DNA of 64,000 bases from Candidatus Heimdallarchaeota archaeon (lineage in GTDB: Archaea > Asgardarchaeota > Heimdallarchaeia > Hodarchaeales > Hodarchaeaceae), in the NCBI GenBank assembly GCA_020353515.1, contig CP070695.1, positions 569,622 to 633,621 of the forward strand, in the 5' to 3' direction. The notes under the pieces were generated by a model that was not told the DNA's origin, searched no databases, and saw only the letters and a list, made by a program, of their open reading frames with translations. Shown piece by piece: positions 1 through 64,000 of the stretch. Positions within the stretch are counted from its first letter, which is position 1, and each line of letters opens with the position of its first letter. The translations under genes and the position numbers were made by a program.

Positions 1-73
1 CAACGGTGACCAGTGCAAAGGTTTCTCCTTGCTGAATCTGCTTATCGATGTTTTTAACAAATTCACTTTGCAT
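1..73 (-). CDS. XdhC/CoxI-family Mo-cofactor maturation protein, N-terminus only (runs off window)
   Basis: Manual translation from ATG at 73: MQSEFVKNIDKQIQQGETFALVTV. This is a typical XdhC start, 1 bp downstream of the 2Fe-2S subunit gene. Confidence 0.65.
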   Translation of the reverse strand, partial: MQSEFVKNIDKQIQQGETFALVTV

Positions 74-74
74 T

Positions 75-536
75 CTAATCACTTAGCTTTTGATGAGTGT
101 CCTTGATCGCATCAAAGATCTTCTGATACCCAGTACAACGACAAATTACTCCACTCAATCCCTCACGAAGCTCTTGTTCAGTCAGATGAGGTTTTTCTCT
201 TAGTAGTACTGTACTCGCTAAAATCATTCCAGGGGTACACGCTCCACATTGTGTTGCTCCATGTATAACAAACGAGTCTTGGAGTGATAAAACGAGTGAA
301 TCTGTAGATTCTATCGTTTCTACTTCACTATGCTGTGGAAGTTGAACCATTAAGATCAGACAGGAATTTACAACCTTTCCGTTGAGAATAACACTACAAG
401 CACCACATTCACCCTGGTCACACCCTTTTTTTGTCCCCTTCATCCCCAAATCATCACGTAAGAAGTCTAGAAGTCGTCTATCAGGAGAGGTTTCCTCTTT
501 GTAGAGCATACCATTTACAATAATTTCGATTTTCAT
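75..536 (-). CDS. Mo-hydroxylase small (2x[2Fe-2S]) subunit, CoxS/CutS family
   Basis: GTKKGCDQGECGAC, SCL, QCGACTPG and CRCTGY motifs. Confidence 0.95.
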   Translation of the reverse strand: MKIEIIVNGMLYKEETSPDRRLLDFLRDDLGMKGTKKGCDQGECGACSVILNGKVVNSCLILMVQLPQHSEVETIESTDSLVLSLQDSFVIHGATQCGACTPGMILASTVLLREKPHLTEQELREGLSGVICRCTGYQKIFDAIKDTHQKLSD

Positions 537-2845
537 TTTAGCTCCTCCTGAATCTTACTCTGAATAGCTTGCCAAACTCGTTCTGGGGTGGCAGGAATTT
601 CGGATATTCTCACACCAATTGCATTGAATATTGCATTTGTTATTGCAGGCGCTATCCCCATCAGCGGTTGCTCTCCGATACCCTTCGCTCCATAAGGCCC
701 TTCTTGAAAAGGTTCTTCTATAATTATCGAGTGAATTTTGGGAGTATCTTTTGTAGTTGGAACAAGAAATGTTCCTAAGTTATTTGATTGTACCTCTCCC
801 TCAGGAGTAAAGATTATCTCTTCAAATCGTCCATAACCCATTCCTTGTAACGATCCACCTTCTATCTGACCTTCAAGGGTTTGCGGGTTGATAGCTCTTC
901 CTACATCATGAGCTGCCCAGATATTTTTGGCATGAACAGTTCCGGTTTGTACATCAACCTCGACTTCAGCAATGTTTGTGCACCATGCATAAGTAACATA
1001 CGGATTTCCTTGACCTTTTTTATTATTGAAGTCAGTTGGTGGCGCTACATCCCACCCTGCGAATGCAACTTGTCCTCGTTCTTGATACATTATTTTAATG
1101 GAATCTTCTACCACCATTTTCTTATCTGTGGAGAGAGAAACAATGTGATTTCCTTTAATTTGGAGATCTGAGGGAATAGTTTCCATGTGAGGAGAAATAA
1201 TCTCAAACATCAGTACCCGAATCTGTTCACAAGCATGTTGTAAGGCACGCCCTGAAAAGGTTGTTGATCGAGAAGCAACAGTAGGACCAGAATCAGGCAC
1301 ACGACTAGTATCTACAGGAGCCATTCGAATCTTCGAATATTCAACACCTAATTCTTCTGCAACTATCTGAGATAAAACCGTTATCATTCCTTGACCAATC
1401 TCAGTAGTCCCAACTGCAAAGAGGACACTACCATCAGGTTCAAGTTGGACATATGAGCCAGTTCGTGACAAAGCCTTCCCCGCGGAGCCCAAACCAACTC
1501 CATAGAATATTGTGGAAATCCCAATCCCTTCCCAGAGATATTTTCCTTTCTTAGATTCCTCTATTACCTGTTTAAATTCAGGAGCGGGTTTCCATTTCTT
1601 ACTCCAATTACTCTTTTCTTTGGCTTGTCTATAAGTTTGTAGCATTCCCACAGAATGCTCTATCTTTTGTCCAAATGAGAGGGTGTCACCACGTTGAATC
1701 AGGTTTCTCTCCCGAAACAATGATGGATCAATACCTAATTGAGCTGCTGCCCTATCCATCTGTTCCTCACAGGCGAATAGTACTTGAGGTGACCCGAATC
1801 CCCGGAAAGCACCAAATGGAACCAGATTAGTGGCAATACCGTACGACTGAACATCAACATTCTTACACCGGTAAGGGCCTACTGCATGAAGACAACCACG
1901 GTAAAGCACTGCAGGTGTAAGGGTTGCATAAGCCCCACAGTTCATTAGATGTTCTACTTGAACTGCTTTTAATAATCCATCTTTAGTCACACCAGTTTTC
2001 ACGCGAATAATGGCAGGATGACGTTTACTAGTATTTTCAATGTCTTCCTCTCTCGTAAGAAGGTACTTAACAGGTTTTTTCGTTAAGTAAGCTCCCAGAG
2101 CAGCTAAGCTTGCAAGTTGATTTGGTTGATCTTCTTTTCCACCAAATGCTCCCCCAGTGGTCGTTTGGACAATTGTGACTTTTGACCAGGGATATCCAAG
2201 TATGTCAGATACAGCTCGTTGAACATAGAATGGACACTGCATCGATCCATATACAGTAATCTCATCATGACCTAAGGGAACAGCAATACATCCTTGGGGT
2301 TCAATATATGCGTGTTCTTGCGCAGGTGTTCGATATTCTCCTTCAACAATGATATCTGATTCCTGAAACCCTTTATTCACGTCTCCCCGTTTTTGTTGCC
2401 AATAAGATATGATATTATTGTCTCCAAATATATGAATATTTGAATGGTCTTTTGCTTCATCAGGATCAAATACTGCAGGTAGCTTTTCATATTCCACATG
2501 AACAGCTGAAACAGCTGCGTTAGCATCTCTAAGATTTTTGGCAACAACGATTGCTACTGGTTCTCCCACATGTCGAACAACCTTTTCAGCAAGAAGAGGC
2601 CAATCATCAAGAATGACATGGACAATATTCTTTCCAGGAATATCTTTGGCTGTTCCAATTGTAGCTCCTAACTGTTTTACTCTTTCATAATCAATTTCAA
2701 TCTTCTTGATTCGAGCATGAGCATGTGGACTACGAACGACTGCAAGGAATTGTTCATCAGAAAAACTTAAGTCATAAATGTATTGTGCCTCCCCCTTAAC
2801 CTTGAAACGAGCATCCTTACGTGGAAGTGGTTTTCCTACTACCAA
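533..2845 (-). CDS. Xanthine dehydrogenase-family molybdopterin-binding large subunit
   Basis: VRSPHAHARI, GGAFGGKE, GAFRGFG, GPTVASRST, EGQIEGG and GAKGIGE motifs; 4-bp overlap with the small subunit gene. Confidence 0.95.
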   Translation of the reverse strand: MVVGKPLPRKDARFKVKGEAQYIYDLSFSDEQFLAVVRSPHAHARIKKIEIDYERVKQLGATIGTAKDIPGKNIVHVILDDWPLLAEKVVRHVGEPVAIVVAKNLRDANAAVSAVHVEYEKLPAVFDPDEAKDHSNIHIFGDNNIISYWQQKRGDVNKGFQESDIIVEGEYRTPAQEHAYIEPQGCIAVPLGHDEITVYGSMQCPFYVQRAVSDILGYPWSKVTIVQTTTGGAFGGKEDQPNQLASLAALGAYLTKKPVKYLLTREEDIENTSKRHPAIIRVKTGVTKDGLLKAVQVEHLMNCGAYATLTPAVLYRGCLHAVGPYRCKNVDVQSYGIATNLVPFGAFRGFGSPQVLFACEEQMDRAAAQLGIDPSLFRERNLIQRGDTLSFGQKIEHSVGMLQTYRQAKEKSNWSKKWKPAPEFKQVIEESKKGKYLWEGIGISTIFYGVGLGSAGKALSRTGSYVQLEPDGSVLFAVGTTEIGQGMITVLSQIVAEELGVEYSKIRMAPVDTSRVPDSGPTVASRSTTFSGRALQHACEQIRVLMFEIISPHMETIPSDLQIKGNHIVSLSTDKKMVVEDSIKIMYQERGQVAFAGWDVAPPTDFNNKKGQGNPYVTYAWCTNIAEVEVDVQTGTVHAKNIWAAHDVGRAINPQTLEGQIEGGSLQGMGYGRFEEIIFTPEGEVQSNNLGTFLVPTTKDTPKIHSIIIEEPFQEGPYGAKGIGEQPLMGIAPAITNAIFNAIGVRISEIPATPERVWQAIQSKIQEELK

Positions 2846-3075
2846 TTTACTGACTCCGTTTTAAAAATTATCTACAAAAACTGTGTGAATCACTTTTTTT
2901 GGACTATTTTTTGCATCCTTTTGTGTTAAGAAAAATTTATTCTAAGAAATTTTTATCTAGATAGGATAAACTTGTGGATTCTCAAGCTATTTTAACTCTT
3001 TTAATCAACTCTCTTTTGCCATGATTATTTGCAAAAAAGGAGAAAAAGGATCTAAGAAATCTGGAGATATTTATA

Positions 3076-3915
3076 ATGCGTATGAAAGATGAAACAGCAA
3101 TCGTAACTGGCTCAACAAGTGGTATTGGAAAAAAAATAGCAGAGTTATTCCTAAAAGAAGGATGTAGAGTAACAATATGCTCCAGAAATGAATCAAATGT
3201 AAACAAAACCGTATCAGAATTTCAAGAAGCATTTGGTAACTCAGTAGTGGGTCAAGTGTGTGATGTTTCTGATGTAACATCGATGAAGCAAGTAGTGGAA
3301 AAAACTATTGATTCTTTCGGCTCCATTCGAATTCTTGTAGCAAATGCTGGGGTAAGTCTAACTTATGGGCCATTTGAAAATATGATTCACCGTCCTGAAG
3401 AAATAATTTCTGATACTCAAAAAATGCTTGCAACTAATCTAATCGGGGTAATAAACTCAATATCTATAATACTGCCACATATGATTAATCAGGGATATGG
3501 GAGAATTATAGTAGTAGGAGGTGGACATGGAGATCGACCTGGACCTCATATGACTCTTTATTCCGCCTCAAAGGGTGGTGTATTTGCATTTTCCAGGTGT
3601 CTAGCCACAGAATTCAAAGAGAGAGAAGATGATATTAAAATCAATATTTTTCAACCGGGGATGATTGAAACGAATTTAGCCAAAAATGTTAAAGTTGTAA
3701 AAGGGTGGAAAACCGAAGAACTCTTCCAACGTGATAGTTCCTTAGCACTAAAATTTATTGGTACAAATATAGAGGAAAGCTGTCGGAATGTTATCCCCTA
3801 TGCAATACCTACATGTAAAACTAATGGAAAGGTGTTCAGGGGATTCTCCATACTAAGGATGATACGTGGAGGTAGAAAGTATCGGAAAGCTTCAAAAGAA
3901 TATGAAAAACTCTAG
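3076..3915 (+). CDS. Short-chain dehydrogenase/reductase (SDR)
   Basis: TGSTSGIG, ANAG, YSASK and PGMIET motifs. Confidence 0.93.
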   Translation: MRMKDETAIVTGSTSGIGKKIAELFLKEGCRVTICSRNESNVNKTVSEFQEAFGNSVVGQVCDVSDVTSMKQVVEKTIDSFGSIRILVANAGVSLTYGPFENMIHRPEEIISDTQKMLATNLIGVINSISIILPHMINQGYGRIIVVGGGHGDRPGPHMTLYSASKGGVFAFSRCLATEFKEREDDIKINIFQPGMIETNLAKNVKVVKGWKTEELFQRDSSLALKFIGTNIEESCRNVIPYAIPTCKTNGKVFRGFSILRMIRGGRKYRKASKEYEKL

Positions 3916-3965
3916 AGGAAGCATTTTCTGATTGGACTAAAAATTGCCTTCCAAAATATAAATTT

Positions 3966-4768
3966 TCAAATATCTGCTGATTTATCTATTAATTCTCTTG
4001 GAATTTGCTTGATGTATGCCACAAGGGAGGACATTCCGAAGTCTTGAACTTCTTTCTCGGTGTGCAAAGATATAACTGATGAATAAACGTTTAAGGCTCT
4101 GTTTAATTGGGCATGAGAAATTAATACAGCTTCAGGGTACCGAACAGTTATGTAAACCATGAGGATTAAGTTAAAGAATAATTTTAACCGAAAAAGATCC
4201 CAGAATTGAAATATAACGGGAGGCCATGGGGAAAACCATGCACCAATTAATATTATTGGGTTAATTATCCATAGACATCCCACTACAATCCACAATCTTT
4301 TAGCGAGAACAATTCTTTGATCCATAATAAGAGGTTTTATAGTTGAATAGATGTAGATAAAAACAGCCATCACAAGTAACGTGTTATAAATGCCAAGTTG
4401 GAAGAGGAAATATCTCATACTTGGATCAGGGAGAAGAACACCTAATCCAACTATTAGGACCAAACAAAAGTCAATTAGGATCACTATACCAAGGATTTTT
4501 TTCCCATTTTAATCTTAAGCAATGTAGTAAAAGGGCAAAGATAGTCACCTGCTCGCAAAGTGCATAATGAATATCCAGTACAACATTGGTTATATCAAGT
4601 AATCAAAGATGATAATTTACAATGAAGCTCATGAAAAAGAAAAAAACCCAGCAAACAATACGTAATCAAAAATCCTTGCTTTGTAATAATATTTGATGAG
4701 AAAATAGATTGGTATAAACAAACCAAAAATTACAAAAAAAAAGCCCAATCAATAATATTTGGATCCAT
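3966..4768 (-). pseudogene. Disrupted multi-pass membrane protein
   Basis: ATG at 4768 (MDPNIIDWAFF..). The hydrophobic reading continues only across frameshifts at homopolymer runs (4734-4742, 4640-4646, 4496-4502) and through an in-frame TGA (4603-4605) before joining ORF 3966..4484. Confidence 0.6.
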
Positions 4769-4902
4769 TTACTCAAAACCTCAGTATTTGTTGTAATAAT
4801 TCAAACTCTTATTTTCTAGGGATCTTCTTTTTTTAAAGATTCAGATTTTGCAGAACACAGTATGATGATCAGTTATTGATTCCAAGTATCCTTATGTAGA
4901 AG

Positions 4903-5517
4903 CTAAATCCATCGAACAAACGCCAGACCTCTTCCAACAGGTAATATGACACTTGAAACTTTAGAATCACCTTTAATTTGTATGATGAATTCTTGCATGT
5001 CATCTGCGTGACTAATCACATTATCTGCTATTAATACAGTTCCACGTGACAAGCGATTGACAAGAAGGTTAAAGAAATAAAGGTAATCTTCTTTTTCACA
5101 GTCCAAGAAAACGTAATTGAACTTTTCTTGAGATTTTTTCAGATAATCCTTTGCATCTCCATGAATTAACTCAATGAATTGACTGACTTCTATGGATGTT
5201 ATATTCTTTGATGCGAATTGAAACTTTTTTGGATCATGATCTAGTGAAATTAATCTCCCATGGTCATTTTTTACTAATGCCATCCCTTGCCAGATTGTAG
5301 AATATCCCCCCGATGTACCAATTTCAAGACCCACAAAATCAGGAAATTGTGAAGAAAAAGTCAGAAGAAATTGGAAGAGAAATTCTCCTGTTTCACGAGG
5401 AATCTGTCTAAGACGTTGTAATCGGTCTAAGCCAACCTCACGTTCTTTTCTATCTTTTTCCTCTAGTTGAAGTAATACTTTTTGAACTGGTGAGGGTAAT
5501 GAATCGAATGGCTGCAT
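4903..5517 (-). CDS. Class I SAM-dependent O-methyltransferase (YrrM/caffeoyl-CoA OMT-like)
   Basis: LEIGTSGGYST, VFLDCEKEDY and IADNV motifs. Confidence 0.9.
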   Translation of the reverse strand: MQPFDSLPSPVQKVLLQLEEKDRKEREVGLDRLQRLRQIPRETGEFLFQFLLTFSSQFPDFVGLEIGTSGGYSTIWQGMALVKNDHGRLISLDHDPKKFQFASKNITSIEVSQFIELIHGDAKDYLKKSQEKFNYVFLDCEKEDYLYFFNLLVNRLSRGTVLIADNVISHADDMQEFIIQIKGDSKVSSVILPVGRGLAFVRWI

Positions 5518-5574
5518 TTAATTCACTCATTTCAAATCATATTGGTTTCTTTTGAAACTTTTGGCATCACAATA

Positions 5575-6504
5575 TTATTTGGATAAATACATAAAATAAG
5601 AAACAACCTCGTTATAGGACTGAAATTCAGAGGGAATTGGGAAAGAAGAATCTATTTTCTGCTTCCTAAGTAATCCTTGCCACCAAACTTCAATAGGATA
5701 ACTATATTGCGGTTGGAGGTCTATATTCACAGAATCATCTCTAATCCATTCTTGAATTAAACGAGAAAAACGAGAATGGGAATCATCTTCCAATACATGG
5801 ATAAAAAAGCCAAGGATTTGATGATCTTTAGGATTGAACCGTTGGATAATTTCTTTTGTTGTTTGAAGTCCTGTTATACTTCCTCCATTGAAGGCTAATC
5901 CAAGGCCTCCTAATGAAAATCCAAATGGGGGTTGGGAAACAATAAGATCGAATTGATCTCCCTTAGCTGAATTCCAGTCCCGTCTCTGAAACTCAACTGA
6001 GTCCAAACTATTAAGATCTCGATTTAATTGAGCTAGTCTGATGGCACGAGGATTGATATCCACACCAAGAGCTATCCCTCCTCTTAATCTGGCCATTAAA
6101 GCTAATAATCCAGTTCCAGTGCCTAGATCTAACACATGATCCCCCTTCTTCACAGGTAAAGATCGGGCAAAAGTCCAACTCCCACCAGAAAATTTGGTTG
6201 AAAGCCATACATAGGTTTTAACGCTTTCAAACCTAGGAAAATCACAGAAAAGAAGGAGATTATCACTATAGACTGGTAAAAAATTCCAAATATACCGTTC
6301 ATTAGAGATCTGGACAAGTCCATTCATTACTAGAACTTGGAGAAGATCCTCGTTCAATAGGGTCAGGAGATCAGAATCAAGTTCAGATTGTACTTCTTGA
6401 TTTACAGTTTTTCTTCTAAAGTACTCTTTCAGGATTTCACCTAATCTTGTTAAAGTACTCGTCTCATAAGAAAACCTTGTGACAGGAAGGGACGACTTCA
6501 TCAT
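5575..6504 (-). CDS. HemK/PrmC-like class I methyltransferase
   Basis: VLDLGTGTG, GVDINPRA and FDLIVSQPPF (NPPF variant). Confidence 0.8.
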   Translation of the reverse strand: MMKSSLPVTRFSYETSTLTRLGEILKEYFRRKTVNQEVQSELDSDLLTLLNEDLLQVLVMNGLVQISNERYIWNFLPVYSDNLLLFCDFPRFESVKTYVWLSTKFSGGSWTFARSLPVKKGDHVLDLGTGTGLLALMARLRGGIALGVDINPRAIRLAQLNRDLNSLDSVEFQRRDWNSAKGDQFDLIVSQPPFGFSLGGLGLAFNGGSITGLQTTKEIIQRFNPKDHQILGFFIHVLEDDSHSRFSRLIQEWIRDDSVNIDLQPQYSYPIEVWWQGLLRKQKIDSSFPIPSEFQSYNEVVSYFMYLSK

Positions 6505-6516
6505 TCTGTCCTGAAA

Positions 6517-7086
6517 TCAGGGCATAAATGCAAAGAGTAGGGAAAAGAGAAATATAATGAAAAATGTAAAAATAAAGAACGCAATAATGGGAGATTCCTG
6601 TAAAAATTCTCGAGAAAATAATCGAGCAATTTCTTTTCCCAAGCTCAATTGTCTACGTAATGATAATCTATGTCTATCAAAGATTGTGAATCCAAAGATT
6701 TTAATTGTAGGAACCATATGGATTAAACACCAGATGACTATGAATGGAAGGGCAATCAAAGCCAAGATTCCGACTATAAAAAATTTCGGGTTTGTTATCC
6801 CAACCATGAATATAGCAAGACAAATGAAAGCACTGAAGATCATAGCCCAAAACCAAGCCCACGTAGAAAAGTAGATATCTTCAGCAGTGCTCGTATCGGC
6901 TGCTCTGCGCTCAACGGTAGTTTTTATTTCCTCTCTCTTTTTAGTAGTAAATCCCTTGGTTTTTTCTTTTGTTGTGGTTTGAGCAGTCTGAATCTCTTCT
7001 TTCATACCATCAACGAAATCTTTCCCTGTGTCTTTGATCTTATCAAAGATTTTTCGTGACTTCTTCGGTTCTTCATCCTTTGCCAT
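6517..7086 (-). CDS. Hypothetical membrane protein (charged/amphipathic N-terminus, long hydrophobic hairpin, C-terminal TM)
   Basis: AGGTGA SD-like motif upstream; about 50-aa hydrophobic stretch plus a C-terminal TM segment. Confidence 0.75.
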   Translation of the reverse strand: MAKDEEPKKSRKIFDKIKDTGKDFVDGMKEEIQTAQTTTKEKTKGFTTKKREEIKTTVERRAADTSTAEDIYFSTWAWFWAMIFSAFICLAIFMVGITNPKFFIVGILALIALPFIVIWCLIHMVPTIKIFGFTIFDRHRLSLRRQLSLGKEIARLFSREFLQESPIIAFFIFTFFIIFLFSLLFAFMP

Positions 7087-7130
7087 TCTCTTTTCACCTA
7101 GAAATACATACTATTTTCATAACATGACAC

Positions 7131-7604
7131 CTAGAAACGAGTCTTCCGAGAGGAGACTTTGATCTTGACTGCGATGCCTTTCCCTTTTAGTACCTCGTAT
7201 TTAGTTCCACTCCCGTAAACTATTGGGATTTCGGATTTTATTACAGTATCATCCCGGGTAGCATCTTGCTCTCGAAGTTTAATAGGAATCTGTTTAGTTT
7301 TCGCTTTGTCGGACTCATCAAATTCAAGCCAAAGAGTGAAATCTTGTTTTGCTGAGTAGGTCATATTCTCTTTGATATTAATGGTTCCTTGATGGGGAAC
7401 TCGGTAATCATGTTTTAATGTTCCTTTTCCGCCAACCTCGAAATAAAATTCTCCTGTTCTATCTACAGGGCTAGCTTCGTGAACATCTTCTACTCGTATG
7501 GACATTAGGCTGATGATATTTTGAAATCGGTTTGATTTCGATAAATCAGGGGCCTGACCCTTTGCATATGTCTTCTTTCCTTTCACATAAACTCTACGTG
7601 ACAT
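7131..7604 (-). CDS. Hypothetical beta-sandwich protein, possibly C2-domain-like
   Basis: Alternating beta-strand pattern; DRTGEFYFEV and IKLREQDATRDDTVI resemble C2 loops 1 and 3. Confidence 0.6.
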   Translation of the reverse strand: MSRRVYVKGKKTYAKGQAPDLSKSNRFQNIISLMSIRVEDVHEASPVDRTGEFYFEVGGKGTLKHDYRVPHQGTINIKENMTYSAKQDFTLWLEFDESDKAKTKQIPIKLREQDATRDDTVIKSEIPIVYGSGTKYEVLKGKGIAVKIKVSSRKTRF

Positions 7605-7800
7605 TTTAACACTTCCGCATTCTAATATGGAATTTTTTCATTAAAAACTTTATAGTTTCCACTAAAGAGGAGTGTTTTAAAAAATTGTGTTTTTTTTCCC
7701 CAACTTCTTCATTAAGAACCTTAAAGAATTAGTCACAAGTCCATGAAACTTCTAGTCAAAACTGTGACCACTCTTCCTGCATTCTTCTTCAGAGTATGGA

Positions 7801-9138
7801 TCATTCTGTTACAGGGTGTGGTTCAATAGTAACTGGTAAAATGGAAGGTGTTTCCACAGTTGTGACTGTTTTTTCAACGTAGCGAAATCGTGTAAAGAAC
7901 AATGAATACCCTAAGAATAACATTCCAAAGAGACTTGCAATAACTAGCACTGGGATGATTCCAAACAGCTCTCCAAAAATTCCTGAAAGAATGATGGCTA
8001 TTGGCCCAGATCCTTGGGCAATAGTCAAACGTACTGAATATACACGACCTAATTTTTCAGGAGGAACAATTTTTTGCCAAATTGTTTGAGAAGAGACGTT
8101 AGCAATTGGAAGACCAAAACCATTTAAAAATATTCCAAGAATAAGAAGGGGAAACAAACTTTGGGGGACAAAACTACAGACTATGAATCCAAAATACATA
8201 ATGAAAATACCTAAAGCAACTCCATGAGCATTATTCTCAAATCCCTTCCACGAAGACATGATCATTGATGAACAGATCATTCCTGCTTGTAATGCTGAAA
8301 AAAGAAGAGCTAATTCCTCTGGGCCTCCTAAGTGAATATCCTTGACAAATAATGGTAATAAAACATAGAGGGGTCGCATAAAAAAGTTGGCAGCAGTAAA
8401 AACAGCCAATAAGGCAAGAAGTCCTTGTTGATTCCTGATGAAAGTAAAGCCTTCAGATAACTCAGCCAAGAATGGCGTTTTCTCTTTAATTATTGAAGGA
8501 GCTTTAACTGAAGGAATAGAAATTATAATAGTTGGAACAATTGCAATCATAAACGTAATAGCGTCTAACCACAAGACCTCTTGAAGTATAAAATAATTGA
8601 GTAATAGGGCCCCCACAAGTGGTCCTACCATCAGAATCATACCGTTAAAAAGATAATCAAGTCCATTCATTCGACTTAGTTTATCTTTGGGGATTAGTAA
8701 TGGGATAATTGCTTGGACTGCAGGGCGATGGAACGCCTGGAATACACCTCTAAGAGTTATTATCGCTAAAACAAACCAAATATCTGCTATTCCAAGTATG
8801 AAAGCAAAAATCAAACCCATCGTGGCAATCGCTTGAAAAAAATCTACGGTTGCGATTATTTTTTTCCGGGACCATCTATCGACAAAAACACCTGCTATTG
8901 GCGTTAGGAGCATTGTTGGTCCAAAACCTAGAAAGGTTGACAGAGCCAAGAAGAGTTCACTCCCAGTCTCAACAGTTATCCACCAAACAATAGAAAATTG
9001 TACAACACTTGACCCCAATAAGGAAATTAACTGTCCAATCCAAAAGATAACATATCCTCTGAGATTTCTATTGAATTGAATGTTATTATCGTTCTCTAAT
9101 GAAACTTTGTTATTCTCTGTCAATATTAATTCTTCCAA
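7801..9138 (-). CDS. MFS transporter (DHA3/MefA-like efflux)
   Basis: FWIGQLISLLGS, AGVFVDRWSRKKI and VPPEKLGRV motifs; about 12 TM segments. Confidence 0.93.
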   Translation of the reverse strand: MEELILTENNKVSLENDNNIQFNRNLRGYVIFWIGQLISLLGSSVVQFSIVWWITVETGSELFLALSTFLGFGPTMLLTPIAGVFVDRWSRKKIIATVDFFQAIATMGLIFAFILGIADIWFVLAIITLRGVFQAFHRPAVQAIIPLLIPKDKLSRMNGLDYLFNGMILMVGPLVGALLLNYFILQEVLWLDAITFMIAIVPTIIISIPSVKAPSIIKEKTPFLAELSEGFTFIRNQQGLLALLAVFTAANFFMRPLYVLLPLFVKDIHLGGPEELALLFSALQAGMICSSMIMSSWKGFENNAHGVALGIFIMYFGFIVCSFVPQSLFPLLILGIFLNGFGLPIANVSSQTIWQKIVPPEKLGRVYSVRLTIAQGSGPIAIILSGIFGELFGIIPVLVIASLFGMLFLGYSLFFTRFRYVEKTVTTVETPSILPVTIEPHPVTE

Positions 9139-9150
9139 AAACGATTTAGC

Positions 9151-9319
9151 TTAATACTGAATCGTTAACTTAAAAAGCTTCTTGATATGGTAATGAATCC
9201 ATAAAAATAACAAAATTAAATGCTTCAAACAATATAGATTCGAAAAAATTAACATCTATAGCTAGCTATAAATTATCACAACCTTTATTAATTATTCAGT
9301 CTTAACTGAACCGTATTAA
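9151..9319. promoter_or_regulatory. Candidate operator sites in the divergent MFS/regulator promoter
   Basis: Related sites TTAATACTGAATCGTTAA (9151-9168) and TTAACTGAACCGTATTAA (9302-9319) share the core ACTGAAYCGT; inverted repeat TTCAGT-N4-ACTGAA at 9295-9310. Confidence 0.4.
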
Positions 9320-9343
9320 AAATTAACATCGTGGTCAATCAGA

Positions 9344-10090
9344 ATGAGAACCTCACAATCTGAAATATTGTCAACAAAAAAGGAAAAAATGAGAAAACTA
9401 CCAAAACAGATTTCTGGGTCTGAACTTAAAAAGATAATTTTCGCTCATTGGCAAAAAATACCAGTCATAAAAGAAATACCAGGGCCAATGCCAGAAGAAT
9501 TAGTTCTTCAACTAGTTAGATCAGCAATTCTTGATATATTACGTAATGGGATTGAAGAGTACGACGAAAGAAATGATCTTACTAGAATCAGACATGTTTT
9601 TTCAGTTAAAGAATTGCATAAATTAATTAAAGAGAGAATTTCTAAAAAGATTAAACTTTCTAACGTGTATTTTCATCTAAATCAATTGAAAGATCATGAT
9701 TTTGTCCAAATTATTACTAGTATCAAAGAAGGACGACAAATTACCCATTATTATGGAAGAACGGCAAAGCTATTTCTGTGGATGGGAAAAGAACAAAAGA
9801 GAGAGACTGAGTTTAGCCATTTTATGGCCTTGATACAGTATTTTAATCCTGATATTACCTCTGAAACTGTTAAAGAACTTTTTATGTCCCTTTTACAAAC
9901 TAAACTTGAAAATCATAACCGAGCGAAAATATGGTTGGAAAAGAACGTAGATGTATTGACAGAACTTAATGTGGATACACGAGATTTTTATAACTTTCTT
10001 AAATCAATAGATAGCTGCAATCCTAGATCAATAGAGGTATATAACAAAATCAATGAATTGCTAAACTTTCCTGCTGACTCCAATGTTTGA
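9344..10090 (+). CDS. ArsR-like winged-helix transcriptional regulator
   Basis: RSAILDIL...SVKEL...SNVYFHLNQLKDHDFV...HYYGRTAKLF; divergent from the MFS gene. Confidence 0.8.
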   Translation: MRTSQSEILSTKKEKMRKLPKQISGSELKKIIFAHWQKIPVIKEIPGPMPEELVLQLVRSAILDILRNGIEEYDERNDLTRIRHVFSVKELHKLIKERISKKIKLSNVYFHLNQLKDHDFVQIITSIKEGRQITHYYGRTAKLFLWMGKEQKRETEFSHFMALIQYFNPDITSETVKELFMSLLQTKLENHNRAKIWLEKNVDVLTELNVDTRDFYNFLKSIDSCNPRSIEVYNKINELLNFPADSNV

Positions 10091-10246
10091 AAATAATTCC
10101 TATAAAAAAGATATTGAAAAGAAAACCTCATAGGAATACTTTTACCATATTCAAGTGGTCATCACAATTTTTAGAGTTGAATATGTCATAGTAATTATAA
10201 ACAGTAGCCTTTTTTATTTTCGTGATTTTTATTCGTTTCAGCCGAT

Positions 10247-12061
10247 GTGGTACTTATGCTGACTATACCAAATGAAGAAGTTCTCAGGAGCTTGGTTCAG
10301 AAAATAGAAGATGAATATGACCTTATACGCCTATTAAATCGTTATAAAAGTCAATCAGAGCTGATTAAGCTTGCTTCTAACCAGGGATTAACACAAATTG
10401 ATGATGCTATTCGGGCATTATTTGTTGCTGATTTCATTGTCACAGCTTCTGAATTACCTTCAGGTGGAACAGATGAGGAACGATACCAATCAATTATTCA
10501 GTCATTCATCCAAGGTCAATCTCGCTGCACATCATCCGATTTGTTAATGAGGATTTATTATTTAGCATACAAATCAGCTACAGCGATTCGACGTCAGGAT
10601 TTATTTCAAGCAGGTCGTGGATTACCTCGTAAAGCTGCTTTGACTCGTATTAAAGATAGCTATGTTACCCCTTACTTAACTATTTCAACAGAAGTTTTAG
10701 GAAAAGGATTTTGCGGATGGGAACTAGGAGTATTAGCAGCTGCATTGAAAAGGATGTATCCAAACAGTGAAATTAAGCAACTTGAGGGTACTCCTGAGTA
10801 TACTGATCATAAAACACTAACAGATGTTATTTGGCGTCTATTAATAGCTTATAGCCAAGTCCAAGCTGTTGATACAAATCCTAATCCCGTTATACCAAAT
10901 ATAAAAGAAAGTCAGTCCCTTTTATTGTTTGATGCCCAGAGAATTGGGTTAACTTCCTTATGGAACACCACTCCTTCAAATTTCCTGAAGTTAAAAGTCG
11001 ATTTACCCTCTCTGGCTAAATTTACTAGCCAACTTATCGATAATAAACATTTAGTACTAGTTAAGGGAAAGATATTAGAAACAACAGAGGGCTTCTTTAT
11101 GATTCGTTCCCCCTTTACAGCTTCTAAACCTGTACTAATTCTTAAGACTACAGCGGATGAAATTAATTTCACAAGAGTCCTAACCATTCTCCATTTGCGA
11201 GGCCTTGAACATCATGGGTGGACAAAGGTTCTAAGGACTGATGAACCAATAGTAGAAATAAAAAAGATTGAATCTCCGCCTGAAACACCAGTTCTAGATG
11301 AAGATAAAGATGAAAAGATAACAGAACCTCCTCGGAAAAAAGAAGGATTCTTTACTAAAATCAAACACAAATTTTTTAGTAAAAAAGCAGAACCAGAGCC
11401 AGAAATAGAAAAGAAACCAGTTCCCAAGCAATTAAAACCTAAATTATCTATAAAAGTAAAAGAAGAGAAAAAACAGGAACAACTACCTCCTTTCATGACT
11501 CAGAGCTCGTTTATTGCTCAAGGAATCACAGTTGATGCTGTAAGTGACTTAGATCTTTTTGAAATCTTTGATACTATGAGAGAGGAGAGCTATTATATCG
11601 TAGGGACATTTGAAACTGATTTTAATAAAACAAAAACAGATTTTGTGACAAAGCCAAATTCTATTCCTCCAAGTACAATTGTAACGTTTTTAAATGCCCT
11701 AGAACAGGAAATATCGAAAGTTAACGCTAATTGCTTTAATAATAACCAAGTTTTAGTAGAGGAACTATTTTTCATGGCAAACGATGGACAGAAGATGATT
11801 ATATGCTTAGATGGAAATCAGGAACGGGTTGTTGGCACGATAGCAACCACATTTTTTGAAAAAATAGTCGATTGGCAAGCAAGAGAAACAGAAGCTGAAC
11901 CTCTACAACGTAGATCTTTACACATGCGAACGGCCCAATTATTAGCAGCTAGACGCCATACACCCTTTCGAGAAGCTGTAGGACGAATTTATGGAGCAAA
12001 TCTCATCATAGAAAAAGCTAACTTTAGTACCCTTGATCAACCAATTTTTTCTTTGAGATAA
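10247..12061 (+). CDS. Large hypothetical protein (two globular regions joined by a Lys/Glu/Pro linker)
   Basis: 604-aa ORF with no recognised family. Confidence 0.8.
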   Translation: MVLMLTIPNEEVLRSLVQKIEDEYDLIRLLNRYKSQSELIKLASNQGLTQIDDAIRALFVADFIVTASELPSGGTDEERYQSIIQSFIQGQSRCTSSDLLMRIYYLAYKSATAIRRQDLFQAGRGLPRKAALTRIKDSYVTPYLTISTEVLGKGFCGWELGVLAAALKRMYPNSEIKQLEGTPEYTDHKTLTDVIWRLLIAYSQVQAVDTNPNPVIPNIKESQSLLLFDAQRIGLTSLWNTTPSNFLKLKVDLPSLAKFTSQLIDNKHLVLVKGKILETTEGFFMIRSPFTASKPVLILKTTADEINFTRVLTILHLRGLEHHGWTKVLRTDEPIVEIKKIESPPETPVLDEDKDEKITEPPRKKEGFFTKIKHKFFSKKAEPEPEIEKKPVPKQLKPKLSIKVKEEKKQEQLPPFMTQSSFIAQGITVDAVSDLDLFEIFDTMREESYYIVGTFETDFNKTKTDFVTKPNSIPPSTIVTFLNALEQEISKVNANCFNNNQVLVEELFFMANDGQKMIICLDGNQERVVGTIATTFFEKIVDWQARETEAEPLQRRSLHMRTAQLLAARRHTPFREAVGRIYGANLIIEKANFSTLDQPIFSLR

Positions 12062-12088
12062 TTTATCTCTTGGTAGAATTCATAGTGA

Positions 12089-13573
12089 TTAGGATGAGTC
12101 ATCCGAAATTCCAGCAAGATACTTCGCGATTTTCTTCCGTTCATCAATATCATATTGTTTAAGGATAGCAATATCCTCCATTGCTGGACTTCCACCACCA
12201 TGGACTCCAGCGACAGCTACCACTCCTCCAAGTGAGGAACAGAGAGCATCAGATATTGTCCTGAACAGCTTATATACGTTCTCTGCTGGAACATCAGCTT
12301 TTCTCTTAATATATTTTTGTAGGAAAGGCCCAATCTTCTCGTCAAAAAAGTCCTTCTCATAAGGAAGAGTAGCAGGTAAACCTCCTGCTAAATCAGCTAA
12401 AAGTTCAGCCTCATGATAAAAATTTAATCCAGCGTGTTTTCGACCGACATTACAAAACACTGGATCGGGAATCATTGTCCCAGATTCATCTTTTGTAGCC
12501 TTATGGGCTGCTGCTATGCCTGCTGCATTGACTAGTTCAGCATTACTGATCATACTAGCTAGTTTAGATTGTACATGCTTTTTGTCTTCAACTCCGTTAT
12601 ACTCACTTACTAGAGCTGCAAAACCCATTTTGATATCCGTGGAGGCAGCTTTGCATCCAGTATAACTATGACGGTGATAGAGTGCAAACAAAAGAGCTAA
12701 CCACCCACCAAACTGGTGTTCTCCTTCATACCCCCCTAAGAAGACTCTTTCATTAGGGATAAAGGTATCATCAAAAATGATGAAATTTTCAACATCTCCG
12801 TGTTCTGCATAAGGACAGGGGGTGTAATCACGTTTCCTCACGTTTTCAACTCTAGTTACTAAATACACTTTGTCCCAATCGGCTGGTATTGCGAAAGCTA
12901 CTGCATACTCATCTTCTTCTGGAGTTAAAAACCGAGTAGGAGTGACAATAATCTCTTCAGCAACAGCTGCAACTGTAATATGGTTCTTTGCACCACGTAC
13001 CACAATTCCATCATCACGATGTTCAATAACACGGAGATAGAGATCAGGATCAGCTTGTTGATGGGGTCGTAAAGAACGATCGCCTTTTACGTCAGTCTGA
13101 GCACAACATCCTACAACATTGTTTTTCTGGAAGTTTTTTAGATATTTTTGCCATCTTTCATTATAAGGCCGTCCTGTCATCGCCTCAGCCCGATGTGTCA
13201 CAATTGATAAGCCATTCATCGCATCTATACCCATACAACGTAGTATACATCCCCCTGCGTAACGACAAATTCGCCGTGTTAGCTCCTGCTTTTTCAGAAG
13301 ATCATCAACGGTTTGATGAATGTGTGTAAATCTATTTATTCGTCCGATTCCATCAATGTGAGATTCTACACTTAATAAATCCTTAAATTCGGGATCATCA
13401 ATTTTATCAAACGTAAGTGAAATGATATTAATAGCTCCATCAAGCCTTTCATCATCCCTTCCAATTTTTTCCCCATTAATGTAGATATTTGGTTTCATTT
13501 GCTTCAAGGTTTCACGATAATCCTGGGAGGTTCTTTTATGAGTTTTCTCATTTAATTCTTGTGGAGTTTCCAT
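12089..13573 (-). CDS. abfD: 4-hydroxybutyryl-CoA dehydratase (HpaB/AbfD family, [4Fe-4S]/FAD)
   Basis: INRFTHIHQ; cluster ligands CILRCMGIDA (CxxRC) and HRHSYTGCK; QTDVKGDRS; HGGGSP. Start placed at METPQ (13573) to avoid overlap with the divergent gene. Confidence 0.88.
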   Translation of the reverse strand: METPQELNEKTHKRTSQDYRETLKQMKPNIYINGEKIGRDDERLDGAINIISLTFDKIDDPEFKDLLSVESHIDGIGRINRFTHIHQTVDDLLKKQELTRRICRYAGGCILRCMGIDAMNGLSIVTHRAEAMTGRPYNERWQKYLKNFQKNNVVGCCAQTDVKGDRSLRPHQQADPDLYLRVIEHRDDGIVVRGAKNHITVAAVAEEIIVTPTRFLTPEEDEYAVAFAIPADWDKVYLVTRVENVRKRDYTPCPYAEHGDVENFIIFDDTFIPNERVFLGGYEGEHQFGGWLALLFALYHRHSYTGCKAASTDIKMGFAALVSEYNGVEDKKHVQSKLASMISNAELVNAAGIAAAHKATKDESGTMIPDPVFCNVGRKHAGLNFYHEAELLADLAGGLPATLPYEKDFFDEKIGPFLQKYIKRKADVPAENVYKLFRTISDALCSSLGGVVAVAGVHGGGSPAMEDIAILKQYDIDERKKIAKYLAGISDDSS

Positions 13574-13670
13574 CTTTACCAACTCTTCAATAATTCTATT
13601 TTGAATATTAGATAATTTCTTATAGCTACTTAAGTGGTGTTGCAATATTTGGTTTTTACTGGTGTTTAAG

Positions 13671-14480
13671 ATGAACGATATAAACAATAATTCAAATAGT
13701 CAAGAATCTCAAGATACTGTTTTATTCAGCAAAACAGAACATATTGCAACAATAACTATTAATCGCCCTAAAAAAATGAACGCGTTACGTATGAAGGAAT
13801 TTGATCTCTTGATTAAATATATAGAGATCGCTGATGATGATCCTGAAGTACATGTAATTCGAATTAATTCTTCTGGGGATCGAGCGTTCACAGGAGGATT
13901 GGATTTAAACATGTTAACACAACTCAATCCAGAAGAAGTGCCTAAATTACTTCAATTTGGAAATAAAACCGTTTTGACAATGTTGCGTTCAAAAAAACCA
14001 ATTGTTGTTCAAGTTCAAGGCCCAGCAGTGGCTTGGGGGACAATTTTATGCCTGGCTGCGGATTTTGTGATAGCTGGAGAGAATCCTAAAACTTTTTTCT
14101 CTCTCAATGAAATAGATCTTGGGATCGTTCCCGCAACTGGTGCGTTAACCCTAGCTTTGTTTAATTTTGGTTTAAGACAAGCTAAAAAAATTACCATGAT
14201 CCCCGAGAGGATTTCAATCGATAAAGCTGAACAATTTGGGCTTGTTTCACAGCGTTGTGCCATCGATGATCTTGTACAAGTCACACTCGATTTCTGTCAC
14301 AATCTGGTCGATAAAAATCAAGCAGTTCTCATACCAATTAAAGCTCTATTAAACAGATTTCTGTTATCAAATATAGCATACTATTTTGAGAAGGAAGCTG
14401 AAGCAGTTGGCCTTGCGCTTGAGGGAGATTTAATGAAATTTGAAGAATTCATAGAGAAACTCTGGACTACAAACCTGTGA
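13671..14480 (+). CDS. Enoyl-CoA hydratase/isomerase (crotonase superfamily)
   Basis: ATITINRPKKMNAL, AFTGGLDL, KPIVVQVQGPAVAWG and EIDLGIVP motifs. Confidence 0.92.
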   Translation: MNDINNNSNSQESQDTVLFSKTEHIATITINRPKKMNALRMKEFDLLIKYIEIADDDPEVHVIRINSSGDRAFTGGLDLNMLTQLNPEEVPKLLQFGNKTVLTMLRSKKPIVVQVQGPAVAWGTILCLAADFVIAGENPKTFFSLNEIDLGIVPATGALTLALFNFGLRQAKKITMIPERISIDKAEQFGLVSQRCAIDDLVQVTLDFCHNLVDKNQAVLIPIKALLNRFLLSNIAYYFEKEAEAVGLALEGDLMKFEEFIEKLWTTNL

Positions 14481-14481
14481 C

Positions 14482-15108
14482 CTATAAGGGAACAGATTCA
14501 CCATCTTTAGGAACAATACATCGACTATCAGGAAATTTCGATTGTAAGCGCTTACAAAACCCTCGAGGATTTCTCCAAACCCAATGCATCGTAATTATAG
14601 TAGGTAACGGTTGTTTAAAAGTTTCTAGTTCGTTTAAAGCTTTTTTAGGGGAAGCTGCAAATAATCCACTTATGGGAATAGCAAGATAGTCTATTTCTTC
14701 TTGAGAAAAGCCCAAAAAGTCTACTGAATCCCCTACATGACCGAAACTCTGATTTGAGGTATGAACAATTACTCCAGTATTTTGAACTCCAGAGAATAAC
14801 CCGTGACGTCCTTCTATAAATTTCAGATTCCATGTTCTTCGTTGAATTTTATCACCAGGATTCACAAGAATTATCCGTTCCTCCCATTTCTTATTATAAC
14901 CAGCCACTTGTTTGTTACAAATAAGAATGGCCTCTGGATTACGTTTTAAGAATGGTTCCACTCCTCTTGTATGATCAAAATGGTTATGAGTCACAAATAC
15001 AATATCCCCAGGAACATCCCCATGTTTTTTCTTACCAGGGTCAATGAGTAGAGTTGAAGAATTGTCTTGTAACATGAAACCCGCTTGACCTAGAAAAGTT
15101 ATTTTCAT
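14482..15108 (-). CDS. MBL-fold metallo-hydrolase (UPF0173/UlaG-like)
   Basis: ITFLGQAGF, IDP, THNHFDH, HVGD and MHW motifs. Confidence 0.9.
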   Translation of the reverse strand: MKITFLGQAGFMLQDNSSTLLIDPGKKKHGDVPGDIVFVTHNHFDHTRGVEPFLKRNPEAILICNKQVAGYNKKWEERIILVNPGDKIQRRTWNLKFIEGRHGLFSGVQNTGVIVHTSNQSFGHVGDSVDFLGFSQEEIDYLAIPISGLFAASPKKALNELETFKQPLPTIITMHWVWRNPRGFCKRLQSKFPDSRCIVPKDGESVPL

Positions 15109-15119
15109 TTTTTTTTCCT

Positions 15120-15860
15120 CTATTTTTGGTATATCGTGTTAAAAAACTCAGGTATCGTTTCTTCTACAGGACCAAGAATCGTTTCAGTAGCAATGTTGGA
15201 AATAGGAGTATAATCAAGATTGAATTCATAAATAGTTACTTGCGAATTTTGTCTTTTTGCTAAAAATGGAAATTCGGCCGCTGGATAGACCACTCCTGAC
15301 GTTCCAGCAACGATTAGCATGTCTGTTATAGATAATTGATCAATACAGTTTTGAATAATATTACTATCCAAACTTTCTCCAAACCATACAACATCTGGTC
15401 TGCAAATTGATTCACAAGCACTACATTTGGGGATGTCGTCAACAGTCTCGAGGAGTTCAACTGTCCAAATAAACTTTGTTCTGCAGCTGAAGCATCGTGC
15501 TAGACGTATCTCCCCATGTAAATGCGTGACATTTTGTGATCCTGCTCTTTCATGAAGATCATCGACATTTTGTGTCAATATTGCAATGTCGAATCCCTTC
15601 AATTCAACCTCTGCTAACTTTACATGGGCAAGATTTGGATCTGCATTTAAAATGATATTTAACCGCCATCGGTACCACTCCCAGACGAGTTTTGGATCTT
15701 TAGCAAAAGCATGGGGAGTAGCGAGTTCAGAAGGATCATAATTTTTCCAGAGTCCGTCTTTTCCACGAAAAATTGGAATACCAGAAGCTTGAGAGAATCC
15801 TGCTCCTGAAATCACGGTAATTCTCGAATTTTTATCAATCATGTAACAGTAATTCTCCAA
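15120..15860 (-). CDS. cobB: NAD-dependent protein deacylase (class III sirtuin)
   Basis: GAGFSQASGIP.FRG, WEWYRWR, TQNVDDLHERAG, HG, CxxC..CxxC, RPDVVWFGE and GTSGVVYPAA motifs. Confidence 0.95.
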   Translation of the reverse strand: MENYCYMIDKNSRITVISGAGFSQASGIPIFRGKDGLWKNYDPSELATPHAFAKDPKLVWEWYRWRLNIILNADPNLAHVKLAEVELKGFDIAILTQNVDDLHERAGSQNVTHLHGEIRLARCFSCRTKFIWTVELLETVDDIPKCSACESICRPDVVWFGESLDSNIIQNCIDQLSITDMLIVAGTSGVVYPAAEFPFLAKRQNSQVTIYEFNLDYTPISNIATETILGPVEETIPEFFNTIYQK

Positions 15861-15880
15861 GGAGTATTACAAAAGCTGGA

Positions 15881-16582
15881 TTAAGCTGGGGTGCCCAACA
15901 AAACGATGGTGTATAATGCATCAGCAGCAGAGGAAACTGCATCTGATGCATTTTCAAGGTTTTTCGCGGTATCAAGAAGAAGAAAGTGGATAGAATACCC
16001 AAAATCGTTTGAAAGCCCTAAAATTTCCTCTCTTGCACGAAAATGAACCTCATCAGCTTCGCGTTCACGATCTTCAATGATTTGGCGATTATCGAGAATG
16101 GTTCGATCATCTCGTCCAAGAGCTGAACACATCTTTCGGAAAACACGAACTGATTCTATAGTTAGTTTATTTATTGCCTTAAAATAGTTTAATATTGGAT
16201 CCTCAAATTGTGACATATCTACATCTAGTTTAGCAAGCATAACCATATTTTTACTTGCTGTTTTTGTCCAATTTGCCGTCCTATCAGATAATCGAACGAG
16301 ATGATGCATTTTTTCCCGAATTTCAGGTGGAAGAACTCCCCTGGCGATTTCGTTTGCGAGATCATCCTGGATATGATCTGCAGATCGTTCGAGCATACTT
16401 ACACGATTATATAGCTTTTCTACTCGAGCTAGCTCGGGTGAGGACATGTGTTTGATTAATTCCTCACAAGACGTCAAAGTATCTAAAATTTTCTCGTTAT
16501 GTTCATCTAAACTTTCTAAAATTATCTGATTACGGCGTTGCCGGAACCAATGGAGTAAACTACTTTCTTCATTTTCATTCAA
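15881..16582 (-). CDS. DUF47/TIGR00153 PhoU-like phosphate transport regulator
   Basis: Duplicated LERSADHI / EREADEV motifs and LENASD; overlaps the ABC ATPase stop. Confidence 0.8.
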   Translation of the reverse strand: MNENEESSLLHWFRQRRNQIILESLDEHNEKILDTLTSCEELIKHMSSPELARVEKLYNRVSMLERSADHIQDDLANEIARGVLPPEIREKMHHLVRLSDRTANWTKTASKNMVMLAKLDVDMSQFEDPILNYFKAINKLTIESVRVFRKMCSALGRDDRTILDNRQIIEDREREADEVHFRAREEILGLSNDFGYSIHFLLLDTAKNLENASDAVSSAADALYTIVLLGTPA

Positions 16583-17669
16583 GTGCTAACACCTTCTTTA
16601 AACCAAATTCTGGAGCAGTGAATAAACGTGCGTCTTGGGGGTCAATTTGAATGTAAGTTTTTTCTTTTTCTTTCAATTGAGTCTGGGAGTCGATAATTAT
16701 CGTATCATCAGTTGCTAGTTCCACTTCATATCGAATATAACCTCCACTGAATCTTTTTCGTGAAATAGTTCCGCTAAGAGTATTATCTTGTTCCTGAGAG
16801 CAAAAATCCATGGTTTCAGGACGGAATGCTAAAACAATACTCTCACCTCGATGGAAATTTCCTTCTAAACCTTGGAGGTCAATGTATTGATGATTTCTAA
16901 ACTCAATTCTATAAGATGTTTCAGTTAATTTCTTTTTGATCATTCCCTCTATAAAATTGCTTTCCCCCACAAAATTCATTGAAAACAAAGTTTGTGGACG
17001 CTCATAAAGCTGTTGAGGAGTTCCAACCTCCACAATCTGTCCAGCTCGAAGAATGACCAACCGATCAGATATTGACATGGCTTCTTCCTGATCATGGGTT
17101 ATATGGATAGCAGTTAATCCTAAATCTTTTACAAGCTTACGAAGTTCGTACCTAAGGGATACTCTGACTTTATAATCCAATGCAGAGATTGGTTCATCTA
17201 AAATAAGTAGCTTTTCTTGATTGGCTAGAGCTCGTGCAACTGCAGTCTTCTGTATGGCTCCTCCACTTAATGAACGGGGACGTAACTGCTTTTGTTCAAG
17301 TAAATCTACTAATCGAAGCATTTCCTCACTTATTTTTTCTTGAGTCTGTTTAGGTACATTCCTTACAAAGGGTCCGTAAGCAGCATTCTGTTCAACTGTC
17401 ATGTGAGGAAAGATTGCGATACTTTGAAAAACCATAGCAAAGTCTCTTCGTTCAATGGGAATATGTGCCACATTTTTTCCGTCAATCAAGATTGTTCCAT
17501 GTGTTGGTTCAACGATTCCAGTGATACAGTTTATTAGCGTGGTCTTCCCGCATCCTGATGGGCCTAAGATACTAATGTATTCGCCTTCTTTGATTTCTAA
17601 ATCGATTTTTTCAAGTGCTTTAATACGTCCAAAATATTTTGAAATCCCTTTTAATTGTACATTTGGCAT
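16575..17669 (-). CDS. ABC importer ATP-binding subunit (PotA/CysA-like with TOBE tail)
   Basis: GPSGCGKT, LSGG, LDEP and THDQEEA motifs. Confidence 0.95.
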   Translation of the reverse strand: MPNVQLKGISKYFGRIKALEKIDLEIKEGEYISILGPSGCGKTTLINCITGIVEPTHGTILIDGKNVAHIPIERRDFAMVFQSIAIFPHMTVEQNAAYGPFVRNVPKQTQEKISEEMLRLVDLLEQKQLRPRSLSGGAIQKTAVARALANQEKLLILDEPISALDYKVRVSLRYELRKLVKDLGLTAIHITHDQEEAMSISDRLVILRAGQIVEVGTPQQLYERPQTLFSMNFVGESNFIEGMIKKKLTETSYRIEFRNHQYIDLQGLEGNFHRGESIVLAFRPETMDFCSQEQDNTLSGTISRKRFSGGYIRYEVELATDDTIIIDSQTQLKEKEKTYIQIDPQDARLFTAPEFGLKKVLALE

Positions 17670-18830
17670 CTAAGTCATCTCCAGTTTTTTAACTTCTTCC
17701 CAAGGTTCAATAAAATAGGATATATTATCAATAGGGATTTCTAATCTAACATTAGTCCCAACATCGTATTGATGTAGATCTGATGAAGGAATAATCACAT
17801 GAAGTTCTTTCTTTGAGAGACCTTCAACCTTAATCGCTAGATTTGCCCATTTTCCTAAGAAAAAAGCCTGTTCAACTGTTCCTTCAAAGACATTTACTTT
17901 GGGATCGGGATTTATGTTTGCCCTTAGGGGGGTCACAAGGATTTTTTCTGCTTTAATTGCAAGTACAAGTTCTTCAGTTAAATACTTCTCTTCTTTATCA
18001 ATGCTACGAATAATATCTTTTGGTTTAATAGTTATATTATGCTCTCCTGCCCGAACAACTTTCCCATTAGTTTCATTTCTTACTTTTGTGGCTGGTATTA
18101 AATTTGTTGTCCCAAAAAAGTACGCAGCGAATAATGTTGAAGGATAATTATAGATTTCTTCAGGAATATCAAATTGTACAATTTTTCCCTCATTTATGAT
18201 TAATACTCTATCAGCAACAGCTATAGCTTCTTCTTGATCGTGAGTTACATGAAAGGTTGTTTTTTCAAGATCTGTAACTAATTTTCGTATCTCTGTTCGC
18301 AATCGAATACGTAATCTTGCATCTAAAGCGCGTAATGGTTCATCTAGTAAAAAAACGTCTGCATCTGCTGCGATTGCACGTGCTAAAGCTACACGTTGCA
18401 TCATCCCCCCACTTAGTTCATCAGGGTATGCATTGTACCTAGTCCTTAAATTCACTAAATCGAGTATTTCATCTCCCAACGCTATTACTTCTTCCCATGG
18501 TTTATCTCCTTTCATCTTTGGAGAAAAGACCGTGTTCTCCCACACATCCATATATGGAAAAAGCGAATAATCTGATGTTTGAGGTAAATATGCAAAATTA
18601 CGTTTTTCAGGTGGAATATTATTTAATAGTTCACCATTCTTGTAAATATTCCCTGAAGTTGGTTTAACTAAACCTGCGATCAATTTTAGTAATGTGGTTT
18701 TTCCTGCCCCCGTTGGTCCTAAAATCACCACATATTCGCCGCGTTCTATTTCTAAATTAAAATCTTGTATGGCGTAAAGCTTTCCGAAGCGTTTTTTCAA
18801 GTTTTGAATTTCAATATATGCTCTTACCAT
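17670..18830 (-). CDS. ABC importer ATP-binding subunit (PotA/CysA-like with TOBE tail)
   Basis: GPTGAGKT, LSGGM, LLDEP and THDQEEA motifs. Confidence 0.95.
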   Translation of the reverse strand: MVRAYIEIQNLKKRFGKLYAIQDFNLEIERGEYVVILGPTGAGKTTLLKLIAGLVKPTSGNIYKNGELLNNIPPEKRNFAYLPQTSDYSLFPYMDVWENTVFSPKMKGDKPWEEVIALGDEILDLVNLRTRYNAYPDELSGGMMQRVALARAIAADADVFLLDEPLRALDARLRIRLRTEIRKLVTDLEKTTFHVTHDQEEAIAVADRVLIINEGKIVQFDIPEEIYNYPSTLFAAYFFGTTNLIPATKVRNETNGKVVRAGEHNITIKPKDIIRSIDKEEKYLTEELVLAIKAEKILVTPLRANINPDPKVNVFEGTVEQAFFLGKWANLAIKVEGLSKKELHVIIPSSDLHQYDVGTNVRLEIPIDNISYFIEPWEEVKKLEMT

Positions 18831-18841
18831 ACAATTTTCTC

Positions 18842-20566
18842 CTAACCTGTACGTTTACCTTTTTTTGTTACCTTAGCTCGGAGAACGAAGATCAGTAGAG
18901 ACGAAATCAGGATTAATATCACTGTTGTAAGAGCTGCAAAGAAATAATCAGGTTCTGCACCCTTTATCAGAGCAACTATGAAGACTGGAGCGGTGATGGA
19001 TTCAGGAGAAACAGCTAAAGTTGCTCCTGTTTCCCCAATACTGCGGGTGAAAGACATAATGGCTCCAGCGATAATTGAAAATTTTACTACTGGAAAAGTA
19101 ACATGACGAAATGTTTGGATTGGCCGTGCACCTAAGCTTCGTGCAGCATCTTCATATGCAGGATCAAGTTCAGCCAATCCTCCAATGGTGTTTCTAACAA
19201 TAAAAGGAAAAGTCATGCTAATATGTGCCATAATAACAAAAAAGAATTCATTTGTAGGAAAAATGATTTGAGTAGTCCAGAATAAACCTACACTAAACCC
19301 TAATGCTGCACTAGGTACAACATAAGGAATATCGACAAGTGCGTCAAGAATACGGGAAAAAAAATGGTTTTTACGTGTGATAAGAATTGCCATGGGAACT
19401 CCTAATCCCACATTAACAAGTGTAGCAATAGCAGCTACTACTACCGATAACAAAATACTCTGTCCAAAAAGAAGCCAATCAGCAGTGAGAAGTTTTTCAG
19501 GACTTACACCTTGAAAAATGTAAAAAATCAAAAAAAAAGAGGGAATTAAGACGAAAAAAACTAGGAAACCAAAGGATAAAATTGAACGAGCTTTTGGTGC
19601 GGTACCCTCACTGACCCTCCATTCAAAACTTGGAAACACTCGTCGAAACGGTAATTTTGCTTGTTTTGCTAAAATTTTTGCGAGAAAAACTAAAAATAAT
19701 GCAATACCGATCATTAATACACTAACAAAAGCCATTCCAGGTAATAGATAACCGAGGGGTTCTTCTCCTGCCGCAATTGCATCTTTATATTCACCTTTCC
19801 AATTACCGATTAACACCGTACCCGTCTGTTTGAGACTACTAATAGTAGCTAAAACAGTCATCACTCCACCAGTATCACTTAAACTTTTAGCAAGACTTAG
19901 TACCATTGCTGTTGCGACTCCAGACCTAAATAAAGGAAGTGTTACAGTCCTTGCTGCTGTAAACTTACTTGCTCCACATGTTCGAGCAGCGATTTCTAGA
20001 GTGATGTCAATTTCATCTAATATGGCCGCTAATGAACGAACGACGTATGGAAAGGTCGTAGTAAAATGGAAGAGAACTAAAATAGGTAGAGCATCTTGTA
20101 TGAAATCTAAAGCTAAAAATGGTTTTACAGGGACACTAGGAGTTACTCCCCAAAAAAGAGCGACTGAGAAACCAAGACCAGCTGTTGGAACAGCTAAAGG
20201 GAGTTCAATAATGCTATTTAAGATAGATTTAAACCGAAATTCTTTTCGTACCAATATCCAAGCAATAGGGAGACCAAAGAATAAATCTATTATTGTTACC
20301 GTAACTGACACAATAATTGAGTATAGCAGTGCTTCCAAAATCTCAGATAAGATTGTTGGATTAGAGAGTACCACAGATTGGATAACGGTAAATTCCAAGA
20401 CTGCATAGATTAAAACAAATATCGTTGGAAATAAGACAAGGGATATAAAAAATAAAATAATAAAAAAATACCACAAATAAGAGACGATAGGTTTTGATAC
20501 GAATTCAATAAACCTAGTTTGATACTCTTTGAATTGTTGTTGAGGTGAACTGGGAATCAGTGTCAT
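18842..20566 (-). CDS. ABC importer permease with two fused CysT/ModB-like domains
   Basis: Two EAA loops (EIAARTCGA, EDAARSLGA); LPLAVPTAGLG and IPYVVPSAALG. Confidence 0.92.
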   Translation of the reverse strand: MTLIPSSPQQQFKEYQTRFIEFVSKPIVSYLWYFFIILFFISLVLFPTIFVLIYAVLEFTVIQSVVLSNPTILSEILEALLYSIIVSVTVTIIDLFFGLPIAWILVRKEFRFKSILNSIIELPLAVPTAGLGFSVALFWGVTPSVPVKPFLALDFIQDALPILVLFHFTTTFPYVVRSLAAILDEIDITLEIAARTCGASKFTAARTVTLPLFRSGVATAMVLSLAKSLSDTGGVMTVLATISSLKQTGTVLIGNWKGEYKDAIAAGEEPLGYLLPGMAFVSVLMIGIALFLVFLAKILAKQAKLPFRRVFPSFEWRVSEGTAPKARSILSFGFLVFFVLIPSFFLIFYIFQGVSPEKLLTADWLLFGQSILLSVVVAAIATLVNVGLGVPMAILITRKNHFFSRILDALVDIPYVVPSAALGFSVGLFWTTQIIFPTNEFFFVIMAHISMTFPFIVRNTIGGLAELDPAYEDAARSLGARPIQTFRHVTFPVVKFSIIAGAIMSFTRSIGETGATLAVSPESITAPVFIVALIKGAEPDYFFAALTTVILILISSLLIFVLRAKVTKKGKRTG

Positions 20567-20679
20567 CGTTTAGCCTGCTGTTCTTTTAGAAGATTCTAGG
20601 TTTGTTCTGAAATTTAAAGAAAAACATTTCACGTCTTTTATTAATCATTTAAATCTGTTCATTTGCTATTGAATGATTA

Positions 20680-20720
20680 AGTCAATATAGAAGTCAATAT
20701 GTACATATAGTAGTCAATAT
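20680..20720. repeat. Tandem 20-bp imperfect repeat containing three AGTCAATAT copies, upstream of the ABC operon
   Basis: gtcaatatagaagtcaatat (20681-20700) and gtacatatagtagtcaatat (20701-20720); AGTCAATAT at 20680, 20692 and 20712. Confidence 0.7.
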
Positions 20721-20886
20721 ATGCACTTTTAATCAGGGTTTGATTTTTTAATTGATGTTATATGATTCTCCCTTCATTCATTAATCTCATAGAAGGTATG
20801 TTGTGTAGTAAAACATGGGAATTATTTTGTTATGGGTTAATAGTTCCTTTTTTAGATAATAAAATTTCACAAATGTTCTATTATAG

Positions 20887-21891
20887 GTGAAATTCATGAA
20901 AGAAATACAAGTTACCCTTCCTACTGATCGTAAAACCTTGATGGAGGAATTTCTTAAGGAATTCTCTCTCCAAGCTACCAGTTACGATTTTGGGGAATCT
21001 TTTCGCTTTGAATGTCGGATTGATGACTATCAAACAAATTATGCTTTAGAGGAATTGAAAGCCCGAGGGATCGGGGTGGCATATGGTGATATTGTTGTTA
21101 GACCTGTGTCTCTCCTCATTTCAAGTAGAAAAGAAGAAGATGTATTACCTGCAAGCGCGGGAGTGAATAGACAAGAAATACTCGCCAATCTAGGTGAGAT
21201 ATCTGGTCTTTCAAGTTCTTACCTTCTTATGAATATACTCGCTGCGGCTTTAGCCGCTTTTGGTCTTCTTAACAATGATGTGGTTGTTATTATTGCTAGT
21301 ATGATTGTAGCTCCCCTCTTGGGTCCAATTGTCCTCACGTCACTTGGATTATTGAGTCTCGAAACGACATCTTATATCAAACGAGGATTACTCGCTGAAA
21401 TATCAGGTATTTCTGTTACAGTAATAGTTGGAGCTTTGATCGGAATCGTATTCCAATCTTTGGAAAGAATCGACGCTGATAAGCTAAAGGAACTAGGTTA
21501 TTCTGAAATAATGAATCGTACGGCTTTAACTGTTCCCACTATCTCTCTTGCATTGTTGGGTGGTCTTGCAGCAGGAATAATTGTCGCTCGGGGTCTTGAT
21601 GTTTCAATTGTAGGGGTAGCTATCGCTGCAAGTTTATGTCCACCTGCAGCAACAATTGGTATTCTGGGAGCGTTGGGTGCTTGGAGTCTTGCTCTTAAAG
21701 CAACAAGTCTTTTACTCCTAAACATCTTGGCGATTAATCTCTCTTGTACTGGGGTTTTTTGGATATTTGGAGTCAAAAGTAGAGGGCTTTCCAAAAGACA
21801 AGCAGAAAAAGTAAGACGTATGAATATAATTTGGATTTTTGTGGTCACACTTCTCTTAATATTGATTCTTCTTTCTGCTGGAACCACTTAA
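20887..21891 (+). CDS. TIGR00341/DUF389 family membrane protein
   Basis: VIIASMIVAPLLGPI and VGVAIAASLCPPA motifs. Confidence 0.9.
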   Translation: MKFMKEIQVTLPTDRKTLMEEFLKEFSLQATSYDFGESFRFECRIDDYQTNYALEELKARGIGVAYGDIVVRPVSLLISSRKEEDVLPASAGVNRQEILANLGEISGLSSSYLLMNILAAALAAFGLLNNDVVVIIASMIVAPLLGPIVLTSLGLLSLETTSYIKRGLLAEISGISVTVIVGALIGIVFQSLERIDADKLKELGYSEIMNRTALTVPTISLALLGGLAAGIIVARGLDVSIVGVAIAASLCPPAATIGILGALGAWSLALKATSLLLLNILAINLSCTGVFWIFGVKSRGLSKRQAEKVRRMNIIWIFVVTLLLILILLSAGTT

Positions 21892-21900
21892 TGAGGAAAT

Positions 21901-24219
21901 TTACTCCTCACTCTCTTCATTCTCTTTATCATCTAATTGTACAATACAAAGACGGCCTTCAACTACATCGATTTTTGCATTGATTTCATTCTGATTTATC
22001 ATTTCATAAACTAGTTCTTCGAGCTCCTTCGGATCAATCTCGACATTCTTTGCTAAAGTTTCGATTGGAACACTACCAATCTTCCTGATCCTTATCGCTA
22101 GTTCTTCCCTTTGTTTTTTTCTCAATAGAGCATCAGAAAGCATCCCTGCCACCGCTATTACACGTTGAAGATCTCCTTTTTGATATGCATGGAATACATC
22201 ATAGATAATGTTGCCAAACGACCCTAAATTACGCGATAATACTTCCTGTACTAGTTTAACACCAAATTCGCTCTGATGTTCAATGATCTCAAGTGCTACC
22301 AATCCTGCATCGAATTTTGCAAGCCCAAGCCAGATCTCATCTGGTTTAATACCTGGAGATTCATAATGACTCAGATATGTTCGAATAGCTCGTCTTTGCA
22401 AAGTCACATTGCGTGCAGAAATCATTCCAATTAATGTACGGACATGTTCTCGTTCAATTGGTGATAATGATTTTGTAATATGGTAATCAACTACTTGTTT
22501 CAGTAATTGTTCAATGAATTGAATATCTTGTTTACTTATGGAAATAATTAATGAAACCTTTTGAGCAAATGTAACAAAATCTGGAGATTCTAAATCCGTT
22601 AGTAACCAACCCAAGAGTTCTTTCGTAAAAGGCAAAGGTCTAGGTTTTAAAAAATCTACATAAATTGGGATTAATTGAATATGTTGGGTTTCTAAAGCCG
22701 CAGTAAGCTTTTTTGCAGCATAAGTAGCCATATCTGCATTCTTTGAGATAGCATCACCAATGCCCTGAACTAGTTCACTTTCAGAATCGATAGTTTCCAA
22801 TTTTAGGAGAGTCTGAATTGCGTCTGTGAATGCCTCTTGACTCTCATATTGGATACTAGGTTCTCCTTTTTCATTCTCCTTCGAGGTTGAATTTAAAACG
22901 TCTTCTTCAATCACAACTGTTGTTTTTTGCTCTGAAGATGGAAACTCGTCTGATAGCTCCTGCATTAGGCCTTCGATCATTTCCTGTGTGAGAGTTAAGG
23001 ATGTGTCATCAAAATCATAATTTTTAGGTATAGTATCTAATAACTCAACTGTTGGAGGGGGAGAATCGCTCTCAACACCTGGCGCAGGCTTTGTACTAAC
23101 TCTTGTTTCTGTTTCATCTTCTTCAGTTTCAGAAGTAGGTTCAACTTTGTACGAAAGCTGAGTTACTAAGTCTTCAAGAGTACGTTCAGCACTGATTTCT
23201 TCTGATTCAACCGAAACGTCCTTGATAGAGAGACCCATGCTCTTTAAAATTGGTGTTAAATCCTTTTTATCTTTTATTTTGAGAAGATCCTCCATGATGA
23301 CGTTGAAACCCTTAGAACGGAGAGAAGTAACCTCACTGGCTTCGTCAGGACCAACAACCAAATGATCCACTATTCCAGAGCACAACTCTGCAATTCCGAG
23401 TAATGTAGGTTTGACACCTAATAATTGAAGAATAAACTGCTCTCTAAAGGTGAATTGGCTAGGACAAACCAACGTAGATGGAGCCTTTGATTCTTTAATG
23501 GTCTTTGTGAATTCTTTATGTAACACAAGGAGAGCTAATGAGCAAGGATCTTCAGCTAACCAGAGAATTGCATCAGCTTCATCAATAACTTTTCTTATTT
23601 CATCAGTTAAGATGTCTCTCCCCAAATCTAACCCGAGAAGTTCAATAGGCTTTTTCCCTTTCTTTTTGTCTTTGCCTTCTGTACTTTCTACAAGGAGGTT
23701 TTGAAGTTCTTCAAGATCCGTTTTTTGTTCGGCTCCTCGATCCACGAAACCTGTGATCTGGAAGTAGCGTAATGGAACTTGGGAGGTCGGGGTTTTAATT
23801 GTAACAACCTCCTCAGGAAATTTCAAGGGATAAGCTTCAAGAGATTTCCCAGCATATTCATTCAATGCTTTAAAAAAATCGTAAAAGCTTTGTTTCGCCT
23901 TTTTTCTTTCACTAACCCATTGTACTAAGAACATTTCTGCATCGTTAAATGGTATTCGGGTTTGAGAAATTGACTGTGAGAAAATTTTAGCCAATGAACT
24001 TGTAGTCAAGTCATCAGGCACAATCGCACTAGCTAACTTTACTACTTCATGATGATACCATACATCTCCCACACCTTTACCTTGATTATAAGTTAATGCA
24101 AAATCAGCGGTCGTGTTGAGAATCATTGTAAATCCTATACCAGCATGGAGAAATTCCAAAACTAGGGGAGGAAGATCAACTCCTGCTGATATTACCACTA
24201 ACCGCTTTTCTGTTCCCAT
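21901..24219 (-). CDS. Multidomain protein: degenerate CofD/YvcK-like N-domain, acidic linker, helical region, C-terminal PCI-like wHTH
   Basis: RLVVISAGVDLP..FTMILNTTADF and IRKVIDEADAILWLAEDPCS resemble CofD/YvcK; IETLAKNVEIDPKELEELVYEMINQNEINAKID resembles PCI. Confidence 0.7.
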   Translation of the reverse strand: MGTEKRLVVISAGVDLPPLVLEFLHAGIGFTMILNTTADFALTYNQGKGVGDVWYHHEVVKLASAIVPDDLTTSSLAKIFSQSISQTRIPFNDAEMFLVQWVSERKKAKQSFYDFFKALNEYAGKSLEAYPLKFPEEVVTIKTPTSQVPLRYFQITGFVDRGAEQKTDLEELQNLLVESTEGKDKKKGKKPIELLGLDLGRDILTDEIRKVIDEADAILWLAEDPCSLALLVLHKEFTKTIKESKAPSTLVCPSQFTFREQFILQLLGVKPTLLGIAELCSGIVDHLVVGPDEASEVTSLRSKGFNVIMEDLLKIKDKKDLTPILKSMGLSIKDVSVESEEISAERTLEDLVTQLSYKVEPTSETEEDETETRVSTKPAPGVESDSPPPTVELLDTIPKNYDFDDTSLTLTQEMIEGLMQELSDEFPSSEQKTTVVIEEDVLNSTSKENEKGEPSIQYESQEAFTDAIQTLLKLETIDSESELVQGIGDAISKNADMATYAAKKLTAALETQHIQLIPIYVDFLKPRPLPFTKELLGWLLTDLESPDFVTFAQKVSLIISISKQDIQFIEQLLKQVVDYHITKSLSPIEREHVRTLIGMISARNVTLQRRAIRTYLSHYESPGIKPDEIWLGLAKFDAGLVALEIIEHQSEFGVKLVQEVLSRNLGSFGNIIYDVFHAYQKGDLQRVIAVAGMLSDALLRKKQREELAIRIRKIGSVPIETLAKNVEIDPKELEELVYEMINQNEINAKIDVVEGRLCIVQLDDKENEESEE

Positions 24220-24498
24220 TTTTAAGCCTCAAGGCCATTTCAAAACTAGTAAATTTCGTATTATTGCTAGATATGTACTATAATTAGCATATAAGTCGGG
24301 TTTGTTTCTCTTTTTTATTGTCTCTCCAATTCTTTAATAAGAATGTCTTTTTGTACTTTTTCTCTTATAAATCAAATCAAAAAAAAGGTTAATTCACTAA
24401 ATTCTCCTTAATAACTTCATTAAATTAAATACATTTTTTTTTCCTTAAGATAAAGGTCTTTATTATTCTAAAAAAGAAGTCATACGATTTATCAGCAT

Positions 24499-24927
24499 TT
24501 AAGAATCAACTACTGTAAAGGAATATGTATCAGAAACTAGTATATTGTTTTTTTTATCACTTATCACGAAATATAAGTCAAATTGAGTTCCTACTGAAAT
24601 AAAAGGTCCTAATCGGATCAAAAATCTAGGTGGACAACATAGAATAACGTAACGTCTTAGAGCTCTGGAGACCCATTCACTCTCATTCAATCTATAATAA
24701 ATTTTACAAAATTCTATACCAGAAACATCTTCAACAAATATTTGAATTGTAGAAGATGTATTCACTTTGGGATGAGGATTGTACCCTACTGATATTATTC
24801 TTGGGGGATCTTTATCATTAATCATACGAAGAAAATTAATACCTACAAATCCTCCTATTAACATAGTAATGGTGATAGCTATCACAATGATGATTTTCTT
24901 CACAGAGGCCATGTAATAGACGCTCAA
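24499..24927 (-). CDS. Membrane-anchored Ig-like hypothetical protein with a CCPP motif
   Basis: N-terminal TM; D.PP.I....D.SGI...IYY...W pattern; RYVILCCPPRF. Confidence 0.7.
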   Translation of the reverse strand: MSVYYMASVKKIIIVIAITITMLIGGFVGINFLRMINDKDPPRIISVGYNPHPKVNTSSTIQIFVEDVSGIEFCKIYYRLNESEWVSRALRRYVILCCPPRFLIRLGPFISVGTQFDLYFVISDKKNNILVSDTYSFTVVDS

Positions 24928-25026
24928 ATGTCAGTATACTTTTGCTATAGCTTTCTTTCACCATAATGAATTTAAATATATTGGTTTTAGCTACTTCAGA
25001 ACATTTCTTTTCTTACAAAAGGGTCT

Positions 25027-26067
25027 TTGAAAATGATTTGGAATTTTCACATTGCCATTGAACTACTACTAGGCTTTTTAACTCTCATATTATCGGCATA
25101 CGGTGCATATGTGGCTTATAAAATCATGATAAGTCAGAATGAGGAGAATTCTCAAACTCCTGAAAAGGAAAAAGAGAATTTTTATTATTTATTAAGTATG
25201 ATTTCAGTAATATTGCTTGTATCCCGTTCTCTCAATGTTTTTTACTTTTATTATGTTCTAGTATCACTTGTTCCGATCATCCCTGGATCTATGTGCCCTT
25301 ATGGGGTATTGGATGCATCTCTCCCCTCTATTGGTTTTTTAGATCTTATAATAAAATTTATAGTTCCTTTTGCTTATGGTGCATGGTTAATCCTTGATCA
25401 TATCAATAAAAAGACACGAAAACTCGTTCTAACAGCTTTTCTATCCAAATTGTATGTGTTTGGTATGTTTCCGTTACTCTTAATTGACTCTGGTCTGGAT
25501 TGGATATATTTCTGGTTTTTGGAACCTATAGAGGTCAATTGTTGTCGTAATGTTCTTAATGAAGCCTTTAGTTATAATCCCATTCAAATCCTTGGGCCAG
25601 AGACGGCATTGATTTCGTTTCTCTTCACTATGGCCCTTTTGTTGATAATCATAATACTACAGTTATTTCAAGATCACAATCCACTTTTCTTATTTGGATC
25701 CCTTCTTCTAGCGATTCTAGCTGTCCCGTTTTTCCTAATAGCAATCCAAGAATTTATTGCTCCTGTTTGGATCACAACATCTAAGGATTTGCTTAAACAA
25801 CCTCTAGGTGAACCTCATCATTGTCCATTTTGTTTAGTAAAACGATGGTGGACAATGATCCCATATCTTTTGCTAATTTGGCTTGGTTTAGCCTCAGTAG
25901 GATGGGAGGCCATTATAAGGGGAGTTACTAAGAAAAACATTGAAATCAAGGAGGAAACCCAACCAATTCTACGTTATTTACGGTTAACAAGTTTGATTAG
26001 TCTCATCAGTGGTTTTATAATATTGAGTGGTCACTTTGCTTTCTTTATAGTGATCGATCTAATTTAA
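25027..26067 (+). CDS. Multi-pass membrane protein with Cys/His motifs
   Basis: GSMCPYG, VNCC and HHCPFC motifs; about 8 TM segments. Confidence 0.8.
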   Translation: MKMIWNFHIAIELLLGFLTLILSAYGAYVAYKIMISQNEENSQTPEKEKENFYYLLSMISVILLVSRSLNVFYFYYVLVSLVPIIPGSMCPYGVLDASLPSIGFLDLIIKFIVPFAYGAWLILDHINKKTRKLVLTAFLSKLYVFGMFPLLLIDSGLDWIYFWFLEPIEVNCCRNVLNEAFSYNPIQILGPETALISFLFTMALLLIIIILQLFQDHNPLFLFGSLLLAILAVPFFLIAIQEFIAPVWITTSKDLLKQPLGEPHHCPFCLVKRWWTMIPYLLLIWLGLASVGWEAIIRGVTKKNIEIKEETQPILRYLRLTSLISLISGFIILSGHFAFFIVIDLI

Positions 26068-26205
26068 CTGATATACCAAGAACTCTTTATGAAAGTTTTA
26101 AACAAAGAGACCAATGGAAATTTTTTGAACTAATACTGATTAGTACAAGGGATTAGGTATTTAATTCAAATAAGAAGTTCCTAGAAAATATAAGGTGAAA
26201 ATTCA

Positions 26206-27366
26206 ATGACCATGAATTTCGATTTACCTGAAGAATCCATGATGATGCGTGACGCAGTACGAGAGTTTGCTGAAAAGGAGATTCAACCAATAGCAGCGGA
26301 GCTAGATGAAAAAGAAGAATACTCACCAGAACTAACGAAAAGAATGGGGGATCTTGGATTAATGGGAATTACAATTCCCGAGAAATATGGTGGTTGTGGA
26401 CTTACGTACCTTTCATACATAGTGGCAGTTGAAGAACTTGCTAGAGTTGATGGTTCCCAAGCAGCAACCGTGGCAGCTCATAATTCGCTTGGAATAGGGC
26501 CAATTTATTATTTTGGGTCGGATGAACAGAAAGAGCACTATTTACCAAAGCTTACTACAGGTGAAAAAGTGTGGGGATTTGGTTTGACTGAACCAGAAGC
26601 AGGAAGTGATGCAGGGGGTACTAAAACTAAAGCAGTGCAAGATGGTAACGAGTGGCTTATCAATGGATCCAAAATTTTTATCACTAATGGATCAACTCCG
26701 GCATCGCTTGGTTCTACAGTTCAAGCAGTCACAGGTACAAGATCAGATGGACGTGGCAAAGAATATACTTGTTTCCTGGTAGATCAGGGGACTGAGGGGT
26801 TCGAAACCAGAACAATGCATAAGAAGATTTGCTGGCGCGCATCAATCACATCAGAACTTTATTTCACAGATTGTAGGGTGCCAGAAAGTCAAATGCTTGG
26901 TTCTCGTGGAGAAGGTTTTTATCAGATGCTAGATACTCTTGATAAAGGAAGACTATCTATTGGCGCTATGGGATTAGGTTGTGCTCAAGGTGCTTTTGAA
27001 CTCGCACTAGAATATGCTAAACAGAGAAAGGCTTTTGGTCGGCCTATAGCAAAATTTCAAGCAAATGCATTCAAACTAGCTGATATGGCAGTAGAAATTG
27101 AGGCTGCACGAAACCTCCTCTATAAAGCAACGTGGCTTTTTGATCAAGGTAGAGATGAATATAAAACTTTAGCTGCAATGGCAAAACTGTATTGCTCTGA
27201 GGTTTCCAAAAGAGTCGTTCACCAAGCAGTCCAGCTGCATGGTGGATACGGGTTGATGAAAGAATATCCTGTTGAACGTTTCTATCGAGACCAAAGATTA
27301 CTAGAAATCGGAGAAGGAACCAGCGAAATTCAACGCCTTGTTATAGCCAGAAAGCTGGGTTGTTAG
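26206..27366 (+). CDS. Acyl-CoA dehydrogenase
   Basis: FGLTEPEAGSDA, NGSKIFITNG, AVQLHGGYG and EIGEGTSEIQR motifs; AGGTGA SD. Confidence 0.96.
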   Translation: MTMNFDLPEESMMMRDAVREFAEKEIQPIAAELDEKEEYSPELTKRMGDLGLMGITIPEKYGGCGLTYLSYIVAVEELARVDGSQAATVAAHNSLGIGPIYYFGSDEQKEHYLPKLTTGEKVWGFGLTEPEAGSDAGGTKTKAVQDGNEWLINGSKIFITNGSTPASLGSTVQAVTGTRSDGRGKEYTCFLVDQGTEGFETRTMHKKICWRASITSELYFTDCRVPESQMLGSRGEGFYQMLDTLDKGRLSIGAMGLGCAQGAFELALEYAKQRKAFGRPIAKFQANAFKLADMAVEIEAARNLLYKATWLFDQGRDEYKTLAAMAKLYCSEVSKRVVHQAVQLHGGYGLMKEYPVERFYRDQRLLEIGEGTSEIQRLVIARKLGC

Positions 27367-27377
27367 CAACATATTCT

Positions 27378-27899
27378 TTATAGAGGATTAATTTCCTTTA
27401 ACATGATGAAAAAATCCATCACTTCCCCCCACTTAATGGATTCACTACTCGGAGGTTTTTCTAAAGAATATCGAATGTAAGCTACTTGAGCAAAATGATG
27501 GATTGCATGTAAGGAGGTTCTTTCAACCATCCAAGCAAGGGTTCCTGGTTTTTGAAGATTATCTTCCTTAAATGCTGGTTTTCTAGGAATAATTTCATCT
27601 TTAGCTGCAATATCGATTAATCCAGTAATGTGTACTTCAAGTTGTTTGTAACGATCCATTATTTCTGTAAAAGAAGCCTCTTTGAAAAGATAATCGAAAG
27701 TATCATCACCTAGTGTCTTAAGCCAGTAAACCTCTGCATTAACGATATGTCGAAGATAACTTTGAATTGTCCTTGCTCTTGTTCCTTCAGGACGCCATGT
27801 TAATTCATCCAAAGTCAAGCCTTCAAGCTGACGATATCCATAGGTTCTGATAATCTGAACTAGTTCCTTCAATCGCTGTTGATAAGTAGTGTTTTCCAT
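27378..27899 (-). CDS. DinB/DUF664 family protein
   Basis: ELTWRP..TIQSYLRHIVNAEVYW and LHAIHHFAQVAYIR; start placed at MENTT. Confidence 0.85.
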   Translation of the reverse strand: MENTTYQQRLKELVQIIRTYGYRQLEGLTLDELTWRPEGTRARTIQSYLRHIVNAEVYWLKTLGDDTFDYLFKEASFTEIMDRYKQLEVHITGLIDIAAKDEIIPRKPAFKEDNLQKPGTLAWMVERTSLHAIHHFAQVAYIRYSLEKPPSSESIKWGEVMDFFIMLKEINPL

Positions 27900-27985
27900 A
27901 GAGATCACAGATTCTGGAATATTCTTCCAATTGGTAAAGCTTAGAATGAATCTGCATTGATCAAACAATTTATTAATATTCTACT

Positions 27986-28119
27986 GAGGATAAACCATGA
28001 AGGATTCCTTTCATATCCTCCTAAACTCTGATATCCCATTATTGGAATCTGAGTTTACCTCGTTTGCCTTCAAAGGAAAGGAACATTCTCGGTTCCTTTT
28101 CTTTTCTCCATTATTGAAG
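27986..28119. ncRNA. Candidate structured non-coding element (four adjacent hairpins)
   Basis: Stems at 27986-28020, 28022-28057, 28072-28104 and 28106-28119. Confidence 0.4.
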
Positions 28120-28193
28120 CCAGAATTGTATTTTTAGAGAAATTTTACGTTTTTCTTAATTATTGTGAAATTAACTTACTGAATGGATCTGTT

Positions 28194-28880
28194 TCAGTCA
28201 TGTATCTTCACTGTTCCATCGCTTAACTTAATTTCGTTTTCAACTACCTCTAAGATTTGAGGATCGTGAGAAGCTATGATTACTGTTAAAGTACGAGTTT
28301 TTTGTAACTCTAATATTAATTGTAGGAATTCATCTGTCAGTTTTGAGTCAATATTACTAGAAGGCTCATCTGCAATCAAGATAGGGGGATTGTTGACTAA
28401 AGCTCTTGCAAGACATACACGTTGTGCTTCTCCTCCTGATAATTCTTTAACGCGAAATCTGAGCCTACTTTCTAAATCTAATTGTTTTAAAACTTTTATT
28501 GCCTGGGAATTAGCATCTTTATGTGAAATATCTTGAGAAAGTAATGGAATGCACACATTTTCAAGAGCTGTAAAGTGAGGTAAGAGATATTGATTTTGAA
28601 ATATAAAACCGAACTTTTCACGACGGATCTTTGTTAAAACGATTTCTGAAAGATCATTCATTTGTTCTCCCTCGATTAGAACATGACCCCGAGATGGAGG
28701 TGTTAATAAACCTATTAAAGCCAGAAGTGTAGATTTCCCACTTCCAGAAGGTCCTGTAATACAAGTTATTTTTCCTAGTGGAATTTGAATTGAGACATTA
28801 TGAATCGCATTAACTTGTTGATGTATTGCACGATAGATTTTCCAAAGATTCTGAGTCTCAATAACTGTTTCTGTATCCAT
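28194..28880 (-). CDS. ABC ATP-binding protein, LolD/MacB family
   Basis: GPSGSGKST, FGFIFQ, LSGGEAQR, ADEPSSNID and SHD motifs. Confidence 0.93.
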   Translation of the reverse strand: MDTETVIETQNLWKIYRAIHQQVNAIHNVSIQIPLGKITCITGPSGSGKSTLLALIGLLTPPSRGHVLIEGEQMNDLSEIVLTKIRREKFGFIFQNQYLLPHFTALENVCIPLLSQDISHKDANSQAIKVLKQLDLESRLRFRVKELSGGEAQRVCLARALVNNPPILIADEPSSNIDSKLTDEFLQLILELQKTRTLTVIIASHDPQILEVVENEIKLSDGTVKIHD

Positions 28881-30089
28881 TCAGAGCCCCCTAAGTACTT
28901 CATCCGGTTCAGTAACAGCGTTCTTCCAAGCTGGGACTACCGTACTGATAACTAAAGGCAGAATACCAATTCCATAAGCTACTAGCAAACTATCAAAAGT
29001 GATTCTAACTGGCAAAATAAAAGGTGGGAATAATACAGACCATCCTAACATGAAATCTGATAGGATTGGGGCTCCTAAATAAAAATCATAGATAATTGCA
29101 GCAAAAATTCCTAAAGTTGAAGCAAAAAAACCAGTCAATGTAAATTCAATCATTCTAATTTCAAGTACATCGAATGTAGTAAAACCAAGAGTCTTTAATA
29201 GACCAATTTCTTTTCGTGCTTCGAAAGAAATCGCAGAAGAGATAGTAAAGGCAAATAATAGAGAACCTATTAACATTACAGTCCAAATAATGGTAAAGTA
29301 CCCTGCTCTTTCATTCGTTGTATGATGAATCAGATTTCTTAAAGTGAACTTATCGATAACTTTCACATCATCAATTGTATCACTAATTTTTTGAATTACC
29401 TCTGAAGAATCATCATTTAAGTTTGGATTAAGCCACACAGCTAAATCTGTAGAATAATTTTGATTTATATTGAAGAATTCTCGACTAAACTGGATATCTG
29501 TTAAGATCAAATCATGAGTATATATTTTTGAAGCAACAGAAAAAATCCCTATTACTTCCATCTCATATTCCTGATTATCAATGTCAGTCAATAATAAGAT
29601 TGACCCAACTTGAGCGTGAGAAGCTTCAGCTACACCAGAACCAATCACACACACAGGAATCGTCTCATTTTCTTCTAAAAATCGTCCAGAACGAATTTGG
29701 AATTCTAACTCTGGTGTATCAATAGGATATTTTCCTATTTCAATACCCATCATTGTGTAGAGGTTATTGGCGGCTGATAGATATCCCCATACCCTAGGTG
29801 ACACGAGATGAACTCCTTGAATTTCCTCGATCTCTTGAATCTTCAAATTTTTTACTGGAACTACTCTCCCAGCATTATATCCTTGTATTAAAACGTCAGG
29901 AGCAAATGTCAATGATGCATCAACGTCTTGATTAATTCCTTCTCGTATAAAATCAACAGCAGAGAGTATACCAACGATAATACTGATAGAAATTAAAATA
30001 CTGATAGTCCTCCCTCGATAAACCTGAATATTTCGAAGTGCATACCAACAGAGGTTAATCTGTTTTTTCAATCCCATTATTAAATTCAC
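28881..30089 (-). CDS. ABC permease, FtsX/LolC/MacB family
   Basis: One TM, a large extracellular loop, then three TMs; RKEIGLLKTLGF and PAWKNAVTEP. Confidence 0.92.
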   Translation of the reverse strand: MNLIMGLKKQINLCWYALRNIQVYRGRTISILISISIIVGILSAVDFIREGINQDVDASLTFAPDVLIQGYNAGRVVPVKNLKIQEIEEIQGVHLVSPRVWGYLSAANNLYTMMGIEIGKYPIDTPELEFQIRSGRFLEENETIPVCVIGSGVAEASHAQVGSILLLTDIDNQEYEMEVIGIFSVASKIYTHDLILTDIQFSREFFNINQNYSTDLAVWLNPNLNDDSSEVIQKISDTIDDVKVIDKFTLRNLIHHTTNERAGYFTIIWTVMLIGSLLFAFTISSAISFEARKEIGLLKTLGFTTFDVLEIRMIEFTLTGFFASTLGIFAAIIYDFYLGAPILSDFMLGWSVLFPPFILPVRITFDSLLVAYGIGILPLVISTVVPAWKNAVTEPDEVLRGL

Positions 30090-30525
30090 TCCTCTTCTGT
30101 TTCCAGTATTGTTTGAAGACCCAAAAAAGGCAAGATAATACCATGATTATAATAAATAGTGAAAAGACCATTTGTTGGATTTGAAGTACCGTCAAAGTTT
30201 TAGCTGAAGGATTTTGAACATCAACCCACTGTGGAATCCTCTGGCCATTAACCTTTCCTTGAGAAATTTCTGGAGCTGTGAGTAGGATTGGAGAAAAATA
30301 GAAAGAGTAACCTCCTGGAAGGTCTGAAAGAATAGAATAAAATACTTCTAAAGCTGGATTCCGAGTAGAGACCGAGTCATGAGTTATTGAGGGTGAGAAA
30401 CCCCCTAGAAAAGGTATAACACTTCCAACAAAATGATGTGAGAAAATAAAATCAGAAAGAAAGATGTGCATCAAAATGAAAACAAACATGCAACTTATTA
30501 GTGCCAAAAAGCCTTTTATCCTCAT
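30055..30525 (-). CDS. Hypothetical membrane protein (N- and C-terminal TM)
   Basis: Sits between the ECF-S and permease genes on the same strand; loop STRNPALEVFYSILSDLPGG. Confidence 0.65.
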   Translation of the reverse strand: MRIKGFLALISCMFVFILMHIFLSDFIFSHHFVGSVIPFLGGFSPSITHDSVSTRNPALEVFYSILSDLPGGYSFYFSPILLTAPEISQGKVNGQRIPQWVDVQNPSAKTLTVLQIQQMVFSLFIIIMVLSCLFWVFKQYWKQKRSEFNNGIEKTD

Positions 30526-30554
30526 AATTCCAACTACACTTAGACCTGTTGCTT

Positions 30555-31205
30555 TTACCTAGTCTTGATTTTGGAATCCCAGATTTTTAATCCTTCAATC
30601 ATCAAGATTTCGCCAATTCTGGCGATAACAGGTGCAAACAATAACAGTGAAATTAAGATTATCGAGAAATTTGGAGCAAAATTATAGAGAAGTGTTCCTT
30701 CTAGACTTTGTCCTGCAATTAGCATTAATCCAATTAGGTATAGGAACGTCATTGAAAGATAACCAATAAATGAAAATAAGATTAAGAGAGCGATTTTATT
30801 TCCGTCAGCAAATCCGTCTTCCTTCATATAGCGGGGAATACCTATAATAAAACCTAGTATTCCAAATGCGAAATTAACACTACCAAATGCTACAATTTGT
30901 TGAGTATAAAGGAAATCCGCACCTAAAGAACCAACAAAGCCTACAAGGAATCCTGCAAGTGGACCACAATAAGCTGCACTAATACTAATAACCACGAGCC
31001 CGAGATCAATTCCTCCTTTTACAGGGATAACTGTAATACCTAGATCTAGCCCAGTAAATGTATATTCAGGTAATTTGACTGAAGAGAAGACGAAGTAGGC
31101 TAAAATTCCAATCAAAGCCCCTCCAAACGTCCACTTTGATATTAATGTAGATTCTAATCGCAATAAATACAATAATTGTGTCTTTAAGTCTTTCTTTTCT
31201 TCCAT
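30555..31205 (-). CDS. ECF transporter S component
   Basis: IDLGLVVISISAAYCGPLAGFLVGFVGSLGAD signature; start MEEKK after a GAGGTG SD. Confidence 0.82.
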   Translation of the reverse strand: MEEKKDLKTQLLYLLRLESTLISKWTFGGALIGILAYFVFSSVKLPEYTFTGLDLGITVIPVKGGIDLGLVVISISAAYCGPLAGFLVGFVGSLGADFLYTQQIVAFGSVNFAFGILGFIIGIPRYMKEDGFADGNKIALLILFSFIGYLSMTFLYLIGLMLIAGQSLEGTLLYNFAPNFSIILISLLLFAPVIARIGEILMIEGLKIWDSKIKTR

Positions 31206-31216
31206 TTCGCCACACC

Positions 31217-32875
31217 TCAAATTATCACAAAGGAATAAGTTCCAGGTGGTAGTGTTAGAACCATCTGGTCGCCATTCTGCTCCCATTTAGCTTCTTCATA
31301 TGCCCCAGATTTAGTATAAACCCCCTGTACATCTGGAAATTGATAAAAAGTGAGTATGGTCTCCTTATTTGCTTCTACTGTTAAAATGAATGCGTCCTCT
31401 TCTTCATCAAAGTAAGCTTGGTAGATAAACAAGCCATCAAGAGTGGACTCTTTAGAAATAAATGGAGTAGTTGTATAAAAAGAATCATCTCTTGGATCCA
31501 TTAAATTTGTCAATGTGGAATCTGCATGACACCACGCATATGCAAAATTTAAGATTGGATTCATAAACGGCCCAATATCACCCAAAGCACCTGTATCAAA
31601 TCCATACTTATATCCATCCCATTCACCTGGGAATGGGCCATAAAACCAATTTTCTAATTTTCTGAACAACTCTAAATCATTCATCTCACGAGAACAGAAA
31701 TAGGAAAATAGATTTCCAATTAAATCAAACACAGTAAATGAGTTAGGGCGATGATACGAATGGGGTGCATAAGCTTGATCATTAGGAGAATAATGCACAA
31801 ATTGTTTCTTCCAATTTCGATAATAGGTGTCTGCAATCTCTGTTTTACCAAATCCGTTATAAAATGCAATTGCCCAAGAGGAGCCATAGTTTGCTACCCC
31901 TGGAATATTTTCAGATTCAAGCCCTGGTTCTAATGCTGGCCCTGGAATTTCTCCTAAGACTTCGAACTGGTGTTGTTCTGTGTACGGTTCTGCAATATAG
32001 TATCCATCAATCTGAATACCATTTGCATCAGTCATATGTTCTCTCCACCAATCAATTCCTGGTTCAATTGATTGCCTGTAATTAGTCCCATGAAGCTTGT
32101 CATATAAGGTCATTGCATAGAATGGAATACTGTTGCATTGAACAAAGACTATATATGGTTCGCATGAAATCAATCCTGTTCCCCACAATCCAAGAGGACG
32201 GCCTGATCCGTCTACTGAAGTTTTATTATCCCAAGTTGTAGTAGCGGTAAGAGAATTGTTCCAATCATCCATAAACCACTTAATTTCAGCATTATAAGAA
32301 GATTCACGGAAAATATTGTAGTAAAGAAGCTCCATCAGAGCATAATGACCAGTCCACATAATATTCGTAGGCCCTCGAAAGTCGTTACCTAAGGCCTCAT
32401 AACGATCATCAGCAAATCCTGGCAAAATCCACTCAAAATCCTCCATAGCAGATGAATTCATCATAAGGATGAGCTTTTGAAATAATTTCTTGTAATAATC
32501 CGTCCTGTAACTAGGAGTACTATCCACAATTTGGGCCATTCCATATGTTGTAAAGGCAATAAAATATTGAGTAAGAATATTTGGTAGAATACTCAAATCA
32601 TTAATACTTTCATTGGAAAAATCATCGACAGCATACATTTCTCGTAAGCTGTTCCATAGACCGATAACTCGACGGTCTATAACGGGATAATCACTAAGGT
32701 TAAATGTTCTTTCATCTGGAACAGTAATCTTATTTAATTTGGGAGTAGATGGCTCAACTGGGCTTAATAAAAGTACAGAACTAGAGAGAATAAGCACAAT
32801 TATGAACAAAGTAACGAAAATTTTTGATTGAAGAAGATAATTAACGGCTTTAGAACTCATAATTTCACCTTTCAA
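31217..32875 (-). CDS. Linalool dehydratase/isomerase (LinD/Lis) family protein with N-terminal signal/TM
   Basis: YFIAFTTYGMA, NIMWTGHYALM, CEPYIVFVQCNS, LYDKLHGTNY, YGSSWAIAF and SREMNDLELF match LinD motifs. Confidence 0.85.
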   Translation of the reverse strand: MKGEIMSSKAVNYLLQSKIFVTLFIIVLILSSSVLLLSPVEPSTPKLNKITVPDERTFNLSDYPVIDRRVIGLWNSLREMYAVDDFSNESINDLSILPNILTQYFIAFTTYGMAQIVDSTPSYRTDYYKKLFQKLILMMNSSAMEDFEWILPGFADDRYEALGNDFRGPTNIMWTGHYALMELLYYNIFRESSYNAEIKWFMDDWNNSLTATTTWDNKTSVDGSGRPLGLWGTGLISCEPYIVFVQCNSIPFYAMTLYDKLHGTNYRQSIEPGIDWWREHMTDANGIQIDGYYIAEPYTEQHQFEVLGEIPGPALEPGLESENIPGVANYGSSWAIAFYNGFGKTEIADTYYRNWKKQFVHYSPNDQAYAPHSYHRPNSFTVFDLIGNLFSYFCSREMNDLELFRKLENWFYGPFPGEWDGYKYGFDTGALGDIGPFMNPILNFAYAWCHADSTLTNLMDPRDDSFYTTTPFISKESTLDGLFIYQAYFDEEEDAFILTVEANKETILTFYQFPDVQGVYTKSGAYEEAKWEQNGDQMVLTLPPGTYSFVII

Positions 32876-33084
32876 CTATAATTATTCACATTTTGGGAAA
32901 AGGAAGAGAATTAGATATGAGATGAGAGAAATTTGATTATCATTTTAGACTGGTTTTGTTTTTTAAATATTGTTAGCAACGAATACATCTTACTTTACTT
33001 CTTAACTATATTGTCAGACACTAATGGATTTATCCTCAAAGCGATAAAATTTTAATATATATTTTTTTGATTCGCTTTATCTTT

Positions 33085-33098
33085 TTCACGATCGTGAA
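33085..33098. promoter_or_regulatory. Perfect 14-bp palindrome, candidate operator
   Basis: TTCACGATCGTGAA, about 57 bp upstream of the Fe-S gene in the divergent promoter region shared with the LinD-like gene. Confidence 0.45.
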
Positions 33099-33155
33099 CC
33101 AAGACATAATAAACTTAGACAATTTAATGTTATAAAAACAATGTAGGTAAGAATA

Positions 33156-34232
33156 ATGACAGAACAAGATGTATTCAATCGCCTCCGAGAGCACCTTCAT
33201 AATCTACCAGTGGGTTTTCCCGAGACAGAATCAGGAGTTGAGATACGAATCCTTAAACGACTTTTCACAGAAGAAGAAGCAGAAATGGCTATTCAACTTT
33301 CACCATATGCGGCAACCGCAGAAGAAATTGCAGAGAGGATCAGACAAGACCCAGAAGATGTAAAGTCCCTCTTGGATCAGATGAGTACGAAAGGATTAAT
33401 TTTTAACTCCCGAAAGGGGGGAATCTCGACTTATCGAGCAGCATGGTTCATTGTTGGAATATTTGAGTATCAGGTTAATCGTTTGACTAAAGAATTTGCT
33501 GAGGACTTTGATCAGTACTTGGATGATGGATTACGGGATGAACTTCTTTCTTATGACACACACCAGCTTCGAGTAGTGCCTGTCAACCAAGCGATTGACG
33601 CAGTTAAACGAGTGGCTTCTTATGATGACGCACGTGAGTTAATTAGACAACAAAGTAAAATTTCAATACAAAATTGCATTTGTAGACAGAAAAAAGATCT
33701 ACAAGGGGCCCCATGTTCCCGGCACGAGGAGAGGGAAGTCTGTCTAGCTTTCTCAAGTGGTGCCTATTACTTCCTAGAGCATGGCTTGGGTCGAGAAATT
33801 TCCCAGGAAGAAGCACTAGAGCGTTTAGATTTTGCAGAGCAAAAAGGCCTTGTTATGAGCCCTGGTAACGCCCAAAAAACGTTTGTCATGTGCCTCTGTT
33901 GTGGTGACTGCTGTGAATATTTAGGAGTTCTGAAAACATACTCTAAACCCAGTTCATTAGTGAATAGTAATTACTACGCGCAAGTGGATATCGACTTGTG
34001 CTCAGGATGTGAAACCTGCGTAGACCGCTGTCAGATGGAGGCAATCACTATTGTAGATGATATTTCTACGATTAATCTCGATCGGTGTATCGGTTGTGGA
34101 CTCTGTGTTACTAGCTGTCCAGAGGAAGCAATGTCACTTGAAGTCAAGACTGAACATGTAGTTCCTCCAGCGGATATTGGTGACCTTTATATGAAAATTG
34201 GCAAAGAAAGACTCCAGAAGCATTCCTCATAA
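33156..34232 (+). CDS. 4Fe-4S dicluster protein with N-terminal wHTH-like region
   Basis: GFPETESGVEIRILKRLF, CICR and CLCCGDCC motifs; two CxxCxxCxxxC ferredoxin motifs. Confidence 0.9.
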   Translation: MTEQDVFNRLREHLHNLPVGFPETESGVEIRILKRLFTEEEAEMAIQLSPYAATAEEIAERIRQDPEDVKSLLDQMSTKGLIFNSRKGGISTYRAAWFIVGIFEYQVNRLTKEFAEDFDQYLDDGLRDELLSYDTHQLRVVPVNQAIDAVKRVASYDDARELIRQQSKISIQNCICRQKKDLQGAPCSRHEEREVCLAFSSGAYYFLEHGLGREISQEEALERLDFAEQKGLVMSPGNAQKTFVMCLCCGDCCEYLGVLKTYSKPSSLVNSNYYAQVDIDLCSGCETCVDRCQMEAITIVDDISTINLDRCIGCGLCVTSCPEEAMSLEVKTEHVVPPADIGDLYMKIGKERLQKHSS

Positions 34233-34236
34233 TTAT

Positions 34237-34350
34237 ATGAAAGCAAAAGGAGCAAGTGAGCGCGCAGATCTTCATTCAAATGTCAAGAAATTCTACATGA
34301 AAATCGGTACAAAGAGAATGCAACAACTCTCTTTATTGTTATTAATTTAA
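34237..34350 (+). pseudogene. Degenerate duplicate of the 3' end of the upstream Fe-S gene
   Basis: Translates to ..FYMKIGTKRMQQ versus LYMKIGKERLQK at the end of 33156..34232. Confidence 0.45.
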
Positions 34351-34377
34351 GTACTGTTAGTAACTAGAGGGGGATAC

Positions 34378-35256
34378 TTAAAGGCTGTACTCAAATTCTT
34401 CTTTTATTTGTTTTTCTTTTTTTGACTCAATTGTTCTCAGAATGATAATTAGGACTATAAAAACTAAAATAATAAACAAATCATTAGTTCCAGAGTATAC
34501 GTAAGTATAAGTAATGAATGTTGATCCATGTGCGAGCATGGCACTTAATAAATTTCTTTCTGATAGATTATATAAAGAATCAATAGTGAAAGAATGCACT
34601 AGCATCAAAAAGTATGAATAGAGAGTTAGCTCTATGCCCCACGCTATGTTTATTGGTTGATGCCATAACCACCAGAATGAACCAATAATTAAACTGCCAA
34701 TATGCCTCCCAAATTTCATCTGCAACTCTTCAATAGCAAATCCTCTCCAACCAGGTTCTTCAAACAGGGGACTAGTAAGTAAAAAAGGAAAAAATGTTAC
34801 GGGGATAATCAAGATCAACCAAAAACCAAGTAGTTCCCACTTATCAGGTTGAAGAATGTGTAAATTGGATTTAAATCCAAAAAAATAGTTAACTATATTT
34901 CCAAGAATTGTGAATGAAGGAATAGCAAGAGAAGCAATAATTAACCAGCTTATCTCTTTTTTGTTTATAGTTATCTGGATCTTGTCTAAAATCTTCGTTA
35001 AACTTACTTCTCCTCCTGATGCCTTACCAAGAATAAAGAGGGCTACTAATGGACCAATAGTCCCTAAGCTTTGTCCAATAAAAAGTAGGATCTGGATATT
35101 TGTTCCTCCATAACTTATAAGAGCTAGAGGTAACCAAAAGGCCCAAGTATACAATAATGTGAGAATAAAAAATAATGGTAATCGATTTTTAACCACAAAC
35201 ACTTTGAATTTACTGTCTTTATTCGTCTTCTTTCTATCTAATGTCATTAAATCCAC
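34378..35256 (-). CDS. CPBP (Abi/CAAX) intramembrane metalloprotease
   Basis: EEPGWRG, WWLWH and AMLAHG motifs. Confidence 0.9.
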   Translation of the reverse strand: MDLMTLDRKKTNKDSKFKVFVVKNRLPLFFILTLLYTWAFWLPLALISYGGTNIQILLFIGQSLGTIGPLVALFILGKASGGEVSLTKILDKIQITINKKEISWLIIASLAIPSFTILGNIVNYFFGFKSNLHILQPDKWELLGFWLILIIPVTFFPFLLTSPLFEEPGWRGFAIEELQMKFGRHIGSLIIGSFWWLWHQPINIAWGIELTLYSYFLMLVHSFTIDSLYNLSERNLLSAMLAHGSTFITYTYVYSGTNDLFIILVFIVLIIILRTIESKKEKQIKEEFEYSL

Positions 35257-35286
35257 ATTCTTTATGAAAAGAAAGAAAGGGGAGAG

Positions 35287-36360
35287 TTAGATCAATGATT
35301 TTCTATCACTTGGCTGCCAAGCACCAAATTTGAAGATATCATAGAGAGCTGAGATCCCTGAAATAATTCCAGAAATCCCGATAATCAACCGAAGGAAAAG
35401 ATCAGATCTACCCACTAGAAATAAAAGATCGGAATTAGTCATCACTTCAGGTATATTCTGAGCCAGAATTGCCAACTCAAGAGTGAAAGGATAATACCAG
35501 ATTAATATTACAGCACAAATAAATCCAATAATATTTCTCCCAGCAGAAGCCAATCTTGTTACACGAATTCTACCAAATACTACTAGAAATATGCAGTATG
35601 CTAAACCAGCTAGCAATGCACCATATGTAGCTAAAGCACCAATAGGATACCAATTTTCGTTAAATAATGGTAAATTAAAAAAGGGCATTTGTTCTAATAG
35701 AAAAATAAATGCAATAACAAAGGTTATGAAAACCCCACCAAGAAAGCCTCCTAAATGCTCACCAAAAGCACTCCAAAATCCGACCTCTTTTGTGACTGGT
35801 TTTTCCCGAATAAAAGATACTGAGGAAGCTTCCATTGCCTTTTGAGATGATTTGGGTTTTTGAAACATCTCACGAAAACGATCCAATTGTTCCTGGAATA
35901 ATCTTTCATCACTAAGGTATAATCCAAATGTGAACATACCAATAGCTAATATTCCTATTATAACTGCTAAAATGGACACTGCTATATCATTAGAAATCAT
36001 TTGTATAGCCAAAGCCATAATAATAACGGCTGCAAATCCAACAATTGCTAATACTAGGAATTGTTCGTTTTTAACTTTAGTTTCAGGTACTTTTATAGGA
36101 GATTTCCAATCTGTTGCAAAATCACTTGGTTCTTCTTCGAGAAATTTGTCTGCTAAAGTCTTGGGGTTTTCCATCATAAGTAATGCTTGGTGAAATGCTG
36201 CTTGAATGGTAAGCCCCGAATTCTCCTCGGATAAGCGATTGGCTTGATCCCAGATATGAGCTCGTAGCTCTTTTATGATCTGATCTTTATCAGATAAAGG
36301 TTCTAAATACATTCTTACTTGATCTAAATACTCGTCAACAGTTTCATATTGTTTATTCAT
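35287..36360 (-). CDS. HAAS-domain (DUF1700-like) membrane protein, PadR-associated
   Basis: EYLDQVRMYL..IIKELRAHIWD..ENPKTLADKF followed by TM segments; directly after padR. Confidence 0.75.
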   Translation of the reverse strand: MNKQYETVDEYLDQVRMYLEPLSDKDQIIKELRAHIWDQANRLSEENSGLTIQAAFHQALLMMENPKTLADKFLEEEPSDFATDWKSPIKVPETKVKNEQFLVLAIVGFAAVIIMALAIQMISNDIAVSILAVIIGILAIGMFTFGLYLSDERLFQEQLDRFREMFQKPKSSQKAMEASSVSFIREKPVTKEVGFWSAFGEHLGGFLGGVFITFVIAFIFLLEQMPFFNLPLFNENWYPIGALATYGALLAGLAYCIFLVVFGRIRVTRLASAGRNIIGFICAVILIWYYPFTLELAILAQNIPEVMTNSDLLFLVGRSDLFLRLIIGISGIISGISALYDIFKFGAWQPSDRKSLI

Positions 36361-36363
36361 AGT

Positions 36364-36744
36364 TTATTCATCCAAATTAGTTTCAACTAAACGTTGTAAA
36401 ATTCCATAATAATGAATCCAGTTTTGCCACAGGGCATTATAGGCTCTTTCACCTTTAGGGGTTAAACGGTAGTATTTTCTTGCAGGTCCAGCAGGAGATA
36501 CTTGAAGTTCGGACATAACTAATTGATCTTTCTCCAAGCGTCTAAGAATCGCATAAAATGTGGCTTTTGTTCCGTCTAACTCCCCTTCAGTGAACGAAAA
36601 GAGCTCTTCGCCAATGGCATATCCATAAATTCCCGTAGATTGATGCCTCTTAATAATTGCAAGTAAAGCTAAACGAAGAGTACTGCCTGAAAGTTGGTTA
36701 ATTTCTTTGGCAACCCATTTCGTTATATCATCAGTTCGGGACAC
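36364..36744 (-). CDS. padR: PadR-family transcriptional regulator
   Basis: YGYAI, ATFYAILRRLEKD and GPARKYYRLTPKG motifs. Confidence 0.93.
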   Translation of the reverse strand: MSRTDDITKWVAKEINQLSGSTLRLALLAIIKRHQSTGIYGYAIGEELFSFTEGELDGTKATFYAILRRLEKDQLVMSELQVSPAGPARKYYRLTPKGERAYNALWQNWIHYYGILQRLVETNLDE

Positions 36745-36760
36745 GATTGTTCAACTTCTC

Positions 36761-37549
36761 CTAAATATCTTGCTTCTGCATATTTATTATTGCCAATATT
36801 ACAAAGACAATCACATAAAATGAAGTGATAAATATTGGTAGTAGAGAGAAAGGTTGGACCCCTAGTATGAAAGAGACCACAATACTTGGAGTACCATCAC
36901 TTAATGGATTAGTAAGTCCCCATGGGACAATGTCAATCAAAGAATTAGTAAAATTAAATAAAATCTGTTGTAATACATAGAAAGCAATTGGTACACCGAT
37001 AACAAGAGAAGTATTTTGTTGAAAGGATCCCATCATCAAAGTGAATGTTAAGAAAAATAACATATTTAACGACAAAACCACAAAAACTGGGAGAAACATT
37101 TCTAAATTTAGGACTTCACCTGTAAAGAAAAAATATAGGACGTAAAAGATGAGAGTCGGCGCAAAGATCATCGATATGGCGGCTCCAATTGAATTTCCAA
37201 TCCATTTGGCAAAAATATAGGATTTTCTCGTAATGGGTTTAGAGAGAATCCAAGATGCGGTTCCAGATTTAATTTCTCCAACAATGGACTCTTGCATTAT
37301 AATGGTTATCCCAATTGAGGAAGTTAAACCAGCGAAAATACCGAAAACAAAGATAGGTTCTGTTTCTGCCATGGGTGCTTGTAACCAGATTAAAATGGCC
37401 ATACCGTTCGTAAAACCACACCAAAGAAGTAACCGAACAAGAAATACCTTTTTCTTAAACCACCTAGATAGTTCAGCACGAAACAAATTATTAAATCCCT
37501 GATTCCATCTAGGAAGAGTTATTTGATTCAAATTTTCATTTTTTAACAT
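36761..37549 (-). CDS. ABC-2 type exporter permease
   Basis: IVGEIKSGTASWILSKPITR motif; about 6 TM segments. Confidence 0.9.
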   Translation of the reverse strand: MLKNENLNQITLPRWNQGFNNLFRAELSRWFKKKVFLVRLLLWCGFTNGMAILIWLQAPMAETEPIFVFGIFAGLTSSIGITIIMQESIVGEIKSGTASWILSKPITRKSYIFAKWIGNSIGAAISMIFAPTLIFYVLYFFFTGEVLNLEMFLPVFVVLSLNMLFFLTFTLMMGSFQQNTSLVIGVPIAFYVLQQILFNFTNSLIDIVPWGLTNPLSDGTPSIVVSFILGVQPFSLLPIFITSFYVIVFVILAIINMQKQDI

Positions 37550-37554
37550 TTTTT

Positions 37555-38520
37555 TTATCCCTCAATCAATTTCATGAAAACATCTTCTAACTCGTATTCT
37601 TGACGTTGAAACTCACAAATTATTAGATTTAGATTCATCAATTCACGAATAAGATTTTTTTGAGCATATTCATCATCTGATACAGTGATCTTTAATTGAT
37701 AATCACTATTGCCAGTTAATTGCGTGACATTCACGTTAGAAATCCATTTCTGTAAGATTAATTGTCTCATTACCTTTGAAATATCTCCTTGGACTTTGAC
37801 ATTGAATATTGACTCGTCTTCTTTATTTTTCAAAATATCCTCAATGGGCCCATGAGCGATAAGCTGCCCTTTATTTAGAATAGCTACTGTATCACTCACT
37901 TTTTGCACATCATCTAAGATATGTGTAGAATAGAAGATTGTAGTATAGTCACGAAGTTTAGACATGATGTTTAAGACATCTTGACGGCCGATGGGATCCA
38001 GAGAAGCTGCAGGTTCGTCTAAAATCAGCAGATCAGGATAATTAATTGTAGCTTGTGCAATACCTAATCGTCGCTTCTCACCAGTAGAATAACCCTTAAT
38101 AGGCCGATCAGCTTTATCTAAAAGAGAAACTAGTTCAAGCATTTCTGACACACGATTATTTAGCTCTTTTTTAGAGCTAGAAAAAAAGAATCGAGCAGTG
38201 AATTCTAAAACTTCTCTCGCAGATAAATGATCATAAAAAGCAGGTTCTTGAGGTAAGTAACCTATGCGAGCGCGAATCTTCATGCTTTCATCTTTAATAT
38301 CGTACCCAAAAATTCTACCAGTCCCAGCAGTAGGTTGAATTAATCCTATTAACAATTTAATGGTAGTTGACTTTCCAGCTCCATTTGGGCCAAGAAAACC
38401 AAAAATAGAGTGTTTATTGACCGTTAAGTTCAAATTTTTCAGTGCTGAAACCCCATTGTATGTTTTAGTAAGGTTAAAGGTTTTGATTATTTCTGTTTGA
38501 TACTTCATTGATGTTTCCAC
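37555..38520 (-). CDS. ABC-2 type exporter ATP-binding protein
   Basis: GPNGAGKST, YSTGE, LDEP and STH motifs. Confidence 0.95.
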   Translation of the reverse strand: METSMKYQTEIIKTFNLTKTYNGVSALKNLNLTVNKHSIFGFLGPNGAGKSTTIKLLIGLIQPTAGTGRIFGYDIKDESMKIRARIGYLPQEPAFYDHLSAREVLEFTARFFFSSSKKELNNRVSEMLELVSLLDKADRPIKGYSTGEKRRLGIAQATINYPDLLILDEPAASLDPIGRQDVLNIMSKLRDYTTIFYSTHILDDVQKVSDTVAILNKGQLIAHGPIEDILKNKEDESIFNVKVQGDISKVMRQLILQKWISNVNVTQLTGNSDYQLKITVSDDEYAQKNLIRELMNLNLIICEFQRQEYELEDVFMKLIEG

Positions 38521-38522
38521 AC

Positions 38523-38576
38523 TATTATCAATCTGATAATATTATGAGAGGTACTATTTAAAAATATTTCAATAGT
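38523..38576. promoter_or_regulatory. Inverted repeats upstream of the ABC/PadR operon (candidate PadR operators)
   Basis: TATTATCA-ATC-TGATAATA (38523-38541) and ACTATT-N12-AATAGT (38553-38576). Confidence 0.45.
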
Positions 38577-38646
38577 GGTATTTTGAAAAGAACAAACTTT
38601 CCTTCCCCATGTGGTTAGTAACTCTAAAATTGAAATTTAATATAAT

Positions 38647-38889
38647 TTAAGATTTTACTTGGGGTAGTTCAATATTAAAAGTCGATCCTCTCACTTTCCC
38701 TTCACTGTGAGCTGTAATCGTTCCATCATGAGCTTTAATGATTTCTCTGGAAAGATATAATCCAATTCCAGTCCCTATTGCGGTATAATCCGTAGGGATA
38801 GTTATAAATTGCTCAAAAATCGCTTTAAGATGTTCTGATGCTATTCCTGCACCATTATCTGTAATAAAGATTCGAACTTTATCGATAAA
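38647..38889 (-). pseudogene. Histidine kinase HATPase_c C-terminal remnant
   Basis: Manual translation: VRIFITDNGAGIASEHLKAIFEQF..GTGIGLYLSREIIKAHDGTITAHSEGKVRGSTFNIELP*. No start codon; preceded by an in-frame TAG. Confidence 0.85.
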
Positions 38890-39078
38890 CTATCCATTGG
38901 GTTCTTGAGAGGTGATATTTTACCAATTATCCCCTTTTGGTAAAGAATTGTTCTCCCTTTTAGCCGAAGAGAGGCTTTAAAGATACTTTTTTTGTGATAG
39001 TACTCCTTGTCATCCTCATCAACATTTAATAACATGGTATACTAGGATTAATTATCAAGATTAAGTTGTGAAATCCCG

Positions 39079-39819
39079 ATGACAAATGACATAGGCAAAG
39101 AATTTATGAAAAAAACCCAGTACAAATTCATGGATCCATCAGCCCAAAGCAAAGGTCTCCTCCAACCACCCTTGGAATTAGATTACGATACCTCAAAACA
39201 AATTATTTACTTACCAAAGCCACAAGACTTAGTAATCAAGGATATCAGTCTACGAGAAGCAATTGAGTCGCGTGAGAGTATTCGTAAATATTCTGAGCAA
39301 TTAATTACAATGGAAGATTTATCTTGGTTACTCTGGTGTGCTCAGGGAGTAAAGGAAGTTATGGGTACAAGAGCTACTCTTCGTACGGTTCCTTCTGCTG
39401 GAGCTCGTCACGCTTTTGAGACATATTTGTTAGTGAATAATGTTGATGGCCTTCAACAAGGACTCTATAGATTCATTTCTTTAGCCCATATTCTTGTGCC
39501 AATTAATCTGGACGATGAAATAGCAGATAAAATTACCAAGGCTGCCCTCGATCAATCTCAGGTAAAGAAATGTGGAGTAACATTACTGTTAGTAGCTGTT
39601 GTAGAGAGGATGAAATGGCGATATGGTATGAGAGGGTATCGATATTTACACCTGGATGCTGGACATGTGGGACAGAATATATACCTCGCTGCTGAAAACA
39701 TTGGATGTGGTGTTTGTGCGATAGCTGCTTTTGAGGATGAAGAGTTAAACAGAATTCTGAATCTTGATGGAGAAGAACAGTTTGTAATCTATCTTTTAAC
39801 TGTTGGAAAAAAAAGATGA
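39079..39819 (+). CDS. SagB/ThcOx-family nitroreductase-fold dehydrogenase
   Basis: RESIRKY, RTVPSAGARH and YLHLDAGHVGQNIYL motifs. Confidence 0.93.
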   Translation: MTNDIGKEFMKKTQYKFMDPSAQSKGLLQPPLELDYDTSKQIIYLPKPQDLVIKDISLREAIESRESIRKYSEQLITMEDLSWLLWCAQGVKEVMGTRATLRTVPSAGARHAFETYLLVNNVDGLQQGLYRFISLAHILVPINLDDEIADKITKAALDQSQVKKCGVTLLLVAVVERMKWRYGMRGYRYLHLDAGHVGQNIYLAAENIGCGVCAIAAFEDEELNRILNLDGEEQFVIYLLTVGKKR

Positions 39820-39864
39820 AATAAGATTAAATCTTATCTTAACGATCGGTGGATACTGAATTAA

Positions 39865-40473
39865 TTAGAGGAATTCTTCGTTTTCTTCTTTGAGAAGACC
39901 ATAGTAGAATTCGTTTGCTAAAACTTTATCGATATGTGTTCTTACTGAATTACGGAGCTTACCTTCTTTAACAAAACCACATCTCTCAGCAATTTGTTTA
40001 CTTTTTTCGTAATAAGGGCCATGTTCTCTTACCCTTACAGTGACTTTCTCAGCTTTTAAACTTTTGAAAATAAACGCTAGTGCTTTCTTGGCAGCCTCAG
40101 TCGTAAGCCCTTTTCCTTGATACTCCTTATCGATAAACCAGCCCATTTCGAAGTTCGGGATTCTCCAGTCAAGAGGTTCAATCCAAATGTGACCTAGGTA
40201 TCTAGACGATACTTTTTCCCAGAAACTAAGAACGAATCGGTTACGTATAATCCAATCCGCTGCTAGTTTCCGTACATAAATTTCAATCTCATCCAGTTCA
40301 TTTGATTCAGTAATTGGACCAAGAAGCTCTCCCAGATATTTCCTATTCCGTTTTAACATATCATGGAAATTTAATCCATCTCCAACTTGATATGGTCTGA
40401 GAATCAGTCTTGTTGTTTCTAATTCAGAAGGTAACTCAAGTAACGTCTTATGCACTGGATTTAGCCTCCTCAT
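39865..40473 (-). CDS. GNAT acetyltransferase, RimJ/RimL family
   Basis: LETTRLILRP, EMGWFIDKEYQGKGLTTEA and GFVKEGKLR motifs. Confidence 0.92.
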   Translation of the reverse strand: MRRLNPVHKTLLELPSELETTRLILRPYQVGDGLNFHDMLKRNRKYLGELLGPITESNELDEIEIYVRKLAADWIIRNRFVLSFWEKVSSRYLGHIWIEPLDWRIPNFEMGWFIDKEYQGKGLTTEAAKKALAFIFKSLKAEKVTVRVREHGPYYEKSKQIAERCGFVKEGKLRNSVRTHIDKVLANEFYYGLLKEENEEFL

Positions 40474-41656
40474 TATCTTTTATGCTTTTTTCAAGAGCAA
40501 CCAATCGTTGAAGAAGGATTTTCCATTCCTCTGTTGAATATAGGTTTACCAAGTCACTATCTGTTCTCATATGATTAATAAATCTTTTAGAAGGGTTCTC
40601 TAAACTATTAAGCGATTTATTGAGATTATCAAGAGCAAAATCGATGTTCCCATTTAATGCCCAAGAACATGCAGCATTGTAGAAGTTATACCATTTCTTT
40701 TGGTTTAATTCTGCAGCTTTCTCATACCATTGAGCTGATTTTTTGAAATCCTTTCTCTGATAGTAATAATTCCCCCTGAAGCTTTCTATTCTCGCAAATG
40801 CACCAAAAAGCACATAATAATCTTGAATCTTTCTAAATCCTACTTTTTTAGCAACACGTATAGATGCCTCATTATTAGCAGAAGAATTCCAGTGTGGTTG
40901 AATATTGACTGATAAACTGTGTTCCACAAATGCGGAAGCCATAGCAGTGGCGAAACCTCTATTTCGATACCCATGAAAAGTCTCAATACCAATCCCACAC
41001 TTTTCTTTACTGAAGTACTCCCCTGTACACCATCCTTGGACTTCTTTCTCTTTATCACGTATGTGGACTAAACAAAAACCAAACCCATTTGCCAAGAAAT
41101 CATCAACAGAATGCCAACATTCATTGATTTCATTAATTATTGCTTTAAGATTTTTGATGTCACTTTCAAGGAGTCCTCTATCTATTCTTTTTATTTGAAA
41201 ATCAGAAGGGAGAATATCTCTCCATTGAGATGTGAGTAGAGTATCTAAGACGAAAAATTTGCGTGAGACTTTGAAAGGAGTCTTATCTCTCAGTATCTTT
41301 TTGAGGACTGGTTCCCACTCCTCATCTGTGTATTCTATTATGAAGACTTCGCGATTCATACTAATCGCTATTGGTATAACTGTATTTTTTAGCAAATATT
41401 CAACAGCATTACAAAAATCATTGTTACTAGCATCTCCCCCAAAATAATAGCAGTGTGATTGATCCCATAAAAAAGCACTTCTGGGACTCTCCTTATCATC
41501 TACCCAGATCTGCATTGGACTATTTCCTGCTATTACTGCCTCAATAGTGAATCTTAGATGCTTCGTACTAGCAAAAAGAGATCGAATCTTATGAAATTTA
41601 TCTAAACTTAGTTCTAGAATTTGCACTAAATATTTCCTCTGTGAATTAATTTCCAA
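40448..41656 (-). CDS. GNAT acetyltransferase with C-terminal TPR module
   Basis: GIGIETFHGYRNRGFA and NEASIRVAKKVGF motifs; TPR tail YNAACSWAL..D.DL. Confidence 0.88.
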   Translation of the reverse strand: MEINSQRKYLVQILELSLDKFHKIRSLFASTKHLRFTIEAVIAGNSPMQIWVDDKESPRSAFLWDQSHCYYFGGDASNNDFCNAVEYLLKNTVIPIAISMNREVFIIEYTDEEWEPVLKKILRDKTPFKVSRKFFVLDTLLTSQWRDILPSDFQIKRIDRGLLESDIKNLKAIINEINECWHSVDDFLANGFGFCLVHIRDKEKEVQGWCTGEYFSKEKCGIGIETFHGYRNRGFATAMASAFVEHSLSVNIQPHWNSSANNEASIRVAKKVGFRKIQDYYVLFGAFARIESFRGNYYYQRKDFKKSAQWYEKAAELNQKKWYNFYNAACSWALNGNIDFALDNLNKSLNSLENPSKRFINHMRTDSDLVNLYSTEEWKILLQRLVALEKSIKDNEEAKSSA

Positions 41657-41666
41657 CAGTGATCAA

Positions 41667-42506
41667 TTATTCTTTAAAGAATCTTACCCATCTCTCAATC
41701 GTTATTTTTTTCCTTTCGGTACGATCTTGAGAATAATATTCTGGAAAATGAGGATCTGCCTCAATTTCTTTCAACGTTACTCCTTCAACAATCTTTTCTC
41801 TTACAAAATCTATGCTTTTTGATAAGAAATCATTGATTTCTTCAAGATCCTTAACAGTTGCTGCTGGTCCATGACCACTTATTATAATTTCTGGTTCTAG
41901 GGCTATTAGATCCTCAATGACCTCCTGCCATTTCACTACATTGCATGTAGCATCTCCTCCGTAAGGAAACTCCTTGTTGAAGACCAAATCACCAACAATT
42001 AACGTTCTAGTTTCAGGTTCCCACAGATAAGTACTTCCGCTGGTATGGCCATCAGCTTGAATAAGCTCTAATTTCCTTTCTCCAAATAGTAGAAGCTTTT
42101 TTTCAAAACAGAGGCTCGAATGGGTGAGTTGTAGATTTTTTACCCCATATCCTCCTGCTTCCCACTCATCGCGGTCTTCTTGTGTTTCGTTCTCCCAAAC
42201 TTCTTTTTCGAATTCTTCTGTGATTTTTCGAATCTCAAGACTTGAAATAATCGGTAAATCAGAAAAAACCTGGTTTCCAAAAGTGTGATCTGCGTGATGA
42301 TGGGTAAGTATTAACCCTGAGACTGGTTTACCGAAATGTTGCACGATATTACTTCGCCATTCCTTTGCTAATTCCCAGTTAAACATAGAATCTATCACAA
42401 ACACTTTTTCTCCTAGATCTATTGCTGCACTATTCCCATATCCCTCATCGGTCCAAATTAAATGTTCAGCGACCATTTTGAAATCCATATTCTTATTCTC
42501 CTTCAT
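41667..42506 (-). CDS. MBL-fold metallo-hydrolase (cyclase-like)
   Basis: THHHADHTFGN, GHT, GDL and SGHG motifs. Confidence 0.92.
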   Translation of the reverse strand: MKENKNMDFKMVAEHLIWTDEGYGNSAAIDLGEKVFVIDSMFNWELAKEWRSNIVQHFGKPVSGLILTHHHADHTFGNQVFSDLPIISSLEIRKITEEFEKEVWENETQEDRDEWEAGGYGVKNLQLTHSSLCFEKKLLLFGERKLELIQADGHTSGSTYLWEPETRTLIVGDLVFNKEFPYGGDATCNVVKWQEVIEDLIALEPEIIISGHGPAATVKDLEEINDFLSKSIDFVREKIVEGVTLKEIEADPHFPEYYSQDRTERKKITIERWVRFFKE

Positions 42507-42515
42507 TTCTAAAAC

Positions 42516-42731
42516 CTAATCAAACGGATTTTCCTTTTCCTTATTCCATTTAATTGCGATTTTTCGAGCTTCAACTGTATAATGAGTGACATCTTCCATT
42601 TCTATCTCGTTTGGAAATAAATGGAAGATTTGTCTTGACAAAAACTGTTTCTCATAGATTTTAAGAATGATGGCTTTAGATTTAATCTCCTCTAGTGACT
42701 CATCTTCTTTTGAGACTTCTTCACGGTTCAC
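42516..42731 (-). CDS. Small hypothetical protein
   Basis: GGGTGA SD before a GTG start; tightly packed within a same-strand gene run. Confidence 0.6.
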   Translation of the reverse strand: MNREEVSKEDESLEEIKSKAIILKIYEKQFLSRQIFHLFPNEIEMEDVTHYTVEARKIAIKWNKEKENPFD

Positions 42732-42758
42732 TTTTTCTAATTCACCCTTATTTTTTCT

Positions 42759-43733
42759 TCATCTACTCGGTTGTTGACGACTAGTACCTGTTCTTTGATA
42801 TACCAATTCATCTCTATATCTTTCTTTCCCTATGAGAGTTTCAGGTGTATGCATATCCGACGGATAGACTTCTAGAGTTCTTTCATTTAGAAAATTCTGC
42901 AGTTTCTGGGGTAATTCTTTAATAATAGCTTCTTTAACCTCGTTAGGACTGATAGTTATTCTGTAGGCTCTCCTAAAATATCGATTAATGTTTTCAATAT
43001 CTGTTTCAAGGAGATCAATAGCTCTGTCAATTCTGATTCGAAAAGGAGTATCGATGAATGTTCTAGTGTTATATTGGACTGACTGAGAAACATCCATGGT
43101 AAGGAGAACCCCTTTCTGAGTAAGCATCAGGTTATGTTCGCTATAGTCTCCATGAATATAGTACCCTTTCAGAAATAACTCAGCAAGAATGTCAATAGAG
43201 TCATAAAAAAGTTCTTCTGGATCATAATGAGATAAATTCACTTCTCTGAGGAGCGGGGCTGGAATTAAAGATCCGTTTTCTTCAGCAATGAATTCCATAA
43301 TAACAATGTTGTCACTAAGTAATATCGGCTCAGGTACTGGTATATTATTGACCTTCATTTCATGAAGATTCCAGTACTCTTGTTTTGCAGCTAAAGCTGC
43401 CATATCATCTTCGAGAAGGTGTATGGTTCCACGAAGACGTTTCCTAATTGTACTGGTAAAATATCGGAAGACTTTTGCGCAGACTAGTTCTTCTTCTGTG
43501 TTTTCAGCGAGAAGAACAGTTGCCTCTTTACCACCACCAATAACTGAAAGAACTTTTCGAATTTCTCCAGTAGCCAAGAGTTGATTCTTAGCTTCAGTAA
43601 TGGTAATTTCCTTTAATTGTCGTTTAGTTTTAGTTTTTCGACTTTGACGGGATTCTTCTCTACCATGAGCAGTTTTCCCATATCTACCAAATCCAAGTCT
43701 TTGATTATGATCCGTACTCAATTCTAAGCTCAT
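42759..43733 (-). CDS. rio1: RIO1-family atypical Ser/Thr kinase
   Basis: GGGKEATV, AKVFR, IHGDYSEHN and DVSQSV motifs. Confidence 0.9.
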   Translation of the reverse strand: MSLELSTDHNQRLGFGRYGKTAHGREESRQSRKTKTKRQLKEITITEAKNQLLATGEIRKVLSVIGGGKEATVLLAENTEEELVCAKVFRYFTSTIRKRLRGTIHLLEDDMAALAAKQEYWNLHEMKVNNIPVPEPILLSDNIVIMEFIAEENGSLIPAPLLREVNLSHYDPEELFYDSIDILAELFLKGYYIHGDYSEHNLMLTQKGVLLTMDVSQSVQYNTRTFIDTPFRIRIDRAIDLLETDIENINRYFRRAYRITISPNEVKEAIIKELPQKLQNFLNERTLEVYPSDMHTPETLIGKERYRDELVYQRTGTSRQQPSR

Positions 43734-43781
43734 CCATTGTTAATGGAAAAATGGTGTTTATTTTTGATTTTTGGAGATTTA

Positions 43782-44001
43782 GAGTGTCCACTGAGCGTAT
43801 ATACCTTCGTGAGTTTCCACTACATAGTGTAGAGACCACTCGTTAGTTCATTCTTACTAAGAAGACAATATTCTAACTAAGAAGAAGTCTCTTTAAACCA
43901 GCACTACAACTCAGTAGTTCATGCTTGTTAAAGAAGAAGCGAAACAAAACAATTGTTTGAGATCTCTGCTTTATACAGCAGTTATTGGTGTCTGCTCGCT
44001 T
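43782..44001 (-). ncRNA. Candidate structured 5' leader or ncRNA upstream of the RIO kinase
   Basis: Nested stems at 43811-43841, 43891-43933 and 43937-44001; 15-bp direct repeat at 43850 and 43870. Confidence 0.4.
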
Positions 44002-44155
44002 TTTCTAAAAACAAGTTTCTTATTTTCTTTACACTCATATCTCATACGCAAGTGACACCTCTTTCCATTGATAATTCAGACACTTTGTTTTTATTTTATA
44101 AATGTAATTGTAGAGGAGAAAATTGCTAAAATTAATGATGATGAAGATTCCTCCT

Positions 44156-44385
44156 CTATTTTGTATCCCGCCTGTAAACCTCCAGAATTCCATAAATTCC
44201 CACAATAACGGATAAAACTCCAGCAACTACTAGTAAAATTGCTAGTATCACAGTCATGAAGAAAAACATACCTGGTTCATTCACATTAACCAATTCTTTA
44301 TCGATTAATAGCAATACTCCCATGAGAAGAAGAAATATACCAACTACGAAAGCTACTAGATAATTCTGGACATCATTGAATCCAT
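44156..44385 (-). pseudogene. Small 2-TM membrane protein with an apparent frameshift just after the start (or a shorter 55-aa CDS from 44323)
   Basis: Open frame FNDVQNYLVAFVVGIFLLLMGVLL..GILEVYRRDTK*; the ATG at 44385 is out of frame by one base. Confidence 0.45.
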
Positions 44386-44441
44386 TCTAATCGTTTCAAT
44401 CCTTAAATCTTACTATCATAGAAGAGCGAATCATTCGCACT

Positions 44442-44804
44442 TTATTCGCTCTTGATCCGAGCAGCCCACTCTTTATACCGCTCAGCTTTCTTTAAGTCGG
44501 AAATTTCTTCAGCAATTATAGCTGCTTGGCTATACGCTTCAAAAGCATCACTGTACCTCTGTTCGATTTCATGAAGATGACCTAAATTCCAAAATGTTTG
44601 ATGATGAGTTGGATCTAATTCAATCGCTTTCTCCCAGTTAAGAAGAGCATCTTCATAGTTTCCTAGATTGAAATAAGCTAATCCTAGATGGCGGAAGATC
44701 TCCGGATTATGTGGATCTTCCTTTAATGCCTCTTGGAAAAACGGTATTGCAGCGGAATTTTCCACTTGTCTGATTAGTTCTTTTCCCTTTTCAAGATTGC
44801 TCAT
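44442..44804 (-). CDS. TPR-repeat protein
   Basis: HLGLAYFNLGNYEDA..AIELDP repeats. Confidence 0.9.
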   Translation of the reverse strand: MSNLEKGKELIRQVENSAAIPFFQEALKEDPHNPEIFRHLGLAYFNLGNYEDALLNWEKAIELDPTHHQTFWNLGHLHEIEQRYSDAFEAYSQAAIIAEEISDLKKAERYKEWAARIKSE

Positions 44805-44813
44805 TTTAACCCC

Positions 44814-46022
44814 CTATTCTTCAATAATTAAAGATTCTAAGTCACGTGGGTAATCATCAGTAATGTTTTCCATCCCGTCATCTGTTATCACAACAGTATC
44901 TGAGTGACGAAATCCACCAATCGAACGATCATAGATTCCTGGTTCAACCGTAAAAACCATGCCTGGTTTCATCAAATCATTCATACCAATATCTAAAAAT
45001 GGCCGTTCATGACCTTCGAGCCCAATAGCATGTCCAGTGTGATGTTGTACAAGGTTCATAACTCCTGCTTCTTTAAACACCGCTCGAGTAGCTTTATCAA
45101 CGCTTGAGAGCGGAACATCTGGCCCAAATGTATCAAAAGCAGCTTTTTGGGCTTTAAGCATAATAGCGAAATACCCCCGCTGTTTTTCGTTGGGTTCTCC
45201 CATAAACATAGTTCGCTCTAATTCCGACTTATACCCCGCAACATTTCCACTCGCACCTGTAACAAGGGTATCTCCTTTAGCAAAAATTGCATTACGAGTC
45301 ATAGCATGAGGAATTGCTGAATATGGTCCAATTTGTCCTCGGTATCCAGCCCCACATGGTCTTACTCCCCAACCAACAGGAGAATACTCTGGACCGAGCG
45401 TTTCCCGCATTTCCTTAGATGCTTCATGACTAGCTCGGAAAGAAACATCTATCTCATTTTCCCCTACTGCAGTGTATTTTTGTAATAACTTATGAGCTAA
45501 ATTCCCCCAGCGAGCACATTCTTTGAGGCAAGCTATTTCATCTGTATCTTTGATGATTCGAATATCCGTTATAATATCAGGATGAATAGCAATACTCATT
45601 TTTAACGCTTCTTCAAATTTAGGCCCTTGATACCCCCACATTCCTCGCGCGCCTCCTGCTTCTGCTCCAAGTTTGTCTGAGATCTTTAGATCTTTTATGA
45701 AATTCCCAAAATGAATCATTGGATGAGTAACATCCGGGTATTCAAAATAACTGACAACATTGGCTTCTGGAACCTCTTCTGATACATGTTGTTTCTCTAA
45801 TTCTGGTACGAAAAAATTCAAGGTAGACCCCTTGAATACAAGCATGAAAGGACGCTCAGTTGGAATCATTACAAAACCAGTAAGGTAATAAATTGATGTA
45901 GGACTAAGAACGATAAAATTCTCAAGATTGAGCTTTTGAATAATCTCTAGGAATTTCTCCTGACGCTCTTCAAATCTATTTGGAGGAATTTTCACAATAA
46001 CCATTTTAATAACCAATTTCAT
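44814..46022 (-). CDS. Xaa-Pro aminopeptidase (M24B)
   Basis: YKSELERT, HHTGHAIGLEGHE, FTVEPGIY and GGFRHSDT motifs. Confidence 0.93.
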   Translation of the reverse strand: MKLVIKMVIVKIPPNRFEERQEKFLEIIQKLNLENFIVLSPTSIYYLTGFVMIPTERPFMLVFKGSTLNFFVPELEKQHVSEEVPEANVVSYFEYPDVTHPMIHFGNFIKDLKISDKLGAEAGGARGMWGYQGPKFEEALKMSIAIHPDIITDIRIIKDTDEIACLKECARWGNLAHKLLQKYTAVGENEIDVSFRASHEASKEMRETLGPEYSPVGWGVRPCGAGYRGQIGPYSAIPHAMTRNAIFAKGDTLVTGASGNVAGYKSELERTMFMGEPNEKQRGYFAIMLKAQKAAFDTFGPDVPLSSVDKATRAVFKEAGVMNLVQHHTGHAIGLEGHERPFLDIGMNDLMKPGMVFTVEPGIYDRSIGGFRHSDTVVITDDGMENITDDYPRDLESLIIEE

Positions 46023-46063
46023 TATTTAATTCTTTAGAAGATGTAATTAGGTGGTTGTTTAAA

Positions 46064-46282
46064 TCAATCATCATCAAGAAGTTCAGTCTTAATTTTAGTA
46101 AATGGGCCGTCAATTTCCTTCTGAAAAGCGAGAAACTTTACCCAGTCATCGAAGAATACTCGCTGAACCACGCCTTCAATGAAACCTGTTCGTTCCTCAC
46201 CATACCCGAGCTGGATTAAATACTCCACAAACTCTAAGAAACGCCGATTGAATTCAAGATGATTTCTTTTATCCAACAACAA
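46064..46282 (-). CDS. Small hypothetical protein, possibly a C-terminal remnant
   Basis: Protein-like composition; its 5' end overlaps the 5' end of the divergent fragment 46259..46696. Confidence 0.4.
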   Translation of the reverse strand: MLLDKRNHLEFNRRFLEFVEYLIQLGYGEERTGFIEGVVQRVFFDDWVKFLAFQKEIDGPFTKIKTELLDDD

Positions 46283-46696
46283 CCAACCTCATTGGGAATT
46301 TTAAACCTAGAAATTCTTCAAGCAGTTCCCTTGAATCTGATCTATCCAATAGGAGGGGAAAGGGTCACTAGTTTTTGTTACATCACGTGGCAAAGTAATG
46401 AAAGTCTAGAAATAGACCTATCCTATTCCCCTGATGGAGGGATAACTTGGATTAGTATAGTAAATGATATTACAGCGACCTATTACCTCTGGGATACTAC
46501 TACTCTCGATAATGGTAGCGAGTATCGCGTAAGAGTGGTTAGTTCGACTCCAAGAAGTCCTGGAGAAGATCATTCTGCAAATAATTTTATTATTCATAAT
46601 GACCCGCTTCCCCCAGGCACTTCGATTTACAGTCAAGTTGAAAAAGCTATTTGCAGAGCAATTCCAAAAGAAAGAAAGCAACGAGTAATCAATTGA
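46259..46696 (+). pseudogene. Ig-like surface-protein domain fragment
   Basis: IYPIGGE..ITW..YSPDGGITW..WDTTTLDNG..YRVRV..D.S..F.I.N pattern; no signal peptide or anchor. Confidence 0.6.
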
Positions 46697-47630
46697 AATA
46701 ATAATCTAAGTGACCTGGCTTACCTGAATATGACTTTACAAACTCATCAGACTCAAGAAACTCTCGTGCACGAATGACATCGGAGAGGGAGTCCCCTCGT
46801 ATCTTTTCATTCTTTGGAACCTTACTCTCACAGATTAAGCTTACCTTATCTAGGTATTTTTGTTCTTTTAATACAGAAAAGACTAGTTTCCATGGGACTC
46901 CTGTTCCGTGATCCAAAAGGGTGTGGTGTTTTTCTCCTGCTTTTCCGACTTCCATTCCAGAGAAATGCATTGGTAGACGATTATTGGCATTAAGATCAAA
47001 TGTTTGATCAAGGAGATTGAGTCGATTAAGAACTCCATCTTCAGTAGTAATTTTTCCCCCTCGGGCGAAATCATGGCTGATATCCCAGGTTATCAGGCAA
47101 TTATCAATAGTACCTGCTATCTCTACAAGCGTGAAGAAGTCTGCAAATGAATTGTACTTACCTCCTACTTCAGGAGCCATCTTGGCATTATATCCCTTAT
47201 GTTGTCGCCATTCCTCCCACTCAGTGAGGACTTTTTGGACATAAGCATTATTATGTTTACGTTTGAAACTTCCACTATGAAAGGTTAAATGATGAGCTCC
47301 CAACCAATCAGCAATTAAAAGTGATTTAGATAAATTTGATTTAGAATATTGCAGTTTTTTCGGTTCGTCTGTAGTGGCAGAGATGCGATAGGGGCCATGA
47401 ACTGATAAGTAATATTCAATTGGTGAGATAATCTCTAGTATTGCTTTAATTTGTTTTTCAGAGGGATAAGGAACAGTACCAGGGATCCTTGCCTTCCCCA
47501 GAACACAATTTAGAAGTCCAAATTCAATGGCATTGATCCTATTCTTCTGAAATTCCTGTATTTTTTTCGAGGCTCTCTCCTGAGAAAGAAATCTAGAATA
47601 AGAGAGTGATAAACCTAAAGAGATAGCCAT
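46689..47630 (-). CDS. nfo: Archaeal-type endonuclease IV / AP endonuclease family 2 TIM barrel
   Basis: SVHGPY, HSG, PEVGGK, DISHDFAR, HFSG..GEKHH and ICES motifs. Confidence 0.78.
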   Translation of the reverse strand: MAISLGLSLSYSRFLSQERASKKIQEFQKNRINAIEFGLLNCVLGKARIPGTVPYPSEKQIKAILEIISPIEYYLSVHGPYRISATTDEPKKLQYSKSNLSKSLLIADWLGAHHLTFHSGSFKRKHNNAYVQKVLTEWEEWRQHKGYNAKMAPEVGGKYNSFADFFTLVEIAGTIDNCLITWDISHDFARGGKITTEDGVLNRLNLLDQTFDLNANNRLPMHFSGMEVGKAGEKHHTLLDHGTGVPWKLVFSVLKEQKYLDKVSLICESKVPKNEKIRGDSLSDVIRAREFLESDEFVKSYSGKPGHLDYYFN

Positions 47631-47816
47631 TGTTTGCTAGCACCTGAGAATGATTCTCATTGTTTTTGCATTCTAATTAATCCACAATCAGGACATACCC
47701 ATTTAATTTTTTTATGAAAACTCCGTTTGGATGATTTCATTTTTATTGCCTTCCCTTGAGAGCGACAGCGAGGACAGTACATGGATATATCCATAAATTA
47801 GGTAATTGATGATTAA

Positions 47817-47877
47817 TGTAAAAAAGTCTGTAGTTATTGTAAAAAAGATTTTTTCTGATTGTAAAAAATTTTTTACA
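47817..47877. promoter_or_regulatory. Three TGTAAAAAA boxes at 21-22 bp spacing, the last forming an 18-bp palindrome
   Basis: Boxes at 47817, 47838 and 47860; TGTAAAAAATTTTTTACA at 47860-47877. Confidence 0.5.
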
Positions 47878-47961
47878 GCATTTAATGACATACTGACATA
47901 GATATTTTTATATAGCGAATTTAATGACTGTTTTAACAGCCATAACTGGGATGAAAAGCGA

Positions 47962-48930
47962 ATGGCAATAGCAATTGAAACTAAAGGATTGACGAAAGTC
48001 TTTTCGCCTAATATTTTAGCGGTTAATCAACTTAATCTTTCTATAAAAGAGGGAGAAATATTTGCTTTCTTAGGGCCAAATGGAGCAGGAAAAACAACAA
48101 CTGTAAGATTATTAACTACTTTAATAGAACCTACAAGTGGAGACGCGGTCATAGCTGGAAGTTCCATTTTGAAAGAAAAAATAGAACTACGGAGGAACAT
48201 TGGACTCCTTAGTGAGAGACCAAACCTCTATCTTCGACTAAGTGCAAGAAAGAATTTACTCTTTTTTGCTAAAATGTATGGTCTTACCCATCAGGAAGCC
48301 TCACGACGTATTGATGAGATGTCTAGGCAGTTTGAGCTAAAAGATAGAATTGATTCTCCTGTAGGATCCTATAGTAAAGGAATGAAGCAAAAACTTGGGA
48401 TTTTACGGGCAATGATTCATTCTCCTCCCGTCATGTTTTTAGATGAACCAACATCGGGATTAGATCCTTTGGCTCAAGCAAGTGTTAGAGAAACAATAGA
48501 GAGAGCTGCAGAAGAGCTTGACACAACAATTTTTATGACAACTCACAATTTACCAGAAGCAGAAAGATTAGCTGATAAAATAGGTGTGATCAATAGAGGG
48601 GAATTATTAGTAATTGGGAGCACTTCTGAACTTCAATCAAAAGTATCAAAGACTAATAAGTTAGTAATAAAGTGTATTGAACCAGTTAGTAATTACCAAT
48701 CACTTTTCCAAAACATTGAGGGAGTTCTATCAGTTCGTTGTCACAAGAATGAGAATGCATTCGATATCGAATTGACTAACTTTAACGAAGTCACCCCACA
48801 TATCATTCGCTCTTTAGTAGAAAGAGATATTTCTATTCTAGAGGTTCGACCAACAAAGAAATCCCTTGAAGAGATTTATAAACAAATAATGGATAATTCT
48901 TATGGAGGTTGGTTTGAAAATGCAGCTTAA
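47962..48930 (+). CDS. ABC-2 type exporter ATP-binding protein
   Basis: GPNGAGKTT, YSKGMKQK, LDEPTSGLDP and TTH motifs. Confidence 0.95.
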   Translation: MAIAIETKGLTKVFSPNILAVNQLNLSIKEGEIFAFLGPNGAGKTTTVRLLTTLIEPTSGDAVIAGSSILKEKIELRRNIGLLSERPNLYLRLSARKNLLFFAKMYGLTHQEASRRIDEMSRQFELKDRIDSPVGSYSKGMKQKLGILRAMIHSPPVMFLDEPTSGLDPLAQASVRETIERAAEELDTTIFMTTHNLPEAERLADKIGVINRGELLVIGSTSELQSKVSKTNKLVIKCIEPVSNYQSLFQNIEGVLSVRCHKNENAFDIELTNFNEVTPHIIRSLVERDISILEVRPTKKSLEEIYKQIMDNSYGGWFENAA

Positions 48931-49726
48931 ACTCATTTGGTATCTAATGAAAAAGGATTGGGAAGAAGCGTTTCGATCAAAGCAAGTTGTATTATCATCG
49001 ACACTATTACCACTCTTTATGGCGGTTGGAGTTCCTTTGATACTAATGTTTTCAATGAATATGGCTCCTATGGGTTCAACAAATGTTGGACTAGACATTT
49101 TTATGGACATACTCCCTCCTGTGACTCCTGATTGGGATCAATTCACTGATCAAACTAGGATGTTGGTAATTACATCAGTTTTTGGTCAAATTTTTCTTCT
49201 GTTAGTCCCAGTTATGATTGCTTCATTTGTAAGTGCGGATACAATTGTGGGAGAAAAAGAGAGACAAACAATCGAGGGGTTGCTAGCTCTGCCTATTTCC
49301 GATTCAGATATCTTATCGGCAAAAATCGGGTCATCACTCCTTCCAATCTTAGTTCTAACATGGATCATGAGCGGTATTTATGCATTCATGGTCGATCTGA
49401 TCACTTATCCTTACCTAGAGCGGATTTTACTACCAGATCTGCGTTTTATCCTCGTTATGCTCATATTTACTCCACTCCTTGGGATTGGTACAATCACTTT
49501 TATAGTAATGATTAGTTCAAGAGTGTCAAGCACCAGAGATGCTCAACAATTGAGTGGAATCTTTGTATTACCAGCAATTGTGCTTATCGCAGGGCAACTT
49601 ATTATTGTATTAATCAATATCTGGCTATTATTAGTGGGGATCTTAATTCTTGGAGGATTTGATATTATTGCTTTCAAGTTGGCAATTACTATGTTTAATC
49701 GGGAGAAATTGATGAGTCTTACGTAA
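48920..49726 (+). CDS. ABC-2 type exporter permease
   Basis: IVGEKERQTIEGLLALP and ISSRVSSTRDAQQ motifs; start placed at MQLKL. Confidence 0.9.
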   Translation: MQLKLIWYLMKKDWEEAFRSKQVVLSSTLLPLFMAVGVPLILMFSMNMAPMGSTNVGLDIFMDILPPVTPDWDQFTDQTRMLVITSVFGQIFLLLVPVMIASFVSADTIVGEKERQTIEGLLALPISDSDILSAKIGSSLLPILVLTWIMSGIYAFMVDLITYPYLERILLPDLRFILVMLIFTPLLGIGTITFIVMISSRVSSTRDAQQLSGIFVLPAIVLIAGQLIIVLINIWLLLVGILILGGFDIIAFKLAITMFNREKLMSLT

Positions 49727-49742
49727 AAAGATAGATTTACAC

Positions 49743-50237
49743 CTATCCTCCTAAGAATCCTTGCTTTCTTAGCAAGTACACGCCCATAATTACCGCTATA
49801 GTGGTTGCTGACATGAAGCCTAGCACTAACATAATTCCGAGAATATGACCAATGGCCTCAGCAGCATCATATCCCTCAAAATCGAATGATTCTTCCCAAC
49901 TAGAACCACTATACCAGAAATATGAATAATCATATGTAGCAGTTAAATACGAGACCCGAGTGGTTGGAGAAAGACCTGTTGGATATTCAACGATATAAGA
50001 ATAGCTGAACTCGATACCAGGAGGCAAGAGATTCCAAGTTTCTGAAGTAGAACCAGAAATAATGGAAAAATTCTCCATAGGATACACATCGTTAACATCT
50101 ACATTGAATGCGGTTGTGTCCCCAGGATTCTTCACATAAATGGTTACTTTATAGTAATTCTCACCATCCATCAATACTTTCGTTACCTCTTTCTTTAGAA
50201 CTACTAATGCTCCATATTCTATACCAGAATAAAAAAT
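49743..50237 (-). pseudogene. TRAP-beta/BatD-like Ig domain plus C-terminal TM, apparently 5'-truncated
   Basis: Frame is open up to 50237 (..GALVVLRKEVTKV) with no signal peptide; VTIYVKNPGDTTAFNVDVNDVYPMENFSIISG..W..LPPG. Confidence 0.55.
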
Positions 50238-50643
50238 TCAATCCTACTTAGCTTCTTATAGTGCTCCATGAGTCTTGCCAACTTGTTTGTACTAAATTAG
50301 GATTTTTTTGGAGAAAGTATGTTTAAAAATATTATTAATCAAATTCTTTTCTTTGTTCCTATAAAAGTAGAGTAAATCCTATACACATGCCCGAGAGTAT
50401 AAGAGTAACACTTAAGATTCCTCATTCATGTTTTCTTGTTTTTCTAAACTTGTTTCATTTTTTTTGAATTATTATTAGGATGGATTTGGCATAACTGCAT
50501 ACACATGGATGTGTTTTCCTTCCCTAATGATATCTTTAAATAATGACCAAGAGGAAGAAGAGCTTGGAGTATTTCTGAAAAGCAATCCTTTTCGCTCTAT
50601 TGATATAGAATTTTTTAAAATTTTGTTATTAAATAGGTTTTTT

Positions 50644-51771
50644 GTGTTGTCGGAACCCAACTATAGTTTCACAGATCGCATCAAAGCATCCTTACGGAAG
50701 AAGGTTGCAAAAGAGGTCGATTCCTTTCAAACTTTTGATCAAGAATATAAATTATCCTCTCATCCCATCAAAAAGACATTTATCGCGATTGGTAAACTGA
50801 ATAAGGTTCATAAAGGACGAATAGGGATTGCTGAGATAGCAGAAGAAGTAGAACTATCTGAGAATGATGTCGTTTTCATTATTCAAGAGTTTATTGAACA
50901 ACGGCTTATAGAGGGCTATATTGAAGAGAATCAAACCCCTGAAGACTTAAGTGATGACCTACTCGTTTTACAACAAGATTATTACTGGTGTCAAATCGAT
51001 CAAATGGAACATGATATCTTTGAGCTCCACTTTCAATGTACTCGTTGTCTTCGCTTTATTTGCAGTGATTGTTATCAGAAAGGAAACAGTGATACATGCC
51101 CCTATTGTTCTGGATCTCTCATACCTGTTCCACGAATATTTAAGAAAGACGATGTTCAAACAACCTATGCTCCAGATAATGTAAAAGCATCGTTAAAAGA
51201 CTATTACGAGACTCAAAGGTACAATGTTTCCCGACAAGGAGTTAAGGCGGTTTCACGAAGGGTTATTGATGATTTAAAAGGGCTAAATCTGAAAGAGCGG
51301 TTATCTTATTCCATATTAAAGACTAAGACACGAACATATTTGGATTATCGAAAACATGAGAAAGCAATCTCTGAAAATGAAAAGCTTGTTATCGATACGA
51401 TTTCAGCTCTGTACGAAATAGAAGAAAGAAGTCAAATTCCAGTCAAGAGAATAGCCATAATAGCAAAGCTGGAAATAAATTTAACACATGAAATTATTAG
51501 CCGATTGATCAGTCAACAATCACTCCAAGGATTTATAGAAACGAGTGGAACGTATGATACAATAGATGATGATGTGTTGATTCTTGGTTCTGATAAATAT
51601 CATTGTGAGATTCACAATGAGGATTTACCCGTTTCCAAAGCCCACTATCAATGTACTAATTGCTTCAGGGCAGTCTGTGAGAACTGCTATTCTGAGATGA
51701 AGGACCAAGGGATGGCTAATTGTCTATTCTGTGGGAGTAGCATGACTTTCTTCCCTGATAGCTTTTCATAG
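50644..51771 (+). CDS. Tandem [PCI-like wHTH + RING-like Cys-rich Zn finger] x2 protein
   Basis: Two IxxIAxxxxL..I..FI/LI....I.G.I winged helices, each followed by Cxx(D/H)..CxxC-x4-CxxC..CxxC; start probably GTG 50644 or TTG 50647. Confidence 0.75.
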   Translation: MLSEPNYSFTDRIKASLRKKVAKEVDSFQTFDQEYKLSSHPIKKTFIAIGKLNKVHKGRIGIAEIAEEVELSENDVVFIIQEFIEQRLIEGYIEENQTPEDLSDDLLVLQQDYYWCQIDQMEHDIFELHFQCTRCLRFICSDCYQKGNSDTCPYCSGSLIPVPRIFKKDDVQTTYAPDNVKASLKDYYETQRYNVSRQGVKAVSRRVIDDLKGLNLKERLSYSILKTKTRTYLDYRKHEKAISENEKLVIDTISALYEIEERSQIPVKRIAIIAKLEINLTHEIISRLISQQSLQGFIETSGTYDTIDDDVLILGSDKYHCEIHNEDLPVSKAHYQCTNCFRAVCENCYSEMKDQGMANCLFCGSSMTFFPDSFS

Positions 51772-51872
51772 TTTCTTTACTAGATTACACTAAGATTAAT
51801 AGTAAATCTCGTTAATTGAGCTGATGACTATTCCGATGGAAAAATTACATGTAACTTTTTGGAGAGGTTCTG

Positions 51873-53774
51873 TTGTCTTTAGGTAATGAATATAGAAAGT
51901 ATGAAAAACTGAAACAAGCTTACCCAGAAAAATTTGTATCGGAAAAAAAAATTTTTAGTAATATCCATCGGGGAGACCGAATTTTTATCTCAACTGCTTG
52001 TGCTGAACCACAATACCTGATTGGTGCTCTCGCTACATATTTAGAATCACATCCCAAGGCTTTTTTCGATGCAGAAGTGTTATCATGGTGGAACTTAGGA
52101 GTTGCTCCATATGCTGAAGCACGATACCAGCAAAATTTTCGATATAACTCTTTCTTTGTAGCAAATCCTACCAGAGATTCAGTAAACATTGGTTTATCCG
52201 ATTACACCCCCATTTTTCTTTCTAACACTCCAAAATTATTTTCTAATGGCCAAGTACCCATTGATGTTGCTTTAATACAGTGCTCTCCTCCTGATGACCA
52301 TGGTTATGTAAATCTAGGTGTTTCAGTAGATATTGTCAAAGCAGCAGTTGAAAATACCTCATTAATCATTGCTCAATTAAATTCATTCATGCCTCGTATT
52401 CATGGTGATGGCTTCATTGATGTTAATGAAATTGATTATTTCATAGTACACGATGAACCAATTCTTGAATATAATCCAGTACCAACAGATGAAGACTACT
52501 ATCTTGAAATTGCTTCAAAAATTGGTAATTATGTCGCACGTCTAATTCAAGATGGTGATACTATTCAAGTGGGTTATGGTTCTATTCCTGATGCCGTCTT
52601 GTCGAACTTAAGTGAAAGGGATCTTGGAGTCCACACGGAGTTAGTTTCGGATGGACTCATAAAATTGATTAAGAATGGTATCATTAACAATTCTAAAAAA
52701 ACACTCAATCGTGGTAAAACCATTGGATCCTTCTGTATGGGGAATAAAGATACCTATGAGTTTATACATGATAATCCTTCCATTGAACTTAGAAGGATAG
52801 ACTATACCAATGATCCTTTAGTAATTGCTCGTCATGATAACATGGCAGCTATCAATAGTGCCTTACAGATTGACCTTACAGGGCAAGCTTCGGCTGAATC
52901 AATAGGAAGAACCTTTTATAGTGGAATTGGAGGACAAGCGGATTTTATGCGTGGTGCTATTCTAGCTAAAGGTGGTAAGTCGATACTAACATTACAGTCT
53001 ACTGCTGGACATGGTAAAGTATCTAGAATTGTCCCATTCCTCTCAGAAGGGGCTGGTGTTACTCTTAATCGGGGGGATATTCATTATGTAGTAACAGAAT
53101 ATGGTATTGCATACCTGCATGGGAAAAATATTCGGGAGCGTGCTATGCAGCTCATTTCAATTGCCCATCCACGATTTAGGTCTGAACTCATAAAAAAAGC
53201 CAAGCAATTCAATCTCATTTATAAAGATCAAGCTTTTGTCCCTGGTAAGAAGGGGGAGTATCCTGAGCATCTAGAAACTTGGAGAACAACGAAGAAAGGG
53301 ATGGAAATTCTCTTAAGACCAGTAAAAATAAGTGATGAGCCATTACTCAAAGACTTCTTTTATGACTTAACTGATCAATCACTGTACCGTCGATTCATAT
53401 CTGTTCGAAAAGACGTTCCCCACAGTCGTTTACAGGATTTTTGCATAATAGACTTTTCAAAAGAAATGGTAATAGTCGCTGTAATTCAAGAAGAAGCACT
53501 AGAGACCGTTGTGGGCGTCTCTCAATATGGTATTGATACGAAGTCTCATACCGCTGAAGTTGCTTTTGTTGTGAGAGATGATTATCAAAATAAAGGGATT
53601 GGAAGTGAATTAGTACATTATTTGACATATCTAGCTAAGATGATTGGACTTTTAGGTTTCACAGCTGAAGTCCTTGTAGAGAATCGAGGAATGCTGCATT
53701 TATTCGAGAAGAATTTCCCTGACTTGAATAAGAGAATTGTCGATGGTGTGTATGAGCTAAAAATGCGATTTTAG
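51873..53774 (+). CDS. Acetyl-CoA hydrolase/4-hydroxybutyrate CoA-transferase fused to a Pat-type GNAT
   Basis: HTELVSDG, SGIGGQADF and VVTEYGIA motifs; GNAT region LLRPV..AEVAFVVRDDYQNKGIG..VLVENRGML. Confidence 0.92.
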   Translation: MSLGNEYRKYEKLKQAYPEKFVSEKKIFSNIHRGDRIFISTACAEPQYLIGALATYLESHPKAFFDAEVLSWWNLGVAPYAEARYQQNFRYNSFFVANPTRDSVNIGLSDYTPIFLSNTPKLFSNGQVPIDVALIQCSPPDDHGYVNLGVSVDIVKAAVENTSLIIAQLNSFMPRIHGDGFIDVNEIDYFIVHDEPILEYNPVPTDEDYYLEIASKIGNYVARLIQDGDTIQVGYGSIPDAVLSNLSERDLGVHTELVSDGLIKLIKNGIINNSKKTLNRGKTIGSFCMGNKDTYEFIHDNPSIELRRIDYTNDPLVIARHDNMAAINSALQIDLTGQASAESIGRTFYSGIGGQADFMRGAILAKGGKSILTLQSTAGHGKVSRIVPFLSEGAGVTLNRGDIHYVVTEYGIAYLHGKNIRERAMQLISIAHPRFRSELIKKAKQFNLIYKDQAFVPGKKGEYPEHLETWRTTKKGMEILLRPVKISDEPLLKDFFYDLTDQSLYRRFISVRKDVPHSRLQDFCIIDFSKEMVIVAVIQEEALETVVGVSQYGIDTKSHTAEVAFVVRDDYQNKGIGSELVHYLTYLAKMIGLLGFTAEVLVENRGMLHLFEKNFPDLNKRIVDGVYELKMRF

Positions 53775-53900
53775 GAAATAACCAATTGATTAAAATAGTA
53801 GTATAGATGTGTATTCATACTACGAAATGAGCCTTTGTCTGAAGCGATCTGCTATAATCAGCTTCAATGTGCTCCCATTAGGTAAATTTTCGCCACACTG

Positions 53901-56060
53901 TTGCTGGTGGGTTCTAGACTGAAGGAAAAACCATCTATACAATATTTGTTTGAACCTCGATCCATTGCGATTATAGGATGCTCAACCAATCCCAATAAAA
54001 TAGGTTACAAAGTGCTAGATAACATTGTTTATAGTAAGTATCAAGGGAAGATTTATCCTGTAAATCCCAAGGGAGGAGAAATTCTAGGTATTCAATTATT
54101 TCGGTCAATAGAAGAAATTGATGGTGATGTTGACCTAGCTACAATCTGTATTCCAGCGAGATTTGTCTTTAATGCTGTTCAAGAATTAGCAACAAAGAAC
54201 TGCAAATTTCTATCAATCATTACATCAGGATTTTCTGAGATTGGTGACATTGAGGAGGAAGAGAAGATTGTAAGATTTGCACACGAAAATGGCATGCGTG
54301 TTTTAGGGCCTAATATTTTTGGGATTTATTCAACAAAATCACCAGTAAACGCGACATTTGGCGCCAAGGATATTGAACCTGGTCATGTTGCGATTGTCAC
54401 CCAAAGTGGTGCACTTGGTGTGGCTATGATTGGGAAGACCGAAACAGAAGGTATTGGCCTTTCAGCAATTGTTAGTGTTGGGAATAAGTCAGACATTGAT
54501 GAAGCTGATCTTATTGAGTATCTGATGAATGATGAATTAACAAAAGTTGTTTTACTATATATTGAGGGCATTAAAGAAGGAGAAAAACTAATTCGTATCC
54601 TCAGAAAAGCAACAAAAATAAAACCAATTATTATCATAAAATCAGGAAGATCTAAAAGAGGTGCACTTGCAGCAGCCTCACATACAGGTTCTCTAGCTGG
54701 TGAAGATAATGTCTTCTCTGATATAATGAACCAAGTTGGAGCTTTGAGAGCTTTAAGTGTTCAAGAAGCCTTAGATTGGGCAAAGTTTCTTTCTATTCAG
54801 CTTCGTTTGCCAAAAGGGGAGAATGCGGTTATTGTAACAAACGGGGGGGGAATTGGCGTCTTAGCAACAGATGCATGCGAGATGTATAAAGTTAATCTCT
54901 ATGATGATCAAGATGTACTAAAAGAAATCTTTGGACCTGTTACCCCCTCATTTGGGTCAACAAAAAATCCTGTTGACATCACAGGGGGAGCATCAAATGA
55001 TTTTTATGAACAAGCTCTCCAAGCTGCAATAGATAGTGAGGATATTCACTCAATTATTTGTTTGGGTTGTGAAACAGCTATTTTTGATTGTGACCAATTG
55101 TCCGCAGTTGTTCAAAAGAAATTTATTGAGGCCAAGCCAACCAAACCCTTAGTATTTTCATTTTTTGGTGGTTCTGATTTTGAACGTGGTCTTTTTAGTC
55201 TAAAAAGTCTGGGGGTTCCTATCTTTCCTGATGTTTATCAAGCAGTGTCATGCTTAGGGGCTGTTTATTCAAATTATCGTACACTATCTTATACAGAAGA
55301 ATTTGCTGAACACAAAGAACCAGAACTTAATATTGACATTTCAACAATTCAGGAAGTAATTCATGAGGTTAGGGAGAAAGGAAGACATTTCTTGTTAGTT
55401 CCAGAGGCAATGAGGGTGATGGAAGCTGCTGGAATTCCTATGCCTAAAAGCTATGTAGCAAAAAATATTAAAGAGGCTATCGAATTCGCAGAACAGATAG
55501 GATACCCTGTTGTAATGAAAATCGTTTCTAAAGACATAATTCATAAATCAGATGCAGGGGGCGTTGCTCTTAACTTAGAGAATCGAGAAGAAGTTATCGA
55601 CGCATATGAAGCTATTATGAATTCTTGTCTGAGTTATAAACCTGATGCAGAGATCCAAGGCGTTGAAATTGTAACCATGATTAAAATGGATGAGGCAATC
55701 GAAACCATAATTGGGGCACGTATTGACCCAATATTTGGCCTCACAGTCATGTTTGGTCTTGGAGGGATTTATGTCGAAGTGCTAAAAGATGTTGCATTTA
55801 GAGCTGTACCACTTACATGGAGAGACGCGAATGAGATGGTTAAACAGATTCGATCCTATCCGCTCCTATTAGGCGTACGTGGTGAAGCTAGGAAGGATAT
55901 TGAGGGCTGCATCGAGGTTGTAATGCGACTAAGCAAAATTATTCAAACAATTCCTGATATCTCTGACATTGAAATTAATCCCTGTTTAGCTTTTGAACAG
56001 GCAAAAGGCGTTCTCTGTGTGGATGCCCGAATTCTACTCACTCCTCCATCTATTAGGTGA
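53901..56060 (+). CDS. ADP-forming acyl-CoA synthetase (fused alpha-beta ACD)
   Basis: GPN, QSGALG, SVGNK, SHTGSL (phospho-His), NPVD, HKSDAGGV and IEINP motifs. Confidence 0.95.
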   Translation: MLVGSRLKEKPSIQYLFEPRSIAIIGCSTNPNKIGYKVLDNIVYSKYQGKIYPVNPKGGEILGIQLFRSIEEIDGDVDLATICIPARFVFNAVQELATKNCKFLSIITSGFSEIGDIEEEEKIVRFAHENGMRVLGPNIFGIYSTKSPVNATFGAKDIEPGHVAIVTQSGALGVAMIGKTETEGIGLSAIVSVGNKSDIDEADLIEYLMNDELTKVVLLYIEGIKEGEKLIRILRKATKIKPIIIIKSGRSKRGALAAASHTGSLAGEDNVFSDIMNQVGALRALSVQEALDWAKFLSIQLRLPKGENAVIVTNGGGIGVLATDACEMYKVNLYDDQDVLKEIFGPVTPSFGSTKNPVDITGGASNDFYEQALQAAIDSEDIHSIICLGCETAIFDCDQLSAVVQKKFIEAKPTKPLVFSFFGGSDFERGLFSLKSLGVPIFPDVYQAVSCLGAVYSNYRTLSYTEEFAEHKEPELNIDISTIQEVIHEVREKGRHFLLVPEAMRVMEAAGIPMPKSYVAKNIKEAIEFAEQIGYPVVMKIVSKDIIHKSDAGGVALNLENREEVIDAYEAIMNSCLSYKPDAEIQGVEIVTMIKMDEAIETIIGARIDPIFGLTVMFGLGGIYVEVLKDVAFRAVPLTWRDANEMVKQIRSYPLLLGVRGEARKDIEGCIEVVMRLSKIIQTIPDISDIEINPCLAFEQAKGVLCVDARILLTPPSIR

Positions 56061-56066
56061 ATTAAA

Positions 56067-57104
56067 TTGAAAAAAATTATTATGGCAAGTACAAGTAAAG
56101 AAGCAGGTAAAACAAGTATTATTGTAGGTTTAGCTAAAGCTTTAAATAAAAAAATTGGCTATATGAAGCCCTTTGGCGATCGCCTCCTCTATCAAAAGAA
56201 ACGTCTTTGGGATTATGATTCTGCTCTAATCACAAACGTGTTAGAGTTAGATGAAACACCAGAGGATATGTCGCTTGGTTTTGCTCACTCAAAACTTCAC
56301 TTCATGTATGATGAATTATCTACAAAAGAGAAGTTACAAGAAATCACAAATAATGTTAGTAGAGATAAAGACATCATTTTTATTGAAGGTGGGAGAAACT
56401 TGAGTTATGGCCGTTCAGTTCATCTTGATCCTTTAACTGTAGCGAGGAGTACAGGAGCTCAATTAATCTTGGTTTTTAGTGGCCCTGACGAATCGATCAT
56501 CGATGATATAACCTTTTTCACTAAATGCGTCAATACACAAGATGTTGATTTTCTCGGTGTTATTATAAACAAAATTAAAGACATTGAAAACTTTAAGGAG
56601 CTTCATTTAGATACTTTTAACGAATTAGGCGCAAAGGTTCTTGGAATTATACCACACAAGAAAGAATTAACTCATTTTTCCATGGATTATCTAAACCGAT
56701 CCTTGATGGCAAAAATTCTTGCAGGTGAAAAGGGTCTTCAAAATAAAGTCGAACGCGTTTTTGTTGGTGCAATGTCAGCTGCTCATGTCACTAAAAGGCC
56801 ACTTTGGTCTTTAGAAAACAAGTTAATTATTACTCCCGGTGACCGCGCTGATATGATACTTGCTGCCTTAGAATCATCTACTGCAGGGATTGTTCTTACC
56901 AATAATATACTCCCCTCTGATCCAATTATTGAATCAAAAGCTAATATGGCAAATATCCCATTACTATTGGTTTCGACAGATACTTTTGCCACAGCGAAAC
57001 ACATTGATGATATGGAGATTACATTCACCAAAGATGAAACAGATAAGATCACCTTACTAGAAGAACTCGTAAAAGAGAATATAGATTTAAGTGTCTTCTT
57101 CTAA
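56067..57104 (+). CDS. BioD-like P-loop + DRTGG protein (phosphotransacetylase N-terminal regulatory module, no catalytic PTA domain)
   Basis: AGKT, GYMKPFG, IEGG, VGAM and ITPGDRAD motifs. Confidence 0.88.
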   Translation: MKKIIMASTSKEAGKTSIIVGLAKALNKKIGYMKPFGDRLLYQKKRLWDYDSALITNVLELDETPEDMSLGFAHSKLHFMYDELSTKEKLQEITNNVSRDKDIIFIEGGRNLSYGRSVHLDPLTVARSTGAQLILVFSGPDESIIDDITFFTKCVNTQDVDFLGVIINKIKDIENFKELHLDTFNELGAKVLGIIPHKKELTHFSMDYLNRSLMAKILAGEKGLQNKVERVFVGAMSAAHVTKRPLWSLENKLIITPGDRADMILAALESSTAGIVLTNNILPSDPIIESKANMANIPLLLVSTDTFATAKHIDDMEITFTKDETDKITLLEELVKENIDLSVFF

Positions 57105-58471
57105 GTTGAGTAAAAGCTTGCCAAAATCTGTTTCAATTCCTTCTCTGATCGTTTGAGTCCCGTTATATCCATACCAGAACTGAGGGCCCCTATAATCTTT
57201 TCATTCTCATCCTCTATAATCATATTCCGCCATGAGATGACTCTTTCTTCCCCATTTTTTGTTAATATGATGTTCTCACCAATATCAATTTCATCAATTT
57301 CCCCTCCCATTAAGGATTCAAATAATTCTTTCTCGTAGGTTCTCATGTCCTCTGGTATGACCGTATCAAACCAGTTCTTTCCGATAATCTCCTCCTCTTC
57401 ATATTTTATTGTGTCACAACCTTTTCTATTGATGAGTGTAACCCTTCCCAAGGCATCTAACGCAATAATAGTAACTCCGACAATATCCAGATACATTTGA
57501 GCTAGCTTCTCCCCTTTTTGAATTTCCTCCTCCATTTTTGTGAATAAGTTTTTAAATCGTGCTTCACTCGCTGCCAACAAGGCATTGAATCGGGTTTCAC
57601 TTACAGAAGCATCTTCTGTTTTTGAAATATCTAGAAAAGCGATAACATGCCCAAGGATCTCATTCTGATTATCTCCTATAGCTTCAATTACCAATTCAAC
57701 AGGAAATTCTGTCCCATCTCTTCTCTGGAACATTTTCTTGACTTTATGACCTGACACTTCTCCTTGAAGGAGAAGACTTTCAATCTTCCTTCCCATCAAT
57801 TCATCTACTTTGTAACCTAACATTTTTGCAGCAGCAGGATTAACATGAGTAACCTTTTCATTGTTATTTAGACTATAAATTCCTATTCCAGTGTAATTGA
57901 GAATATTTTCTAAACGTCGAGAGCGGATTTTTCCTATCGTTGCTTGTTTTTCAAAAACATTTTTCTCCTCCATCTGTTTAGTGATGTCGCAGAATAATGT
58001 AACGAATTGTCCTTTAGATGGACTAAAAACACAAATTGAAAACCATTTTTTCAACGCTGCAGAATATTGTTCTAATGTTGTTGATCGTCTATTTAAAGCA
58101 ACATCTCCAAAAATCTGAATCCAATCTTGAAGATCATTCTCTATACCAGGAAATACTTCTGATATTCGGTTTCCTACTATTATATCTCTATTAATACCCA
58201 TTATCTTTTCAAATGTTTCATTAACCTCTAGAAAGATAAAATCAGATGGCTTTTCATCCTGTATTATGATTTTGTAATGTGCATATCCTATTTCCATATT
58301 GTCTATGATGTCATGATATGTTAATTCCCTCTTTTTCAGGTTTTCAATATCCTTATTTTTCTGACTTAGAAGATTTTCAAGTTCATGAATACGGTTATTT
58401 AATCCACTTATTTGGTCTGTTATTTTGTCTTGAGTAATGTTATTTGTTTTGTTAGTCATTTGTTCTTCCAA
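57101..58471 (-). CDS. Coiled coil plus three PAS domains, no output domain
   Basis: EVNETFEKIMG, VNPAAAKMLGY..RRDGTEFPVEL and INRKG..TKNGEERVISW..DIT motifs. Confidence 0.88.
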   Translation of the reverse strand: MEEQMTNKTNNITQDKITDQISGLNNRIHELENLLSQKNKDIENLKKRELTYHDIIDNMEIGYAHYKIIIQDEKPSDFIFLEVNETFEKIMGINRDIIVGNRISEVFPGIENDLQDWIQIFGDVALNRRSTTLEQYSAALKKWFSICVFSPSKGQFVTLFCDITKQMEEKNVFEKQATIGKIRSRRLENILNYTGIGIYSLNNNEKVTHVNPAAAKMLGYKVDELMGRKIESLLLQGEVSGHKVKKMFQRRDGTEFPVELVIEAIGDNQNEILGHVIAFLDISKTEDASVSETRFNALLAASEARFKNLFTKMEEEIQKGEKLAQMYLDIVGVTIIALDALGRVTLINRKGCDTIKYEEEEIIGKNWFDTVIPEDMRTYEKELFESLMGGEIDEIDIGENIILTKNGEERVISWRNMIIEDENEKIIGALSSGMDITGLKRSEKELKQILASFYST

Positions 58472-58813
58472 AGTTACTCATCTTCTTTTTAAGCTTGTTT
58501 GACATCTGAAAGGATAAAGAAACAGGAATTCATCAAAACAACATTTGTAGTAGTAACTAGAAGAATAGTGAATCTGCTTCTTATTAAGGGTGATCTTTTG
58601 ACTTTGTGATTTTTTCCCTTTTTTACAAACTAGAATTTGTACTACTTTGTTGTTCCTAAATCTAGATAAAATGTAAGAGGGGGATAAAATAAAAATCAAA
58701 TGGTAAATTTTTAGCAAGATATGTTAAAGATATTTCTCTATTTTTCTTTCTTAGTTATTTTTTGTCAATAATTGATTTCGTAGCTGTTTTCAGTATTTTT
58801 TACAGTATTATAT

Positions 58814-60235
58814 TCAGAAGAAATTATCTTCCCTTCTTTTCCTTTTATGCTTACGAAATTTTATGAAAGTGACCTGTAAAACAATAGTAAAGCTAAAAAT
58901 AAAAAAAGAAAATCCTGAAGTCTTTTCAGGGAGAGAAGAACTACTAACACGAAGCCCCTCTTTGTACAAGAAATCAAAAATTCCCCATTCGTTAGCAAAT
59001 TCAGGCACATAGAGGAATCCCTGATTGATAAGAAGGATCACCCCAAGCTCTACATCCTGATTAAAGAACATTTGAGAGTTAAATCCATATGTTCTCCCAC
59101 CATGCCCTTGTAAAGGTTGTAAAAAAGTTTCGCCATCAATTTCTACATTATTGAGCAAATTATTCATCCACCCATATCCATAACTGTCATATGTTCTCCC
59201 CCCGTAGAACGCTTGACTCGTATTGTGCATAAGATGTATACTCTCTTCGGATAAAATTCTGTTGTCTTTATACATACCCTTATTCATGTGGGCTATTAAA
59301 TAATGGCCTAAATCAGTTGCTGTTGAGCGTAAAGCACCTGCTCCAAATTCATCTAAGTTAAAGTGAGGATAATTAAAATCATCATTTTCATCGGTTGGCA
59401 AATCAAATATGTTTCTGTCATCGGGAATCCATTCATTCGGAGAAGCTAATTCATCAGCAGAATAAGACTGATAAGTATAATGAGTTTTCGTCATATTCAA
59501 CGGATTAAATATATTAGATTGTAAATACTCTTCAATCGTTTGATCAGATATCAGCTCAACTAAATAAGCTAAGAGATCATATCCTAAGTTTGAATAAGTT
59601 AAGTATCTGTCTTGTACCCCAGGAGCCCTTGTTGACCATACTTCAGAAGTGTTCTCTGATAATAGTACATCATCAAGCCAAGCTGGAAAAGTGGGTAAGG
59701 TTTCATTACTTAAACCAAGTTTTTGATCCATATCATTGAAAACATAGGATTGATAGTGTACTCCCCCTCTTTGTAGACTTGATTGATGTAAAAGCAATTG
59801 GCTAAAAGTAATTGGTTTATCGGGGTAGTTGGGGTTTCTTAACGAAAAGGGAAGGAAATCATTGACATCATCATCTAGGTCAAACAAACCTTGTTCATAC
59901 ATTTGAAGTAACGCCGTTGCTATGAATGTTTTGGTAATACTAGCAATTATAAACGCAGTATTCACGTTAGAGTTTTCACCATACCCTTTTGACCATATTA
60001 TACTATCCTTATAAACCACACATGCTGCTAAGGTTGTAATATGCCCTTCTAGCATAAATTGAGTTATAGTATCATCTATGCTAGAATTAAAAGCTTGGTT
60101 ATCATCCACCTGAAGGGAATTTGCTGATGGATTATAGTTTGGGTCATAAGAATTTAAAACGGAGGCCATTCCATTACTAAACGGAATAAATGCGAAAATT
60201 AGAATTAGTGAAGTAATTATTACCATTTTTTTCAT
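58814..60235 (-). CDS. Secreted, C-terminally anchored serine hydrolase (beta-lactamase class C family)
   Basis: Signal peptide; IASITK (SxxK), YSN and HGG motifs; C-terminal TM with basic tail. Confidence 0.93.
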   Translation of the reverse strand: MKKMVIITSLILIFAFIPFSNGMASVLNSYDPNYNPSANSLQVDDNQAFNSSIDDTITQFMLEGHITTLAACVVYKDSIIWSKGYGENSNVNTAFIIASITKTFIATALLQMYEQGLFDLDDDVNDFLPFSLRNPNYPDKPITFSQLLLHQSSLQRGGVHYQSYVFNDMDQKLGLSNETLPTFPAWLDDVLLSENTSEVWSTRAPGVQDRYLTYSNLGYDLLAYLVELISDQTIEEYLQSNIFNPLNMTKTHYTYQSYSADELASPNEWIPDDRNIFDLPTDENDDFNYPHFNLDEFGAGALRSTATDLGHYLIAHMNKGMYKDNRILSEESIHLMHNTSQAFYGGRTYDSYGYGWMNNLLNNVEIDGETFLQPLQGHGGRTYGFNSQMFFNQDVELGVILLINQGFLYVPEFANEWGIFDFLYKEGLRVSSSSLPEKTSGFSFFIFSFTIVLQVTFIKFRKHKRKRREDNFF

Positions 60236-60358
60236 TTTTTGAATTCATCCTAACCGATTTATCGAAAGATTGAAGCAGGCAAGAGCTTTATAAAACCTAC
60301 TTTTTTGGAATTACACCTAAAATACGTAAATACATAGAGTATTACAGTAAGTTCCAAG

Positions 60359-60538
60359 TTATGCCGCCATTACGGCCATCAACATCATGATGCTGCCACC
60401 TGTATTATTTAGAATGTGAACTAGCATGCTGAAGCGAATGTCTTTTTTCTTCCAAACCAAATATCCCAAAGGCAATAGTGCAATGATTCGTATGGGGTTT
60501 TCCCATGGCGAGAAGAAGTGATATAGAGAAAAAAGAAT
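60359..60538 (-). pseudogene. CPBP metalloprotease C-terminal remnant
   Basis: Manual translation: ILFSLYHFFSPWENPIRIIALLPLGYLVWKKKDIRFSMLVHILNN..*; no in-frame start. Confidence 0.75.
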
Positions 60539-60636
60539 CCTTTTTCCATATAGAACTATAATCGATCCTCACATACATACTAAACTCTAATCATTAATAC
60601 GATTCGTCAGACCAACTCGTTAATTATAAAAAAGAA

Positions 60637-60876
60637 TTATTCCCCCTCTGGTCTTAAATTATCCCAGAATTTCTTCGGTGGATGACGCAAATCATAGTCG
60701 ACTCGTGTGTCGTGTAGAACTCGTGAACAATAAGGATCTCCTTGTGCATTGGTATGCTCCATTGTTAAAATTAAACTCTCATCACGCATTTTTGCGCCTT
60801 CGTAATCTCCATAACAACAGACAAGGTACTTAAGTTCAGAATCTCTCGCCTGTTTTTCGTAGTTATTAATACACAC
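60637..60876 (-). pseudogene. ATC-hydrolase-like (L-2-amino-thiazoline-4-carboxylate hydrolase family) C-terminal fragment
   Basis: CCYGDY..LTMEHT.AQGDPYC motif; much shorter than expected for the family. Confidence 0.6.
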
Positions 60877-60906
60877 TTCTATCTAGTGAATTACAAAAAT
60901 TATACA

Positions 60907-61806
60907 CTAATACAATATTTTTTCATAAATACCAAATTCAGCAGCGAGTTTTAAGCCAAGAAATTTGACAGCTTCTTCATATCTCAACAAATCGTTTAAA
61001 AGATCGATTAAGAAGGATTTGCAATTCTTCTGAATACAATTATGTATTGTTTTAACAATAAGTTGTTTCAAATAATCTTCATTCATCGCATCAATATAAA
61101 AGGTAGCTGCAATATCGTTATTAAAAGAGTTTGGAAGAGCAAAACAATAACCTGCAATTTTATTATCCTTTCGAATAACTAAGTGACTTATCAAATCCTC
61201 TCGTGAATCAACTTCCACTATCCAATTCTTAGCGTTCTTTTTTGACATTTTAAAGAAATTAGATACATCTACAGAACATTCTGATAAATCCCTCTTTAGA
61301 TCGAATTGTTGAACGTCTTTTTTAGGATAATCAGGTAATCCATTGCTGAGATCATAATTATAATATTTCTTGTATCCTAATTGAAAATCCTTAAGTGGTT
61401 TAAACCCCCACTTTTCAGATATTCGAATACTATTCTCCCACATAGTTGAGACTCTTACTTGAATAGATTTCACACCCTTAAATTTATAGAACTCAATTAT
61501 ATTCTCCATAAAGAGATCCACTACTCCATCATGTCCGCGTAAGACACTAGGGAATTGAATATAAGCAGCTGGTCTCTCATGAATCATTATAGCTGGGCCT
61601 TCATTTGTAAGCTTAGATTTAAGATATCCTACCATTTTATTTCCCTCGAAACATGATAAAACACTTTCAGGATCAAAGTTTGGATCAGAAAAGTAACTTT
61701 TAAGCCCAAGATTGAACCAGGGTTGACTTTTTCCTAATTCTATCTCAATTTTATCATGTTCTTCCTCAAAACCAGGTTCATATGTTTTAATTACATAATT
61801 TGACAT
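60907..61806 (-). CDS. Tandem-GNAT-fold hypothetical protein
   Basis: Two GNAT-like halves (CFEGNKMVGY..KWGF and RKDNKIAGY..FLGL). Confidence 0.65.
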   Translation of the reverse strand: MSNYVIKTYEPGFEEEHDKIEIELGKSQPWFNLGLKSYFSDPNFDPESVLSCFEGNKMVGYLKSKLTNEGPAIMIHERPAAYIQFPSVLRGHDGVVDLFMENIIEFYKFKGVKSIQVRVSTMWENSIRISEKWGFKPLKDFQLGYKKYYNYDLSNGLPDYPKKDVQQFDLKRDLSECSVDVSNFFKMSKKNAKNWIVEVDSREDLISHLVIRKDNKIAGYCFALPNSFNNDIAATFYIDAMNEDYLKQLIVKTIHNCIQKNCKSFLIDLLNDLLRYEEAVKFLGLKLAAEFGIYEKILY

Positions 61807-61832
61807 TTCAAAGTCTCCCTATATGCTGATAA

Positions 61833-62153
61833 TCAAAAATTAAATCCTCTAATTCTTTCAAGTTTGAAACAAACAGGCCTTTTCCCATCAGTACAACTAG
61901 TATACATCACTCCAGATTCTGTCCAACTGTGTTCTCCCCCAAAAAGAAGTACTAGTAGATCCTTATACAGATCATGCCATGCCCACCTACAAAAACCTTC
62001 AGGACATTGTAGTCCTTCTACAATGTATTCTTGTCCTTGTTCAAACTCCGAGCATATCCTTGAGACTTGACCTGAAGGTGGGTCTATTATTTCATGTCCA
62101 AAAACATCCATAGGACTGAATTTTTTTATAACAGTTATTTTAATTTTACTCAT
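61833..62153 (-). CDS. TIGR04076-family protein
   Basis: KITVIK..C..F..GQE..PEGFC.WAW.D..CTDGKRPVCFKLE. Confidence 0.85.
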   Translation of the reverse strand: MSKIKITVIKKFSPMDVFGHEIIDPPSGQVSRICSEFEQGQEYIVEGLQCPEGFCRWAWHDLYKDLLVLLFGGEHSWTESGVMYTSCTDGKRPVCFKLERIRGFNF

Positions 62154-62172
62154 TTAAATCACGTTTATTAAA

Positions 62173-62484
62173 TCAATCTACTTCTATTTTTTCTAATTTA
62201 AAACATACAGGTCTCATACCATCGGTACAACATACATACACCCTATTGGGTTCTTTCCAATTTTCAGCTCCCCCGAACACTAATATAGAGATATCTGTGT
62301 ATATATCATTCCATGCCCATCCACAAAAATCCTCAGGTTTTTCTAAATCGTTCACAAAAAACTCTTGATTGTCTTCAAATGATTGACAAACTGTTACATC
62401 TTTTCCAGAAGGAGATTTCATTTCATGACCGAAAACATCTACTGGAGAAAAACGTTTAATCACGGAAATCTTGATTCTAGTCAT
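62173..62484 (-). CDS. TIGR04076-family protein (tandem paralog)
   Basis: KISVIK..C..F..PEDFCGWAWND..CCTDGMRPVCFKLE; start placed at MTRIK. Confidence 0.85.
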   Translation of the reverse strand: MTRIKISVIKRFSPVDVFGHEMKSPSGKDVTVCQSFEDNQEFFVNDLEKPEDFCGWAWNDIYTDISILVFGGAENWKEPNRVYVCCTDGMRPVCFKLEKIEVD

Positions 62485-62661
62485 ATTCATCATCCTTTTT
62501 AATTTTTTATTTTTTTGAAAAATATGGTTCATTATTTTAAATATGTTTATATTCTGGTAAAAATAAAATGCAACTTCAACATAATTTGGCTAACAAAATA
62601 TATCAATGAAATTTGGATATTTAAATGGAAATTTCCCCCGTTACAAATTAATGGTGACTAT

Positions 62662-64000
62662 ATGACTATCAAAAAAGACTATTTGGATAAAGTTCATACT
62701 GATGTACCTTTAACGAAATTTATCAACGAAAAACTTTGGAAAGATATTTTCTACAACGAAATATACAGTTCTATAATGAAAACACTTAATGAAAAACCAA
62801 TAACCTTTAATGAGATTTATAAGGAGAGTATAAAGCTAATTCATAAAAAACGATCTGAAGCAAGCATTTATCGAGATTTGAGAGCTTTAATTAACCAAAA
62901 TTTAATTTTAGAAGTCGGTCATCGTGTTCATCCAGACAAAATCTTTAGTAAAAGATTATATTATCGTTCAGCGGAAATTATATTATTTAAAAACGCAGAT
63001 GAAATTATCTGGAATTCAGATAGCGGTGATGGTCTAGCATTGGTTATTGGAATGATAATTAGTCGCCATTATAATAATGAAAAGCCAATTGCTTCAATAT
63101 TTCGAAATTACATGCTTTCTCTTGAAAAAAATTTTTCTCATTTACGAGAATCAACAGTAAGAAAATTTCTTGAGCATAGTGAGGAAGAAAATCAACTCTC
63201 CTTAAAGAAAAAACTAAAATGCATTACAAATTTTGATGCAAAAGATCTATACTTCTTTTTCAACCATCTAGGTTTAATTTTAGGAATGTTGCTAGGTGAA
63301 AAGGCTCTAATTCTTAAACAAGGTCTACAAACCTCTTTTAATCAGAAAAAAGATAAAAAGACAATTCAAGGTTTTTTAACCACTACAGAAAAAAGGCAAG
63401 ATTACATTCTGTACAATCCAGTCTTAATAAAACCGATAGATGCCAAAATCTATGATAACAGGATTAGAAATAATTTTAATTTAATTGTAATTCTAAGAAT
63501 GCTTTCATCAGGATCAATGACACTTAACGAAATACACTCAAACCATCACAGGATGATTTTAGAAAGAATTAGTTACAAGAATAAAACAACAAGCATACCT
63601 AAACCAAAGAGTAAGAATACAATTTATAAGTACATACAAGAGTTAATAGAATCAGGATTTATAATTGAAGCTGGAAGACGACCTATTCCAAATCAAAGTG
63701 CAACTCAAAAATTATATTCTAGATCTGCTGAATTATTTTATAGAATAGAATATAGAGCAGAATACTGGAATTCAGATAACGCAAAGAATGTCAGCTTGGT
63801 TATTGGTCAAATCTTATGCTTTGTTTTAAAAAAGAATGAATTCAATCATGAATTGTTACATCGTTGTATAATTCAATTTGTAACAGAACAAACGAAGTCA
63901 CTAGAAAAGGCCTTAAAAACCGTTAAAACAACTGTAACAGTTGATTACATACGTAAACATGTTTTAGTAGGCGGACAGGAAAGTGGAACCTTTCTTTATA
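62662..64000 (+). CDS. Tandem winged-helix regulator (partial, runs off window; absent from the ORF track)
   Basis: Open frame from ATG 62662. Repeat 1: SIYRDLRAL..EVG.R..LYYRSAE..WNSD..LVIG. Repeat 2: TIYKYIQEL..EAG.R..LYSRSAE..WNSD..LVIG. Confidence 0.85.
   Translation, partial: MTIKKDYLDKVHTDVPLTKFINEKLWKDIFYNEIYSSIMKTLNEKPITFNEIYKESIKLIHKKRSEASIYRDLRALINQNLILEVGHRVHPDKIFSKRLYYRSAEIILFKNADEIIWNSDSGDGLALVIGMIISRHYNNEKPIASIFRNYMLSLEKNFSHLRESTVRKFLEHSEEENQLSLKKKLKCITNFDAKDLYFFFNHLGLILGMLLGEKALILKQGLQTSFNQKKDKKTIQGFLTTTEKRQDYILYNPVLIKPIDAKIYDNRIRNNFNLIVILRMLSSGSMTLNEIHSNHHRMILERISYKNKTTSIPKPKSKNTIYKYIQELIESGFIIEAGRRPIPNQSATQKLYSRSAELFYRIEYRAEYWNSDNAKNVSLVIGQILCFVLKKNEFNHELLHRCIIQFVTEQTKSLEKALKTVKTTVTVDYIRKHVLVGGQESGTFLY

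Follow-up and report, generated by a model that had tools for sequence, protein, structure and literature searches.

What does an archaeon do with a relative of linalool dehydratase/isomerase (LinD) that is encoded directly ahead of an apparent membrane transport component? LinD-type enzymes are cofactor-free alkene hydratases, and to our knowledge two have been studied so far, both from denitrifying bacteria growing on monoterpenes. In the window, the 64,000-nucleotide stretch of Heimdallarchaeota DNA that was analysed, a first-pass annotation had read five consecutive genes as a single operon for the processing and uptake of isoprenoid alcohols. It placed a LinD homologue first, followed by an ECF S component, a membrane protein, an FtsX permease and an ATPase. 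The open reading frames that it described are present, and we list them here with their refined boundaries.

31217..32860, minus strand: LinD-like enzyme gene of the Ldi family, 547 amino acids from ATG 32860
30555..31205, minus strand: partner gene, a six-helix membrane protein of 216 amino acids with a predicted ECF S-component fold; the full open reading frame spans 30555..31286
30055..30525, minus strand: TM156, 156 amino acids with hydrophobic stretches at both ends
28881..30089, minus strand: permease of MacB/FtsX type (type VII ABC), with FtsX and a MacB_PCD outer domain
28194..28880, minus strand: ABC ATPase of LolD/MacB/FtsE type according to family models

The first of these genes encodes a true member of the LinD family. 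All LinD motifs quoted at first pass were found in the 552-amino-acid ORF at 31217..32875, the longest possible from TTG 32875; its start is probably ATG 32860 instead, which lies behind GGTGA. The database copy of the protein (P0001) has 547 amino acids, and same-genus orthologues begin with MSSK or MSAS. Residue numbers used here follow the 552-amino-acid ORF from TTG 32875. Homology to LinD was borne out by the Pfam model Ldi (PF18566; 64.5 bits against a cut-off of 26.1), by a single-sequence match to PDB LinD (E 3e-13) and by comparison of the family profile with PDB LinD chains (E 1.2e-60 over 380 positions). An AF2 model of the protein (pLDDT 93.4) superposed on LinD over 335 residues at Z 38.8 with an rmsd of 2.1 A; the next-best fold reached Z 22, and Foldseek returned E 2e-14 with TM values of 0.72 to 0.79. 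Sequence identity to LinD is ~20%, and NCBI annotation names some archaeal relatives "linalool dehydratase/isomerase domain-containing protein." The model has three parts, among them the N-terminal transmembrane segment and the extra C-terminal beta-rich domain that had been recognised from the letters alone.

Residues ~3-37: N-terminal transmembrane anchor (AF2 model)
Residues ~62-467: (alpha/alpha)6 barrel (AF2 model)
Residues 472-551: C-terminal beta-sandwich (AF2 model)

Conservation extends to the active site. Among 50 LinD-like sequences, Y104, M173, H177, C238 and C247 are invariant, corresponding by alignment to LinD Y66, M125, H129, C171 and C180, and E239 (LinD E172) is conserved in 94%; the retention of two active-site cysteines, a histidine and a methionine, as claimed earlier, thus holds across these sequences and extends to the tyrosine. 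With LinD of Castellaniella defragrans 65Phen (PF18566; PDB 5G1U, 5HLR, 5I3T), the archaeal protein has in common the (alpha/alpha)6 barrel, these catalytic residues, the motifs NIM..GH and CEP..QCNS, and a place outside the cytoplasm, which is a prediction in the archaeal case. LinD is soluble and periplasmic, whereas the archaeal protein is predicted to sit on a membrane anchor, an uncleaved-looking N-terminal helix, facing outward; it also carries the additional C-terminal beta-sandwich and, unlike LinD, is paired with a membrane protein dedicated to it. LinD is a cyclic homopentamer with its active site between subunits. Two of its residues, D39' (contributed by the neighbouring subunit) and Y45, which we take to be its N-terminal active-site residues, align with different residues, in a region where the profile alignment is poor. 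Cysteines occur in the archaeal protein solely at positions 238, 247, 394 and 449; those in the N-terminal part of LinD align to residues other than cysteine, and the capping disulphide that is essential in LinD (PMC6013536) has no counterpart.

A membrane-anchored member of the same enzyme family is Lis, the linalool isomerase of Thauera linaloolentis 47Lol, which lacks dehydratase activity, needs a reductant for activation, and has four fused N-terminal transmembrane helices with a predicted cytosolic domain (PMC4791888). In the archaeal pair, by contrast, the enzyme has one anchor helix and a domain predicted to face outward, and the six-helix partner is a protein of its own. When profiles were compared, the partner family showed no relation to the N-terminal membrane segments of the Lis-like long forms P0174 and P0198.

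The conserved core of the locus is a two-gene unit rather than a five-gene operon. The stop codon of the LinD-like gene (TGA 31219-31217) is followed after 11 nt by the partner's ATG 31205, with GAGGTG overlapping that stop, exactly the junction first described. Of 24 distinct related loci, 23 have the two genes side by side on the same strand, with a spacing of mostly 9 to 15 nt, so that the synteny which the first-pass annotation had put forward as a check is present. These loci span Heimdall-type, Njord/Atabeya, Thor and Methanomethylicia genomes, including Methanomethylicaceae and a basal branch represented by P0126. Both families are small and occur in the same kinds of organisms (177 protein clusters for the LinD-like enzyme and 125 for the partner). 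Within the genus, 4 of 22 species carry the pair, as do 54 of 400 Asgard genomes, a patchy spread that is consistent with an accessory scavenging trait. No prenol kinase or terpene oxidation genes are encoded in the neighbourhood of the pair, and we found no published account of a LinD-like enzyme paired with an S component.

Judged by its predicted structure, the partner has the ECF S-component fold. Its model superposed on FolT at Z 16.0 with an rmsd of 2.6 A over 165 of 169 residues, and every one of the top 22 structural matches was an ECF S component or BtuM (Z 12-16). At the sequence level, the match to Pfam PF07155 is marginal (28.4-28.9 bits against a cut-off of 26.7) and recurs in 19 of 21 partner orthologues at E <= 0.1. 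The six-helix fold, PF07155 and, in most members, a small-xxx-small pattern in helix 1 are shared with known S components (FolT, ThiT, RibU, BioY and PanT, and the solitary BioY and BtuM). The partner differs from them in that its family is restricted to organisms with the LinD-like enzyme, the strict AxxxA motif is rare, and EcfT/EcfA genes are not linked to it. An extracytoplasmic enzyme partner was described for no S component in the S-component literature examined.

The enzyme is predicted to dock onto this partner. Prediction of the complex gave a score of 0.66 (runs 0.68, 0.66 and 0.65; best control 0.01), above a pass mark that 58 of 80 solved complexes reached in calibration, as did 2 of 110 mismatched pairs, this score being the model's own confidence and not a binding measurement. 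The runs share at least 95% of contacts, and partner pLDDT is 86. In the model, the enzyme sits on the partner's outer face, its anchor helix packing against TM5/TM6 and its barrel lying over outer loops L1, L3 and L5, the loops that frame the binding pocket in known S components. Interface residues are no more conserved than the remainder, the anchor helix excepted. No solved complex between members of the two families turned up in the databases searched.

We tentatively propose that the two proteins work as a two-subunit machine at the cell surface, in which the enzyme would hydrate or isomerise an allylic alcohol or diene of isoprenoid-like structure and pass it on to the S-component-fold subunit; we rate this reading slightly below an even chance. 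Tethered by its single N-terminal helix at the outer membrane face and keeping the Cys/Cys/His/Met/Tyr catalytic set, the enzyme would most likely carry out a LinD-type acid/base (de)hydration and/or 1,3-hydroxyl shift on an alpha-methylallyl alcohol/1,3-diene motif (the LinD substrate motif and the roles of the cysteines are summarised in PMC6013536). The substrate is probably isoprenoid, and by analogy with geraniol, linalool and myrcene, the candidates would be geranylgeraniol/geranyllinalool or phytol/isophytol/neophytadiene. In our reading, the partner would accept the enzyme's product, or supply its substrate, and would move this cargo across the membrane; capture of the product would pull a reaction with an unfavourable equilibrium in the hydration direction. 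Counting against transport, hydrophobic alcohols may need no transporter.

A transporting partner raises the question of how it would be energised. No EcfT was found within about 8 kb of the pair in 24 loci, and no locus showed an EcfT/EcfA link to it. Of 400 Asgard genomes, 393 encode EcfT. This genome has two EcfT genes, and both stand in operons that already include an S component (CbiM-PDGLE-CbiQ-ATPase with NikR, and PF09819-double ATPase-EcfT). Since the pair lacks a linked ECF module and both modules of the genome have an S component of their own, the partner may borrow a module or may work alone, by analogy with the solitary S components BioY and BtuM (PMC11109136, PMC6072759).

It is conceivable, though we think it unlikely in this specific form, that sedimentary isoprenoid dienes and alcohols (neophytadiene/isophytol/phytol or geranyllinalool/geranylgeraniol) are converted at the cell surface and the primary prenol is captured by the partner for reuse in the cell's own lipids, with the MacB-type module as a powered helper where it is present. 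Should such conversion and capture prove true, an S component would for the first time be seen to work with an enzyme, and LinD-type activity would be new to archaea. A pair that binds and channels a prenol would reveal a route by which sediment archaea scavenge isoprenoids; it would also add a further role to the S-component fold, so far linked to vitamin uptake, MreD and sensor kinases, and supply new hydratases for biocatalysis. The LinD catalytic core is in any case now known from archaea that build their own membranes from isoprenoids, the Asgard and Methanomethylicia lineages, and since the pair is small and readily expressed, the question of its function is directly testable.

The same two proteins might instead form a membrane-lipid-modifying complex, in which the S-fold protein would be a scaffold or lipid-access subunit rather than a transporter. 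It would lift a membrane-embedded isoprenoid (unsaturated archaeol chain, polyprenol or quinone tail) up to the docked enzyme for hydration, dehydration or isomerisation in place. We regard this as improbable. The long helix-helix contact within the membrane and the sealing of the partner's outer face by the barrel in the predicted complex would suit such a role, as would the lack of a linked ECF module in a genome whose two modules are each operonic with their own S component. The helix 1 motif AxxxA serves S components in docking on EcfT, and S-fold proteins without it (MreD, 5TMR kinases) are reported to be non-transporters (PMC11109136); a strict AxxxA at the aligned position occurs in 5 of 21 partner orthologues. 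A small-xxx-small pattern, on the other hand, is retained in helix 1 of 18 of the 21 (GxxxG in this protein). The membrane domain of the lipid-acting Lnt is among the partner's structural matches at Z 8-9, yet the bona fide transport S components score well above it. The pair also lies beside a MacB/LolC-like module in three lineages, and the class of that module includes the lipoprotein extractor LolCDE. Against a lipid-modifying role, the patchiness of the pair would be unusual for core lipid remodelling, and we know of no lipid of these archaea that needs such a modification.

A further alternative keeps the two-subunit machine and changes its cargo: the enzyme would act extracellularly on some other alkenol, diene or allylic compound, such as a precursor of a vitamin or cofactor, or a metabolite released from detritus, and the S component would import the product. 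We find this doubtful. The cargo of known S components consists of vitamins and cofactor precursors, PF07155 is a riboflavin-type model, and the archaeal enzyme is distant from LinD in sequence and appears to differ in its N-terminal active-site elements. Furthermore, LinD itself accepts many non-terpene alpha-methylallyl alcohols (PMC6013536). Nevertheless, the full catalytic set of terpene alcohol chemistry is invariant in the enzyme family, and polar residues are seldom conserved in the partner family, where invariant positions are mainly glycine and proline, a pattern that suits a greasy ligand better than a vitamin. Nor are cofactor-pathway genes conserved near the pair across the compared loci.

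The remaining genes of the locus form a separate, optional companion module that consists of the MacB/FtsX permease, its ATPase, TM156 and one gene on the opposite strand.

25027..26067, plus strand: orf346, a polytopic membrane protein with Cys/His motifs

In this genome, the pair and the three module genes behind it lie on the minus strand with gaps of no more than 29 nt: 29 nt between partner and TM156, an overlap between TM156 and the permease, whose likely start is ATG 30077, and 0 nt between permease and ATPase. The same five-gene order recurs in two same-genus genomes (L003, L004). The module also lies within a few kilobases of the pair in Thor genera (L007, L016, L018 and L019, and G387 by coordinates) and likewise near it in a third lineage (L027), with differing gene orders, and it is near the pair more often than chance placement would give. 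However, an FtsX orthologue (E <= 1e-40) is missing from 19 of 43 LinD-positive genomes, including two single-contig genomes of 96-97% completeness (G002, G004) and the same-genus G059. Where the module exists, it adjoins the pair in 7 of 24 LinD-positive genomes, and in G335 and G336 the two are more than 200 kb apart.

Identity with the lipoprotein-release system LolCDE was considered and rejected: the ATPase scored 223 bits against the LolD model (equivalog cut-off 307.75) and the permease 57.8 bits against the LolCE model (cut-off 362), both far too low, while the general MacB_PCD and FtsX architecture is present. The type VII MacB/FtsX class serves extrusion, extraction or mechanotransmission, not uptake, and we know of no importer among such systems. 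It is thus very unlikely that the five genes encode one system for prenyl alcohol uptake in which a LolCDE-like ABC is obligatory with the enzyme and S component, despite their shared strand, short gaps and recurrent proximity, given the genomes without the module, the loci in which it is distant and the low Lol scores. Altogether, what the first-pass annotation observed was confirmed and its interpretation was supported in part, the single operon and the LolCDE-type uptake system being the parts that fell away.

With the type VII systems MacB, LolCDE and FtsEX, the module shares the FtsX and MacB_PCD domains of its permease and a LolD/FtsE-like ATPase; it differs from them in its facultative link to the pair and in being accompanied by the uncharacterised membrane proteins TM156 and orf346. 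TM156 had no match in Pfam or NCBIfam and orf346 no family match. In relatives, TM156 accompanies the FtsX permease and not the LinD pair, and we assign orf346 to the module as well, because it stands beside the FtsX-ATPase genes in all seven other loci that hold them.

Five open reading frames (ORFs) occupy the minus strand between positions 28194 and 32875. The genes of the locus and their neighbors are as follows.

25027-26067, plus strand: orf346, a polytopic membrane protein
26206-27366, plus strand: acyl-CoA dehydrogenase (best NCBIfam match, under its cut-off, the acryloyl-CoA reductase AcrC)
27378-27968, minus strand: DinB-family protein, lying with the acyl-CoA dehydrogenase between orf346 and the ABC genes
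28194-28880, minus strand: ATPase of the ABC module
28881-30089, minus strand: FtsX permease of the ABC module
30055-30525, minus strand: TM156, the third gene of the ABC module
30555-31205, minus strand: S-like partner
31217-32860, minus strand: LinD-like enzyme
33156-34232, plus strand: 358-aa protein ending in a 2x[4Fe-4S] ferredoxin domain, across the intergenic region from the LinD-like gene

The longest LinD-like ORF encodes 552 aa from TTG 32875, and residues are numbered here on that ORF. The most likely true start is ATG 32860, which stands behind GGTGA and gives 547 aa, as in the database copy (P0001); orthologues of the same genus start MSSK or MSAS. Eleven nucleotides separate the stop codon (TGA, 31219-31217) from the S-like ATG at 31205, with a GAGGTG overlapping the stop; at the other three junctions of the run, the genes are in turn 29 nt apart, overlapping and directly abutting (0 nt). 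This layout, checked for ORF positions, the 11-nt gap, GAGGTG and the junctions, is as the first-pass annotation had described it. Upstream of the LinD-like gene lies a 280-nt AT-rich divergent intergenic region (32876-33155).

The LinD-like protein is a genuine member of the family of LinD, the linalool dehydratase/isomerase of Castellaniella defragrans, with an intact catalytic core. Such a likeness had been proposed from motifs alone and was borne out by HMM search (Pfam Ldi, PF18566, 64.5 bits, cut-off 26.1) and by superposition of the model barrel on LinD (Z 38.8, rmsd 2.1 Å, 335 residues). C. defragrans LinD chains were recovered with an E value of 3e-13 from the single-sequence query and 1.2e-60 over 380 positions from a profile of 50 relatives. 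The AlphaFold model built from the 50-relative alignment (pLDDT 93.4) opens with a long helix (3-37), continues as an all-helical barrel and closes with a beta-sandwich (472-551) that has no Pfam match; the runner-up (alpha/alpha)6 folds, GH105 and GH76, reached Z 22, and Foldseek matched LinD with E 2e-14 and TM 0.72-0.79. Eleven positions are invariant across the 50 sequences (Y104, F108, W149, N171, M173, H177, C238, C247, N248, W334, and D400), among which Y104, M173, H177, C238, and C247 correspond in HMMER alignments to LinD Y66, M125, H129, C171, and C180. Two N-terminal LinD residues, D39′ and Y45, are without a clear match in the profile alignment with the LinD-like family. The only cysteines of the LinD-like protein are 238, 247, 394, and 449, and the disulphide that caps the LinD substrate channel has no counterpart among them. 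In LinD, that disulphide is separate from the two cysteines of the proposed acid/base or covalent mechanism, and the active site is located at the subunit interfaces of a pentamer (PMC6013536). Selenocysteine at the catalytic cysteine of some Thor proteins was considered and rejected, as the in-frame stops fall upstream of the true start. The sole exception is a locus in genome G381 (L034, contig C373, ~954-2564) with an in-frame TAA near residue 317, off the catalytic cysteine, which probably reflects either a broken gene copy or faulty assembly.

The 216-aa S-like partner matches PF07155 only marginally (28.4 bits, cut-off 26.7), but 19 of 21 orthologues match the model too. Its model (pLDDT 88) superposes on FolT with Z 16.0 and an rmsd of 2.6 Å over 165 of 169 residues, and every one of its best 22 structural matches is an ECF S component or BtuM. 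A profile of the family found no match among PDB sequences; the S-component fold emerged from structure comparison only. An AxxxA in helix 1 marks S components that dock on EcfT (PMC11109136); at the aligned position, a strict AxxxA occurs in 5/21 members of the S-like family and a small-xxx-small pattern in 18/21, the window protein having GxxxG. Fusion of this partner to the enzyme, either as the N-terminal membrane part of long forms resembling the linalool isomerase of Thauera linaloolentis (P0174 and P0198) or as the C-terminal extension of P0149, was rejected (hhalign probability below 1%, in profile-versus-single-sequence comparisons that a distant relationship could escape).

The two genes travel together. 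LinD-like proteins occur in 54 of 400 Asgard genomes (4/22 species of the window's own genus, 3/3 of one small family, and 46/89 of the Thor-type family). The expected linkage to an ECF S component held in the synteny check: the S-like gene directly follows on the same strand in 19 of 20 loci from Asgard positives, mostly at a spacing of 9 to 15 nt. In one Thor-type genome (L015, G365:C16, 7038-12962), two pairs stand in tandem on one strand, as if the entire two-gene unit had been duplicated. Outside this set, the pair is present in Methanomethylicaceae contigs (L025 and L026, 6001-8232; 56% identity to the window for the enzyme and 39% for the partner), and the direct same-strand succession recurs there, in a third lineage (L027), and in the deepest branch of the 540-aa clade (L028), whose S-like neighbor itself matches PF07155. 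Among the more distant LinD-like proteins of 580 to 600 aa, context could be judged for P0131 (598 aa), which has a SnoaL_2 protein and a GDSL lipase as neighbors and no adjoining S-like gene; the single contig of P0139 was too short. In size and taxonomic confinement the S-like family equals the LinD-like family (125 versus 177 clusters), the latter having only 85 representatives among 1.8 billion proteins. In a quick tree, whose branching order is provisional, Methanomethylicia fall beside Njord/Atabeya within the Heimdall-type subclade, a nesting that suggests transfer of the two-gene unit between archaeal phyla.

Complex prediction for the two proteins gave 0.66 (runs of 0.68, 0.66, and 0.65), while the best control gave 0.01. 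When the tool was calibrated, 58 of 80 complexes with solved structures reached its pass mark, as did 2 of 110 mismatched pairs; these counts apply only roughly to this pair because custom alignments were used. At least 95% of contacts are shared among the three runs, and the partner has a pLDDT of 86. In the predicted interface, the anchor helix of the enzyme (16-38) lies alongside the partner's TM5/TM6 (132-139, 185-196), and barrel segments 361-369, 377-380, 402-416, and 429-433 rest on the partner's outer loops (46-65, 97-110, and 160-178). This arrangement would place the catalytic domain outside the cell, right over the cargo-binding face of the S component. Interface residues are no more conserved than others except in the anchor helix (0.52 versus 0.32), a neutral result.

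We tentatively read the pair as a two-subunit surface machine, with a LinD-type enzyme docked onto its dedicated S-fold partner. The substrate of the (de)hydratase/isomerase would contain an alpha-methylallyl alcohol or 1,3-diene motif and would most likely be an isoprenoid, and the S-fold protein would receive or supply the lipid-like molecule. Since the LinD equilibrium favors dehydration (PMC6013536), a partner that removes the primary alcohol could explain why the two would be physically coupled. That the pair might instead be a membrane-lipid-modifying complex seems unlikely to us. The patchy distribution points to accessory scavenging more than to a part in core lipid synthesis. The active-site entrance may be built differently from that of LinD. 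A two-subunit machine with a non-isoprenoid substrate, which would keep the docked architecture, we regard as rather improbable. Our literature search found no papers that connect linalool dehydratase to archaea, Asgard lineages included, and NCBI annotation already calls some archaeal members LinD domain-containing proteins. To these we add the Heimdall-type and Methanomethylicia members of the pair, a passed binding prediction with its interface, the finding that both ECF modules of the window's genome have their own S component, and a count that makes the ABC module an optional companion.

The only two EcfT genes of this genome are both distant from the pair.

G000:C1:4229500-4232200 (L029): CbiM-PDGLE-CbiQ-ATPase operon beside a NikR-like regulator
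G000:C1:3427600-3431300 (L030): PF09819 (YkoE-like)-double ATPase-EcfT operon beside ThyX

Each operon encodes its own S component, as the CbiM and PF09819 genes, respectively, are included. Across 24 loci, the ~8 kb on either side of the pair holds no EcfT. EcfT/CbiQ is found in 393 of 400 Asgard genomes, and its presence therefore cannot separate readings of the S-like partner. BioY and BtuM are reported to work alone (PMC11109136, PMC6072759); by analogy, the partner may do likewise, or may borrow a module or be no transporter.

An obligatory five-gene system, built on the apparent operon of the first-pass annotation, is very improbable, since permease orthologues occur in only 24 of 43 LinD-positive genomes, of which 7 have them within ~4 kb of the pair. 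In two further genomes the distance exceeds 200 kb, and two near-complete single-contig LinD-positive genomes lack them; within the genus, they are confined to three genomes, all with the five-gene order. The ABC module lies outside the core two-gene unit. Its assignment as LolCDE-type stood for architecture (MacB_PCD and FtsX domains in the permease, a LolD/FtsE-like ATPase), but both proteins score far under the Lol equivalog cut-offs. The module adjoins the pair above chance in three lineages with differing gene orders, and the two may therefore have a facultative functional tie. TM156 and orf346 always accompany the FtsX-ATPase genes, the latter in 7/7 other module loci (L003, L004, L007, L016, L018, L019, and L027) at 31 to 66% identity. 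With GSMCPYG, NCC, and HHCPFC motifs and no match in Pfam, NCBIfam, or PDB sequences, orf346 is probably a subunit or client of the FtsX-type ABC system. Neither the acyl-CoA dehydrogenase nor the DinB-family protein was seen in Thor loci; the former is kept in L003 and L004, both same-genus loci, and the latter in L003 only. The 358-aa ferredoxin-domain neighbor and orf357 are likewise conserved only in L003, from one same-genus genome.

Follow-up and report, generated by a model that had tools for sequence, protein, structure and literature searches.

What would a protein made of two winged helices (wH) and two RING-like zinc fingers do in an archaeon that has a ubiquitin-type system? The question is raised by a gene in a 64,000-nucleotide stretch of contig CP070695.1 (the window) from a Hodarchaeales Asgard archaeon. 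Hodarchaeales are among the closest known archaeal relatives of eukaryotes, and to our knowledge the pre-eukaryotic diversification of E3 ligases is poorly known. A sequence-only reading of the window had described the product as a fusion of PCI-type winged helices with RING-like fingers and as a candidate component of the ubiquitin system in an Asgard host. The host is as supposed: its genome carries genes for ubiquitin, E1, E2 and JAB, with four to five E2s, at C1:3982098-3982469, 3884656-3885123, 1385125-1385592 and 3971609-3971869 among others. We propose, tentatively, that the twin protein, as we call it, serves the archaeal ubiquitin-type system as an E3-like adaptor, with finger 1 as the better candidate for E2 docking and finger 2 as a degenerate copy. 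We rate this possibility highest while stopping short of calling it probable.

The gene is encoded on the forward strand at 50647..51771, from a TTG start to a stop codon at 51769-51771, and yields 374 aa within an open reading frame of 420 aa (50509-51771, forward strand). A database gene call, P0002, is 100% identical to the window product over 374 aa and also begins at TTG 50647. The orthologues agree with this start, as 27 N-termini align at MSEPN.../MPxxN..., so that the start at GTG 50644 given in the sequence-only reading lies one codon too far 5′, while its end at 51771 stands. The 46 in-frame codons 5′ of the TTG lack conservation and the open frames of relatives measure only 366-408 aa. 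The encoded protein is soluble and acidic (pI 5.3). The locus is present in DNA sequencing runs from sediments. A single 263-nt contig of an environmental RNA-seq library, 100% identical to 51455..51717, is a weak hint of transcription, and weak because DNA carry-over is possible in an RNA library; such RNA contigs show neither transcript ends, strand nor co-transcription with downstream genes.

The protein is built from two modules, in each of which a long helix is followed by a winged helix and then by an eight-ligand zinc finger. The internal duplication is real. Self-BLASTP of the 420-aa frame pairs residues 56-211 with 223-420 at 25% identity (E 9e-15), and the same two modules appear in an alignment of 27 family members, to which, in P0002 residue numbering, the counts out of 27 refer. 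The homology of the two halves had been correctly recognised, and the wH strings, the wing motifs DLSDD and TIDDD and both Cys/His/Asp clusters quoted at the time are all present. Module 1 (all features on the forward strand) opens with a long helix at 50668..50757 (residues 8-37), modelled as helical by AF2 at a pLDDT of about 50-55 and paired by self-BLASTP with the helix that precedes wH2. It is followed by wH1 at 50764..50976 (residues 40-110; AF2 pLDDT 72-84), whose recognition helix and wing are acidic, and by finger 1 at 50977..51132 (residues 111-162). A conserved basic linker and the long helix of module 2 occupy 51133..51366 (residues 163-240) and lead to wH2 at 51367..51591 (residues 241-315; pLDDT 76-85) and to finger 2 at 51592..51756 (residues 316-370). 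The linker holds the RIFK of a PVPRIFK motif whose PVP forms the final residues of finger 1. Its net charge is strongly basic, +9.5 on average, and AF2 models residues 165-230 at pLDDT 31-54. Invariant positions in and around it comprise P160, V161, P162, F165, D169, Y186, G198, S203, D209, K211, R235, K236 and E238. Searches with the whole protein return little. NCBIfam assigns no family, Foldseek against the PDB gives nothing at E<=1e-3 and only weak MarR, UFL1 and CSN wH rows, phmmer and profile searches against PDB sequences yield no significant match, and the best score in the ESM Atlas, 0.79, falls under the useful range. An N-myristoyltransferase match (E 0.01) was rejected as a compositional match to the acidic wing.

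Are the winged helices of PCI type? The Pfam PCI model (PF01399) finds two stretches, one of them in wH2, at 30.4 bits (gathering cut-off 22; E 4.4e-7). The better stretch lies at residues 103-140 in the 420-aa frame and spans no more than profile positions 38-75 of 84, that is, the wH core. In neither module did alignment or AF2 reveal the helical-repeat (TPR/HEAT-like) sub-domain that precedes the wH in PCI proteins. There is no room for a helical solenoid, with only about 39 residues (the long helix and one further helix) ahead of wH1 and one long helix ahead of wH2. The protein has the wH sub-domain and not a full PCI domain, which leaves the suggested scaffold role of the proteasome lid, CSN or eIF3 type without a basis. 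In structural comparison the matches of lowest rmsd are PCI-type or UFL1/DDRGK1 wH. The closest solved structures are the wH of UFL1/DDRGK1 and of PCI proteins (Rpn, CSN, eIF3, PCID2), although UFL1 and DDRGK1 lack zinc fingers and the twin protein lacks the helical-repeat half of PCI proteins. In VIA-align, wH1 matches DDRGK1 (8c0d_E; Z 10.1, rmsd 1.1 Å over 59 residues), proteasome lid 22mm_a (Z 8.3, 2.0 Å) and PCID2 (3t5x_A; Z 7.8, 1.3 Å); 8b9x_B, of the UFL1/DDRGK1/PCI-type group, reaches Z 10.2, and residues 239-315 of the model, around wH2, find wH structures at Z 7-9. Taken together, PCI-type and UFL1/DDRGK1 wH score Z 7.0-10.2 at 1.1-2.0 Å and DNA-binding wH score Z 7-8.8 at 1.9-3.3 Å, Z values that are tied within tool error. 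The DNA-binding PefI wH (Z 8.8) stands nearly level with the top UFL1/PCI-type matches, and the likeness to UFL1 and PCI proteins therefore applies at the level of wH subtype only. The UFL1 model itself, PF09743 (E3_UFM1_ligase), does not match the twin protein at E<=10. Across the 27 members the mean net charge of H3 plus wing is -6.4 in wH1 and -4.0 in wH2, and the acidic recognition helix favours a protein-binding wH. The wing of module 1 carries an indel-prone insert that is missing in about a third of the members. The module 2 insert, TYDTIxDD, is conserved.

Finger 1 reads C115-x2-D118-x3-H122-x8-C131-x2-C134-x4-C139-x2-C142-x8-C151-P-x-C154 and finger 2 reads C320-x2-H323-x9-H333-x2-C336-x2-C339-x4-C344-x2-C347-x11-C359-L-F-C362; the nine Cys, Asp and His positions of each are invariant or nearly so in the 27 members, D118 and H122 being alternative candidates for a ligand of finger 1. 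Their common ligand spacing is C-x2-[D/H]-x12-C-x2-C-x4-C-x2-C-x8/11-C-x2-C. In finger 2, Leu, Met or Ile replaces the Pro after ligand 7, Gly follows ligand 8 in 19/27 members and C347 is missing in 2/27. AF2 models residues 100-163 alone at a pLDDT of 87.6 and places the third ligand pair where the single helix begins, as in RINGs. The high-confidence prediction is a cross-brace RING/ZZ-like domain with eight ligand positions. Three fold searches match it to the RING-like ribosomal protein aS34, ZZ, RING and U-box domains, at Z 7.9 for aS34, 5.0-5.6 for ZZ and 4.0-4.7 for RING. At the sequence level a finger profile retrieves from the PDB the CesA RING-like domain (E 1e-4), the TRIM32 RING (3e-4; 2ct2, 5fey), the C4C4 RING of NOT4 (CNOT4; 1e4u; 2.7e-3) and c-Cbl (1e-2), the first three being the best profile matches at E 1e-4 to 3e-3, with CesA and TRIM32 entries at 1e-4 to 5e-4. 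The N-terminal finger of CesA (PF14569; 1weo, 8vi0) has a ligand spacing identical to that of the twin protein, C-x2-C ... C-x2-C-x4-C-x2-C-x11-C-P-x-C. The twin finger shares with C4C4 RINGs a predicted cross-brace and a helix that begins at ligand pair 3, and differs from them in its second ligand, which is Asp or His and not Cys, in an Arg that is invariant at the second residue past ligand 4, and in lacking the Trp of the central helix. The proposed C4C4 cross-brace is thus supported by the predicted fold and the CesA-like spacing, while every Pfam RING model stays under its cut-off: PF25080 (zf_RING-like), on finger 2, scores 19.6 against 27, PF14445 (Prok-RING_2) 14.4 against 22.4, PF14634 12.7 against 27.9 and PF14447 7.4 against 27. 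The opposite outcome named in the sequence-only reading, sequential zinc ribbons beside a DNA-binding wH, is not what the models predict; they favour a cross-brace finger and a PCI/UFL1-type wH.

Positions through which RINGs contact E2s are partly retained. Across 197 fingers, I/L/V/M stands two residues after ligand 1 in 185 and Pro directly after ligand 7 in 132. Within finger 1 of the twin family the corresponding residues are I117 (25/27), P152 (25/27) and Lys, Asn or Arg at 155 (23/27); finger 2 has I/L/V322 two residues after ligand 1, but L/M/I360 and G363 at the other two positions. At the ‘linchpin’ position the window protein has Ser155, where most orthologues have Lys or Asn, and the fourth residue after ligand 6 is Gly, Ser or Ala, the central-helix Trp of canonical RINGs being absent. 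The only archaeal RING E3 known to have been reconstituted is srfp of Caldiarchaeum subterraneum, whose activity depends on the corresponding Ile and Arg (PMC5654768). Like the twin protein, srfp is an archaeal RING-type finger, and it works with a eukaryote-like E1/E2/Ub set; most orthologues of the twin protein carry, in finger 1, residues equivalent to the Ile that srfp needs after ligand 1 and to the basic residue that it needs after ligand 8. Unlike the twin protein, srfp is a single small RING-H2 (C3H2C3) with a helix Trp and is operon-encoded, whereas the twin fingers are C4C4-like, duplicated, fused to wH and encoded outside the operon.

How is the protein connected to the ubiquitin system? 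The gene lies about 760 kb away from the nearest ubiquitin cluster, and at the loci examined ubiquitin genes never adjoin it. Its conserved neighbours encode an M24 peptidase, a TIM-barrel protein, an acetyl-CoA hydrolase/transferase-GNAT fusion and an ADP-forming acetyl-CoA synthetase (ACD). The finger HMM matches eight proteins in the same genome. One of them, a 585-aa array of wH with two RING-like fingers (C1:1379852-1381606), is encoded between Band7/EAP30 and E1-Ubl-E2-JAB genes, at 11/11 loci (the same genome and 10/10 other genomes examined), and is the sole RING-like candidate found in this operon. The twin protein is a shorter paralog of this UFL1-like wH/finger protein in the E3 slot of the Ubl-E1-E2-JAB operon. 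The two share the finger family (HMM E 1e-7 and 3e-9), the lineage and a Pfam PCI match on the wH, and the C-terminal wH and finger module of the 585-aa protein aligns with the entire module 2 of the twin protein. They differ in that the 585-aa protein is fixed in the ubiquitin operon and has an N-terminal array of extra wH with a sub-threshold PF09743 match (16.1 against 23.2 bits), while the twin protein has two modules only, no PF09743 signal and other neighbours. The 585-aa proteins probably correspond to what an Asgard survey based on IPR018611 lists as ‘E3 UFM1-ligase-like’ proteins (PMC9192718). Membership of the ubiquitin system, as originally suggested, is not reflected in the position of the gene beside acetyl-CoA/GNAT genes; the link of the twin protein itself is indirect, by paralogy with the operon-encoded protein only. 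The distribution is narrow. The twin protein occurs in 19/22 genomes of one Hodarchaeales family and in 0/62 other genomes of the class, all 62 of which have E2s; at E<=1e-5 the finger family as a whole was not detected in 61 of the 62 genomes of the other families, for which divergence may partly account. With E2s in 83/83 genomes of the class and the finger family detected in only 23, the family is not a core partner of the ubiquitin system.

We envisage the E3-like adaptor as follows. Finger 1 would dock a charged E2 through the hydrophobic residue two positions after ligand 1, the Pro after ligand 7 and the mostly Lys, Asn or Arg residue after ligand 8. Finger 2, where neither the Pro nor the basic residue is present and a ligand is sometimes missing, would be its structural partner. 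RING1B-BMI1, a heterodimeric RING pair, offers a model for such a pairing. Binding of partner or substrate proteins, not DNA, would fall to the pair of acidic winged helices and the conserved linker, and any ligase activity and substrate are inferred along with the division of labour between the fingers. In favour of this reading we counted the duplication, the conservation of the ligands, the likeness to protein-binding wH with their acidic recognition helices and wings, the fold and profile matches of the finger, the E2-contact residues, the operon paralog and the paralogs with the finger on the tail of a surface protein. Against it we counted the acetyl-CoA/GNAT neighbours, the sub-threshold Pfam RINGs, the missing helix Trp, Ser155, the structural scores in which ZZ is slightly above RING and aS34 highest, and the narrow distribution compared with E2s.

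The structural scores invite a reading in which the protein is a non-catalytic adaptor or reader, its ZZ-like fingers binding a peptide (a protein N-terminus or a modifier) rather than an E2 and its wH oligomerising or docking a partner. The best eukaryotic structural matches of the finger are indeed the ZZ domains of p62, BIG, PRT1, KCMF1, HERC2, p300 and Nbr1, at rmsd 2.4-3.0 Å over 48-52 residues, and ZZ domains of such proteins read N-degrons or tails. Invariant polar residues that are surplus as ligands (Q116, Q119, H122, Q130, R136) ring the first zinc knuckle, and both the absent Trp and the Ser at the linchpin of the window protein would fit a finger that does not engage an E2. Yet the gap in Z between ZZ and RING is under about 1, a tie, and the Pfam ZZ model (PF00569) is unlisted at E<=10, the terminal pair being C-P-x-C, as in RINGs, or C-L-F-C and not the H-x3-H of ZZ domains. 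The profile retrieves RINGs and not ZZ domains at E<1e-2, and the paralog fills the E3 slot of an operon without any other E3 candidate. We consider the reader somewhat unlikely. The top solved match could point elsewhere, to a ribosome-associated factor with an aS34-like finger, UFL1/DDRGK1-like ribosome-docking wH and a linker on rRNA, which might tag ribosomal proteins. aS34 of Saccharolobus solfataricus (9fhl chain a) is set apart from all other matches (Foldseek TM 0.72/0.65, rmsd 2.1 Å, 60 columns; VIA-align Z 7.9 against 5.6 for the runner-up), shares the C-terminal motif CPYCxxxL(I/V)P(I/V) with the finger, and the basic charge of the linker would suit rRNA. This RING-like protein with two zincs occupies the eS10 position, and the fold of aS33 also occurs in UFL1 (PMC11698992). 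A Z of 7.9 is, however, attainable by unrelated small domains, and the sequence relation is not significant (E 0.018 by profile, 0.47 with a single sequence). Moreover, aS34 is a stand-alone ribosomal protein of 72 aa with a differently spaced third ligand pair, is confined to Thermoprotei (PMC11698992), and no ribosomal genes lie close to the twin gene. Such a role is very unlikely in our judgement.

The neighbourhood would suit yet another function, in which a zinc-dependent wHTH protein regulates transcription of the genes downstream (51873-57104), those for the acetyl-CoA hydrolase-GNAT fusion, ACD and DRTGG. The gene lies directly upstream of the GNAT fusion and in the same direction in the window and in 6/9 relatives examined, an orthologue is annotated as ‘predicted transcriptional regulator’ in one source, and MarR/IdeR-type wH appear in the fold matches at Z 7-8. 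This synteny is limited to one narrow family, is broken in 3/9 loci, and comes with intergenic distances of 74 to 425 bp among relatives and a 5-kb insertion at one locus. In both flanking intergenic regions (50175-50646 and 51772-51872) a search found no convincing operator-like inverted repeat, only AT-rich low-complexity palindromes. The recognition helices and wings are acidic in 27/27 members and therefore ill-suited to contacting the DNA backbone, and the PCI/UFL1-type wH fit at lower rmsd. We regard a regulator as the least probable of these explanations. More speculatively, the two fingers might form an intramolecular RING/RING-like pseudo-heterodimer on a UFL1/DDRGK1-type wH scaffold, a prokaryotic stage in which such scaffolds still worked with fingers, before the RING-less modern UFL1. 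This reading, which is quite unlikely as it stands, might include action on the ribosome, suggested by aS34 as top structural match of the finger together with the recurrence of the aS33 fold in UFL1. It would also let the Asp...His that covary at the first ligand pair be the sign of an unusual zinc site or of a pocket.

What are the implications for the origin of E3 ligases? If the twin protein binds an E2, E3 diversification, and possibly RING pairing, started in archaea, and PCI/UFL1-type wH were already tied to ubiquitin-type chemistry. If it binds none, the fingers represent a new zinc module for protein binding. Being compact, soluble and nearly universal in its Hodarchaeales family, the twin protein is a convenient test object for these alternatives.

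Other finger classes were considered. IBR, C1, B-box and FYVE readings all score far under their Pfam cut-offs and none heads the fold lists. HOIP IBR shows a local, non-significant sequence likeness to the finger (E 8.8) and no IBR chain is in the top 50 of any of the three fold searches. FYVE domains bind PI3P through WxxD, R(R/K)HHCR and RVC motifs; the [HK][FM]QC..C.RF[IV]C stretch of the finger lacks the basic cluster, and FYVE (PF01363) was dismissed, with FYVE_2 at 13.4 against 27.2. The central C-x2-C-x4-C-x2-C spacing is common to the finger and FYVE. Elsewhere in this genome members of the finger family combine the finger with winged helices, TPR or beta-propellers, or carry it on the cytoplasmic tail of a surface protein. 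The latter paralogs are single-pass proteins with the finger at their cytoplasmic C-terminus, as is typical of transmembrane RING E3s.

The gene at window positions 50647-51771 (+) encodes a 374-aa protein, whose halves, in the AF2 secondary structure, each comprise a long helix followed by a winged helix (wH) and a Cys-rich finger. The window has a G+C content of ~36% and comes from one 4.94-Mb contig (positions 569,622-633,621); the frame is open at 50509-51771 (+), and the database gene call is 100% identical. The aligned N-termini of 27 orthologues place the start at TTG 50647; the sequence-only reading had the gene right but began it at 50644, a GTG one codon upstream. The 46 in-frame codons 5' of the TTG are without conservation, as the open frames in relatives span only 366-408 aa. 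The two modules proposed earlier are indeed homologous (25% identity between the halves, E 9e-15, self-BLASTP), and both carry the acidic wing motif. In the 27 members, 45-87% identical to the window's protein, that of module 1 is indel-prone and that of module 2, TYDTIxDD, is conserved. The ligand positions of both fingers, likewise named from the sequence, are invariant or nearly so, following the pattern C-x2-[D/H]-x12-C-x2-C-x4-C-x2-C-x8/11-C-x2-C: conserved are C115, D118, H122, C131, C134, C139, C142, C151 and C154 in finger 1, and C320, H323, H333, C336, C339, C344, C347, C359 and C362 in finger 2. What stands firmly is the domain layout and its conservation, together with the cross-brace prediction and the paralogy to a ubiquitin-operon protein. 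Named homologues all come from Hodarchaeales, 'Heimdallarchaeota' or 'Promethearchaeota' MAGs, which marks the organism as an Asgard archaeon, in line with the sequence-only reading. The sources label family proteins 'hypothetical', and a literature search found no published description of the family. The RING-like finger would itself be of a known kind, and what appears new is its occurrence in a wH-fused, duplicated architecture.

Finger 1, folded alone (residues 100-163, 48-row alignment), gave a model with pLDDT 87.6 (core 92-97) in which the third ligand pair lies at the N-terminus of the only helix, a RING treble-clef arrangement. The best Foldseek match in the PDB is the Saccharolobus ribosomal protein aS34 (9fhl_a; TM 0.72, rmsd 2.1 Å), followed by the RINGs of RING1B, RNF4 and c-Cbl and the ZZ domains of p62, p300 and CBP at probability 0.8-1.0, with E values (0.007-0.2) normal for a query of 60 residues. 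VIA-align 2 against the PDB returned aS34 at Z 7.9, ZZ domains at 5.0-5.6 and RING and U-box domains at 4.0-4.7. Searched against PDB sequences, the finger profile matched the CesA RING-like finger (E 1e-4), the TRIM32 RING (3e-4), the NOT4 C4C4 RING (2.7e-3), c-Cbl (1e-2) and aS34 (0.018); the CesA finger aligns with the same ligand spacing, C-P-x-C included. No Pfam RING, ZZ, FYVE or B-box model reached its cut-off for the protein, and the nearest in relatives was Prok-RING_2 (21.3 against 22.4 bits). The predicted fold agrees with the suggested RING-like cross-brace rather than sequential ribbons; IBR-type sequential fingers were absent from the fold lists of the searches with the predicted finger model. 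Chain a of 9fhl ends CPYCGTELVPI and finger 1 ends CPYCSGSLIPV (window 51097-51132); outside this C-terminal motif the sequence match is not significant.

The winged helices had been called PCI-type. Pfam PCI does score above cut-off (30.4 against 22 bits, in two stretches), though only over profile positions 38-75 of 84, which correspond to the wH core; with just ~39 residues ahead of the first wH, the protein lacks the helical-repeat half that a true PCI domain has. Fold comparison with the whole-protein AF2 model (mean pLDDT 66.9; wH domains 72-85) matched the DDRGK1 wH of the UFL1/DDRGK1/UFC1 complex (Z 10.1, rmsd 1.1 Å, 59 residues), a UFL1-DDRGK1 chimera (Z 10.2), the proteasome lid (Z 8.3, 2.0 Å) and PCID2 (Z 7.8, 1.3 Å), with CSN, eIF3 and ESCRT-II also among the matches. 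DNA-binding winged helices score similarly at higher rmsd (PefI Z 8.8; IdeR and MarR Z 7-8), so the modelled fold alone leaves the subtype undecided. Averaged over the family, the net charge of recognition helix and wing together is -6.4 in the first wH and -4.0 in the second, which argues for protein binding over DNA binding.

Searching 1.84 billion representatives with a profile gave 90 proteins with E<=1e-3. Some carry a single wH-finger module after transmembrane segments, some are fused to beta-propeller/WD40 or TPR domains, some have several modules and ~585 aa, and many have a C-terminal finger only, one of them a 1650-aa surface protein. The finger HMM matches eight proteins in the window's own genome. 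Three (genome contig 1932240-1933190, 1134755-1135894 and 3821850-3823565) are surface proteins that cross the membrane once and carry the finger at their cytoplasmic C-terminus; their predicted layout matches that of receptor-like transmembrane RING proteins. The finger at their extreme C-terminus reads FFCQxDxxxHPxTDxAYxCxxCxRxxCxxC...CPxCxGxLxxIQ; one of the three has a CBM96 domain and one has double zinc ribbons. Another match, of 585 aa (1379852-1381606), lies in a conserved ubiquitin-type operon (1374000-1392000). The order, identical in 10/10 other genomes examined, is GNAT (168 aa), EAP30 (Vps22/36-like), Band7/SPFH, the 585-aa paralog, a 104-aa zinc ribbon, ThiF-type E1, Ubl, an unknown 262-aa protein, E2, JAB/MPN, an unknown 266-aa protein, two Arf-family GTPases and a 632-aa protein. 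The operon showed no further RING-like gene, the adjoining 104-aa gene being the zinc ribbon. The paralog has a PCI match and a sub-threshold E3_UFM1_ligase match (16.1 against 23.2 bits), and is probably one of the Asgard 'E3 UFM1-ligase-like' proteins surveyed via InterPro IPR018611 (PMC9192718).

What might the twin protein do? The best-supported mechanism, held tentatively and at somewhat less than even chance, is that it serves the ubiquitin-type system of the lineage as an E3-like adaptor; function is here predicted, and the only link to ubiquitin is paralogy, read from sequence, with the 585-aa operon protein. In 197 fingers of 143 family proteins (sequences, not independent events), I/L/V/M stands two residues after ligand 1 in 185, and Pro directly follows ligand 7 in 132. 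Finger 1 of the twin protein has I117 and P152 each in 25/27 members and K/N/R after ligand 8 in 23/27, the window's own protein having Ser there. To be active, srfp, a RING E3 from Caldiarchaeum, requires the Ile and the basic residue (PMC5654768); its helix Trp has no counterpart in these fingers. Finger 2 has L/M/I where finger 1 has Pro, and Gly after ligand 8, and two of the 27 members have lost C347. Because the two fingers differ at these contact positions, one may dock an E2 and the other be structural. A ZZ-like, non-catalytic reader is an unlikely alternative to the adaptor, though one to be taken seriously. For a ribosome-associated factor, which we consider improbable, speak aS34 as the finger's top structural match and the basic linker between the modules; aS34 is reported to be RING-like, and aS33 to have a fold also seen in UFL1 (PMC11698992). 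The linker (window 51124-51366) has a mean net charge of +9.5 across the family, and PVPRIFK, directly after finger 1, and about ten further residues are invariant despite disorder in the AF2 model, which suggests a partner-binding segment. The first ligand pair (window 50989-51012) shows covariation throughout the family alignment: Asp at the second ligand position is paired with His four residues later in 103/113 fingers; that His accompanies Cys in only 1/28 and His in 13/53. This may point to an Asp-His-zinc site, in which His122 would be the true ligand and Asp118 a second-shell residue, or to a binding pocket formed by the two.

The least probable reading is a transcription regulator of the genes downstream. 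In the window and 6/9 relatives examined the gene directly precedes, on the same strand, a Pat-like set made up of an acetyl-CoA hydrolase/transferase-GNAT fusion, an ADP-forming acetyl-CoA synthetase and a CobQ-like/DRTGG protein (window 51873-57104, +), at 74 to 425 bp from the fusion, with a 5-kb insertion at one locus. No operator-like repeats were found in the flanking intergenic DNA, and in so narrow a clade the synteny may simply be inherited. The full-length protein occurs in 19/22 genomes of one family (two cut at contig ends), is absent from three that are 71-87% complete, and was not found at E<=1e-5 in 62 genomes of other families of the class; E2 genes occur in 83/83 genomes. On the gene's other side, an M24 peptidase and a TIM-barrel protein are divergent; an ABC transporter pair and a TRAP-beta-like gene present in the window are variable insertions. 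The latter (window 49743-50174, -) encodes 143 aa with a C-terminal transmembrane segment, exceeds the Pfam cut-off for translocon-associated protein beta (TRAP_beta, 37.3 against 22.4 bits) and had no tblastn match in the nine relatives' loci. DNA datasets containing the locus are sediment metagenomes, and one 263-nt RNA-seq contig from a seawater library, 100% identical over 51455-51717 in the module 2 region, gives a weak hint of expression.
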